A stretch of DNA of 64,000 nt from Gekko japonicus (taxonomy: Eukaryota): assembly GCF_001447785.1 (NCBI RefSeq), contig NW_015166430.1:261595-325594 (forward strand), given 5' to 3'. Shown in pieces: positions 1 through 64,000 of the stretch. Positions within the stretch are counted from its first letter, which is position 1; each line of letters starts with the position of its first letter. The notes below the pieces were generated by a model that was not told where the DNA came from, did not search any database, and saw nothing but the letters and a program-made list of their open reading frames with translations. The translations under genes were made by a program, and so were the position numbers.

Positions 1-778
1 CTGCATTTTAAAAGTTATTTTAATATGTTGTGAGGACCTAATCCTGATTGGCCCACAGCACAGGAGGCTGAGGCACTCTTCCCCCTGTGCCTTATCATTG
101 AAACACTCCCCCCCCACACACAGCTGTTTCAGCACTTAAAAAGGCAGAGGGAAGCAAGATATGGCATTTTTAAATCACTTTAAAATGGTGGGAGCATCTG
201 TGTGACATCTACACGGACTCTGTCATGTCTGATTTGGCCCTTAGTGAACATGGGGGGTGACTGAATGCATGTGATCCCTGGAAGAACACCCCTGCTAATA
301 CCTTTTAAGTGAGAGCAAAAATCTTTGGGGAATTCTGGCTTATGGCTAACAAAGATCAAAGCTTGTCTCTCCTTTTGTCCTGCCCAGCCTGTGGGCAGAA
401 TAGCAGATCTGTTTGCTTAAGTTTTCTAATAAACCTAACAACCAGGAATATTACTGTCAAGTCTCCACTTTATCTGATCTGTGATGACCTTGAGCTGCTT
501 GCAGATTATGAAATGGGAGCTAAAAAAGTTCCCTGGTGCTGTGTGCATTCCACACCATACCTGATGAGCTGTCAGGTCAGCCTCTCCTTTGAAGTTCCAC
601 GTTATTTTTTCCTGATAACCATTAGTGACATTGGTCTTTAAGATACAGGTTTGCAACACCTGCAGCTGGCTCCAGAAAGTTGCCAAAGGGCAGCCCTGTC
701 TGACTCGCTAAGCATTGCTCCTTCCTGTCCAGAGCAACTGATTGACAAGTCATTCTGTGCCTCTCTTGCCTCCTTCAG

Positions 779-903
779 GACCAGACAGCCCTGTGTCTCC
801 AATGAAGGACCTGACCCAGGCTATGAGGAAGCAGCAGAGAGTGCTGGAGGAGCGGCTGGAGGCTTGTGTGCAAGAACTGAAAAAGCTGTGTTTGCGTGAG
901 GCG
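779..903 (+). CDS. INAVA: INAVA coding exon (GPDSPVSPMKDLTQAMRKQQRVLEERLEACVQELKKLCLREA), start of CUPID/DUF3338 coiled coil; upstream exon(s) outside window
   Basis: tccttcag|ga acceptor, gcg|gtaagg donor; peptide matches recalled human C1orf106 GPDSPVSPMKELT...LCLREA. Confidence 0.93.
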
Positions 904-1497
904 GTAAGGCCTAAGAAAGCCACAGAGCTCACATGCCTGCTGGATGGAGGGGAGAGGAAAAGACTGTTAAAGAAAAGAAATGAATTCTTGAGGGCTGGAG
1001 TGAGGAAAGAAGAGCAGAAGGGGGCCATGTCATCTGAAGGAAATGGGAGGGACTTCCCATAAAAATCAAGATGGCTTCTAGGCTTGAAATCAACATAACA
1101 GAGTGGTGGACCTAGTAAAAAATAATTGGGGGCAAAGTCATTTTTGGGGGTATCTGGAGTACTTGCTTCGTGTCTGGCTGGGCTAGCATAATTCAACAAA
1201 TAGTTTAGTAAAACAATCCAGGTGGCTCAATTGAATCAACCTGACACCATGCTACAAAGCCCCCCTCCCCTTGAATTCCCTTGTGAATCTGATGGGGGAA
1301 CTTTTTTCCTAACCTGAAATAAGGCGGTGTTAGATCTGAATGTGGAAACTCTTTCAATTAGCTTCTTTACTCAAAGGAAAAGTTCTGGACCCTCTGGCCC
1401 AAATCTCCTTCATCAAACCAACCACTATTCGTTCTGAGAACATGAAGAATAATTTAATTGGAGGGGCCAGATAAAATGCTTTAGGTTGTCAGAGATT

Positions 1498-2005
1498 CTT
1501 TAGGTTGGTCCTACATTGCGCAGGAGATTGGACTAGATCAGGGTTGTTGAACTCATTTGTTATGAGGGCCGGATCTGACATAAATGAGACCTTGTTGGGA
1601 TGGGCCATGTGTGTCATAAAATGTAATGCCAGGTAGCGAAGATATAAACTTTATAAAGGACACAAAAAGATTTTTTTTACTTAAAATAAAAACATGCTTA
1701 AAACATTAGCTCTGTAAGCTGCAAACCTACTTTTGATTTATTGACATTCACCACAGAAATCTCATGCTCAGAGTTCTGAATCTGACCGAGGTTGAAACAT
1801 GAAATGGCTGAGTGATTAAGAGAGTCTGGCGAAGCAAGTTATGATGCAGCAGCAGCAGCAGCAGAACTGGAAGCAGGAGATGGCCAGTTCCACTGCAGGC
1901 CTGATGAAAGCCCTCCGGGGGCCTGATCCGGTCCCCGGGCTGCATGTTTGACACCTCTGGACTAGATGGTCCATATGGCCCCTTCCAACTCTATGATTCT
2001 ATAAC
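1498..2005 (+). mobile_element. CR1-type LINE 3' tail, interrupted by a hAT MITE
   Basis: ttggactagat...ggccccttccaactctatgattctata, the typical CR1 3' end with ATTCTATG-type tail. Confidence 0.7.
1539..1959. mobile_element. hAT non-autonomous element (MITE)
   Basis: Ends CAGGGTTGTTGAAC / GTTTGACACCTCTG; perfect 8-bp TSD gactagat (1531-1538, 1960-1967). Confidence 0.85.
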
Positions 2006-2491
2006 TATCCAGCCTGAGCCTCTGGGACATTGCAGGATATAAGCCCAAATAAGGATGTTGCTTATCCTACCCTGAATGCCAGAGCTATAATTGTTTTCAT
2101 AGCTATTTTAGAGAGGCTATTCAACTCAGTAAAATTGCTTTAACAGAATTCCTCCTCTGGGACAGCCTAAGGCTACCTCTTCACTTGCCTGGTCACCACT
2201 TTGCAAGAGACAGTGAAATAAGGCTGGAGTGAACTTAGCCTCTGGCGTTTTGTGTGTCATTTAGCATGTCATATAACATTGACAGGATAACTCAGGCCAT
2301 TCAGCAAAATACCAATCCCATCAGCACTGGATATTTTGAAAGTTGTCCTGAAGGTTTGTGTTGGGGCAATATAGAAGACTATAAATACAAATAAAAAATA
2401 AAATAGTTGGAGAAGCTCTTTTAAATAAATGGATGCCCTTGCATATCCTCGTCAGCACTGGAAATGGAATCCTGCTCTTACTTTTCCTTAG

Positions 2492-2614
2492 GAGCTGACA
2501 GGAATGCTTCCCTCCGAGTATCCTCTGAAAGCAGGAGAGAAGCCCCCGAAGGTCCGTCGTCGAATTGGGGCTGCTTTCAAATTGGATGAGAAGGCTATCC
2601 TCTCAAGAGGAGCG
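2492..2614 (+). CDS. INAVA: INAVA exon ([41 protein letters not shown])
   Basis: ccttag|gag acceptor, gcg|gtaagg donor, 123 bp phase 0-0; CUPID motif ELTGxLPxEYPL...VRRRIG. Confidence 0.95.
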
Positions 2615-5600
2615 GTAAGGAATGTCAGGGAGCAAGGTTATGCATGGCTCTGACAGTAACTTATCAACATTTCAGGCAGAAGTTCTACTTAACAGGATGC
2701 CTTTTAATCTGTACAGCAAATCAGATCTCCAGTGGCCAATCAGAAGCCCTGCTAGGAAAAAGCCACACCTAGCTCCTCCTACTTTCTGAAAACACTTGAC
2801 AGGCACCAGGAAACAGCTGCCATGTTGAAGACCCCTGGTTTAGAGCATATGAGCAGAAAAGAAGTTTTCAGGTCTCCTAAATTTATTTACTGGGTTGTTT
2901 GAAATCTGCTGCACGAGTCTCAGAACCTGTCCTTAGCTACAGCTGGCCTTTACAGGAGGGCTTTGTCCAGTATTTGAATACAGAGCTCTATAGAGTGGAA
3001 GGTGCTCAGTGTGTGTCAGCCAGATAGAGGAATTTTGTGGAGAAATTTGTAGAACAGTGAAAGTGCTATGGGCAGGTAAGAATTCACTGTCTTGGACTAA
3101 GAAAAAGGACTGGCTAATCTGTGTGACCGCCTAAAGACCATCTGCAAAGAATTGCTATAATAGCTGAGGAGTCCAATGATTCCATCCCAGAAGAAATGCA
3201 TAAAACCATTCAAGAATGACATAATTAATACACTGCAGCCCGGGAAGCTGCTCTCTTGCATAGGCATTTCATCCACAGCCATGCTGCATCATTGCTGTTG
3301 TGGTCTGCAGTAGCCAAGGCATAGTGAGATTGAAGAGTGTGTGCATCTGAATTTTGGGGGCCTGTATAATATTAATGATGAATGCTATGGATATGCTTGC
3401 ACACTGGCACTCCCTAAGAGTTAGCCCGTAATGCCTTGGCAGCTATGAAAGCCTGTTCTGCACTTCACAGTTTGTAGCCTGCATAAAGACCTCTAGGCAC
3501 TGGTGCAGGCTGGAAATGTCATTGTCAATGCCCCCCCCCTTCACTAGAAACTTTTGTGCCAATATGGCATCATCGCTATATCCTGGAGTTCAACTGGGGT
3601 AGATTGGGAGAGGAATTCTACAGAGCCCATTTGATGTCTTGCTCTGCACAGCTGCTTGAATAGGACCCCCAAACCTGTTCTGCTTGAGGTAGAAATTAGT
3701 GGCAGATGTAAAGACAACTTTTGCTGCTGAAACAGGAATTTCTCAGATGGGAAGGAGGAGAGTGTGTCTTGTTCCTCATGCTAGACCAGTGCTATGTTGG
3801 AAATCATGGCTGACACTATGAGGGGCAAAATCACTCTGCCCCAAGGGCAAAAACATCTGTCATGGCTTCTTTACTCCCTAAATCAACTTAATAATCACGA
3901 GGCTGTCCTACCAGGGAATAGACCGGTGTCTTCTGAAACTAAAAACAAGAGTCTTTATAACCGAAGCCATAAAGCCATGGAACCTGATGAGCTATGCTGT
4001 AAAAGATTTCTGCATGCCAAGTGGTGTGGGTGGGGATGCATCTTGCTCCCTAGTCAGGGAATTTATACACCCTTGTAATTTTCCACTGGTAGGTTTTGAA
4101 GTTAGTCTACATGGAGTTGTACCTTTTTTAAACAGGTAGCCCATCTTTCTAGAGGATTTTAAAACATTTAGCCCAGCCCCTTTTTGCAACTAGTTTTAAC
4201 TAATCCAAAATAAAAAAGAAAAGATGCAACTTGTACCCGGGGGTGAGTAAACGGTGAATTCCCATGGAAGATCAGCAGTTGTCAGCACCAAGAAAGCTTG
4301 GGGGGGTTGATGGAGATGGCTCGGGTTTTAAGCTCTGTGGAAAAAGCCTGTGGATGCTTCAGGCCCCGAGCAAGCAAAGAGGGAAAGACTTCAGTTCCAT
4401 CAAAGGTGTGGCCTCCATTGCCTCTTGGATTATGCAAGTTCTCTCTCTCTCTCACTCTCTCTGTGCTGAGGTCTGTTTGAATAATTACCTTAGTGGGAGG
4501 TGGCCAGGGTGTGGTGCAGTGTTTCTTATTCTTTCTGTCTGTGCCCATGGTGGGTGGTACAGGGTGTGGGTGCTAAGCGGAACTGTGCTTTTGCTGACCG
4601 TGGCTTCTCTCTCACACACACGATTCTAATCTTGGAAAGCTGTTTCCTTAGCCTTCATCTCATAGATTTGTTGCTTACTACTCTGGGGAGAAGCCCTTTG
4701 CCCTTCCCACCCCCTAGGAAGCCATTATATGGGGAAGCAGAAGACATCTTCACTTCATCTCAGGACAGCCTCTCCCTGGGCTTTGCAGATAGCTGGGAAC
4801 TGAGCCCAGGTCACCAGCATCTTGTGGCGCATCAGAAAAAGCAAACACCCTTTTAACGGTGAATTAGTTAAATCCAGAATAAGTATCGTCTCTGTCTCAG
4901 GTCTAAGAAATCACTGACCTGGATTAAAATTCCCATCATCAGCATGTTTTGAAAGAATGGAGAACCCATCTTATATAGTCATTTAATCATCCTGACTATG
5001 AACACAGATGGAAGACTGAATTTGTTAAGGAAGGGGGATCTAATCTGTCTATTTGAGTGTGCATTTCTAGTTCACGCTTTTGGTGCAGGTCTAAAAAGCT
5101 GTAGTATTGCAGGGACTGGACACTGTGTCAAACCCCACCCCAGGATTTTTGCTTGTGATATCACTAGTGAGGAGCAGGACACACTTCCCTCCTGTGCCAG
5201 CACTATTTTATTGTTCTATTCTTATGTAACTTCTGGGGGCTGACACCCATTCTGTACTGCAACAGTAAACTACGGGAAACACATTTGTGCCCCCCTCCCC
5301 AGTTTTTAGCAACCAGGTAGACTTCATTTTTCTATTGCCCCCAAATTATGGGAACCGTTTTGTTCCTTCTTATGTTGTCTGCTTCAACACGAAAACGTCT
5401 AGCCTGCATGTAAATATAACAACAAAATATGGCAAATGTTTTCCCTGCCCAGCCATCACAATAAAGGCTATTGTGCATGATTCAGAAAAACTGCCTCACC
5501 CGACATTCCTTAAAACCTGTAGTGCAGTTGTGACGTGGTTCTCTGCGAGCCCTCAGTTGAACTCACGAATGTATGCACTGTCTGTAAGGAGAAGGTGATA

Positions 5601-5781
5601 ATAATTATCAGTTATAATCTAAACTGTGAAAGGGATCTCTGATTTAATGGGATAGTGTTGAAGGTAAGAGGCAGTGCTGTTGGCCTTGAATTCTGTCTCT
5701 TTGAATCTCAGAATTATCTTTTAAGATGCTGAGTCATTCTAAAACTGCCTAGTTTGGAACAAATATTTGACTTTTCCACAG

Positions 5782-6010
5782 GATCCAGTGAGCACACTGG
5801 AAAGAGATCTGGCTCTGCAGCTGCAGATTGCTGAGGCTGCACGGTGCCTCTCCCGGGAAGAGAATCTCACCAAGCAAGTCCGGAAGCGCCGAAAAAGTGC
5901 TGTGTTGAAGGAAGAAAAAAAGCTGAAGGACTTAGAGCAAGCCCTCAACGAATACCACCTGGCAGCCCGGCATTTGACACCGCTAAGGGCCAGCGCCCCA
6001 GTTTTAGAAG
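5782..6010 (+). CDS. INAVA: INAVA exon (DPVSTLERDLALQLQIAEAARCL...PVLE)
   Basis: ccacag|gat acceptor, gaag|gtaagc donor; within ORF 5767..6189. Confidence 0.95.
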
Positions 6011-7545
6011 GTAAGCTAGGTCCATCCAGGGATATCATTCTGTTGGGTCAGATTCTTGGCCTGAAGGACACTGAAACACCTTGGAGTAGGTTCAAAACGC
6101 AAGGCTTTAAGAAGCAGGTTGAGCAACTGGGCTCATTTTGTATTGAAGGCAGATGTCTTAATTACAGTGTATACAGGGGAGGATGGTGAGATTGTTCTAT
6201 ATGGACATTGTAGTGTAGGACAAAATTAAAAAATGGCCTAAAACTGGAGTACATATAATGAAGAGGGTTTTTTAATTATTCAAAATTGTCAGGAAATGGG
6301 ACAGAGGTTACCTAATCCCTCAAAGTCATAAGTAGGTCAGATGAACTTCTGATGGGCCTAGTTTATTTGGAGATCATCCCAATTCAAGGCAGGAAGCTGA
6401 CCATATACGGCTTTTTTTGTGTCCTAATAATCTACAAACAGCAATTTTCTGTACATGCTTGCCAAAGAGAGCTTAAGAAGGAACAGGGAGAGCCGGCTGG
6501 AGGATGATACATGTAGAGACCTGCACTGGATGACGCAAAACCCTGTAGCATAAGATTAACCCTTAGGAAGTAGGCAGTTTTGGATCCTTTTTCAGCTGAC
6601 ATTGCTTCCTTCTTTACCAGGTCACCTTCTCTTCTTCACTCGGAGAGCAGTGGCATGCATCTCGATCTAGTCTAGGTATTCCACTAAGGAAGTGCCTGTG
6701 TTAAGAACTCATCTACATGAGTTGATGAGTAGCTCACTGCATTCACAGGAGGTGCACGCCCTAGTGTACAGCCTGACCCATTCCACCTTTGCCATAGTGA
6801 TGAACAGATCTATGTAAGTTGTTCAAGAGGTCTGCTGAATGGGCTCACCAGGGAATCACTACCCCTAAACCTCCACAAGCATGCATATTACCTTGGGTGA
6901 GCAGTAAAATCAACTCAGTGACCAGCAGCTACAACCCAGCACAGAATTAAGCACATTTAAACTAAAATGAATTTGCTTAAAGTTGCTTAATGTTGTGTTG
7001 AATTATGGCCATCTTGTTTTATTTGTGTTACATGGGAAGAGTGATTTTTCATTTTTAAGTATTTTGTATTCAGTATTTCGGTGTGGGAAGAAGCTGCCCT
7101 AAATGCAAGTCCTGTTAGTCAGATTATTAGTCATCTGCTGCATCTGGAATCAGATCTTTAAGGGGTGTACAGTGAAATCCTTAAACAATGTGGTCTTAGT
7201 CTCCTGGAATTATCAAGACTAAATCATCTTTTCTTGGCTGATATGCTTAGTAGGATTTATGAATACGTCTGACCATAGATCATAACATTGGTCCATCTGG
7301 TTCAATCTTATATGTAGCTCTTCATATTTTTCCACAATACCCAGGTTTCCCCTAGCATTTGCTGCTTTAAATTCTTTAATATGAGAAGCCAGGGATGGAA
7401 TTTGGAAGCTTCTGCATGCAATGTCTATGCCTGACCACAGAGCCATGGCCCTTCTGCAGACACTTATTAATGAGCATCTCAGGGTTCTAATTATTGCTTG
7501 AATATCTGGATGTTAAATGAAGTCTGTGTTTGTTGTCTTCCTCAG

Positions 7546-7599
7546 GGTTTGGTGCCTCTGATGAGAGTTCCCTGTCAGATGTTGCCCTAGTAGAAGAAG
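7546..7599 (+). CDS. INAVA: INAVA small exon (GFGASDESSLSDVALVEE)
   Basis: cctcag|gg acceptor, g|gtaagc donor, 54 bp phase 1-1; SDxSSLSD motif. Confidence 0.9.
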
Positions 7600-8661
7600 G
7601 TAAGCTAGTTAACTTGTGCTTTCAACACCGTCATCACCTTATTGCTATGCCTTCCCTTAGATTTGAAGATAACCTTTGGGCAGTGGATTTCAGCTTTTCC
7701 TACTGAGAGGTTTTCTTACTTATGCTGGAGACCACCTTGAAACTTTAGCATTCTCTGTGACACATTTGGAATTTAATAAAGTGTTATGAGTGACTCTCCT
7801 TTCCCTGCAGGCCAACAGCACTCCTGAGAACAGCCTTTGTAACCTTATGGAACAAGGGCAGATTCCCTGGCTGTAAAATCACAAGCCTAGTTTCATAGTT
7901 CCAAATGAGAGTGGTTTAGCTTGCCTACCCTGTAGAGCAGCTCAGTGCATCTGATTAAGACGGAAGTATATTTTCATGGTGCTGTGAGAAAGATGCCTGC
8001 TTGTTTTCAATATGAAACAACAAGCCAAAGGGGGAATGGCCTTGCCAAAATTTACTTGCAGTCTTACAAGGGCTGGGATCCACTGTGGGGCCTTCATATT
8101 TCAAGGTTATTTAGAAGGAAACACGGTTGGCACATCAACCAGTAATATCCTGTGGGCAGCCTACAAATCCACGTGGATAATGCTGTATGCACACATATGT
8201 GCTTTTTCTCACACAAGCATATGGAATTTTTAAAAGTTTGTGTTTGGGTTAGTTCCTGTTATCTAATTCATATTAAGAACTTGGCCATAGTACATAACCA
8301 AGTTTGGGAGCAGGATTAATGGATTTCTCTAAATTACCAAAAGACTCAGGAGGAAGGTTGAGAGTGGCTGACATAGCAGTCTGTTTGTCCTTCGCCCATG
8401 AAAACCTGCTGCAGTTTAGCATCCTGTCTCCTAAGGAGCCTTCTCCCGACACGCGGCTCTTTCTGTGGTGGAAGAGCCACCTCGGCTGGAGGAAAGCTCC
8501 TTAGGCTAGAGGAACTCACTGCGGCCTATCTGTTGAGATGGTTAGAGAGCGCAGGTGTGGCAGCTGAATAGTGAAGAGAACTGTGAGATTAAAACATTTG
8601 AAATAAGCAGTACCTTCCCAGTGCTAGTGTTTGCAAACTGTAATGGTTTTCTCTTGTTAAG

Positions 8662-8896
8662 GACCCCAGGTGCTGAACTCTCACCCTCCATCAAAGCTGA
8701 CGTCCTCAGCTCATCTCCAACCTTTACATGGTTCTTCAGCTCAGCCTTCTCCTGCTAGCTCGTCAGAAGGACAAATCCACTACCAGCCCACAGAACTGGA
8801 ATGTGCACCCATCCAGCACAGCCCCTGGAAGGAGACTAGTCTGGATAAGCCTTACGAGAAGACCAAGAAACCTTCTGAGCCTAGCAGCGTACCAAG
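8662..8896 (+). CDS. INAVA: INAVA exon (GPQVLNSHPP...PIQHSPWKETSLDKPYEK...SVP)
   Basis: gttaag|ga acceptor, ag|gtcaaa donor (weak but phase-compatible with the next exon); SPWKETSLDxPYEK motif. Confidence 0.88.
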
Positions 8897-9400
8897 GTCA
8901 AAGCAGTTTGCTAGTCCAGCTCCCTCTTCTCTTGGTCCAGCTCCTCTTCTTAGAATATGTCTGTCTGAGGCGGGAAGGAATGCTCATATAACCTGTACTC
9001 CAGCAATATCAAGGCTAGTGTAATATGCCAGTTGACTTCAAACTGTCTGCTGACTGCAAGTCACTGGCACAAACTTCATCTCAACACTGAGTTTTAGTCT
9101 CCTCTGGTCTATAATATGAGGATAACAAATACCAGTCTTCTTTATAGGGATGCTGTAAAATTTGAGGTAAAGTCTATGCTGGCTTTAAGCACTTAACCAA
9201 AGTATTAAGTATTATTGCTGATTTATCCCAGTGATAACAAATGAAAACTTGCTTTGTGGGTTCCTATTCTTGGCAGCACTCTTTTGTTTCTGAAGTCTCG
9301 TCTCTGTGCCCCGTTTTGGCCCTCCATAGTAACAGGTTGGCCACTATGCGAGAAAGGATGCTGGACTAGATTGACCACTGGTCTGATCCAGCAGGGCCTG

Positions 9401-9636
9401 TGTTGTGTCTGTAGGTGAAATTAATCTAGACTAATGAACAAATTAAGTGATTAAGCTAATAAATATATTTTCACATTAGTAAATGAACCTAGATTAATTA
9501 ATATGGAATAATGCAGGACTTTTGTTGTGTCTGTAGGTGAAATTAATCTAGATTAATGAATGAATGAAGTAATTAATCAGTTAAATATATTTTCACATGA
9601 GTAAATGTACCTATATTAATTAATATGGAATAGTGC
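9401..9636. repeat. AT-rich ~122-bp tandem duplication (2 diverged copies)
   Basis: tgttgtgtctgtaggtgaaattaatctaga...aatatggaata at 9401 and 9523. Confidence 0.9.
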
Positions 9637-9935
9637 GCTAATAAAGGGAAATGAAGGGATGAGCACATAGCTGTGCCTTTCAGCAAGAGATCAAACTAGA
9701 TGACCTTTTGCTCCCTTTGAACTCAGTGATTCTTTGAGAGGCCTTTTGGCTCAGTCAGAATAGCTGCCTTTGTGGGCATACTTGAGTCTTTCCCCTTACT
9801 CTTTTTGCCTCTCATGGCTGATGGGAAGGGAAATCAGCGCCCCCTAACCAGTCTCTCTTATTACTTGGCTTCTAGTAAAAGCTGGTGGCTGTTCTGGCAT
9901 CTTCTCACTTGTTGCTGCCTTGTGTTTCCTAACAG

Positions 9936-10109
9936 TAGTCCAGGCCTGATACCCCAGCCAGCACCCAGCTCGATGGCTCAGAGGATAGCCGAGCCCCCTT
10001 TGTGCCACTTTGTTCCTGGAAGGAAGACAGAAGTCAGGAGACAGTCAGGTTCTAGTGCCCCACCTACACCAGAGTTCCTGGGAAGGAGAGGGCAATCCCA
10101 GGCCATAAG
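9936..10109 (+). CDS. INAVA: INAVA exon (SSPGLIPQ...SAPPTPEFLGRRGQSQAI)
   Basis: aacag|t acceptor, ag|gtacag donor, phase 2-2. Confidence 0.9.
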
Positions 10110-10296
10110 GTACAGTACAGCCATGAAGTGAATGGGTGTATTCAGCGAAAGCAGCACATACATGCAACTGTGATAATCTGCATAATGTACACAGGTGGTA
10201 GGGTCGGGTTTTTCTTTTTTGGAGAATTTAGGGTACTGGTGCAAAACCTGGATCTAGCAAAAACAAAAAAAACAGCAGAAGACCCCCCCCCCAAAG

Positions 10297-10624
10297 AGGG
10301 TTGCCAGCTTCCTCGTGGAGGTGGGGGTTGCCTGCCGCTAGGCCCCCCTACCAGGGGACTTACCAGGAGAGAGAGAGGAAGGCCCAGGTGATGTTGCAGG
10401 CGATGTGGCAACGTCACTTCCGATGCAGACAGGAAGAGATGTCATCACACAGGCAACACTTTGGTATTTGGGCAAAAACTCAATGGTAGAAGCTGGGACG
10501 TTGCAGCTTGATGACATCACTTCTTGTGGCTCATCTTCACGTCACCTGGGCCTTACTCTTTCTCTCTCCTGGTAAATTCCTCCTCCATCCCCCGCCGGTT
10601 GCCAGGAGGGACCTGGCAACTGTA
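10297..10624. mobile_element. hAT (Blackjack-like) MITE
   Basis: Ends (T)AGGGTTGCCAG / CTGGCAACTGTA; near-TSD ccccaaag/tcccaaag. Confidence 0.65.
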
Positions 10625-11557
10625 TCCCAAAGTAACCACCTTTGGCTGAGTTACTGGCAAGAAAGATCAAAGCCTGGATTGAATATCAAACATTTCTGTT
10701 GCTTGATTTCACACAGCCATCTCTGAAAACTGCAGACAGCCCAGAGACAACTAAATGTTGTGACTGAGCAAGAGTCTGAACTTAGCTGTACCCACTCACT
10801 CCACACTGGTTTGTTACAACAGAGCCTGCCAGGGGCTTCTCCTGTTTTTGCTGCCTCTACCAACTGGTGGCTTGTGTTTGGCATTGTGGGTCATTGTGGG
10901 CCTGTTTTAGTGGATGAGAGTGGCACTGGTGGCAGATTGGAAGGGGGGGATATGAATGTTGTTCTTGGTGCTATCCGTTTTTTAAAAAATCTGGGTTGGG
11001 GCATTGCTCAATGGGAAATCCTTTAGGTTTTTTTCTGTCTGCTCGGTTGAAGTTTACCAGTGACACTATTTAAACCTACTTCTAACCCACATACAACTCT
11101 TACCAGCATTGCCTATTATATTTATGTTCCCACAGTTTCACGTATGAAACTGCCAATTACGTATTCATTAAATACTGTTACAGTTCTAAGATCACATAGC
11201 CTATTTGATTTTGTCAAGTAGGTTTTGGCTGACTGACTTGAAGTTCAAGATCTGTGACACATTTTCAGAAGGAAAAGTCTTAATTTTAAAAAACAAGCAA
11301 ACCCACAAAAGTTTCCTTTAACTGTGCCTCTTAATGATTTGGGTGTCAAATTGGATAGGAAGTTACTGGTTTTACTGAAGAAGATGTAGTTTGTTCAGAA
11401 ATAAATTGATTTGGAAACTCTGAAATTCATGCACGGTATTCCAGCTGGCCCTATTTAGCTTAACTGGGTTTTGGGAAGACAGTGCCTTAATTCTGTTCTA
11501 TGAGAGAGCCAGGAGCACGTGTCTTGTGGAGTTTAACTTGATCCTTCTGGCCCATAG

Positions 11558-12290
11558 GATGTGTTCATCCCGGGAAGGTTTGGAATCCCGCGGAAGAAGC
11601 GCACTGCCAAGGCGGCGTCCAACCTACTACACTGTCACTGTTCCTGATTACTGCTTCTCGACACCCAAACCCAACCCAGCCATCAAACCCACCTATCACT
11701 CCGCTTCAGAAGACAGCAATTCTGATGTCTCCAGCATCTCCTATACAACATCGGCTGGCAGCAGCAGCCCTGACATCTCTTTCCTGAAGCCCATACCCCC
11801 AGCACCCACGGAGGATCCTTTGCAGCCATTCCAGAGCCAGGTCTGCAAGGGACATGAAGCAGAATACCACTCTCAGTGTCCTCAGAAGCTGCTGTCGCTG
11901 CCAGGCTACTTCTCTGCCATGGAGTATGCATCTGAGTGTCTTTTGCCTGCTGGGAGGGAGCCCTGCTACGGCCGGCCATCCTTTCTCTCTGCCAGCTCTG
12001 CCCACTTTGCCTACAAGGAAGAAGCGGTGCCATTGAGATTCCACAGGTCAATTGTTTCTCAAAGCAGGGTGGTGCGTACCCCTTCCCTGAAGGACTGCCT
12101 CCCTTGCCCTTCCACAGGCACTCGGGCATTGTCCAAGTCAGCCGTGACAGAAGAGCTAAAATCATGGCATGAACGGACCCGCCTACGCAATGCACGGCCA
12201 CATTCACTGGACCGGCAAGGTGCTTTCCGCATGCGCAGTGGGCCAGGTAGAGAGTTGCGCACTACGTGTTCCATGGGACAGCAAACACAG
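11558..12290 (+). CDS. INAVA: INAVA large exon (RMCSSREGLESRGRSALPRRRPTYYTVTVPD...RPHSLDRQGAFR...QQTQ)
   Basis: ccatag|g acceptor, cag|gtaagg donor; within ORF 11526..12377. Confidence 0.95.
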
Positions 12291-13032
12291 GTAAGGGCTG
12301 CCAGACTGCACTGGGAGAGGGGAGCCAGTTTGTTCATTTCTGTCTTTGCCCTGCCCTGGAGTTCTAGCTACTTGTAATTTAGTACTGGTTGGATAAGAAG
12401 CTAATGTGCCAGACATATCTGTAGAATCCCTTTTGCCACAAGCAATTTATGAGCCCAGCCATACAACTGCAAGAGGCTTTGAGGAGATGGATTATCTGGG
12501 CTCAAAAGAAACAGAAAAATGAACTCTGTCTGAGACTTTGCTTGTGCATGGAAAAATGGAACAGGAAGGCTTTAAACTGAATTTCATTACCGTGCCACTG
12601 CATTGGCTGCCTATAGCGCATGAGTCTCTGAGGCGGGATTCATGTCACGGCTGAGCTGGTGGTTCTTCTTTTGATTTCTTTAGCCCATCATGGTTTGCTC
12701 CTCTTGGCATTCTGGTCATCTTCCTTGTTCTGCTAGCTTTGCAGAACCCTGCCAAGGATCCACCCCATTGTGAGTGGGTGGGGGCAGAACTGACCTCTGC
12801 TCCTGGTCACAGATACCCATCAACCGCTCTGCTACAAGCAGCGGGCCACCATGGGCTCAAGAGGCTGATGCTATAGGCTGATGTTTTTTCTCACAGAAGT
12901 GTGCATCCTTGGATGCTGCTGGAGCAGTAGAGAGAGGAACACAGGGCTGCTTTGCTTTCCAGTATTCATTTGGTCATTGACTTAACTGGACAGCAGAATG
13001 TGCTTCTCAGATATGAACACCTGTCCATTCCT

Positions 13033-14839
13033 TTTTCTTTTTTTTTGGAGCCCCCCGTAGGGGATTTTTTAATTTGCATTTCTAAAAACTACATACTAAT
13101 AAACTAGAACGAAAATAGGGGAGGGTAACTACTCACTATGGGATAAAGTAAAAAACCCCCCACTAAAAACCCAAAAGATTGGGTCATACATACTGCTTAT
13201 CAAAACTGGCTTTTAGCTTCTTATTCAATAACAATATATTCGCTGTGGTCATCTCACAATTATTTTTAGCTTATATAATAACATAAATCACCTCTAGTTT
13301 TGACCTATTTTAAAACGGATTATAAGAATTAATTACTAAAGTATATAGAGCTTTCAAAGTGTAATAACATCTCATTTTTTCTTGTCCTTATGTTTTCTCA
13401 AATGGTAGCTTGTCTTCGGGGCAGCTGCCCCTAACTTAGAGTCCGGATCTTCATCTGATTCTGTCGCTGCTCCTTCTTCTTCACTTTGATTGGTGCTATC
13501 TTCTTTCTCCGTTTTTTTTTTCTCCTGGTGGGCGACTGTGTAGATGCAGAAATTCTTGTGCCTTTTCAACAGAGTCAATTTTTTCTTTCTTGTCCATAAA
13601 TTTGATCATCCATCTGTAGGGAATGTTTTTCTTTTATAGGAATAGTACTGGGTCTGTGTATTTCCTCCTCCTCCTCATTTCAAATGGTATGTCCTTTAAC
13701 ACTTTTATTTCTTTGTCTTTGAATTTCAAGGTAGATTCACTTGTTGCTTTGAGAATTTGGTCTCTCACTTGTCTTCTCGAGAATCTTACAATCACTTCCC
13801 CTGGCAGATTATTTTTTCTTGTAAATTCTGGATAAGATCTATAGACCATATCTATTTCACTTTGTAATATGTCTGCTTTTGGCAGATGCCAAAGGGCCCA
13901 ATACATCACACGTAATCTGTTTCAGATTCTCAGTCATCTTCAGGAACACCTTGAAACCTTAAGACATAGCTTGCTCTCTCCATTTGTAGCTGTAACAGTT
14001 GAGACTCTTCCATCAAATTCTTTTTTTCCATCACTTGCAGTTTCCCCCCCCCCAATTTTTTGGTGCTGGCATCCACGTCTTCTTTTTCACTTTTTCTGGT
14101 TTTTTTGGCTATTTCAGCCAATTGCAGTTGCTGTGCATCGAATTTGCCATGCAATGCTGTTATTTGCTCCAGCAGGGGTCGCAATGCTTCCGTTAGCATC
14201 TTTTGTAACTCTTCAGTTGTGTCTTGTCTAGGGGCAGGACTCGCTGGTCCAGCAGGTCTGACAGGAAGTTTTGATTCTTTGTGGATGCCATTTTTAGAGA
14301 TTGTTTACTTTTTGAAAAAGTTATCACAGTCTCTGATACTCCTTAATACGCTTGGTAAGTTCTTAAATACTTGTTAATTCAGTCTGTCTTGCTTCAATCG
14401 TTTACTCCCCTTATCGCTGTAGCTTAAAGTCGCTTAGCCTTTCTTATCGGGGGAGAGTCCCCCCCCCTCGCTTTTAATGGGAGATTTCTGGCTTAAATTT
14501 TCAGTGGTTCTTGCTTTAACTCAAACTCACAGTTCAACATTGATTCCACTTTTCATTTAATTTCGCTCGACCACCAAGCGCTTGTTCCGGTGTGCGATTC
14601 TTTTTCCCATACGGGACACTCCGCAGCGAGACCTTCGGGGCATGGAGGAGCCCCCCTTCTCCGGCTGGGTTGCTGGTGGAAGAGCTCAGTCTAGCGCCCC
14701 ATAGCTAGGAACCCATTGCAAGGGCTCCAGGGGTGGTGCGGACAATCGTGCCCCCTCCCATCCACGGGCTCTGGCTACCGTCTCCCGGAGGTCCATGGGA
14801 AAGTGGCAGCCATGGTGAACGCCAAAACCAGAAGTCCCT
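13033..14839 (-). mobile_element. Full-length ORF1-only L1-derived retroelement (HAL1/half-L1-like), with a disrupted ORF1 at ~14290-13372
   Basis: 16-bp TSD acacctgtccattcct (13017-13032, 14840-14855); poly(A) tail at 13033-13046; GC-rich 5'UTR starting near GGGACTTCTGG; ORF fragments resemble L1 ORF1p (coiled coil, LRFQGVPE, PGEVIVRF...RDQIL...IKVLKDIP..MRRRR); no ORF2. Confidence 0.88.
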
Positions 14840-15061
14840 ACACCTGTCCATTCCTAAATATCCCTTTCCTGGCTTGGAATTTTTCTACATTAAAAAACCC
14901 AAGTAAAGTGTTTAAGGGAGCAAGCCTAAGCAGGTCTACTCAAAAGTAATTACCATTTTATTCAGTGGCTCTTACTCCCAAAGAAAATTTTCTTAGGGTT
15001 GCAGCACCGGGTGTTTTCCACATGAGGACTGGCTTGAATGGATTCCTCTGTTGCTGCTGGA

Positions 15062-15345
15062 GAGCCAGTTTGGTGTTGTGGTTAAGTGCGTGGACTCTAA
15101 TCTGGGAGAACTGGGTTTGATTCCCCACTCCTCCACTTGCACCTGCTGGATGACCTTGGGCAAGCCGTAGTTCTGATAAGAGCTGTTCTTGAAAAAAGAG
15201 CAGTTTCTGTCAAGAGCTCTCTCAGCCCCACCTACCTCACAGGGTGTCTGTTGTGGGGAGGGGAAGAGAAAGGAGTTTGTAAGCTGCTCTGAGACTCCTT
15301 TGGGTAGTGAAGGGCGGGGTATAAATCCAATCTCCTCTTCTTCTT
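15062..15345 (+). mobile_element. tRNA-derived SINE, Squam3-like
   Basis: A box tggtgttgtgg, B box gggtttgattccc, core cctacctcacagggtgtctgttgtgggg, (TCT)n tail; four near-identical copies in the window. Confidence 0.85.
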
Positions 15346-15814
15346 GCTACAGCCTAGCAACAGCAGGGCTTCCACATGGTAAGTTTCCCTGCATTCTCCT
15401 TGCCTCAGTTCCTCAGCTGCAGCAGCCATTCCCCCACAGCACAAGCATGGGTTTTTTCATTTTTTAAAAGCAATCAGCAATAAAATATCATTATTGCATT
15501 ATAGTTAATCTGTCTGGCAGGTTCTCTGAAGTTCCAGGTTCAGTAAAAAAAAAGTCATTAGCTTCTTCCATTGCAAAAATATAAAGAGAAAAGCATATAT
15601 TTGCACAGAAAGGAACAAAGACCTGCTTTAAAAAAATGAAAGGTGGGATTTCAGAGAACCTAATATGCAGATTACTACATAATAAGAATATTCAATTGGT
15701 TGCGGGGAAATGGAAAAATGGTAGTGATGTGAGCAGGATTGAGAAGATCAGGACCTTCCTGTCCACTTGGATGCCATCCAGGCTTTGCTGTGATCTTTCC
15801 CAAAACTTTACTAC

Positions 15815-16192
15815 AGTCCCGGTCACACGGAGAATTTGCCTCGGGAGAGGCATGACTGCCTGGCGGATTAAACGGGCGTGATCATATGGAAACATATGGG
15901 AAGCATCGCTCGCCTGTCCCCAGCACATAGCTTACCGCCAAAGATCCGGAGTTAAAAAGTACCGCCCACAAGCTACTAGCAAATGGTTTGCCACGGGCTG
16001 CAGACGGACTGTCTCCGTCTGATCGCCCCAGCGTGCTTCTTTTGCCCCATTGAAGCATCGCAAGAACCATGTGCCGACGAAAACAACGCGGTTTGCCGCC
16101 GTCACGTCTACTTGCGTTGCAGCGGCTCAAATTGTGACGGCGCTAATAGCCACGCCTCCTCCCCGCGTTATCTGGCCCGTGTGACCAGGGCC
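15815..16192. mobile_element. CpG-rich MITE, PIF/Harbinger-like, subfamily A
   Basis: TIR consensus GGCCCCGGTCACACG; 3-bp TSD tac/tac. Confidence 0.8.
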
Positions 16193-17829
16193 TACAAAGC
16201 AAGTTTGGAAAATATTCAAGAAAGATGTGGGGAAGTACTATGATGATGTGGGAAAGCAGGATAAACCCCCCACTTTCCAAACCCAGGTCAAACAACCCAT
16301 GTGTAAGTGACCTGAGGACCCAGCCAGGAAGTCCCTGGTTTAGTTCTCATGCATGCTACCACCTCCTTAGGTAACACCTTTGGCAAGCCACTGCGTCCTG
16401 ATCCTCAGCGGCCTCAACACATACAGACCGTTATGGGGCTCTGCTAGGCTTGCAGTAATATATGTGACACAATTCAAACATTCTAAAGTGCTGCATAATA
16501 TTGCTTATTGTGTAGTGTGTGGGATTTCCGGGGACCTGCCTCGAGGAGATGTTCAGGGCATGCACAGGGTTGCTAGCTACATTCTCCCTTGAACTTACAC
16601 ATTTGTCATCAAACTAGCTCAGTCCTAGGGACTTATGGAGTAACTAGTGCTGAGCCAAAAAAGATGGGGAGTACTTTGGTAAATATTTCCACCACCTGCA
16701 AAAGCTCCACTCTTTCAGTGATGGAGAAGGTTCAGTGTTTGCACATCGTCTTCCTGTTAGCTTCAGAAAAATCCACACTCACTAAAGTCCTCCAGCTTCT
16801 TAGTAAGCCCTTGGTTGTGCGCTTGCTAGGCAGGGCCTAATGTACTGTGGCTGTTATATGGCAGATACATCTGCTGCTTTCTGCTCTTTTGTCCTGCAGG
16901 TTTATAGGAGGGCACTGCATTCTGGGAAATTTATGTACTATCTAACCTACCTTGGGAAGCACTCTCAGCAAAAGGAGATGCCTGTCATGGAGAGCACTGG
17001 TCTTGGCTTAGAAAATTAGGACCTCTGTCATGCATGCAAGAGTTGCACAACATACAAAATTCTCTCCTCCCTGGGCAGCTCCCTTGCCTGCAGCACAGGG
17101 CAGAGGCCCACACCATGCCCTTTGATTCCTCCCTTCCTGTTCAATGCTTGCTTCCCTTCATTTGAAAACAGAACAGTGAATTGTTAATCAAGCAGTTCTC
17201 TACTGCATTAGGAAGTAGCTGCCGGAGCAAAAGAGATTTTCCACTGTACTGCACATGGAACACATGTGTTTACTTAACCCATCTTCTGATAAACGATCAT
17301 GCCATCCAACTTGATAATTCCTGGCAATGCTCATCAAAGTCCCTTATTGGGGTACATGCTTATTGTTAGGAGGCCTGGTCTTTGGAGGGAGGGGCCAGGA
17401 CATTCAATACATGACTGTGTCAACCTTCTTTAAGCTCTGTGTTCCCCCTTTATAAGATACATGGAGAAAAGGGAATTTTCTTACCTAACCCAGGGGAGCC
17501 ATAAGGATAATTTGTTCCTGGACTGAACTTGTTGTTTTGTAAGTGCTGGACCTTTGGGCATGCATGGACAGGGGACATGTGAACAATGGGAAAAAGCTCT
17601 CAGCCTTTAGCTACATAGTTAAGAATATCAAAATTATTATTGTATCATCAGCATGCATGATGCTTTACAGAATACAAGAAGTTGAGTCTTTGTCCTGAAA
17701 TTTCACATAAGGGATCACAAAGAGGTAGAGGTGGGGGTAAGCAGGAGAGGAATATTGCAGATGGGTAGCCTTGTGACTCTTCAGTGACAGAACAAAACAG
17801 TATCCAGGAGTCATTCAGAGACTAAGAAA

Positions 17830-18217
17830 GGCCCCGGCCATACGTGGCCGGAAAACGCGGGGGGGGGGGGGGGGAGGCGTGGCTATTTGTGCCGTCGCAT
17901 TCAGATCTGCCGTTATGCGATCAGACGTGATGGTGGCGCACCGGGGTTTTGTCCTTCGGCACGCGCTGCAAAGAGGACAGCCGGAGGGAATAAACGCGCG
18001 CCGGCGCAATCACACCGAACGAGTCCGTCTGCAGCCCATGGCAAACTATTTGCTAGTAGATCTTTGCAGGTACTTTTTAACTGCGCATCTTTGGCGTCAC
18101 GCCACGGGTTGGCCATGGGTGCACTACGCTTCCCAGATGTTGCAGTGTGATTGCGCCCTGAAAATCTGCCCAGCATTCATGCCTTTTGCGCAGCAAATTC
18201 TCCGTGTGACCGGGGCC
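17830..18217. mobile_element. CpG-rich MITE, subfamily A, opposite orientation to the 15815 copy
   Basis: ggccccggccatacg ... cgtgtgaccggggcc; TSD aaa/aaa. Confidence 0.85.
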
Positions 18218-18329
18218 AAAGTTTATTCCAGCATAAATTTTTATGAGTCAGAGCTCACTTCATCACATGCACAAAGGCAGGTGAATTTATATTAAAGGCT
18301 GAAAACCACAGAAAGGTGGGAGCAAGTGG

Positions 18330-20220
18330 GTGGGTGGAGAAGAAGTGCTACAAAGAGAAGCCATTTTAAAACAAGATCCAGTCCAGTGAGAGTGGGTGAG
18401 GACCACGCCTGACTGTAGATGGATAGGCAAAGTGGGATTAACATAAAATCTGATCTAGGAAGGTACAAGATGAAACATGAAAAGCTGATCCAATAAGAAA
18501 GGTATAGAGATATAGTTGAACTAATTAATATATGTAGGGGTGGGAATATGCAAGATATTCTTACTATAGTGAGCGAGGACCCAGTGGGGGGGGAGAATAG
18601 TTTTGTAGGAGAATAGTGAATTTTAGCAGAATGCCCTGGCAGTATACAAGTATGGTTGGGTAGAGAGACAGTTCCAGGCATAAGAGGCACACAGTGAAAA
18701 CGTGGTAGTGTTGTTTGAGGGTGCCCTTCAGAGGTCTGAGAGCTGGAGGAGTGAAGGTAAAGAGCAAGGCTCTATTGGGATGTGAGAGTGGAGTAATCAG
18801 AGGGGAGGGGAAGAGAGCTTGGAAACCAAATTGTCAAGGGTTTTGGGAAAAGAGAAGGTTGAGATAGCAGGAGAAAACCTCATGCCCCAGGAGTTTGGAG
18901 AAGGGAAACAGGGTGTTAGTTAGAGATGAAGGAAGAATCAAGTCATGGCTTTTGGGAGTGGTGGAAAAAGAGATGCATTTGTTCTGTTCTGGCTCCTCCT
19001 CTGCTGTATTCAATGGACTGACATCTGGTGGAGAGGAGAGATAATAATGTGGGAGATGCCAAACTAGTCCAAATAGGATTGTGGATGACTGTGGAGGGGT
19101 TGAACAGTGTCAACAGAATAGTCATCCTATCAAGTGAAATGGGAAAAGGGAAAAGATTGAACAAGGTGTAGAAACAGAAGTTGAAGGGGAAATGGGAGAG
19201 AGTGGTACAGAGATTAGAGCAGATAATTTTACCACTGCAGGAGGGAGTTAAGATGAGGAAAGCCTTAGTAGGACTTCAGAGGTGAAGAAGGATTCCTGAG
19301 GATTCCTAGAGCTGGTGTTGATGAAGGAGGTGGATGAGAGAGAGGCAGAGAGAGGTGTAAAGTACCTGCTTAGCCTGGTGGATGGTAGACAAGAAGGAAG
19401 AAACAATGAATGTATAATGAACAAAATTAGCCAGCCCTTTTGTTCTTCTCCAGGTGCATTCAGCTACATGAGAACATGAATAGAGATTTTGAAAAAGAGA
19501 GCAAGCTGGTGCTGGGGATAAATGATTCACTGGGGGATTGGATTCATGAGTTGAGAATGGGGATTAGTTGAAGGCAGACGTACAGACCTAAGGGGTGAGC
19601 AGAAGGGAGAAGTGGGTGCAGAACGTCTGAGAAGGTCCTGGAATCCAGAAGGAGCAGGTGTGGGGAAGGTGAATTAAGTGTGATGAGATAAGGTGATGGT
19701 CATTCAGAAGGCATTCAGAGAAGTCAGAGACCGAGTAGTTCTTGGTGAAGACAAGATCAAGAGTGCCTCAGGCAGTGTTCAGGGAAGTCAGTCCAGAGGA
19801 ACCAAAATGCTGCTGGGTCAAAGGGAGGATCATCATGGATGCTGAACTTACTACTGAGTAAAGCAAAACTGCTATCAGAGAGGAAGAAGAGGCATCAAGG
19901 TCAAAAATAACAGTAGACTGAGATCTGGAGGGGTAATCTACAACTGCAGCACAGAGCTGCAGAGGGAAATAGATCTGGACAGAATGAACTTTAAAGACAA
20001 TAAAGCAGTAGGATGGAGATGTGGGCACAAGCTGGGACTGGCAGACTTTGGGTGAGAAGAAGGAAGCCAGAATCATCACCATGGACATCAGGGTGATGTG
20101 TGGCAGAAGGAGATCTCTCAAAGAGAGAACAGCAACAGTTGCAGTCTTGGGGTATGCCAGGTAAGGAGAAGTACCTTGGGGAGTTTGAGAGAGATAAAGA
20201 CCATAACATTTACCTAGGCA
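18330..20220 (-). mobile_element. Degenerate L2-clade LINE ORF2 (endonuclease to RT) fragment
   Basis: Pyrimidine-rich - strand with remnant APE motifs (GTLDLVFT, DHHL near 19700-19767) and many stops; boundaries approximate. Confidence 0.65.
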
Positions 20221-20603
20221 CAGGAGATCTCTTCCACAGTTCAACAGATGGTGCATTCTTTTTACTCTTTTCAAGGCAAGTCTAAGCATAATATAATAGC
20301 CCTGGGCAGAAATCTGACAGCATTTTAAACACCTTTAACTGAGTAGCAGTGAATGGAAAGAGCAGAGGAGATTCTACTGGAAATTTTTACTTTTGTGTAG
20401 CTTAACAGAGGTAGTGTAATCAATTCTATCACTAAACATGTAGGTTGTCACATTTTCCAACAACAAAATGGCAGATAGTACTCTAGCAAGTAGTTCTTAC
20501 CCTTTCTTAATGTGGGAAATAATTTTTAATGGTAGCAGAGTCACTACTGTAGAGCTGTGCTGTTGCAGAAGATTAATTAAAGGCTGTCTCTTGAACCCTG
20601 CAG

Positions 20604-20696
20604 GTTCCTCGTGTGCATATTCTGAAGCGCTCTCCCGAAGGAGCCCCTGTACAGGTCTACGTGCCGGAGAATGGGGAAATCATTACTCAGGTCTAG
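20604..20696 (+). CDS. INAVA: INAVA terminal coding exon (VPRVHILKRSPEGAPVQVYVPENGEIITQV*), class I PDZ-ligand-like C-terminus
   Basis: ctgcag|gtt acceptor, TAG at 20694-20696; matches recalled human end ...GAPVQVFVPEKGEIISQV. Confidence 0.95.
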   Translation, partial: VPRVHILKRSPEGAPVQVYVPENGEIITQV

Positions 20697-21832
20697 AAAG
20701 TTACTTACTTCTCACAGAATCAGGCATCGTCAGCAGGCTGACTGTCTACTTGAAGGTGAGGAGGTCGTCCCAAGTGAAATCTTGGCATGCTCTTTGACCT
20801 GCTGTTCCTTCCTGTTACTTGAATAGAAGATTTAAGATCTATGCTGGAAGCTACAGGAGATGACTACTCAGCCTTTTCCTTTTGTTTGTGTGCTGAGCTC
20901 ACACAGTAGACTTGTCTTGGACAGTTGTGTTCCTTTAGCTGAGGACTAGGTGGAATACACAAGGCAGCAAGAACCAACTGCACTAATATTTGTTTGTCTG
21001 ACTATTTATTCATCCATTTGCTACAGTGGAAACGTCTTAGGAGAGCAACATCAGCTCAAAGAATTTCAGATGGCTGCTAGGAAAGGAATCAAGCCTGACC
21101 ATGTGGCTTGACTCTCCTCTGTGGAAGTGGGATGCATGTGCTTTCCCAAATGCTCAGCTGTGCCCACGTCTCTTCTATTCTTACGTCAAGCTATGTGTTG
21201 GCTGCCAGGAGATCAGGCCACACCAAAGAAACTGGTAGGTCTTCTTGAGTGTAAGTTACACTCTTACCAGTGTGCCAATTGATAAGGTACTTTCATTCAA
21301 AACGTCTGCCATCTGTTTGATTCTATATCTGAATCACAGGTGCCCTATTTTCAGTTTTATTGGAAATTTCTACTAAAAAATGGCGCCATTTCATGGGTGA
21401 AATCTTGCTCTTTTTGTATGTATCTAACCCTCATTATTTAATGGAAGGGGGAAGAGTTTTTCCATTTCCAAACTAAGTCACTGTATTTAGTAATCTCCTC
21501 TTCTTGCTTACCAGACAACTAGTTATCTTACAACTTACAAAATGTCCATTGTTCTCTTGAGTTGTAATGAGAAAACAGCTGCTATATACCAACTTTGGAT
21601 GCCAGGATGGGCATGCTGCTCACACAGGAAAGTGCCCAGATCTGTTAACACAATAGAGACCAAGTTTTCACAGGATCACGTTTGTAATTTTTCTGACCAC
21701 CCTAATTATTTGTCTTACTACAGAGGATGGACATTTCCTGCAGAAATCTTCCTTGGTCCAAGCAATTTAAATCACACCCTTGCTGCAACCTTGGGGTGGG
21801 TGGGTGGGTGGGCATTTTCTGGTGTTCTCATA

Positions 21833-22095
21833 GAAGATGAGTTGGATTTATACCCTGCCCTTCACTCGGAGTCTTAGAGTGGCTTACAATCTCCTTCCCT
21901 TCCTCTCCCCTCAACAGACACCCTGTAAGGTAGGTGGGGCTGAGAGAGCTCTGAGAGAACTGCTCTTGAGAGAACAGCTCTGAGAACTGTGACTGACTCA
22001 AGATCACCCAGCTGGCTTCATGTGGAGGAGTGGGGAATCAAATCCAGTTCTCCAGATTAGAGTCCGGTGCTCTTAACCACTACACCACACTGGCT
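21833..22095 (-). mobile_element. Squam3-like SINE, possibly within the INAVA 3'UTR
   Basis: Reverse complement of the 15062 copy. Confidence 0.85.
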
Positions 22096-23010
22096 GTCAT
22101 AGTATTTCTGAGTTTAGATAGCAGGTTAGGGTTGCCAGCTTTTTTTGTGACAGGTGTACCATTCATTTAACCGCTGCATGACCAGCAGAAACTCTATTGT
22201 GAAACTTCTGTTACATCTGCGTTGTGCTAAAAGTTTCACCCATGGTCTAGTAAAGTTCATACAGCTGCACAGGAGCCTAGCCATTTGACTGGATGAAGCT
22301 CCTCCTGTCTAAGGAAGTTCCCTTCATTTCTGTTGAAGAAAGAGCCACATACACCAGAGGAATCTCCACAGGCTGCAGGAAGGTTTCACAATTTTCTCAG
22401 TGGAGTGGTGGGATACAGCTCACTGCACTGTAGTGGCTTAAGAGACCAAAGTACTAATCAGTCTGAGGACTCTGAATTGAGACTATCCAAAGTTAACCTT
22501 TTAGATGCTTTTCAGCTCAGTGAGAATACTATAGTGTGTCTAGATTTTGACCTGCCCCATCCTCTCTGAACCCACTTTTCCCAATCTTCCGTTGTGGTAA
22601 TCTGTCATTTGAGCAACTTCACCACCTTCAGTGTGGTAGAGCGACTCTGTGCTTTAGCCCCGGCCCCTCTCCCACCGAGTCACGCACTGTCATTCAGGGC
22701 CAGCCTGTCACCAGAGCTGTGCATATGCTGTGCCTTGAAGATCAAAATTCCACTCACAATAGCCCTAATTCTGTGCCCAGAAAGCTGAATTCTACAGCTT
22801 GTGCACATTAATTCTGCAAGTTAAAACAAATATGGGTAATTCCTATTTCACTAGTTATGTAAAGGAGCAAAAGGGTTATGGAAGACACTGAAGTTCCCCT
22901 CCCTATTGAACACCATGTTCTGTCTTTCCTCTGGCTTCTCTAATTTCAACAGGTATTGCCCACACACAAATAGCTTGCCTCCATAAACTTAGGAACTTGG
23001 CTCTTCCAAC

Positions 23011-23016
23011 AATAAA
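23011..23016 (+). terminator. Possible INAVA polyadenylation signal
   Basis: AATAAA followed ~25 nt later by GU-rich tgtgtttgtgg; no transcript evidence. Confidence 0.35.
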
Positions 23017-23423
23017 AAGGGATTCTCAGGATAATGTACTGTGTTTGTGGAATGCAGTCACAGAATGACTTCCCTCCTGTGCTGCTCCTCATTGCCTTCT
23101 GTTGCAATGCTATTCTAGGCAGCCTGTTGTCTTTAACCTTTGTTCCTGTTTGTGTGATAGAATAGGGATGCTAAATCACTAATTATGGTACCATAATGAC
23201 TGAGTATGTGCAGTATCTGCAGAACACACAATGTTCTTGAGATTAACTTATTTGTTTAAGTTTTGCCACTGGCGATCCTGTGTCCTTGTTTGTAACAGTT
23301 GGTCTGGACTTACCTCTAAACAGCATTAAATGTATTTTAACATTTTATCTTAAATGGAGTGAATTATTTGAGTTTTTGTGATCTGTTCCTTCATAGCTCT
23401 GCTATAATTTCTATTATGGTAAC

Positions 23424-23629
23424 CAATGCTCCCTCTAAGCTGTGGAGTCTTGTGAGCAAAAATTCTGCTTTGTGAGTTACTGGCATTAAAGTTGTGAGCG
23501 AGTGATTTGGCTACTGCATAAATTAGTTTGCTCTGGAGCCATCCTTCCTGAGCTAAGACAAAAATGTGTGAGCTGGAGGCTAAAAAACTGTGAGCTAGCT
23601 CACACTAACTCAGCTTAGAGGGAACACTG
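23424..23629. mobile_element. hAT (Tip100-like) MITE
   Basis: 19-bp TIR caatgctccctctaagctg / cagcttagagggaacactg; perfect 8-bp TSD atggtaac. Confidence 0.88.
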
Positions 23630-23939
23630 ATGGTAACTATCACAGTCAGTGTTATGTCACTGGCCCCAAGTGCTCAAGTTCAAGGACAGATTTAGGACTG
23701 CTACCTTCCGCTGACATATCTAAAGTCCTCCAGGCACTTTACCAGCAACACTGAAATACCTGAGCATTCACAAAAGCAAAGCAAGGACAGATGGGGCAAA
23801 ATTAGCTGATGTGGAAGAGACTGGCTCCTCCCAGTGTATCTGCAGGCAAAAGCTTAGAATCAAACATTCTAGCTCCTACAAGGTTGGACTTTGTAGCCAC
23901 CAGATGATTTCTTCCAAACCATCAAAGAGTGATTAACAC

Positions 23940-24255
23940 ATTGAATTCACTGCCACAGGAGGTGGAGGCGGCTACAAGCATGGACAGCTTCAAGTGGGAA
24001 TTAGATAAGCATATGGAGCAGAAGTCCATCAGTGGCTATTAGCCACAATGTATAGATAGGGACTCTCGGTCTGGGGCAAGGGATGCTCTGTATTCTTGGT
24101 GCTTGGGGGGGTGGTCAATAGTGGGAGAGCTTCTAGTGTCCTGGCCCCACTGCTGGACCTCCTGATGGCACCTGGTATTTTTGGCCACTGTGTGACAGAG
24201 AGTTGGACTGGATGGGCCATTGGCCTGATCCAACATTGGCTTCCCTATGTTCTTA
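23940..24255 (+). mobile_element. CR1 LINE 3' fragment
   Basis: RT C-terminal remnant NSLPQEVEAATSMDSFK.ELDKHM, then 3'UTR ...tggactggatgggccattggcctgatcca...tatgttctta. Confidence 0.8.
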
Positions 24256-24499
24256 TCCAATACTACATTAAAAAGATCAGTCATTAGAAAACACCAACAA
24301 CCATCAGATCATTTCAAGGCAGTAACTTGAATTATTAAGTAGGACCAGTAGTAGGCTACTTGTTGCCCAAAGAAGTCTGACAACAGATTTATCATAATTG
24401 CTACTTACAAACTTAAGGCACTATATAAACATCTTAGGGGGCCTGTCATGCAACAGCAGGAAAAGATCAAGCTCCAAGTATTGTGTCACATTTTATTCA

Positions 24500-24668
24500 C
24501 CCCCTTCCTTCAAGGTGGTGAACATGTTTCTCCCCCATTTTTATTTTATCCTCACACAACCCAGTTAGTTAGATTGAGAGACTTGACTAGCCCAAAGGCA
24601 CCCAGTGAGCTTCATGGCTGAGAAGATTTTAACCCAGGTCTCCTCTAACTACACCACCACACTGGCTG
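24500..24668 (-). mobile_element. Degenerate Squam3/MIR-like SINE
   Basis: tttatcctcacacaaccc...gcccaaaggcacccagtgagcttcatggctgag...ctacaccaccacactggct. Confidence 0.55.
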
Positions 24669-25083
24669 TCCTCCTTTGCAAGGTGCACAAAACTAGGTTA
24701 CATATGAATGAAATATGTGCAGAAGGGTGAGGGGGGCACAGTGAAAGAACGATAATTGGGGTTTCAGCAAAACAAACAAACATCAGACTAGATCTGCTGC
24801 ACCTCAGATATTGAACTGAGGATAAATTTGGTGTAATAAGGAACTGGAGACAAAATTCAGTCTTACGTAACCTGCAGAAACCATTCCTTACCAGCAAAAG
24901 TTACTCCTATCTACTTTTCTTTTACCAGCAGTTTTCCTGTCATACCAAAATTCCGCTCCTTTAATCAAATTTCCCCATCTTTCTTTTCATTCTTCTGAAA
25001 GAGCTTCCAATTCTAGCCTACTGACCAAAAAAAGGAGAAAAAACCCAAAAAACCTGCTCACAGATTTCATTTTAACAAGCTTA

Positions 25084-25089
25084 TTTATT
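25084..25089 (-). terminator. KIF21B polyadenylation signal (3'UTR ~25065-28854)
   Basis: AATAAA on - strand followed ~35 nt later by a U/GU-rich element (ggttttttgggtttttt). Confidence 0.7.
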
Positions 25090-25727
25090 AAGAAGAGGAA
25101 CAAACACGCACATTGGAAAACCATGTACATCAGGAACCATAAATAACTTACACTATTTACACAGAGGTATAAAATTTTACACACTTTATCCTTCATACAC
25201 ACACACACACACACACACAAACAGACCATTTTGCCTGATGACACAGCTCCCATTAGAAGCCCCAAACAAGCACCAGCCTTTTGTAAAAGACATTTCAGAG
25301 CAAGAAAAGGCACCTGTTATTTGAAATGTGCTGTACATACACCGATATGACTAAGTCAGTCCTCACCTATGGCATTTATGTGCATTAGAACAGAGGGTCG
25401 TCCAGGTTTATTTTTCTTCCTTGAAAGTGAGGGTGTCATTTATTTTATTTATTTATTTGTTAGATTTCTACCCCGCCCTCCCAGCTGATGTCTTGCTACC
25501 CGAAGGTGTAACAGCAGGGCTGTAGCATCTCTGTGTCCCAAATCATAAGCATCGGGAATACCAGGTTAACATGGCTAGAATTTCCTTGTACTGCTGACTG
25601 TAGCAAGAGTAGATTATGGAGAACCACATCTGAGTCATGTTACGTTGACCTTTTCATGAACATGTATATTCAATCCAAGATCCACTACAATCAGAACTTT
25701 TTGCTTCATCATTTTGACCCCTTACAC

Positions 25728-26154
25728 CAGGGGTGTCAAACATAAGGCCTGGGGGCTGGATCCGGCCCATCCAGGGCTCTTATGCGGCCCAAGAGCAACT
25801 AGTGCAAGGGAGGGGACAGGAGACTGCTCAGGGGGGAGTGGGCAGAGCCACCCTGACTGTGGCTTCAGCATGGCGGAACAACTTTGTCTGCAGAAGTCAA
25901 GCAGTGTAGGAGCATCTGCCCAGTATTGCACCGCTGGTTGTCCAGTCCACTAATGCGGGTTTTCCTTTGCACCTCCCTCCCAGCGCATGAGGGCTTGCAG
26001 TGAGAATACACCAACTCAGAGCTTACCAGCTGCTGTCCTTACAGTTTATAGCTCCGATACCTGCCATTACATTTTATGGCACACATGGTTCGGCCCAACA
26101 AAGTGACATTTATGTCAGATCCAGCCCTCGTAACAAATGAGTTCGACACCTCTG
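25728..26154. mobile_element. hAT MITE (same ends as the 1539 element, inverted) inside the KIF21B 3'UTR
   Basis: CAGGGGTGTCAAAC ... GTTCGACACCTCTG; TSD ccttacac/ctttacac. Confidence 0.85.
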
Positions 26155-28854
26155 CTTTACACCATGTGCTTGAAGACAATGATCAACTATACTTAACAAA
26201 AATACCAGGGTTACTGAGATGGCACCTAACCGCAGCTCTAGAGATGTGCACTTTTCTCACTTCCAGAGGACCAGACCTTTAAAAAGGGGTGGTGGGAAAT
26301 ACTTCAGTATGAGAAAATAGAATCTCATACTTCAAAGCACAGTAGAAGAGTCATGGAGCACATGGGGCTGTATGGCAACATGGTCAGGAGAGGGGTACCC
26401 TCCATGCCAGACTGATTTCAGTACATCAAGTATTACTTTATAGGACATTTCATAGTCTTTGTTCTACACAACTTCCCACAAGAAGGAATGTAGGTGAACT
26501 GTGTGCAGCTAGTTCAAAATCTGATCCTAAATTTTTACAAGCAATAACATAACATAAAATTCACGGGTAACTAGCTACTTTTCCCTAAATATCAGACAAG
26601 ATAGCTTGGGTGGTAACAAAAGGGGTTCAGGATTGTCAGGGGAGAAGGGATTGTGCTGTTTTCACTACCAATGACAGATGGTCCCTCTTCCAAGACTTGG
26701 TTCACCCAACCTTCTCCCCATTATACTAAGTCAAGAGAAGACGGCCAAGCATACCGCGATTCAACAAGTGTCAGCCTCAGCATTCATTGAAATGGTGCAG
26801 CTGGTTGAAAATGAACAAGTCTTGGACTTGAACATAATAAGCAGTGAAGGCAAAGCACGGAGTCCCAACAACTCTCATCCTGGCTACAGCTGGCTGTCAG
26901 AACTGCAAGCTCAAAAATCAGGGCCAGTGTGAGAATGTCTGTTCCCCAGACTAATTCAAGTTTTATTAACATAAAAAGACATTGGGCCATGAGGTAGGTT
27001 AACGCAAAACAAGCTTTTACCCTCTTCAAAGCTCCCTCTCTCTCACACACATAAACACACACGCATGCCTCCCCACCCCAAATGATGCACAAGACAATAC
27101 ACAAAAGCTTTAAAACAACCATACAGAATTACAGTACAACTTCCTACTCCGATGGAAGAATCTGCAGCTTCAATGCACTCAGGCGGGGTTTTCACAATGC
27201 ATCTGAGTAGACAGTGTTCATACCCAATGCAACCCCAGTTTATTAGAACTGAGGATGCTTCCAAGTTGGGGCAGACAGAATTGTGAAAAAATATCTGAAA
27301 CATGCAGGAAGCAGGTTAATTTGGCCTGCTTGTCTGCATTGGCTCACTGGTGAGTTGCTTTCCTCAAGTCTGCCTGCTGAACAGGTGAGCATACGTACAT
27401 AATTCAGTCCCCAACCCTTTGGTGGAAAAGCACAATGCATATTAAGACTGCATGTGCACAGTATATTAATCTGTGAGTGAGAGGAAGAAGAATTTGAAGG
27501 GTGCTTGGTACCTCTCCAGTGAGACATGGACAGGTCTATTTTGATGCACACAGATGAAAGCTTCTGTCACACAGCGACAGGGATTAAATTAATGTCCATG
27601 AGTAAACTGAGTGGGTCAAAAGATCCAGTGGAAATTCAAGTTGATCAAATCACAGAAAGACAGTTCTCTCTTGCCTCTTCCTGAGCTGATGATAATGACA
27701 CCATGTGGTACATCTGAGGGAAAGTGTCATTTTCTGTGACCACTACCAGCTCATGACTGGAAAAGGACAAAGTAAACAGATCCACATGCCAATCTCAGTT
27801 GGGTATTTACCACTGTGTTAAGGGTCTAGTGTTCCAGTTTCTTAGTTTAAGCTGGAATACAGAAAGGATGCATTCTTCCAAACTCACAAAATTCTTGATA
27901 CCGCAGGGAAAAGAAGATTGTAATAAGTTATTGTTCTGTCACCACTTTGTACAGGTGCACATTAATACAACAGAAACATTCCTTTGTATGTTATGTCAGA
28001 AGCGTCTGTGATCTTCAAAGTGGCAAAAACCAATGTCATGACTGTCTGGCAGCTGAAAATGAAAACCTTTGGTGATTCCACCTCTGGGGAGAAAGCTGAG
28101 AAATACCACATGTGCTCAACGACAAGGTGGATCTTTTTGCCGCCTCTCAAACCCACTTATCCCTCTTTAGGGGGGGTGAAAAAAGCTCTCTGTCCATCAC
28201 TGATGGGAATAAGAAAAAGAAAACCAGTACTTCATTAACACTCAGAGCCACAAATATCCTCTAAAATCATGACAATCAGCCATGCAGGAAATACATCCAG
28301 GAAGCTGCTGGCATGTTCCAGTTTCCTCTTGTAGATGTCACCAATGAGACTTAAACTACAAGCCATACATAGGAAGCTATGGCAGAAATGGGTGTGGCTT
28401 TATCAGGTGATGGAATAAGAAATTTTGCAGAACTTCTCCCACATCTCACTGCCTCGTATCTCCTAGGAGAGGTTGAGAAAGTCCTGCTTTGATGCCCAAT
28501 GAAGTCTGACTGGAGAAATGCTTTCAAACCTGAAAACTTAGCCATCTTTTTTCGGACGGCGACACTTCATCAAGCTTCATTTTGTCACTCAGTGACACTG
28601 TAAAATCCTATCAGGCAAGTATATAGGATGGGAAATGGGAGGGAAAAGAGATTCTGCAGTACCATTCAACTGCCACCCATTTGCTGGTGCGGAATATAAA
28701 AAACCAGGGTTACCCTCTGTTCCTGTGCCCCTGAGAGTGCAAGATTCCAGTGGGAAGATGATCATTGCTTCCTAGCCTTTGTAAGCCAGGCTCAACAAGG
28801 GCACCACTGCTGGTCAGCCCTGCTGTGGCTGCCATGCCTAGTCTTCCACCAGTT

Positions 28855-28909
28855 CTAGATTGTGCTGTTCAGTAGCTTCCTCACACTCCAGAGCTTCACA
28901 GTCCAGTCA
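28855..28909 (-). CDS. KIF21B: KIF21B alternative terminal exon B (SDWTVKLWSVRKLLNSTI*)
   Basis: ttccccag|t acceptor in the same phase as exon A, TAG at 28855-28857; resembles recalled human isoform end DLTVKFWSVRR. Confidence 0.85.
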
Positions 28910-29545
28910 CTGGGGAATAAAGACAGAAGGGTGAGAATGTGAAGCATGCAAAGTGGGAAGCAAAACATTGTACAGGTTGGGGAAAAGGAAGTCAGAGCAG
29001 TAGTAACAGAGCAATGGACTAAACCTGCTCCCATCTCTACTGTCCTGGAATGCCCAATGGCATCATCAAGGTATTGGTGCTCCCCTCAAACCAGCTCCCT
29101 TATGGATAGTGATACAGAAAGAATTCCACATGCTGGTAAACGGGATGCCTGTGGCTCTGTCTCATGTAGCCTGGATCCCCACCAACCCTTACATCCCAAT
29201 TCTAAACAGATTTCTTTTTTTTTTTTGGAAACAAGTTGCTCTGATTTCAAGGGACACAGGTTCCAAGCTAAGCGTTCAGCCTTACTAATTAAACCAAACT
29301 GGCAAGTCAGGAAGATAAAAGAGCTGGGTTTTCACAAGCCACTTTAGAAGTGGGCTGGGGAGTGATGTCTCCCTTGGAAAAGGGCACCCTAAAGGGAAAG
29401 AAAAGCAAGTAAGCATTGCATACCGTTAAGAAGCAGCTGAGATCAGCTTGTAGAGGGGAGGGGTGCAGGGAGGAGAAAAAGAAGGGGGGAGGGAGAACAC
29501 AGCGAGAAAGAGTGAGCAGGAGGGGCAGAGAAGACAGGAGGAGGG

Positions 29546-29645
29546 TCAAGGCAGACTGGTAGCACGGCCCTTGATGGCAAGGACGCGTCGTGGAAGGCAG
29601 GGGGTGAGCCCAGGCACGTAATTCCATAACTTTACCCGGCAGTCA
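29546..29645 (-). CDS. KIF21B: KIF21B terminal exon A ([33 protein letters not shown])
   Basis: cacag|t acceptor, TGA at 29546-29548; matches recalled human C-terminus. Confidence 0.95.
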
Positions 29646-30370
29646 CTGTGGCAGATAGAGACAGAGAGAGAGGAAGGCAGAAAAGGAAAAAAGAAACACA
29701 GTCGGAAAAGAGGAGCTAAGAGACTCCGTAAGAGAGGGAAAGTGAGCGATGTGGTCTAGGCTGCCCTGCCAGGGACAGTCTCTTTTGCCAGGCCTTCGCT
29801 ACTTGTGAGCATTCCATTCCTAGCTCTGCCAGAACCTCCATGTGATCATGGCAGATGATCAAACACGGCTCTGTCTCCACTCTCAAATTACTAGAATGGG
29901 CCACTTTTCCTCTCGGGGAGGCACCCTCGGGTACTCCCCACTCAGTCATATTCAGTGCCTTGCTATAGAAAAGAACCTTCTGTAGGGCTGGTTCCAGCAA
30001 TCTCCCTTCACTGCACAAGCAAGGAAGGGAAGTGAAAAGTGCAGGGTATCACTGGAGACAGAGAAGGAGCCCCTAAAATAACAAACCACCACAAAATAAT
30101 GTTGGTGGGTCTGAAGGAGGCAAAGCCAATTGCTGTGGCACATCCTGCAGTTCTGAGACAGACACATCTGTACTGGGCGAAGGGCTCAAGGAGCACCGCA
30201 GTAACAGAAGCAATGCCTTTCTATGGCTCTTCCCTCAAGCAAGGCCTGCTGGCAGCCCAAGGACACTTTGTTACCTTGAGTAAACTCCCTGGGATAGGAT
30301 GGGGATGGAGTGGGCAAAGAGCGGAAGCTCTTCTTGTGGGGCAAAGAGGACTCCAGCCCCACACACTCAC

Positions 30371-30570
30371 CTGGATGCTGTGAATATGTGCTTTGAATTG
30401 GTGCAGATGGCATTGATGGGACTGTCATGCCCCTTAATGTCCCCAACAGGAGTGAAGTTGTCGACATTCCAGACCTTCACCGTCCCACCACGGCAGGCAC
30501 TCAGCAACATGGGCCGGCTGGGCACAAAGGCCAAAGCACAAACCCAGTCTTTGTGCGCATTGGGGATTTG
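30371..30570 (-). CDS. KIF21B: KIF21B WD40 exon ([15 protein letters not shown]...HIFTAS)
   Basis: tctag|caa acceptor, ag|gtgagt donor. Confidence 0.96.
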
Positions 30571-31396
30571 CTAGAAGTGGGACGAAATTATCTGAATTAG
30601 CAAAGGCCTGTTGTCAAACAAAACATTCCCTTTACAAAAGCCTCTGAGGGAGCGGGTTAGGTTAAAACAAACATAAGACAGAAGACTGGAAACCAAACAA
30701 GAGACGAACATCTATAGACTGATACTCATTGTAGGATCTGTGCCCTGGCATTTGGAAGGACTGTGGTACAACAGGCGTGTGAATGAACTCTGGTTTTAAA
30801 AATTAAACTCAGAAATAGTCTACAAAATGGCACAGATGATGCTGGGCCTACCTGTGGCAATTACCAGTGATGTCACTGGCACTGTTAATAAAAACAGCAC
30901 ACCCACATTCCCCACAGCACCTATGACGATGACTTTGACTTGCAAATGTTGGGGGAGGCAGAACAGCTTTTCCCAGGAACAGAATGTTGTGTTTTCTGTG
31001 TTTGGAAAACTGCTCTCTATCCTAATAGCCATTACACTAATTTGACTAAGGGACTTGTTGAGATCAGTATACTAGTCCATACCAAATGCCTGCAGGTAAC
31101 CCAAGTGCTACAGATAGATCTGGAATGTCTGTGCAGTGCAACTGTACGCAGAACACCACACTTTATCATTGACTCCCTCTTGACTGTCTGAAACAATTTT
31201 TGGAGAAGTCATTCAGGGATGCCAGCAAGTGATTCTCTGGTCCCTGCTCCACAGATGGAATTTAGGCAGCATCTGCATGTCAGCATCTTCACGGCATAAG
31301 ATGCTACATGAAATCTCTCTCTCTCTCTCTCAGCCTTCCCCCTTCTCCCCATTCACCTACCCTAGACCTCATTCAGTCACTCCTCACCCTCCATAC

Positions 31397-31567
31397 CTGG
31401 ATGAGCTCCTGCTGCTCCAGGTCCCATTTCTTGATCCCGTTGTCCCTGGAGCCACTGAAGAGAACATCTCCCTGAATAGCTAGGCATTCAATGCCATCAT
31501 AATGTGGGGGTTCAAAGTTGTGGGTGGGGCCAACATTCCCACCAACACCTTCTGCGATTTCAAACAT
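31397..31567 (-). CDS. KIF21B: KIF21B WD40 exon (MFEIAEG...[11 protein letters not shown]...[10 protein letters not shown])
   Basis: tgcag|atg acceptor, cag|gtatgg donor, 171 bp. Confidence 0.96.
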
Positions 31568-32708
31568 CTGCAAGAAAAGAGATCTCAGAGAAGCTGCCAA
31601 TCAGAACGCACTCTCCAGTCTCACACTATCTCTATCAAAACCTACTCTCCAGCCTCAGGCTCAGTGCCCAACCCCTGCCAAAGAAGGAGGGATAGTGAAA
31701 CTGCAACAGAGCCCTACAGGCAACCCTTCCCCTCCTAAGCACTCTCCCCCCCTCCCCATCAAGAAAGGAAGGTATGTTACCAGGAAGAAAAATATCTAGA
31801 GACAGAAATATGGATTAGCAGCAGGAACTGGGCTTCTGGCCACTTGCATCATGATAGGGCTAGTTCCAGGATATTTTATAGGAAGGGGTGTGGGAAAATG
31901 GAACCCAAGTCACTATCAGACTTGGGTTCGCCTCCTCCTTTATCTTCTGTACCTGTAGTCTTAGCAACTTGTTTTTTGTACCCCACACTCCCCTTTCTCC
32001 CTTCCCACTTTTTCCCTTGGCTAGAGCAAATGCACCCAGGCATCCGCTTATCGCTCACCCTCGCTGACATTCCTGGTGGGAAAGGGAGAGGGAGAGAGAC
32101 TGTGTGAATGTCTGTAGTGTAGGGAGGCAACGCTTGTAACCTTTTTTCCCAAGCAGCACCTCACGGAACTTTCGCATGAGAGTGCCCTTGAAGAAGATAA
32201 GACTGTTGAATGGCTAGATGAACCATTGTATCTGTCTGAGTTCATAGATTTGCTTAGACTTATGATTGCGTGACATATGCATGGAATGTGGTTTTTAGTT
32301 ATACACTGGGTTCCCACCTCTGTTCCTCAGTTCTGACAAAGAGTTCACTTTTCCAGCATCTCAAATCACTTTAATAAACTTCCTCTCAAGAAAGCCTGTG
32401 TGGAGAGCGACGTGACTGGGAACATGACAGTCAGCAGCCCTCTTCAGCTATAAATGCTGGTGATACTGTTATAGTTATTGCATAGTTCCCTCTTTGTTTT
32501 CCAATCCATTCCCAATGAGCCGTCAGTTATCTATCAATAAATGATAGCTGTGTGGTACTTAGCATGGTCTAAACAGCATGATGAATTTGCCCTATACCAC
32601 CTGCCTTTTAAGACAGCTCTGTTCCTCTCTTGTTAAAGAAGCAGAATGGAGAAAGGATGGATTTCAGCTTCAAGGACCAAAACAAATCGCCAGTTCTACT
32701 TCATCAGT

Positions 32709-33058
32709 AAAGTAAAGGTAAAGGTCCCCTTGCTTGAAAGCCAGTCGAATCCGACTCTAGGGTTGCGGTGCTCATCTCCGTTTCAAAGCCGAAGAGCCAG
32801 CGCTGTCCGAAGACGTTTCCATGGTCATGTGGCCGGCATGACTAAACACCAAGGCGCACGGAACACTGTTGCCTTCCCACTGAAGTGGTACCTATTTATC
32901 TACTTGCAATTTCTTGCTTTCGAACTGCTAGGTTGGCAGGAGCTGGAACTAGAGATGGGAGTTCACTCCGTCATGCGGCACACTCGGGTCTCAAACTACT
33001 GAACTACTGACCTTCCACAGCCTGCAGTTCGGCGTCTTAACCACTTGAGCCACCGCAT
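32709..33058 (-). mobile_element. Sauria SINE (Squam1; BovB/RTE partner)
   Basis: (ACCTTT)n tail seen as aaaggtaaaggt; conserved body gtcatgtggccggcatgact...gtacctatttatctacttgc. Confidence 0.88.
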
Positions 33059-33722
33059 CAGTACCAGACTATTAATATGCTAGGCAGAGGGAGGGCCTTT
33101 TCTGTCGGTGGCACCTCCTCTTTGGTATTCCACCACTGTTGCTCACCTGGCACTTAGATTTTCTAGATGAAATCTCTGTTCAGGCATTTTGTTGATTTTT
33201 TAAAATAATTTTTGTTGCTTCTTAGCTAGCTTTCAATTAGAGATTTTGACACTGTAAACAATGGATTTTAGTGTTTGACTGCCGAACTTTCTTGTACTGT
33301 GCAAGCTCCCTTTGTCTAAGAATAATTGCGGGAGTTTTTAGAATCAGCAAACAATATGTAAATTAATGTACATTAATAAAATGAAAGAAATACCTAACAT
33401 ATGACACCAGAATAACTGAGACACTGATTAGACCCATGAAGATTGGATCCAGGGCTCTCTGTTGGGACAGAAGGTCTTTTCTGCAGCTTGACTGAAACAC
33501 CCAGTCAGCAGTAGACGTTTCTATTGGAACACAGACTGTGAATGTAAAGGTACTGGTGTTTTTAAAATACTGCAGAAACACTATTCTGATAGCATACCAC
33601 TGATATCAGACCAAAAAGCTTATTGCCCTAGAGAGGACAGGAGATGGGATGGCGAAGAAAACCACATAATGCAATGCTCTTACAAACGCTGCCCATGGAG
33701 CCCTTGGCAAACTGCCTAATAC

Positions 33723-33840
33723 CTTGACATAGTGGTCTTTGGATCCCGTGATGATCAGATCATGGTTGTTTGCAGTCTGGTTCACTGTGAGGCACATCAC
33801 AGGCCCAATGTGGCCTGTCAGTTTCCCAATGGGCTGCAGT
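33723..33840 (-). CDS. KIF21B: KIF21B WD40 exon ([18 protein letters not shown]...TGSKDHYVK)
   Basis: gccag|a acceptor, aag|gtatta donor. Confidence 0.96.
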
Positions 33841-34079
33841 CTGGCCAAAAAAGGAAAAGATATGAGAAGACCAAATGTTGACAATGTACCCCCCTTCCTT
33901 CCTTCTCTCCAACACAGCCAGCCCCAGAAACAAAGGGCCCTACAGATATAATTGCTAAGCTAGAAGCCCCACCTAAATAGTTTGGCTATTTAAGAAGTTT
34001 TGGCACAGCCACAGCCTTTTGCCATTCTGTTCTAAAGATTCTCTGCCAGTTTGTTTCCAGGAAAAATTCAAAGTCCTAG

Positions 34080-34560
34080 TTCTCACCTTTAAAGCCCTAA
34101 ACGGCTTGCAGCAAGGGTACTTGAAGAACCCCCTGCTCCCATATTGTCCAGCCTGCCAATTAAGACCTGCCTAATAAGCCCTGCTCTCTGTGCCTTCAGA
34201 AGCGATGTGGGTGGCAACCAGAGACATGGCTTTTTCAGCAGTGGCACCTCGCTTGTTCTGCTTCAGGCTCACTGGGCACCTACATTGCTTTCTATTAGGT
34301 GCCAGGTCAAATGTTTCAGATAACTCAGGATTTTAATGAAGGGGTTGATTTATTAACACTGTTTTGGCCTGGAAACTGTGGTCTAAACTATCTGTAGTCT
34401 ATTTTTACTATCTATGTTTTTATGCTGGGCTGGAGCTTTTTTGTGTGCTGGATTTTACTTAATGTTTTAATTTAATGTTTTGTTCTTATTGTTTTTATTT
34501 GGGAAGATGCCTCAGGCAGGTTCTGGGAGAGGCAGCATAAAACTATTCTAAATAAATAAA
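34080..34560 (+). mobile_element. L2-clade LINE 3' fragment
   Basis: acctttaaagccctaaacggctt...ttttcagcagtggcacct...(AAAT)n tail. Confidence 0.65.
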
Positions 34561-34727
34561 CAAATTGAACATAGGTTGGGGCTATGGGCAGGCCATATGT
34601 CTCCTTCTAATAAAACACCCAGGCAGGAAGAATACTGCTGCTGCTCTGTCATTCCTGATCTGCATTGCCTTCCATAAGATGTTTCTGGATTCCACCAATA
34701 AATCTAGCTTTGGGTTTGCCCTCTGAC

Positions 34728-34892
34728 CTGTTCAGCTCCCAGATGCGGACGGAGTTGCCGGTGGCTGCATAAAGCACGGTCCCTGTAGGGTTGAGTGCAA
34801 TCTGGTTGATCTGGTGCTCGCCTTGTACACTGGTGATAGTGCGGGTAGTGGTGCCAGCACAGGCATCCCCAGAAATCACTTGGCCCGATGAG
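34728..34892 (-). CDS. KIF21B: KIF21B WD40 exon ([12 protein letters not shown]...[10 protein letters not shown])
   Basis: cttag|c acceptor, ag|gtcaga donor. Confidence 0.95.
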
Positions 34893-35465
34893 CTAAGCAC
34901 AGAGAAAGAGAGACTGAAATAGAAAGACAGGACCTCACAGTAGCTTCAACGGAGTCATCTAGATGGGAAAAGGAAGAAACTGTGCATGGGCAGAGACAGT
35001 CCAGTGGGATCACAAGGAGAAGTTCAAACCCCTTCCTTCTAGCTTGCGGGCAATTCTAACAGACTGAAATAAAAATCTATGAGGATGTTAAGAGGCAGTG
35101 AATGGATGTGGTCAGGTGGGGATTTGGAAATGTGGCTGTCTGGCTGGTGTATAGGAAAAGGGACTGCACACTGTGGGACAGCCAAGTACTCATCTAAGAA
35201 TGCAGGCAAAGTTCAGCTGCACCAGACGAGGAGTCAGTGCAGGCATAATGCTACCCAAAGGCTAGCCACAGTTTAACTACTGGGGATAGATAATAAGGTT
35301 ACACACTGAATTCTCCATGCCTAACTTAACCATGGTTTGGCGTAATATATAATTGTTGCTAGTGATAATTAAGGGTGCTTGAAACTCCTGTTCAGAAACT
35401 CAACAAGGCCAATCAGAACTTACAGAAACTCTCAAGTGCAACATGGGGAGCTTCCGACTACTTAC

Positions 35466-35646
35466 GTGAGGGTTCGAATGCACTTTGCAGAGTCCCGGAT
35501 GTCCCACACTTTGATGTAAGAGGTAGAGACTGTGAATACCAGGCCAGAGAGGCTGCAGTACTTTATGGAGACTACATTATTTGGATGTCCTTTCAAAGAG
35601 GCAATTTCCTGACCAGTCACTAAGTTCCACATTTTGCAGCTCCGAT
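35466..35646 (-). CDS. KIF21B: KIF21B WD40 exon ([31 protein letters not shown]...KCIRTL)
   Basis: ttaag|at acceptor, ac|gtaagt donor. Confidence 0.96.
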
Positions 35647-36030
35647 CTTAACAAAATAAGAGAATACTTAAATTATGCCAGTGTTGATCCTATTCCCAAC
35701 AGAGAGTCAGAAACAACCTCCTTATAGTAAGGCAACAAGATATCTCAGCAGGTATGCTAAGATTGCCCGTTTGTCAGACATGTCTGTAAAATGTGAACAC
35801 ACAGAAATTAAGATGGGAAACAACAATTTTTAATTCAATCATTAGTCCCTATAAAAGTAACTATTAAATTTGAACATTCTAACAAATGCATATTTTCTTT
35901 TTCCCCATACATATATGTGGCGTTAACAGATGTACATTACTGGTTGCCATCAGTACCTTTACCATACCTGTCTTCTTATGGTATATGAATGACAGCCTCC
36001 TCATAATAGAACATATCTTTGCTATATATC

Positions 36031-36549
36031 GGCCCCGGTCACACGGAGAATTTGCCGCGCAAAAGGCACGAATGTCAGGCAGATTTTTGGGGCACGATCA
36101 CACTGCACCATCTGGGAAGCGTAGCGCACCTGTGGCCAACCCATGGCCTCCCGCCGAAGATGCGGAGTTAAAAAGTACCAAGGAAAGTGCACTAGTATCC
36201 GGAAAACGTGTGGCACAGGCGGGCGTCTGATCACGGGAGCATTAGTATCCCGTGGTATCCGGCACCTGTCCACATCTCATCGCAAACCAGATGTTTTTCG
36301 TAAGCGCATGCGCACAAACACGAAACTGAAAGCAGTGCTGCTCCGTAGAACTGCGCATGCGCACAAACGCAAAACGCTTGTGTGATCGCGCCGCACCACT
36401 TCTTGCCCCGCTGCAGCATCGCCGTGTGATTGCCAGCAAACAGCCTAAGCACTCAGGGGACCATGTGATCGAGCTACCGCGCTTTATTTTGCTCCGGGGT
36501 GAGCAGCCATGCCTCCCCCCTGTGTTATCTGGCCCGTGTGACCGGGGCC
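36031..36549. mobile_element. CpG-rich MITE, subfamily A (long form)
   Basis: Perfect 15-bp TIR ggccccggtcacacg/cgtgtgaccggggcc; TSD atc/gtc. Confidence 0.85.
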
Positions 36550-36898
36550 GTCTAATGGCATCATGTATGGCTACAATAGGAAGGCCACTCAAAACTGCCA
36601 CCACGTATTCCATATAGTGAACGAATGCATGAGGCTAAGCACACGGAGTAGCCCCCATGCAGTTTGCTTATACAGGCCCACAAACTGCCACAAGGAATAT
36701 TTGGCAATAGAGAGAAATAACATGGTGGATTGTGCTGGCACTTAATGATTGTGCTAGCACTTAAAAAGGTACAAAGTTCTGTACAAAAATTATCACAAAC
36801 AAATTCTTACTTAGACTCACATTCTAAAAACTGCAGCACACAGTCTCACCACATGAAGTCACCTCACACAGAAGCGGTTTCATGTGCTCTGTGCACAG

Positions 36899-36960
36899 CA
36901 GTCTTAATCTGACGAAGCAGCCCCAAGAGCTGAAAACATTAGCATGTTCAGTGTAAACTG
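36899..36960 (+). ncRNA. Candidate type I hammerhead ribozyme motif
   Basis: CUGACGA (36909-36915), stem II AGC/GCU, GAAA (36932-36935), stem III AACAU/AUGUU with UAGC loop, UUC cleavage triplet; stem I imperfect. Confidence 0.45.
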
Positions 36961-37472
36961 ATACAACATTTTCATACAAAAAAAAGAAATACAAAACTGG
37001 GCATAAGGATCTCTTCTAAAAGCAGCCCTAAAAGCTGATTTTCAGGAAAAAATTAATGCTTCTTTTGTTGACACATGTATACAAAATCTATATCATGGCA
37101 CATAACTACATCTGACTGAGCCTAAGTAAGGCTTTGCTCACTTAGCAGCCAGACCCATGTGTGGTGTGTCAGCAGAGCCCTCTGCCAGGCAGAACCAGAG
37201 CAGAAGGACAACCTTCTACCTAGTGTGGCATGCATCTTATTGCTCTTTTAAAAAAAAGAAAAGAAAAGCAACCACTGCAATTCATGGTAGAAAACTAGCT
37301 GGTAGGAAACATGCTTTCTTTTTTCCTCTGAGCTATTTTCTGCTCAGAATCACCTTCATAAACGATTTTTCACTCAAGGAAAAAAAAGGGTACAGGGACT
37401 GCTTTCTTTACACCTGAGTCGAGAAAAGTTGCCTGAGAGAAGGTGATTTTAAATGGGAAACTGGGACAAGGG

Positions 37473-37781
37473 CAGAGATCGATTTGGGGGGGATCGCGGG
37501 GGATCGCAGTTCCCCCGGGTGAGGTGGGGGGCGGGGGAACACGATGAAGCCCCGCCCCCTGCTTCCGGCTGCCCCGCTTCCGGCCCTCATTCAGCCAGGA
37601 GGAGGCAGGAGAAGAGGGAGGGTAAGTTGCTTCCTCCCCGCCTCTCCCCACCCCTGCCTGCCTGGGGCCAGGGAGGGCCTTGCAGGTCCACCGCTGGGCC
37701 CCTGATGTCAGGGGGTGTGGCACATGCTAATGAGTTATGCTAATGAGTTCCCCTAGCTCTTTTTCTACGAAACGACCCCTG
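37473..37781. mobile_element. hAT MITE with subterminal ATGCTAATGAG repeats
   Basis: Ends cagagatcgattt / aaacgacccctg; perfect 8-bp TSD gacaaggg. Confidence 0.8.
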
Positions 37782-38234
37782 GACAAGGGGAAATGATTAA
37801 GCAGTCTCCATTTCCTCCTTGAGACCTTCCATTCAAAACTAGTCTCCCATGGCTTCTTTTCATGTCACTGCCTGTCATGTATAGTGTGACCCTGATGTGC
37901 CAGACTGTCTTACTGGCCTTTGTAAAATTTAGGACTACAGCTTACACATGGAGCCTGCCAAAAAGCTCTTACCCATGGCAAACCACCACGCAGAGGGCAC
38001 AATATTTACATTCCTCTTACCTCAAAGTGCCCACTCAAGTGCATATAGCCAATGGTGTGAAGGAACTTTATGAATATTGGGGCTGATGTGTGGCATTAAG
38101 CTGCTTTTAAATCTGATGTCCATCATATGAGTGCCACCACAAGGAAATGCTTTTCAGCATTTCAATATTTGGGCTACAATATTTAAATCAACCCTAGGCC
38201 ATCAGGAGCAATGTGTGCCCTTTCTCAAACATAC

Positions 38235-38371
38235 CTTTGGATCCAGTGAACAGCAGTTCATCAGTAGCATCCAGGCACAGAACAGGCTTGGTGTGACCTT
38301 CTGCCACAGAGATGCATTGCAGTGGGGCTGTGCGGGCACCCCTGGAACCTCCCACGGGATTAATGATGCCC
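38235..38371 (-). CDS. KIF21B: KIF21B exon, first WD40 repeat (RGIINPVGG...[21 protein letters not shown])
   Basis: gcaag|g acceptor, g|gtatgt donor. Confidence 0.95.
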
Positions 38372-40974
38372 CTTGCATGGGAGAAAGTGACAACGACTAA
38401 GGAGAAGCACTTCTGAAGCTGGAATAATCAGATTTCGTAAGAGAGACCTATCATGCACTGGGGAATTCACGCTGCTCAGGAGACATGGCCTGTTAGGAGC
38501 CCAACCCACAGCAAGCATTGGAAAAAGAAAGGCAGGCAGGCACATGCAACATCAGGCTGAAGAGCAGTTCACACCATTCTGGTCATAATCTTCAGCAATA
38601 TTAAAGAGAAGGTTTAATGAAATCTGATTTGGTTTTGCTCTGAAAGACTATGGGGGTTAAAGAGGGTATAACTATTTCAAATGACTCCTTGGCCCAATAA
38701 GAATATCACATCACCTCCTCCTGATACAAACTGATCTTAAGGAAAGTCATACAAAAGCCTTTGACAAGTGGGATCTCCTCTCCCTACCCTAGACATAGCT
38801 CCATCTTCAGTAGTGCATGCAATAAGGGGCACACGATGAAGCCAGTGGCTAACATGGAACTATTTCCTTCCAGGTCCATTCCCCCCCCCCCCCAGCAATA
38901 AGTAATACATTTTCTGTTTTGAATACAAAGCACAGAGAACAAAACAATTTGCCTAAAGGTCACACTGTAGTAAGAAAGAACTGGCATCATAAAAGCAGAA
39001 TGTCCAAAAGAATTTAAAAGGCATTTGGAGCCTAGGCATGATGAACCTTCAGCCTTTAATACTCAGTTGGCTGCTGGCTTTCAGCATATGACCCTAAGGG
39101 AAATGGCAAACCAACTGCACTCCTTCACGTCTGAGTCCACCAAGCAAACAACAATGAGACCTAGGTTTCCACTGGAAAATGCAAACAGTGTGGCTGAGAA
39201 GTCTCTTAAGGTTCATTGCAATGGGAGGAAGTGAAAGACAGACCACAGCATCTCAAAACAACTTCTGTGGGCTCCTATCAAATGCCAGCAAGAGGGGATT
39301 TCATCATCATTCCTCTGTGTGTGTCTGATGTGAATTTTACTGAATGTGCAGCACTGACCATGCAAATGCTCCTAAGCCCCATCAGCCTTTCAAAACACCA
39401 GCATCTCTTTGATCATGAATAGGGCTTACAAATTCTGCAGATTTTTGTGCCTGTCTGTTGAACACCAATCTTTGTGCCATCATATGCATATCCTCCACCA
39501 CTAGCTTGATTGAAGATGCATACAAGCACTTAAAAGTCAGAAGGGTCACTCTGATTGGAATGCTTTGCTTCAACAATGCCAGCTGAATGATGCCATTAGA
39601 AAGGGATTTAAATCAAGCAGCAAATAACGCTTAAGAAACAAAGCCCATTAGCAGTAAAATAAAGGACTGAAATATGTGAGTAATTACTCTTATGCAACAG
39701 CAGTGCAAACTGAGGGGTGAGGAGATAAGCATCTTTCAGCACCAGAAACTGTCTAGAAGAATGTTCTTCAGGAAACCTGCACAAGCCCAGACAATATGGG
39801 AATAGCAGCTGCTATCAGCACTTAATACAAAAAGGCCACCTACCATGCTCTGCCTTCTTCACAAATGATGCAAACTTCCTGGCTGTGCTTAACTGAATCT
39901 CATGGTGGGACAGAGCAAAAAACAATAGAAGCTCTCCCTGTATGCCTTTCCCCCCTTTGAATGACCTTTGTAAAATTTGAACTTTCTTTTACATTTGATC
40001 TATGCAGAAGAAGGGAAAGCCATTTCTATCCAGTACAGTACAGCTTTAGCACAGGACCCTGGGAACATAACTGTTGGTGCAGTCTATTATTCTGCACTCA
40101 CAACTTCCAAAGTTCTGATACCAGAATAGTCACAATACGAGTTTAGAATGCATTATCAAAACTAGAAAAATATTTATGCATTCAGTCTGTATAATAAGAA
40201 TAAGGATTAAAGAGGAGGATTGGACTTTTGGACTTAAATACTACATTGGGAAGGTGAACTTGTCCTGTGGGAGAGATCCAAAGGGCAGTGCAAGCAAGAC
40301 GGTGCATGGAAGAAGGCCTGGCAGAGACTCGGAAAGGTCAGGAAGCTACAAGTTGTGAAGAAGTTCTTGACCATCATGAAGCTGGAGCTGCCTGCACATT
40401 TTCCAATCCTTTCCTGTTGTTGTAAGGCCTAGAAACTGCTCATGATGCTAAAATACATGCCATCATTCAAAAGCTAGATTCATTCCAGCCATATTACCCC
40501 AGGGTTAGGAGCTGACAATATGCACAGGTACCAACCATTAAAATTGTTAGCTCCTAACCCTAAGTACTATTAAAGGTATGCAACAGCAGATGATGTGGCT
40601 GGCCCAGGTCAACCAATGTGCAACTTCTCTGTCCTGGGAAACAGGCTTCAGAGTGGTCGTGCTAACGTGGTACTTAACTGCATGATCTGCCCAAGCTATG
40701 TAGGCAGGGATTGCTGGCATTACCCTTGAGAAGTGTGGGAGCAACCACAGGGGGAAAAATAAGCACGTTGCGCCAGGTGGCCTATGGAGTGAGCCTGATG
40801 GAACATTCTATTATTCACCTGGGAAGACAAACTGGGTATTCAGCAAACAGGAGCGGCACAAAGAAAGAAACACCACACTGGGTTTGGTTGCATGCAGGTT
40901 TTCTATGCAGGGAAGGGGAAGAATAAGAAAGAGGAAGACAAGAAGAGTTACATAATAAATAGTAAGTTTTATAC

Positions 40975-41013
40975 CTCAGCACCTCCGAGACAGAGGAGTC
41001 ACTGTCATCTGAC
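40975..41013 (-). CDS. KIF21B: KIF21B 39-nt exon (KSDDSDSSVSEVL)
   Basis: cctag|g acceptor, ag|gtataa donor, phase 2-2; matches recalled SDDSDSSLSEVLR. Confidence 0.9.
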
Positions 41014-42948
41014 CTAGGGACAGAAAATTAGCAGGATTATGGGTAATTAAAACCAGGAGAAGGAAAGGGGGCAGCAAAGTCAGAAAAGGGGAAGGTGGTT
41101 ATTGCATCCAAGCTAGCAGGGCAGACAGGGGACGGCAGACCACAGACAGAAAGGGCTCAGGAGCAGAGGGGGCAGGAGCAGAAACCTTCTTGCACTAACC
41201 GTTTAATCACTTAGCAAGCTTATCTTCTCAGCCTTAAGGACCAGAAACTTGCTTTTTAAGAAACAAATGCAGAGTTTCTAGGGATTGTGAAGTCTGCATG
41301 TCATCCAAATTTTTTCTGCACTCTTGTGGAGAACCACAGACTATGCGCAAACCTGGGAATGCCTAGGCAGGGCTGCTGGGGAGCACTGGGTGGTCTGTTT
41401 CTAAGCAACATCTGTTGCAGCTACCATGCCTCCCTTACACAGTGAGATTGACATCCTGATACTTTTGCAGAAGACATGGTGGAGACTGCTCCTGCCAGGT
41501 GCTTTTAATACCATGCCAGTTTCCTTAAGCTCAAGGGGCCTTATGTTACAGACATCCGTTGTTTTCATCAAAGACGCAGCAACTATGCAACAGCTGTCTT
41601 ACTCAGGAGACAGTGTCAGAAAATGCTCAAGAAAAAGCAGACAAGCTGGTGTTTGGAAGGCAGGGTCCATGTGATCCTTTTTATCGACTGCTATCAGTCA
41701 CATGGATTACTTGCCCCAACTTGGATGCTATTAGAAAGTGGGGGTTTTCCTGCTTCCCCACAGCAAGCACCTCCCAGGTTTTCCCCATCCTTCCTGTGAT
41801 CTTTCCCAAACCTGATCTTCTGAGTACTACTCATATCCCCTAATTTTCTGTGCCCCAATTACCCATGGCCATTTCCCCTGTGACAGGGGGGCTTTAAAAA
41901 AATGTTGTAATGATCTTGAATATTCTATGAACCCTCAGCTTTATTTTTTTTTAAGGTAAGTCTCTAGGCCGTCTCATTGTGTGATATGCCTTTCCACTTG
42001 TACCTCTACACTGACAGGTGCTAGAGACTTACCTTTAAAAAAAACCCTGAAAACTGCAGGGAAATCTGCCATATGGAAGTCCTGCTGCTGCTGTTGTGCT
42101 GAATCGACAGCTACAGCAACAATGGGGAAACTGCACAAGCCCGTTCCCCTGTGGGAAATACCATGGTGTTAAGTAACTGGAGGGACTGAGCTGCTCACAG
42201 TTTTTCTACTTGATGTACTGGAAAAGGCAGACCAGCCTCCTACTGGGGCAGAAGGACCACCAGATAGTCTGCAGACAGGATCTCCCCACCTCTCTGTCAG
42301 TGAACCCTGTTTCTGATGTACTCAGAAAGAGGGGCAATAGGGAGGCTCCTGGTGTTTTTTAAGCTATGAGTTCTGATGAAGGTGACTGCCTTGGGAGGAG
42401 ACCGAAGTTCAGAAGCCTTTGTGGGATTGTGGCTTGCAATGCTAAGAACACTTTTCCAGGAAGAAACCCTCCTGAATAAAATGGGACTTACTTCTGAGCA
42501 GACTTGCTCAGGTTCTTTCCATTTTCCATGTATCCTTACATCTAAGTATATAAGATAGTGGCAAAGGCAAGCAGTTACCTCCAGGACAAATGCAGGTAAG
42601 TGCAATATTATACACTACCAAAAGCTGAGAAAACATGAAGTTTTAGTACTAGGTAGAAAGCAGGGTGTGATTGGAAGATATGTGGACCCATATGGTGCTG
42701 CTATAGTGGATCCAGTGCTTCCATCGGCACCTCAGTCACCAAATCGTGATGCCCTCCAGTATGGGCACAACCCTTTCTCCCTTCAATACCAGCCAACAGC
42801 AATAGCTGGAGTTCCTCCTGTGACCCATCATGCAAGCTGCTGCTGCTGCCAATAGCTGTCACCTGTAACTGCCAATTTCACCACTGATTTTTGCTGTTAT
42901 TTACTCTCGGATGATGCCATCTTCCCCTAGTCTCACAACTGGTCTTAC

Positions 42949-43062
42949 TTGTCCAGTGCTGAGCCCTGACTCTGGTTGCTGGTGAGGCGGGAGAAGACGT
43001 TGCGGTCATTGCGTGGCCTGCTGGGAGGAGATGAGGGGGGAGTGAATCCAACATCTGGTGTC
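42949..43062 (-). CDS. KIF21B: KIF21B exon ([38 protein letters not shown])
   Basis: cccag|g acceptor, aa|gtaaga donor. Confidence 0.95.
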
Positions 43063-43239
43063 CTGGGTGAGAAAGAAAAGATGCAAAGGGTTGCACTGAC
43101 GGCAGACTCATTCTGTCCCTGGACCTTCCAGTGCCCATACACTCCCAGTATCATCAAATCTTACAACATCAAGCAGTCCAGCCCTGCATCAACCGCAAAA
43201 ATGGAAGTCATGCTATCACGTGATCTTGCACACACTCAC

Positions 43240-43314
43240 CTGATGGGCTGGCCCCGGTCATAGGATTTCCTCCTTGTGAGGGGTGATGTGTCTGAGCCAC
43301 GGGACTGCCTAGGA
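43240..43314 (-). CDS. KIF21B: KIF21B exon ([25 protein letters not shown])
   Basis: tccag|t acceptor, ag|gtgagt donor. Confidence 0.94.
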
Positions 43315-43507
43315 CTGGAGGAAAAGTGTTAGTTTCCAGAGTTAGGCTTCCTTGTTATAACACTAGCCATATGGTTCTCAGAGCAGATGCCACTATTTTG
43401 CAGAGCACAGAGTCTCATCATAGATAAGTGTTGGAAATTCTCTGGAACCTAATTTGAATGAGAGAAAGCTCTACAGTTTCAAAAGGGAGGGTGTTTTTTT
43501 TTTGCTC

Positions 43508-43815
43508 TGAAAAGTACACAGACGGACGAATGATTTCAGCTTAGTGTACTTTATTAGATCAAGAACAAGACAAAGTAGCCGGTTCAAAGGCCGGCTTATA
43601 TCCCCGAAAATCCACCACCCAGAACACCCCCCCACTTCCCAATAGGTCCTAACTAGTGTCCAAGAGTCCCATAGGCTCTCGGCCCGGAGCCTAGCCCTCT
43701 GGTTGGTGCGGGCTAGGATCTGCATCGTCCTTTGTTCATCGGAGCAAAGCTCAACGCTTGCTCTTGACTGCATGGTGCCCAAGCTGTGCACGCGGTTGGA
43801 ATTTGATACATTACA
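43508..43815 (-). mobile_element. Solo LTR (308 bp)
   Basis: TG...CA ends; 5-bp TSD tgctc on both sides; TATA-like gatataag and AATAAA in order on the - strand. Confidence 0.85.
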
Positions 43816-44281
43816 TGCTCTGTACTGTTTTTTTCTCCCTCCAGAATCAGCTCCTCCCTTCTCTTCGACTTCACTGTTCTTCATTGAGTTAACTGCCACT
43901 TTTCTTCTTCCTCCTCTCTCTCATTATCACTGTGTGTCATACTGAAGTAAAGTTGATAAAGCCTCCTAAGCTTTAGCCAGGATGTTGTTTAAATGGCTTT
44001 GTAAATAGTTATTAAACATTGCTTTCTTGTGTGCTCTACAGAAATTTCTCCATGCTGGATTAATTCACAGACATTATTTATCTCTAAGTAGGTGGAATAT
44101 CTTGCACCTGGTGAGTGCTGGGTTATTACCCCGACAGGAGGATTTCTTTTTCCTCGCTGACAATACACACTTGTCTGAAAGTGCCTTCATATCGAAATCT
44201 CTTAGGAAGAAGGGTAGGGTAGAAACATTCCTCCTGCAGATGATGACTGCATTCCTTCTGCCCATGCAAAGTTTATCACAT

Positions 44282-44475
44282 GTTTATCTTGCCCACGGAG
44301 CTCAGAGTGGCACACATGATTCTCTGTTACTTCACTTTACCCATACACCAAGGCTGTGAGGTAAGATGGTTTAAGAGAGAGCGACTGGGCCAAGGTAATT
44401 CAGCTTCATGGCTGAGTGGGGGATTTGAACCCAGGACTGGCCACTATAACATCCTAAGCATTACACTGCACCGAT
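44282..44475 (-). mobile_element. Degenerate Squam3/MIR-like SINE
   Basis: ctgtgaggtaag...gactgggccaaggt...cttcatggctgagtggggatttgaacc-type core. Confidence 0.5.
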
Positions 44476-45400
44476 TCTCTCACTTAGGTAATCCCCTAAG
44501 TGAATTTAAAAATAGTACAGGCCCTTGGAAGATGGTACCAAGTGGTACTTGCTAAATATTTGAAGTGGCTCTCATTACCAGTCCTCGCATGTTACTGAAA
44601 GCATTATTTCAGCACTCCTGGTCTCCACACAGCAGCCAGCTTGGATGCTTTAGCCTGACTTTGTTCCTGCCAGTTCCCATGGCTGATGGTGACTAGTTCA
44701 TACAACTTTAGTTTCCACATTCACTGCCACATTAGAATCCTGAGGGGGAAAGGTCCCTTCTTGTACTCCCTACTATGCAGTAACCCACAAACATAGGAAG
44801 TTGACATTTGAGAGAGGCCTGTAGAAAACCTGGAGAGAATTATATTAGTTTGAGACATGATTTAAATACAGCACTTGCTGAAGCAGAAGGACTTACCCAG
44901 GGGAATTTGCACTCACACAGTGTCTTGTTTAAACTGGGCAGCTACCTGTGCAAAACAGCTACATGCAGCATGATGCATAGCTGCTTTGCATGGGTAGCAG
45001 CCCAGTTTAAAGGAGATGCTGTCTGAACTTAAAGACCCACAGGGGAGTGCTTTTCCCTCAGTCAACATCAGATTTAAATCAGGCGAGAGCCAATGAAGAA
45101 GGGCTTATGGAATCAGAAGTCACCTATTTTGCTCTGCTGCAATCAAGACTTTGCTAGCAAAGGAGGAAGTTGACTCTGGCCCCAGAACCATGCACCATTC
45201 TCTGTTGCCTCTATGCCTATAGCCTCTCCACTTCAAAATGAAGAGGCCATTTATCTGAGTGTCATGAGGATTACTCAAGTACTGTCTGCAGAAGTGGCAG
45301 TGAGATATAACTAAACAAAATAAAAGTACCGCATCTCAAACTTCTAGGTCAATGACCAGCTGCTCCCCAGTCAAACAGGGCCTACGCTACTATGACTTAC

Positions 45401-45606
45401 AAAGTACTCCCTCGAGTGGGCAGGCTGATAGTGCGAGAAACCTTCTCCTTGTAGTAAGCATCACGAATGGAAAAGCCAACTCCATCCTCTTTGATCTCCA
45501 TCAGAGATGCCAATGACTTGGTGATGTTCTTGGTGGAGATATCCAGCATGGGCCCCAGGCACTCTGCAGACACAGCCTTCATCTGGCCAGACAGCTTGGG
45601 CTCTCC
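45401..45606 (-). CDS. KIF21B: KIF21B exon ([19 protein letters not shown]...[11 protein letters not shown])
   Basis: tttag|gga acceptor, tt|gtaagt donor. Confidence 0.95.
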
Positions 45607-45731
45607 CTAAAACAAAGACCCAAGAGGCATGAGTCACCACAAAAAGCACACTAGCTAGCGGATGAATATCAAAGCGATTCCTAGGCTAGCAGTGCAGATG
45701 CTACCCAGAACTGGAAAACGAGCACTTCTTC

Positions 45732-46263
45732 GGCCCCGTTCACACGGAGAAGTTGCCGTGCTAAAGACACGAATGACAGGTGGATTTTTGGTGTGCGATC
45801 ACACCGCAATATCTGGGAAGCGTAGTGCACCCATGGCTTCCCGCCGAAGATGCGGAGTAAAAAACTACTGCAGAAAGTACACTAGTTTCCAGAAACTGCG
45901 GGGCAGGGGCGGGTGTCTGATCACGTTTCCGCTTGAATCCTGTGGCATCCGGTGCCTGTCCATGTCTTGTTGCAAACCAGATGGGGTTTTTTAGTCTCCA
46001 CAAGATGCGCACAAACACCCAACGGTGCATGCGCAAACATCGGTGGGGGGGGAATTCCCATTTGCCACGGAATTGCCTAGCGATTGCTGATGTGATCGTG
46101 CTGTGCCGTTTCTTTGCCATGCTTCAGGATAGCCATGTGATCGGCACCTGATGGCCTAACCACGGGAACTCGACGGGATGTGTGATCGGGCTGCCGCGCT
46201 TTACTTTGCTCCGGGGCAAACAGCCACGCTCCCCACCCCCCCGTTTTCCGGCCTGTGTGACCG
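45732..46263. mobile_element. CpG-rich MITE, subfamily A, right TIR partly deleted
   Basis: ggccccgttcacacgga start; colinear with the 36031 copy; ends tgtgtgaccg. Confidence 0.8.
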
Positions 46264-47208
46264 TCTTGGTCAGTTTTCTCTTTCTCAGACTGTAAAACTA
46301 GCTGCTGGGCAGTCTTCGTAAAACTAAATCACCTGCTCCAGTTCTGCATTTAGTATGGAAAACAAAAGAGCCCTAGTCATGTTGCATTGCCCCCATTCCA
46401 CTGGATTTCAAGTAGGCCCGTATAGGAGGTAATAATTTGGGTGGCTGCACTAAGGAGGCAGAGAAATGAGTGGAAAAGACACATCAGGGCTTTGTTTTAA
46501 TTTCATTTGTTGGATTTACCAGAGCAGGATAGTAATGGCAGTAACATCTGGATTTACAACACTACTACCTCTAGTGGCAAAATTCAGTATAAAGATTTTA
46601 TCTAGGCTCCAATAAAAACTGGGGGTGAAGTCAAAAAAAGTCAAAAGGCAGCCACTGAGGCTCCTCACTGGTCATAACTCCATGGCATAAGAATGGAGCT
46701 GGACCAGTTGGCTCAGATGGGCACTAAAAACAGTGGAGAAACCTCTGTCCTGAGCCTGAAAGGAAGAGGAAGGAGACAGATCGTGGATGGGCAATACTTT
46801 TGAAAGAAGGTCTTTCTTTCCCCCTTGGTTAAACTTCCTTGTGGAGGCACTCCTTTCTGCCTGCTTACATTGTATTTTGAATGGTGTCAGGAAATAAATG
46901 TCTTAAAAACAAATCTCATTGCACAAGTGCCTTCATCAAAATGCCCAACCTTGTGAGAATGGTGCCAATTGTTTATATAAACTAAACATGCTATGATGGA
47001 TACCTGCTTCTTCTCTTCTGTGAGGCAGATTTTCCTGCCAAAACACTGTTCCCCATTCTGACTGAGCAGCCTCTTAGTAGTGTATTTGAACTATATTATT
47101 ATTATTATTATTTATTATTTATTTGATTTCTATCCCGCCCTCCCGTTTCTGCCTGTTCCACTCTGTGTTAAAGAAGTTATTTGGCTTTTGCCCAGGCCAG
47201 AGATTTAT

Positions 47209-48876
47209 TGTAACTCAGCAGAAACCCTCTTATAAAACCCTTTGGAAATGGCACTTGACATGAAGTAAAGTTAAAACAAAAAGGGTGATTTTATTGAACA
47301 GGCACAATTGAATCAGGAATAGGCCAGGGGATGAGAAGTTGAGGTAACTGTTGTTGACAATACAGATTAGAATATTCTGAACAGGAAACAGAGTATAATT
47401 GAAGCTTATTTTCTTAGAGACTATATTCTTGACTGTGAGAGGTTTGTTTATCTTTGAGATTTCTTTCAGCAACAATGTGTCCTAATAAAGTTTCATAAAC
47501 CTATCTTAGTTTCCTGGAAGTTAGTGCTTTTTTCCTGTATTTGAGCAATTCCCTTCTGGGATTATAACTTTCCCTTTTTTACTCTTGAGGAGTTTAAAAC
47601 CGTTTCCCTTTTTACCAGGGGTCCCTTCTGAGTTGAACCTTCTGAATAACTGGGTAAGAAATACATTTCTCTTTCTAGGAGTGATAATCCTTTTCTGTTT
47701 GGCTAGACTGGCAGTTTCCAACCTCCTGTTCAGTCCCTTCTGTCAAACCTAAACCCCAGTTCTGGAGACTGTGAATAAACGGAATTCAGATAGGGCTGAC
47801 ACTAAGATAGGTTTATTTCAGATGGGCTGTTTAGTCCGCTTTCGGCACACTTCAGTAACGGATTTTATATTCACATTCACACACCCAACATCTGTGCACC
47901 GTCCCCAGCCGTCGCTTTCCGGCTCAAACCCCCTTTAAAATTGAGTATTTTGTTACCAGGTCCCCAAGTGGTGTTTTCCTGATTCTCCGGTTCTAGCCGC
48001 ACTTTTCTGACGTCTGATCGCTCCTGTGGTGTCGAGCCACTTCCGGTTTAAACCTTCTCCCCGCTCGAAAGCTGCCCGAGGCTTCCACTTTTTGCCCATT
48101 TTTTAAATGCGTTGGCAGTGTGTGCATAGGCGGAGCTCCGCCACCATGTTTAGAAAACCAACATTTGAACGGTCACTTGTTTTAGCGTGTAGATGAGTTT
48201 GGGATCTCACAGAGGCCATTTTCGGGTCAAACATTTAAACGGAAGTCTTTTGTTGGATGGGTTGGATTGATTTGCCTTGGTGGTTCTGTGCATGCGCCAT
48301 GATAGTTCCCGCCCTTCTATGGAGGGGCGCCTATGCACATGCGCAAACTGAGGGTGTGGGGAACCGCTGACGCACGCTCCCGCGCATCAGTAGTGTAGAT
48401 GCCAGGGAGCAACGTGACTGCGCAGTGAGGCGGGATAAGGGAGGTAAGTGTGATCGCAATTATCCAGATCAAATATAATCCGGTTACAACCGGAGCAGTT
48501 TAACCTGCTCTCAGCACGCCGTCTGACGCCCTTAGACTTTTAGTTCTGATTTTTGAACTTTCCCTCAATTGTGTTGGTACACAGTAAGGGCAAGGAGTTG
48601 TGTCCCTTCAGTTCTCAAGTGACTTGTCCGTTTCCCTCAGACCGACACACACACTTCTGAATGGCAACTGCCAAACCAAAGTCCAAACAAAGACTCACTC
48701 CCTCTGACAAGACTTTTCAAAGCTCTCCTCAGCTGGCACTGACCAGTCAGAGAGAAGGGGGGTGCACACAGGCAGCAGCTTGTCAATCAAAGTGCTTTAT
48801 TATTATCATTGACCCCTAATTTCCCAGCTCTCTGAATCTGAACCACTAAGCATCTTGATCTTTGGAGATCATCACA
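47209..48876. mobile_element. Composite insertion: probable LTR-like outer element containing an LTR-like piece and a CpG-rich DNA-transposon remnant
   Basis: TG...CA outer ends flanked by gatttat/gattcat; opposed AATAAA signals; CpG-rich block 47818-48531 with degenerate TIR ending gccc|tta. Confidence 0.4.
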
Positions 48877-48954
48877 GATTCATTCAGATCTGCAGCTCTT
48901 TGTAGCTATATCCTGTCTAAAACCACATTTGTCATATTGAGGCTTTCAACTTAC

Positions 48955-49012
48955 TCGGCACTTGAAGTCATCCTGACTGGCAGAGCCCTTCATGGAGAAA
49001 GACTGGGAAAAA
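48955..49012 (-). CDS. KIF21B: KIF21B exon (SFSQSFSMKGSASQDDFKCR)
   Basis: ctgcag|t acceptor, cga|gtaagt donor. Confidence 0.92.
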
Positions 49013-49318
49013 CTGCAGGAGAGACAAAAAGAGTATGGTGCACACAAATTTTGAGTAAGAAGTACAGTAAGAAGCCCAACTGCCACCTAATGATCCCTCC
49101 TAGTAAAGCCTTGGCCCCACATACCAGACAAGTCTTCTTCATTTCTATATGGGAATATCTTTAACTCCACATTCATCGGGGGGGGGGAGCCCATGAAAGA
49201 ACAAAACAGTGCTTAAACTGACTTATTTGGGCGCCTCTATTGATCAACAGGTTTAATTAATTTCTACCTTTTCATAGCCACTGCAGGACAGGGGAGATTG
49301 CCCAGGGGATGTACTTAC

Positions 49319-49379
49319 CTCCCTTCTGAGGCCATGCTGAATTCAGAGACTTCCTCATCTGTACTGGCATAGCCATTCT
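49319..49379 (-). CDS. KIF21B: KIF21B exon (ENGYASTDEEVSEFSMASEG)
   Basis: tgcag|ag acceptor, ag|gtaagt donor. Confidence 0.93.
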
Positions 49380-49469
49380 CTGCATAAAGCAAAAGACATG
49401 TTCAGATCATATCCACTGGCACATAGGCAGGGCCTTTGCCAACTAGGCACTTAGCACAGAGCATGGCCC

Positions 49470-49645
49470 CCACTGGCTTCACCTAGCTCAGTATTGTCTA
49501 TTCTGACTGCCAGCAGCTCTCCAGAGTTTCAGGCAGAGAAACTTTTTTACCAACACCTGTTACCTGAAATCCTTTAACTGGAGATGCTAACGACTGAACC
49601 TGTGATCCTTCAGCATGCAAGCCATAAGCTCTACCACTGAATCCC
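49470..49645 (-). mobile_element. tRNA-derived SINE fragment (different family, possibly Squam2-like)
   Basis: - strand head tcagtggtagagc...ggttcagtcgttagcatctccagttaaa. Confidence 0.5.
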
Positions 49646-49708
49646 ACCTTACAAGAAGCCAGTAACTCTTAATGGAAAGATGCTTTTAGGAGAGAATATT
49701 GCCATCAT

Positions 49709-50124
49709 CGGGGGTCATTTCCTGCAGGAGCGCACAGGTGCGGAGCTCTGGCAGTAAAGAGCCCAGGGGGCGGGCAGATGCAACAAGCCCCACCCCCTGC
49801 TCCCAGCAGCCCTCAGTCAGAGCAAGAAGCAGCCAGGTAAGCTGCAGAGCCCCCGCCCTGGCCCCCCAGTCCAAAACAGTCCAGTGGCACCTTTAAGACC
49901 AAGTTTTATTCAGGTACAAGCTCGCCCTCCTCTGTGAGGACAGATCTGCACGTTCCCCCCCCCAATAGCTAGCAATCCAAAACAGTCCAGTGGAGCCTGA
50001 GTGGTGGGTGTTGCCTTCTGACACACTTCCGGTGATGTCAGGGTGTGTGGCATATGCAAATAAGTTATGCTAATGAGTTATGCCAATGAGCTCCTGCACC
50101 TCTTTTTCTACGAAATGACCCCTG
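49709..50124. mobile_element. hAT MITE (same right end as the 37473 element)
   Basis: TIR cgggggtcattt / aaatgacccctg; perfect 8-bp TSD gccatcat. Confidence 0.85.
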
Positions 50125-50202
50125 GCCATCATCATGAGTGGATTGCTAAGTGGACATCTGATGCTACCCAGAGAGTAAAAGGGACTGAATCCACATTCCC
50201 AC

Positions 50203-50368
50203 CTTGTTGTACATTGTGGATGAGTGCCTGCAGCTCAGGATGGGATTCTGCCTTCTCCCGCAGAGCATCCAGGATATGGTGGTTCTGGGAGGAGCCAGTC
50301 ACATCTGTTTGTCTCAAGCGTCCTTCCAAAAGTCGTATCTGAGCCTCCTTCTGGGCCACCTGCAGGCT
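50203..50368 (-). CDS. KIF21B: KIF21B exon ([22 protein letters not shown]...[10 protein letters not shown])
   Basis: cacag|agc acceptor, g|gtggga donor. Confidence 0.95.
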
Positions 50369-50841
50369 CTGTGAGCAGAAAACAAAGGCCCTCAGTAAAG
50401 GTTTTCTAGATCTGGATAAGAAGTGGGGGGGATGGTTCTGGACTCAGCCTCTAAACCCAGTTTTGTGCTGAAGCATGCATGCACACTGCTCTGAAGACCA
50501 GGTTACTATTTTTGTAAATGGGGTTCTTTGCATATTCCCTTCCATGATACAGATAGGCTGGCTGCTCTTCAACCCTGATTAGTTTAGCCTTGAAATTTTA
50601 ATTTCTCAGTAAAGGTTATGGTTAGACAAGTGCACAGAATTTCCCGAGAGTTCTAGCCCAGATACAGAGGCTTTCTAATCCCTGAAGATATACCCCCATC
50701 CCAATATTAAGTTCAATAAACTTGTCAACAAACAACTATATCCTACTTTTGGTCTTTGAAAAGCCTGATCTGCGACTCAGTCATTAAGCTGTGACTAGCA
50801 GATCCCTTATCCAGACAAAGGGTTAGTTTTTGTTGGCCTAC

Positions 50842-50943
50842 CTTGTCGATGGAAGCTTTGAGGAAATTATCCAGCAGTAGTCGTGCTTCAGCCAGAGAAC
50901 AGGAACTGATCACCACGGAGGTGTCAGTAGAATCTAGTTCTTC
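50842..50943 (-). CDS. KIF21B: KIF21B exon ([34 protein letters not shown])
   Basis: cctag|gaa acceptor, aag|gtaggc donor, 102 bp. Confidence 0.96.
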
Positions 50944-51108
50944 CTAGGAAGAAGAAAATACCCAGGGAGGAAGGCAAGGAAGAATGAAAAGGTCTGGAGA
51001 AGGACAGGAGTACTTTCTTCCCAAGATACTGGTTTGACTGCTGTATGCTCAGGGGGTAATTTCTTGGATTAGCTTGATTACTCAAGACGACTTGTGTTAC
51101 AGACGGCT

Positions 51109-51443
51109 AAAGGTAAAGGTTTCCTTTGCTCGAAAGCCAGGCGAATCTGACTCTAGGGGGCGGTACTCATCGTTTCCAAACCGAAGAGCCAGCGCTGTCT
51201 AAGACTTCTCCATGGTCATGTGGCCAGCATGACTAAATGCTGAGGCTGCGGCGCACGGAATGCCGTTACCTTCCCACCAAAGTGGTACCTATTAATCTAC
51301 TTGCAGTATCTTGCTTTTGAACTGCTAGGTTGACAGGAGCTGGGGCCAGAGACAGGAGCTCACTCTGTCGTGCGGCGCTAGGGTCTCAAACAGCCAAGCT
51401 ACAGATCTTCTGGTCTGCAACTCGGCATCTTAACCTCTGAGGC
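51109..51443 (-). mobile_element. Sauria SINE
   Basis: aaaggtaaaggt tail; colinear with the 32709 copy. Confidence 0.88.
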
Positions 51444-51464
51444 TCAACGGTCTACAGAGTACCA

Positions 51465-51933
51465 TTGAATCAATGCCTACAGCCGTGTTGGTCGGCCGTT
51501 ATAATAGAACACCCAAGGCACAGCGTTTATGTATCTGTGGCTCTTCTGCTATTGAGGATCTCTCCCATTACATTTTTGATTGCTCATTGTACTCCCAGCC
51601 TAGGTCAAAATTTTTATCTGGTATTTTATCAGTTTTAAGCTTTTATTCAGTCCCAGAGAAGATTATATTTTTGCTAGCCGATGCTAATGCCGATGTTTCC
51701 AATAGAATGGCTTTATTTGCCTTGGCTGCAAGGAAAATACGGGCCAACGCTGCTCCTAGCTAATACTGATTTTCGTGGGTATGTTGTGAATTAATTAACT
51801 GTTCATAACCTCGGTTTTATGGATTTATAATGTTGGACTGTATCTTATTTTATACAATTTTTACGTTTTATTGTGTTCTTCTCTGTCTGTGGTTTGTAAT
51901 GGCCTATGGCTAAATACAATAAAATCTTCTCTC
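51465..51933 (+). mobile_element. 5'-truncated non-LTR retrotransposon 3' end (RTE-X-like), C-terminal zinc knuckle
   Basis: ORF 51473..51763 GRY...RLCICG...EDLSHYIFDC; AATAAA and TC-rich tail; 14-bp TSD tctacagagtacca. Confidence 0.8.
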
Positions 51934-52370
51934 TCTACAGAGTACCAAATTCACATACAGTACTAAGTTATGACATGCATATCTAGTTATCCTATCTTTA
52001 AATAATGTCCAGTCCTACGGCATCCTCAAAGGGACATGAGATGTTAGCTGGCTAACATTTAAAGCAAAGTTCCAGGAAATTTCAGATTCACGGACTGTAT
52101 TTCAAGTGTCTTTTTTATACTTCCTTATCTTTAAAGAGAGACATGAAAAAGAGAGGAACAAGCCACTCAAAGCTGTACTGTTTTGAAAAGACGAGGCAAA
52201 ATTTTAATTTGCTAAATCCAGAAAATATAGATCAGGACTATAACGACTAAATGAAGCCCATTACATCCAAGCATCTAAACAAATGAGCCAGCTCAGTGCC
52301 TCTAACCCAGCCTCCAAAACTTTAGTATGCTGCCCTTCAAAACTGCTCACTGTGCACAGACATGGCCCAC

Positions 52371-52565
52371 CTTGGTCTCCTCAATCTGCATGATGGTGGC
52401 TTGGCAGTCTGAAATGCTGTCATTGATGTAGTCAATGTTGGCTGCCAGCACCTCAATCTCCTCATTCAGCTCCTGAAGTCCCTTCTGCTCTTCAGGGCTC
52501 TCTGCCTGCAGTTTCTCTCTCTTCCCCAGAAGCATTTCTTGCATCAGTGACAATTCCTCACGTTT
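52371..52565 (-). CDS. KIF21B: KIF21B exon ([10 protein letters not shown]...[23 protein letters not shown])
   Basis: ttcag|aaa acceptor, aag|gtgggc donor, 195 bp. Confidence 0.96.
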
Positions 52566-52673
52566 CTGAAATGGAAAGAAAACACATGGAATTTTTATCC
52601 TCAGCCAGTGTTGTGTGAATAACTATCTAAGCTCCATTAGGAGTTGCAACAGGAGGCAACAAGTTTATTTCAC

Positions 52674-52821
52674 CTTGATGAGCCGTTCCATATCTGATTC
52701 CAGATTGATGACAGTCATCCTCTGCATGACAATATCAAAGACACGCCGCTCCAGTGACTGCCACTTCAGGCGGGCTGTCTTGCTGAAGGTATGGGTTGTC
52801 CCTTTCTTTGCAAACTTCTTT
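52674..52821 (-). CDS. KIF21B: KIF21B exon (KKFAKKG...[34 protein letters not shown]), autoinhibitory coiled-coil region
   Basis: tgtag|a acceptor, aag|gtgaaa donor. Confidence 0.96.
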
Positions 52822-52939
52822 CTACAGAAGGAAATCAGGCAGTAATCAGAACCAAACACCATAAACACCCTGGGTTATGTCATTCCAAGCACTGCTGGTG
52901 CATAGAAATGGGACCAAGAGCACCACTGAACACTACAAA

Positions 52940-53830
52940 TCACCACCACCACCACCGGATTTATATCCCGCCCTCCCTGTAAGCCGTCTCAGGGTGGGTC
53001 ACAACAGTTAAAATACAAACATAGCAGTAAATCCAAATACAAGTACAAATTCATACAAAGTTAAAATTCCTAAACACAGCAAGAAATGGCAGAAAATTTC
53101 AGTTTCCAGTATCCACAGGCACCTCCGGTGCTGGGCATATGCTGACAAGGATAAAGACCCACTCGACAGATGCCATGGCGCTTTCTAGAAAGGGCAGTTC
53201 ACCTGTGCAGTATACGCAGGGGAGGCCGAAGTATTTAGACATCTGCTGCCTCAACCAAAGGCCTGGCAGAACAGCTCCATTTTACAGGCCCTGCGGAATT
53301 GCATTAAATCCTCCAGGGTCCTGATCTCCAGTGGGAACATGTTCCACTAGGCTGGAGCCAGGGCGGGAAATGCCTTGGCCCTGGTTGAGACTAAGCAGAC
53401 ATCTATCGGGCCTGGAACTACCAGCAGATGTTGCTCAGAAGAGCGCAAGGCTCTACGGGGCACATGAGGGAAGAGGTGGGCCAGCAGATATGTCAGTCCC
53501 AGGCTGCATAGGGCTTTACCATAACCTTGAACCAAATCCAGTACTCAGTTGGCAGCCAGTGCAATTGGCATAACACCAACTGAATGTGCACCCACACAGA
53601 CATTGCAGTCAACAGGCATGCTGCTGCATTTTGCACTAGCTGCAGTATTCGGGTCAGATTCAAGGGTGGCCCTGCATAGAGCATGTTACAGTAATCTAAC
53701 CGGGAAGAGACCATTACATGGGTCGCTGTAGCTAAGTCCTGGGTGGAAAGATAGGGAACCAGCTGAAGATGGTAAAAGGTCGATCAGACAGTCATGTTGA
53801 CCTGGGCCTCCATGGAGAGGCATTCAGGAC
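52940..53830 (-). mobile_element. L2-clade LINE 3' fragment
   Basis: SRLDYCN...LQLVQNAAA.LLT...LHWLP (ORF 53493..53714), then 3'UTR and tail. Confidence 0.85.
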
Positions 53831-54035
53831 CACCCCCAGGCTCTTCACTCTCGGGGCCAGGAACAACGGCGCCCTGCCAAAAGTTGGGAGCCTTAAAGGA
53901 AGGCACAGAAAATAATACACAGAAGCCAATCACCTGCATGACTTCACCTGAAGGAACTTATTTCCTTCTACCCAAGGTGCTTTTATATACTCTTCCTAGA
54001 CTTCTCTAAATGTTGACCAGACTGGTAAATCTCAC

Positions 54036-54265
54036 CTGATGGTCCGAGTCCCATTTGTGGAAGGAGGAGAATCTCCCAGGAAGGTGTTGATTTTCCGATT
54101 CCACTGCCGCACAATGCTGGATACAGAACGAGAACCAGATTCTGGTTCAGAGGAGGTGGTGCTGGTGGAGGCTTCAGCACCTGAGTCCAGCATGGCTGAC
54201 TTCTGGTTCATCCTCCCGGCAACTCGGTCAGACACAGGTTTGGTCATACGGCGCAGAGCAGAAAC
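54036..54265 (-). CDS. KIF21B: KIF21B exon ([17 protein letters not shown]...[14 protein letters not shown]...TRTI)
   Basis: tctag|gtt acceptor, ag|gtgaga donor. Confidence 0.95.
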
Positions 54266-54930
54266 CTAGATAATGACAAGAAGCAGTCTTGAAGAATGGA
54301 AACATAGGGTTGGCATAAGAAACCAAGCAATTGGATCTTTACTCATTCTTCCATATCTACTGCAGTCCAAGCTCACAGTGTCAAGGCTCTTAAAGCCACT
54401 TGACTTTAAGAAGAAACTCCTTTATAAAATGTCTACAGAATTGGGTCTAAAAAACAGGTGAGGTTCCCCATAGACCTAGACAAATGCATCACAGAATGCC
54501 ATACAAAATGTCAAAAGACAATACTTGCATACAAGCTTAAGTCTTCTTTTCCAAAAAAGAATCAGATTGGGAACCATGCATTAAGCAAGGCTTGATGTAG
54601 TAGGGATGGTGCCCAGTTTGCTGGGAAGAAGCACCTGAACTGCTTTGGAAAAACAGAAGCTGAGCTCCAGAATTACATTTGCATGCCAGATAATACCGAT
54701 TCCAACCTCTGTTGCTTTGTGCAGAATCTCGAGTGACTCTTGAGGAGCAGTAGAGATGCTCCTTGCTTGGTTTATTAAAGCCTCTGGTCTATTCATAAAT
54801 GATAAAACCAAGCATACCCAAAGAATCCACTTGGGTTTTTGGGTTACAGGGAGAGATCTGGAATGCAGATTACAGATTTTGCAGAGGCACAGTATTAGTC
54901 TTCCCCATGGACAGTAACACTGCCACTCAC

Positions 54931-54999
54931 CTCTTGGGTCTTCCTGCGCAGTACGATCTCCTGCTGCCGTTTCTGAGATTCTAGGGTTCGAATCTGAAA
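54931..54999 (-). CDS. KIF21B: KIF21B exon ([23 protein letters not shown])
   Basis: ctgcag|ttt acceptor, gag|gtgagt donor, 69 bp. Confidence 0.95.
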
Positions 55000-55179
55000 C
55001 TGCAGGCACAGTGAGAAGAAAGAAGACTACTTAATAACAAAAGCCCAAGATGGGCAGAAACAGTCAGAGGACTTTTATGAATGTAGCCCAGTGGCAGCAA
55101 TATCAGATGTACTCCATGCATTTAAATTTATATAAATGTAAAGGCAAACAGGAAAGATTACAAAATGAACTTAGAGAGA

Positions 55180-55535
55180 GATCAGGGCCCCGCGAGACCT
55201 TTTACAGTTCCGCAGGGCCTGTAAAATGAAGCTCTTCCACCAGGCCGTCAGGTAAGGAGCCACACCTAACTATCTAAGACCCTGTGCCCGATATCATCAT
55301 CATCCAGCCTGAGCATGCTGATAGGGAAATCAACTGCTGACGGTATGTTTATTACATATGCTGCTACTGTTGTACCGCCATCACCATACAAATTGTTTTT
55401 AGTAACCATGTTGTGTTTTATGCAGATATTTATATTGTTGTTTTATCCGTTGCAATATTTATGTAAGCTGCCCTGAGCCTACCTTGAAGGGGAGGGCAGG
55501 ATACAAATCAAATCAATCAATCAATAAAATAAAAT
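55180..55535 (+). mobile_element. L2-clade LINE extreme 3' end
   Basis: ttccgcagggcctgtaaaatgaagctcttccaccaggc...gtaagctgccctgagcc...(AATC)n tail. Confidence 0.6.
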
Positions 55536-55939
55536 CCATTCCAAACAAGGGATCTAAATGATTTGGTTCTACATTCTTCTCTAAAGTAGGCTTCTTGCTC
55601 CTGAAGATGTCTACCCAACTGTTCCTGAAATCCTCCAGGACTAAACTCCACAATCTTTCTCAGCAGCACATTCTAACTCCAAATATCTCATACAAGTGTT
55701 TCCCAATATTCAGACCTCTTTCAATCTATTATTTATAAAATTGGCTCTTGTTTTCTTCTCAGCAAACACAACCAACAATAATTCTCTTTTTTCTCTCGGA
55801 CACTCTTAATAGCAATTCTCAAGCATCCACTTTTATTCTCTTCTATGTAGCTTTATTATCTCAAAATGCCCCTTGCCCCACCGCAAATGCCCATTACAGG
55901 CTTATGTTGGAGGATCCATGGAACCAGCTCAGTTATCCA

Positions 55940-57140
55940 TCTATATATATATAAAAAAGAAAGTCCCCTCACCATAAAATCAACGCCCAGGCCAAACCCT
56001 CGGACCTAGAAACATGAAATTCAGGGAGAGCACTCCTACCATGACGTAGATGCTCACTAAGAAGGGATTTTTAGAAATTTGACCCCTAGGGGGGTCAAAA
56101 GGGGTAAACTGTCCTCCCCCCATTGTTTCCTATATGGCTACCAGACTGCGGCCTCCTTGCACCCCCGATCTCTCTGATTGGTCAGCTGCAAAGCTCAGTG
56201 TTCTGAGGTAAAAAAAAAACAGTTACAGGAGACTGCAGAGAGCTAATGACAGTTGAGGAAATCAGGAATGGCCAACCACCTGTGAGGTGCAGCAATGCTG
56301 CTGGCCCAGCCTCCCCCATGACTTCAAACACGCTCCCCCTACCTCCTACACCTGACAGGCGGCTATCTGTCAGGTGCAGCAGCAGGTGCAGGTTGCTTAA
56401 AGCCATCATGGAGTCTGCCCCAGCAGTAACGCCTTAGCAATCCTGCCGGCTCAGCCTCCACAATGGCTCGCAATACCACTCCCCTCCCTTCCTACACTGG
56501 ACAGGCAGCTGCCTGTCAGGTGTAGGAGAGGGGGGTGGGATGCTTACAGCCATCAGGGAGGCTTGCTCAACAGGATTGCCTTAGCACTGCTGCTGGCCCA
56601 GCCTCCCTGATGCCTTTAAACACACTCCCCCCACACACACCAGACAGGCAATGCAGCTGGGCCAGCCTCCCCAAAGGCTTTAGACACACTCCCACCTACC
56701 CCTCCATCAACTGAGCCCGCTCGCGGGGTAGGGCGGGGTAGAAATACCTGAATAAATAAATAAATAATAAATAAAAACTGACAGGCGGTTGTCTGTCAGG
56801 TGCAGGAGCAGGGGCAAAACATTTAAAGCCATCAGGGAGGCTGCCCAAGCAGCACTGCCTTAGCAGTCCTGCTGGTGCAGCCTCTCTGATGCCTTCAAAC
56901 ACGCTACCCCTCCTACACCTGACAGACAAATGCCTATCAAGGGTTGGAAGGGGCGTGTAGTCCTTAAAGCCATCAGGGAGGCTTGCTCAGCAGGATTGTC
57001 TTAGCACTGCTGCTGGCCCAGCCTCCCCGATGCCTTTAAACACACAAACACCCTTATACCAGACAGGCGGGTGTTTGTCAGGTGTAGGAGCAGGGCAGGG
57101 TACTTTAATCCATCAGGGAGGCTACCCCAGCAGGATAACC
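55940..57140 (+). mobile_element. Probable non-autonomous Helitron (5' end plus internal tandem array; no 3' CTAG terminus found)
   Basis: A|TCTATATATATATAAAA terminus followed by atcaacgcccag..aaacc..ctagaaacatgaaatt..atgacgtag..ctaagaagggattttt..acccctaggggg. Confidence 0.6.
56270..57140. repeat. Tandem array of ~141-148-bp units (~6 copies), each with internal inverted repeats
   Basis: aaagccatcagggaggc-like motif at ~56399, 56547, 56825, 56966, 57106; palindrome cctacac..gacaggc/gcctgtc..gtgtagg in each unit. Confidence 0.85.
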
Positions 57141-58222
57141 TATGACTATCAACAACTCCCAAGACTTAACAGATGACTGCTCCTCACATGGGCAGTTCTA
57201 TGTGGCCTGCTTCAGAGTGAGCTCACTAAGCAGCCTGGTAATCCTAGCATCTGAGGGTAGAACCACCAATGTGATCTATTCAGTAGAGAAAAACAAACAG
57301 AACGTATGTCTCACTTCATTTTTTACACTATAATCTTCTCCATTAGAATTCCTACAACAAATGTTACATTTCAAACTCCAGATCATCAGTATTATAACTG
57401 GATTTATGGAACTTAATTACCGTAGTGAAGCATGGGTATCAGGCTGGTACCCAATAGCAAACATAGTTGTATACGGGATGGTCCACTGTCTGAAGTGATC
57501 ATAGGCAACACTAGAGGGCACTGTTTAGTGCTGCAGTGGCTGGAAGCAAAGCTTACCCTTGTTGTTGTTATTGGACTGGAAGTTAGGGCTAGTGGTTTAG
57601 CCCATTGTTGTCACTGACCAAGTTAACAGAGACATACAAAGTCAGTAGGAGTTATTGGTCTGTATCCTACCATTTGGTTCAGTGAAACTTGATAAGTTCC
57701 TCTAGCCCAAGTAGCCTTCCTCCAACTTAACTGCCTCCCCCTCCTCTGCCAGAAGAGCAACATAATCTGAGAGAATTCTCCTTATGCTGAAAGAAGGCTT
57801 CAGTCTTTGTTGAATTACATGGTAGGATACATGCCATTGTAAGAAGAGCACCAAGACTGACAGCAAATCTGGGGTAATACAGAACACAGATCTGGGGAAA
57901 CATGTTTGCACTTTATATTTCTCCTGCTGTTCAGCTATGCTTGCCTTTGTGTCATTAATGGCTAATGGAAATCCTTGCACTCCCTTTCTGTGACTGTCCT
58001 GGATGGCTGTCAGACGGGACTGTCACTGAGACCTCCTGATAGATCCTTAGAGAACCTAACATCCAGTATGGATGTTTGCTTTGCTTTGACAGGCCTAATA
58101 CCATGTTATTTCATTTCCTTTCCATGCCTAAAACCGCTTGATAACAGTTCACTTAATGAGGGTAGTTATACTAGAACTACACTGTTTAAAGAATATTTCC
58201 AGGGCAGCCTAGAGTTACCAAC

Positions 58223-58471
58223 TAGGGTTGCCAGGCGGTGCCTGGCAGAAATGACACAGGTAACTCTAAAAGTTGCTGGAAACTCTGTGGTAAAACCACA
58301 GAGTTTCTGGTGACTCCTAGAGCTACTTTATGTCACTTTTGGTATTTTTACCAGAAACAATGTTATGCCAAAATTGGAGTTGCAGTTAAAAAAAAAATTC
58401 TCCCAGGCAAAGGTGGTGGTGGGCAACAGGAATAAGGGGCAGGGGATCCCCCTTGGGGCTTGACAGCCCTA
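58223..58471. mobile_element. hAT (Blackjack-like) MITE
   Basis: tagggttgcca ... tgacagcccta; near-TSD ttaccaac/ctaccaag. Confidence 0.65.
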
Positions 58472-58574
58472 CTACCAAGCTCAAGGTGAGGCCTGGAATT
58501 CTTCCGAAATAACGGTAGACTTGAGAAATAAGTCCCTTTCCCAGTGAGCCAAAGTTTTTGCTAATCTCACTAGA

Positions 58575-58850
58575 AAAAGAAGAAGAAGAGATTGGATTTA
58601 TACCCCGCTCTTCACTACCCAAAGGTGTCTCAGAGCGGCTTACAAACTCCTTTCCCTTCCCCTCCCCACAACAGACACCCTGTGAGGTAGGTGGGGCTGA
58701 GAGAACTCTGACACAAACTGCTCTTTTTCAAGGACAGCTGTGCCAGAGCTTGTGACTGACCCAAGGTCACATCAGCAGGTGCAAGTGGAGGAGTGGGGAA
58801 TCAAACCCGGTTCTCCCAGATTAGAGTCCGCACACTTAACCACTACATCC
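58575..58850 (-). mobile_element. Squam3-like SINE
   Basis: Reverse complement of the 15062 copy. Confidence 0.85.
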
Positions 58851-58888
58851 TAAAGCATGAACACGCCCCAAATGGAGCCCTTACCTAC

Positions 58889-58996
58889 CTCCTGTCTGCG
58901 CTGCTCCTTCTTCAGCTGGGCAATCTCCCGGTTTCTCTTGGTCTCTGCCAGTCTCCGCCTCTGCTGCTCCTCACGCATTTGTTTCATCAAAGCCAC
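58889..58996 (-). CDS. KIF21B: KIF21B exon ([36 protein letters not shown])
   Basis: ctgcag|gtg acceptor, gag|gtaggt donor, 108 bp. Confidence 0.96.
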
Positions 58997-59144
58997 CTGC
59001 AGACAGAATCACCAGCTGACACAGTCAGAGATTATCTGAGCCCCATAGCCATGCAGATTATCTGAGCCCAATAGCCATGCAGAGACTCCATAACTAACTG
59101 GGGATGTAAACTTGTTTCTGGGTCCAATTCAAGCTGCTGAGTTT

Positions 59145-59600
59145 TTACCTTTAAAGCCCTACACAGCTTGAACCCAACATTTCTGATGGATGAATTCCAG
59201 CCATGTAATCAGCCTGGATTTTGAACTTGGTTGCGCTCTGCTGCAGGAGGTTGGGATGTCAGACGTAAAGTTAGTACCACCACCACAGTAGAGACTTTTC
59301 AGCTGCTCCCCTCCTGTTTCGGAACTCCTGCCACTTGCAGGTACAGTTAGCACCATCCCTTTTAGCATAATTTAAAGACATGTTTATTCCAGGAGGCCTC
59401 TGGAAGACACTGGTTAGCTTGTTTTATTGCTCAGAGGGCTTTTACAGCACTCTTGATATTTTCCACCTTTATTATGGATGGTATTGATATGTTCACTAAT
59501 TGATGTGTTCTTATTTCTTCGAGTTTATATAATGGCTGACTTTTATTGATTGTTTTTATTTGTTATTATTGAAAGCCACCTTGAAGAAGAAAGGAGGGAG
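59145..59600 (+). mobile_element. Degenerate L2-clade LINE 3' fragment
   Basis: acctttaaagccctac...tggaactcc-like...aagccaccttga; similar to the 34080 fragment. Confidence 0.5.
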
Positions 59601-60011
59601 GTCTAGATCAAATCAACAAAATGGTTTAGTCCAAGTACACAAAAGTACAGAGTAGTAGCAGATATGGCGCTGGGACTGAATGGGAAAGATGCCAATTAAA
59701 GTCCTTGCCCAGTTGCAAAGTTGACTGACTAGTTTAGGGCAAATTACTGGCTTTCACCATAACCAACCCCCCTAGAGCTGTTATCAAGATAAAATGAGAT
59801 ATGGTTATCCCTTCAGAAACCTTGGAAAAGAACACAACAGAAAAGAACGTGTTCATACTTGATCATGTTATCTTATTCAGTAAAAGTTCTTTGTCACTAA
59901 CACCTTCTTTGCCTCTAGCTTGGAGTCCATGGAGTGAGACTTTAAGTGCCCAGGCAGAAATCCCCGTTATTCCACCTGTCCCAGCTTCTCCATTTGCCCC
60001 AGTTAAATTAC

Positions 60012-60211
60012 CTTGGCTTTCTTCATCTCTGCCACTTCTGCATGCAGCTTCTTCAACTCTCGTTCATAACGAGACTGGTTCTTGAGGAGGCGGGCATGCT
60101 CCTTCTGGGCTGCCTGCAACTTCTGCAAGTCCCTATTCATCTCCCTCAGACGCTTCTCATAGTCTGCTTTGATCTTGTTGGCTTTCTCTTCTGTGTAGCA
60201 TTCCATGGTAC
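60012..60211 (-). CDS. KIF21B: KIF21B exon ([22 protein letters not shown]...EMKKAK)
   Basis: cctcag|gt acceptor, aag|gtaatt donor. Confidence 0.96.
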
Positions 60212-60619
60212 CTGAGGAAAAGGAGAAAGGAACAGAGAAAGTGATGTAGCTCTTTGTATTCAGTGCCAGTGTTAACTGAAGCGAGAGGGCCCATTATTGG
60301 GTTTAATTTTCCTACTAGGATCTTTAAGACATTTGAATCATTTATTTATTTAAATATTTGAATAATTTATTTGAACGTGAATTATTTATTTATTTAAATA
60401 TTTATAGCCAACCTTTCTCTTGTGCCTCCGGGCATCTTACAATTCTAAAATAAAATTATGAATAATATAATAACATCTCCTCCAAGAAAACACCATTAAA
60501 AGCCCTAGCAAATAAAGCAGCTTTACAGTGCCTCCTAGAACATTCCAAGGACAGTACTCCTCTCCCATCCTCAGGGAGCCCATCCCACAAAGTGGAAACC
60601 ACTGTTGAAAAGGCCCATG

Positions 60620-61063
60620 GGCCCCAGTCACACGGGAGGTTTAGGGCCGGAAGAGGGACGGATCGGGGGTGCAGCAAACTGGCGCAATTCCACCACAACA
60701 TCTGGGAAGCATTGCGTACCCGTCCCCAATCCGGCCCTTCAGGCCGAAAATCCGTAGTTAAAAGAAACCACCTACAGATGTGGACTTACCAGAAAGGCCG
60801 CATCAAGCGCGGCCGTGGGATCGCTGGCACGTCTTTCTGCTGGCGCATCCGAGGCTCTTGGCCGAACTGCACATGCGCACACATGCGCAGCCGGCTGTCT
60901 CGGTCTCCGGTCGGTGGCTTCCTCCCCGACATCTGATCGTGCCAGGGAGCAACGGTGCGGCGGCTCAGGGGATCTATGTGATCCTGCCGCCACGTGTTTC
61001 TTTTGGTGCGGCTCTGAATAGCCGCACTTTGCCCGTGTTTTTTTCTTCCATGTGGCAGGGACC
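60620..61063. mobile_element. CpG-rich MITE, subfamily B, nested in a - strand L2 remnant (~60385-61170)
   Basis: ggccccagtcacacg ... catgtggcagggacc; TSD atg/atg. Confidence 0.8.
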
Positions 61064-61769
61064 ATGCTCTGATAGGTGCCAAATGGACAACCATGAGCAG
61101 GGGAGCAACCTGAAGGTGGCAGCCAGAGAAAGAAGCAGGGAACGCTGAAGCACCCAAGCTCACTGCAGCCTCATAAGAATACATGGAAGTCCACTAGCGA
61201 CAACTTTGCCTCCTTATTCGGACATGAGGATAGTTATACCACATGTTTTGGGTAGCTAAACATACAATCCTAAATTACTGGAAATCTCAAATTCAGCAGA
61301 GTATATGGCTGGCTGGCTGATACTAAGTTGTGATTTGTATGTTCAGGAGGAAATCTTGTACTACCACAGAAGGCAAACTGGGTATCTTCTGGTTAAATGT
61401 TCTCCTGTGTCAAATACTCTCTGCTCGTTTGGGAAGTACCTAGGACATGAGAGGGAATAATTGAGGGCTAGACGTTTCCCTAGTACGACTGTTTTATGTG
61501 TGAAGAGAGTTCTTACACGGGGAAAGCATTCAGAAATGTAGGCCCCCTCCCAATTTGGAAAAAGTCCAGGAAGATATTGCTGTGTACTTTCTCTGAACAC
61601 AAAGCTCATCTCTCAGCCACAACAGAGGTCTCTGTATACAAGAAAACAAAAATGTATGCTGCTGAAGTGAACTGGATCTCATCCAGATATGATACACACA
61701 GCTGGCATAACTCTGGAAACTGGTTTACTAGTTGCTTGTATCTTTGTGTGACTCGTTTTACATTAAGAA

Positions 61770-62040
61770 GAGAAGAAGAAGAGATTGGATTTATACCCCG
61801 CCCTTCACTCAGAGTCTCAGAGCAGCTTACAATCTCCTTTCCCTTCCCCTCCCGACAACAGACACCCTGTGAGGTAGGTGGGGCTGAGAGAGCTCTTTCA
61901 AGAATTGCTCTTGAGAAAACAGCTTTGAAAGAACTTGTGACTGACCCAAGGTCACACCAGCAGCTGTATGTGGAGGAGTGGAGAATCAAACCCGGTTCTC
62001 CCAGATTAGAGTCCGCATGCTTAACCACTACACCAAACTT
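61770..62040 (-). mobile_element. Squam3-like SINE
   Basis: Reverse complement of the 15062 copy. Confidence 0.85.
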
Positions 62041-62270
62041 GCATCTTCCAAGAGTATGAGAAAAGAAACACCTTTGACAAAACCCAGCTGCTGTTCAGGT
62101 GAAAGAAGTATTACTCACAGGTTTTGAGGATTTGAATCAACCTCTCTATGCCTAGATCATGGCCTTGAAAGGGAAATGAGGCCCCCCCACTGCCTCTTAG
62201 GTATGGGTCATTGCATATACATGCTCTCAACCTGTCAAAGCCCAGTTTTCCCTAAGCAGCATGCCCTTAC

Positions 62271-62462
62271 TGAGGTTCTGCAGGACCCTGTCCCTCTCTA
62301 ATTGGGTGTCACGGATCTTGTTCTGCAGCAGAATCAGCTTCTCCTCATATTGATGTTTAAGGGTCTGTAGGCGCCGTTGGCTGTTCTCCAACTCATCTAT
62401 CAGCTTCTGCTTGATCTCGATCTCACAAGTCAGGTCAGCCAGGTCAGCTTGGAAATTTGCTG
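62271..62462 (-). CDS. KIF21B: KIF21B exon ([30 protein letters not shown]...VLQNL)
   Basis: tag|cag tandem acceptor (alternative start 62459), a|gtaagg donor; ORF 62227..62517. Confidence 0.95.
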
Positions 62463-62589
62463 CTACAAAAAGAGAGACAAACTTCACCATCATGAGGAGA
62501 ATGGCATCTACATTCATTGCAGCTCCCGTTGAAACTGAAGGCAGAAGGGTCGTTTATAGTACTGACTGGGAAGAAAGGAGGCCTAGTGT

Positions 62590-63030
62590 GGCCCAGGTCA
62601 CATGGGAGGCTTTGATCCGCGAGAGGGATGGATCGGGGGTGGAGCAAGTGGGCGCGATCTCACAGCAACATCTGGGAAGTGGCGCGCACCTGTCCCCGAT
62701 CCGTCTCTTCAGGCCAAAGATGTGGTTAAAAAAACCACACCTACAAAACACTACTACTTACCTGAAAATCCGCAGCAGGGGCGGCCATGGGATCGCTGGT
62801 ACGCCCGTCTCCGGCAGCATGCGAGGCCCCCGGCCAAACTGCACAGGCGCGCACATGCGCAGCGGGCTGCCTCGCTCACTGATATGTGGCTTCTCCCCCC
62901 CCCAGCATCTGATCGTGCCGGGGAGCAACTGCGCGGCGGCTCGGGGGATCTGTCTGATCCTGCCGCCACGCGTCTCTTTTGAAAAAAGCCGCACTTCAGC
63001 CGCACCTTTTCCCCCAGTGTGACCGGGGCC
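62590..63030. mobile_element. CpG-rich MITE, subfamily B
   Basis: ggcccaggtcacatg ... agtgtgaccggggcc; TSD tgt/tat; colinear with the 60620 copy. Confidence 0.82.
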
Positions 63031-63247
63031 TATGCAGGCAAAGCCCTTTGGCAAAAATAAATGAGCAATGGGAGGGTCCTGTGCTTTAGAGTTCCCAGCC
63101 CCAATTACTTAACCCAGCTTCTGCAGACATCTTGATATCTGTCCACAGTGTATTCAGCTTGATCTGTACAGAGACTGTGCTACCCTGCACTCTCCTTTAG
63201 GCAACCTTGAAAGAGTCAGTTTCTTAACATTTGCTGCAGGAGCTTAC

Positions 63248-63362
63248 TTTTTTCCTCAACATCCGAGTCAGAATCCACCAGGCTTTCTTCACTTCCTGAA
63301 TCATCTTCCTCTTCTTCCTCCTGACCACCTTCTTCCTCACAGCCACTCTCATCCCGTTCCTC
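63248..63362 (-). CDS. KIF21B: KIF21B exon, acidic linker (EERDESGCEEEGGQEEEEEDDSGSEESLVDSDSDVEEK); motor-domain exons lie beyond the window
   Basis: tttag|gag acceptor, a|gtaag donor. Confidence 0.92.
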
Positions 63363-64000
63363 CTAAATGAAGGGATGCCATGATCAGAAGGACTTCACAG
63401 TTTCAATCCTACCCCATTCAGACTCATGAACAGCCATCTACAACCCTTCTTTCTAGGCTCACCAGTTTGTTCCTACGACAACAGGAGACACAGATGGTGG
63501 CGGTGCTCTTTAATCCTTGGCCTGGTGATTTTTGCACTACTTAATGTCAAATGATGTGGGAGATCGATAACCAGAATGTCATTTTTAAAAAATGAATTAG
63601 CAGCTCCACATATTTGTTTTGTAACATACAGGAAAGACCACTGAGGGTGAAGTTGGTTACCCTTTCCTGCTCAGCTTTTCTCTGATTTAAATGTCTTTAC
63701 CTGAAGCTAAATGAGCTCCACAGAAGAAAGAAAACCCAGACAGGTACAAGTTCTGTCTCTCCCACACACACACACTGCAAAGCTAATGGCAACTTTAAGG
63801 AGGAGGGATTTCTATCAGGAAAAGTGGCATGGGAGGAAAGTATTAATACCTCCCCCCATCCTCAAAGCAGCTGCATAGGGGTGTTAATTTGAAAAAAGTC
63901 ACAGGAAATTCTAAGCATGGATCTCCAGTATTATGTCTAGCCTGACTCTCAAGGACTGAAGTTTACTAAAAATGTTTGGGGCATTCATGTTGTGTCTGAC

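Follow-up and report, generated by a model that had tools for sequence, protein, structure and literature searches.

An ORF1-only L1 insertion with the layout of a HAL1 element in a gecko intron

Location and ends of the insertion

The element described here is inserted in antisense orientation, 726 bp past the splice donor, into an intron of a gene which we take to be INAVA, based on the CUPID domain in an upstream exon, a C-terminal motif and the synteny with KIF21B. The initial annotation had placed it in the last INAVA intron, and the intron is indeed the last coding one. A WD40 exon, presumably of KIF21B, is located at 33609-33959 (-), tail to tail with INAVA. The features of the locus are listed below, with positions in the window (the whole 64-kb stretch of DNA analyzed) and the strand in parentheses.

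12291-20603 (+), host intron of phase 0 with GT/AG ends (donor at 12291, acceptor at 20603), before the last coding exon
13017-13032 (-), TSD, the arm downstream of the tail; exact 16-mer repeat
13033-13046 (-), A-tail of 14 nt, A9-G-A4, as read from the sequence
13047-13371 (-), 3' segment of 325 nt, about 32% GC, in which no ORF2 remnant was detected
13068-13073 (-), ATTAAA polyadenylation signal, separated from the tail by AAA and a GC-rich spacer of 18 nt
13372-14291 (-), decayed L1 ORF1 of 920 nt (about 304 codons) with coiled coil, RRM, CTD and an acidic/basic tail
14292-14839 (-), 5'UTR of 548 nt, the presumed internal promoter, a role expected from L1 biology
14808-14838 (-), terminal motif of lizard clade-1 L1, by the consensus in the consulted parts of PMC5381506 and the 5' ends in its supplement
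14840-14855 (-), TSD, the arm upstream of the element; exact 16-mer, with the flank TT/AGGA at the nick

The two arms of the TSD are an exact direct repeat of 16 nt, and the insert between them spans 13033-14839 (1807 bp), so that the perfect 16-bp TSD around 1807 bp noted at the outset was reproduced with its coordinates. The chance of such a 16-mer pair anywhere in 2.9 kb is approximately 0.001, and decreases to approximately 3e-7 when each arm has to fall no more than 30 nt from the respective end of the element. The combination of A-tail and TSD, which is a criterion for HAL1, identifies the insert as a TPRT product. The mammalian L1 endonuclease has the target consensus TT/AAAA, and the site used here, TT/AGGA, agrees with this mammalian consensus at four of six positions, leaving the proposed resemblance only partial. 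Likewise, the poly(A) described initially exists as an A-tail of only 14 nt, with an interruption. By blastn, the 64-kb window was found to contain no second copy, the best match other than the element itself and its TSD having an E value of 0.098.

The 3' terminus, composed of ATTAAA, AAA, spacer and tail, may be the own end of a family, or an older short tail with a small 3' transduction from the source locus. At 13047-13073 (-), the 18-nt spacer after ATTAAA and AAA holds a small hairpin of C4/G4. Folding of the 3' and 5' ends detected no significant structure (z = -1.0, -0.45, and -0.95).

The 5'UTR has a GC content of approximately 50%, rising to 59% within its first 300 nt, which contain 17 CpG. 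The observed/expected ratio of CpG is 0.93 and 0.54 in two 200-nt intervals, compared with 0.27 for the whole window. The terminal motif, preceded by one extra A (14839), follows the 5' terminal consensus of autonomous lizard clade-1 L1 except for one C-to-T change in a CpG and a spacer of 12 nt, not 8 nt, to the ATGGC part. With one mismatch at most, the 10-mer of this motif is found five times on both strands of the 64 kb, and one of these five matches is positioned 3 nt from the TSD. As judged from the sequence, the element has a complete L1-type 5' end with a predicted promoter region, and its 5' terminus points to derivation from the lizard clade-1 L1 lineage. A splice-donor-like GTGAGT is also present at 14530 (-), approximately 310 nt into the 5'UTR; GTAAG was noticed by eye at a similar distance in several Anolis clade-1 5'UTRs in the consulted part of the supplement of PMC5381506.

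Identity and decay of ORF1

The layout initially proposed for the minus strand, a CpG-rich 5'UTR, ORF1, an AT-rich 3' segment and an A-tail, was recovered in every part, including the frameshifted L1 ORF1p-like frame of about 300 codons that terminates with RKHKDKKK and a stop. ORF1 starts with ATG at 14291, stops with TGA at 13374-13372, and consists of 40% A. A middle piece of 95 aa (RRM) matched only human L1 ORF1p chains in PDB (four of four, best E 0.003). Searched against 1.84 billion representatives, the RRM-CTD core of 122 aa, with the stop read as X, retrieved 182 proteins with E values up to 0.001, and a family profile of 33 sequences matched the human L1 ORF1p chains at E 3e-13. The AlphaFold model of ORF1 gave a pLDDT of 74.6 and a pTM of 0.45, and the top 10 rows of Foldseek were all L1 ORF1p (best E 0.002, none below E 0.001). 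By homology and predicted fold, the element encodes L1 ORF1p (coiled coil, RRM, CTD), with the frame broken in this copy. The Pfam profile Transposase_22 (PF02994), which had been proposed for checking ORF1, gave 15.3 and 14.7 bits for the element, under the gathering cut-off of 22.4, which none of six relatives tested reached either (best, 20.3 bits), indicating that squamate ORF1p is poorly recognized by this profile.

The best relative, P0002, is an open frame of 305 aa, whose N-terminus is equally short and whose tail is similar (its record holds two members and one contig of 1540 bp), and is identical with ORF1 at 111 of 279 aligned residues (40%). Frameshift-aware alignment to P0002 identified frameshifts near 13935, 13880, and 13512, a stop at 13636-13634, and an in-frame deletion of 6-7 CTD codons; a fourth frameshift near 14270, outside this alignment, was taken from the reading frames. 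A-runs are present at three of the four frameshifts. With four frameshifts, a stop and a deletion, ORF1 is dead in this copy. The element had been described as complete, and its family as keeping its own RNA chaperone: this copy is complete at both ends but not in coding capacity, and its broken ORF1 cannot make a working chaperone.

The extent of decay was estimated from the single stop (one observed against 35.7 expected per unit divergence) as 2.8% (95% CI 0.07-16%). A perfect TSD is still likely at such a level of decay (probability of 0.38 at 3%), and thus ORF1 may have been intact at the time of insertion. The RRM-CTD core of the element, however, reached 104.6 bits; the 78 relatives compared ranged from 94.5 to 158 bits (median, 140), more than 90% of them scoring higher, and some of the decay may therefore predate the insertion.

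The acidic and basic C-terminal extension pointed out in the initial annotation is present, but was discarded as a novelty because it is ordinary for this group of ORF1p. Among 85 scored relatives, the tail after CTD has a median length of 53 aa and reaches at least 40 aa in 58, of which 15 follow a strict acidic-then-basic rule; the other 65 of 150 matches, short of the CTD end or at least 480 aa long, were left out of this scoring.

The searched protein sets contained no close relative of the element, the best match showing 47% identity over the core. Word-based searches for close relatives gave none among 88 candidates and one among 8000, which was the query P0002 itself. Among the ORF1 relatives, seven are predictions in which ORF1 is fused to ORF2 sequence; a search with the ORF2 end of one such fusion retrieved 24 proteins, 18 of which are named from Anolis or Salvator (L1 RT). 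A quick ORF1p tree was built from 86 rows and 119 columns, and 43 of its 83 inner branches stayed open. It groups the element with P0002 (SH-aLRT 85) within a subclade of 15 rows (SH-aLRT 90), neither value being strong. ORF2-fused rows are absent from this subclade (0 of 15) and account for seven of 71 rows elsewhere, a difference that is not significant (p=0.35). The mean core identity in the subclade is 37%, compared with 46% and 51% in two clades that include ORF2-fused rows, and the lower value may reflect taxon sampling. The 15-row subclade as a whole could be an ancient, diversified group of squamate L1 parasites with ORF1 only, of an origin independent of mammalian HAL1, but we consider this quite improbable. 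If true, ORF1p would have been kept in cis for a long term among many coexisting L1 families, offering a natural test of partner specificity between ORF1p and ORF2p. Another clade of ORF1p, comprising 35 rows, also shows long end branches and includes no ORF2-fused row.

The same data bear on the idea that the element is a processed pseudogene, produced by retroposition of the mRNA of an L1TD1-like gene, i.e. an ORF1 gene domesticated by the squamate host. The insert does take the form of an mRNA copy, with the signal 21 nt ahead of the tail, and the open relative P0002 has few recorded members (two members, one contig). Against this origin, the element starts exactly at the L1 terminal motif, its ORF1 retains the strong A bias of L1, and this ORF1 falls among many divergent ORF1 lineages, so that a retrocopy of a host gene is hardly credible.

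The 3' segment and the search for ORF2

The last 130 nt of the 3' segment carry T-rich, G and C tracts. By tblastn of 28 ORF2-bearing proteins against the element, only ORF1 matches or E values of at least 0.49 were obtained. The endonuclease N-terminus scored 28 on the 3' segment, compared with 27.0+-3.9 for shuffled sequences (107 of 300 as high); a pairwise control from another subclade scored 113, the true N-terminus being covered in this test by one protein only, P0163. The ORF2 C-terminal profile did not score above -1.0 bit within the 3' segment, and all six held-out controls gave 8.8-64.8 bits. With a whole-ORF2 profile in six frames, the best E value was 0.26, the N-terminal controls being weak (E 0.013 with 66 aa; 0.84 with 36 aa), so that more weight is given to the pairwise comparison. 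The ORF2 queries were taken from outside the element's own subclade, and the tests are blind to remnants that are shorter than about 45 codons or frameshifted. A resemblance by eye of the middle of the 3' segment to the last codons of ORF2 was dismissed, as all 13 ORF2 C-termini scored under the shuffle mean (sum of 282 against 330+-24).

In all nine Anolis clade-1 families described in the consulted parts of PMC5381506, ORF2 starts between -46 and +110 nt from the ORF1 end. In the element, no such ORF2, encoding endonuclease and RT, was detected in the corresponding interval of approximately 110 nt after ORF1. According to the same parts of PMC5381506, lizard clade-1 3'UTRs are 194-570 nt in length with 33% GC, and the inter-ORF spacers are 0-110 nt in clade 1 and 270-384 nt with 40-50% GC in clade 2. 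The 3' segment agrees with the clade-1 3'UTRs in length, GC and tracts, and is unlike the clade-2 spacers. By length and composition only, it looks like a clade-1 3'UTR joined to ORF1.

The lack of ORF2 near the ORF1 stop, together with the 3'UTR-like segment, fits poorly with simple premature polyadenylation, in which the transcript of a gecko L1 with a long AT-rich spacer would have been cleaved at ATTAAA within that spacer, and the ORF1-only RNA copied in trans. This origin could account for the presence of a weaker ATTAAA located 21 nt before the tail instead of AATAAA abutting the tail. Moreover, the consulted parts of PMC5381506 describe many cryptic signals in lizard L1 ORFs (25 on average) and long spacers as probably ancestral. 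The spacer lengths given above are for Anolis only, and in geckos the spacer might be long and AT-rich. The terminus of the element is nevertheless that of clade 1, with its spacers of 0-110 nt, the spacers of clade 2 are GC-rich, and ORF1 is not followed by endonuclease codons. Altogether, premature polyadenylation is considered unlikely.

The 3'UTR-like nature of the segment is also predicted if the element is a one-off product of internal deletion, i.e. an autonomous clade-1 L1 from whose RNA ORF2 was lost by splicing or by a template jump during TPRT, or from whose DNA it was deleted after insertion, and the product of which never amplified. The single copy in the 64-kb window agrees with such an event, and spliced and internally deleted human L1 insertions do exist, being described as dead ends in the consulted parts of PMC5860796. 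Since no ORF2 remnant was detected on either side, both breakpoints would have to be close to the two ends of ORF2, in narrow intervals of a 6.4-kb element. In addition, the 5'UTR of 548 nt is shorter than every Anolis clade-1 5'UTR (792-1465 nt in the consulted parts of PMC5381506), which suggests a separately evolved compact element. A one-off deletion is accordingly not a likely origin.

Relation to HAL1 and other elements in the window

HAL1 elements are ORF1-only with a tail and TSD, and have several mammalian origins (consulted parts of PMC5753468, PMC3627910, PMC13756887, and PMC5322556), the examples including human HAL1/HAL1b and guinea pig families (Bao and Jurka 2010, as reported in the consulted parts of citing papers). 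The element is a real, well-formed ORF1-only L1 insertion, and probably belongs to this known kind. As claimed in the initial annotation, a squamate thus carries an L1-derived, 5'-complete and TSD-flanked ORF1 unit with no detectable ORF2, the layout being that expected of HAL1.

We propose, with a probability of about 0.65, that lizard clade-1 L1 gave rise to a non-autonomous family of HAL1 type in squamates, supplied with ORF2p in trans, and that the element is one of its copies, now decayed. A family is supported by the clean arrangement of ORF1 and 3'UTR, by the short 5'UTR and by the open 305-aa relative of similar build, while the single copy, the lack of close protein relatives, and the presence of P0002 on a 1540-bp contig alone are against it or neutral.

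Formation of such a family would have started from an ancestral L1 that lost ORF2, presumably by deletion, leaving the observed layout in which the ORF1 stop is joined to the 3'UTR. A source copy would then be transcribed by Pol II from the CpG-rich 5'UTR with the start at the conserved terminus, its RNA would be cleaved and polyadenylated 21 nt after ATTAAA, and, by the precedent of HAL1, its own ORF1p would coat this RNA in cis. Because the RNA would lack ORF2, ORF2p would have to be supplied in trans: the ORF2p of an autonomous L1 may have nicked the target, primed on the A-tail, and copied the whole short RNA, giving the 16-bp duplication. After antisense insertion in the INAVA intron, the copy would have diverged by a few percent, and its frame would have been broken. 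Mobilization of other RNAs by the L1 machinery of anole is reported in the consulted parts of PMC5322556.

The element shares with mammalian HAL1 the presence of ORF1 only, the A-tail and the TSD, and probably the dependence on L1 ORF2p in trans, but differs in its derivation from lizard clade-1 L1, which would imply an origin independent of mammalian HAL1. For mammalian HAL1, multiple copies and maintained coding were shown in the consulted parts of the literature, whereas the element is represented in the window by one copy with a broken frame. The likeness to Anolis clade-1 L1 (L1_AC1-15) includes the 5' terminal motif, an A-rich ORF1 of CC-RRM-CTD type and similar length, and the 3'UTR-like segment matching in length and GC; the element is, however, 1.8 kb in size without ORF2, in contrast to 6.2-6.7 kb, and has ATTAAA with a spacer instead of the canonical AATAAA followed by the tail (all according to the consulted parts of PMC5381506). 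Retention of an RNA-binding ORF with loss of the enzyme ORF is also seen in HeT-A (Jockey clade) and Ag-Sponge (CR1 clade), which belong to other LINE clades and insect hosts and are thought to arise through internal deletion (consulted parts of PMC5786205). Human SpIREs are, like the element, 5'-complete L1 insertions with an internal part missing, but they lose 5'UTR or ORF1 sequence, retain ORF2, and do not amplify (consulted parts of PMC5860796).

In the literature found, HAL1 is described as mammalian throughout the parts consulted. No report of a squamate HAL1 was found in the open-access literature searched, and an earlier entry for such an element, for example in Repbase or Dfam, is quite possible. 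The term HAL1 is absent from the consulted parts of PMC5381506 and PMC6050309, and no squamate HAL1 is included in those of PMC5203782 and PMC8290160. A squamate family, if true, would represent an independent origin of the HAL1 strategy from a different L1 lineage, and would support the idea that ORF1p in cis helps an RNA to hijack ORF2p, making this idea testable wherever numerous L1 families are found together. ORF1-only elements would then be the source of some of the ORF1-like genes predicted in lizards. The copy in the INAVA intron is itself dead and merely carried along in the intron, and nothing points to a function for the host.

A variety of other repeats was observed in the window. 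Four SINE copies of approximately 280 nt (15060-15345, 21832-22098, 58577-58847, and 61771-62042), with a tRNA-like head and a (CTT)n tail, are 81-90% alike; they fit Squam3B3 by length and tail, not by alignment. The Squam3B3 subfamily is listed only for two gekkonid genomes in the consulted parts of PMC7983390, so that the host is probably a gecko. CpG-rich elements, approximately 390-520 nt long and bearing terminal inverted repeats, are 68-89% alike and probably form a MITE family; they are located at 15813-16200, 17829-18214, 36029-36549, 45730-46270, about 60620-61005, and about 62590-62980; two of these copies share the INAVA intron in opposite orientations. An array of units of approximately 141-147 nt, some also matching as inverted repeats, occupies 56291-57141, and an AT-rich tandem duplication of 122 nt with 88% matches is found at 9401-9636. 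The sequences at 34007-34198 (+) and 53398-53564 (-) match part of P0048, a chimeric prediction, in a region that is LINE-like (E 3e-9 and 1e-6, respectively), and are probably 3' ends of another LINE clade.
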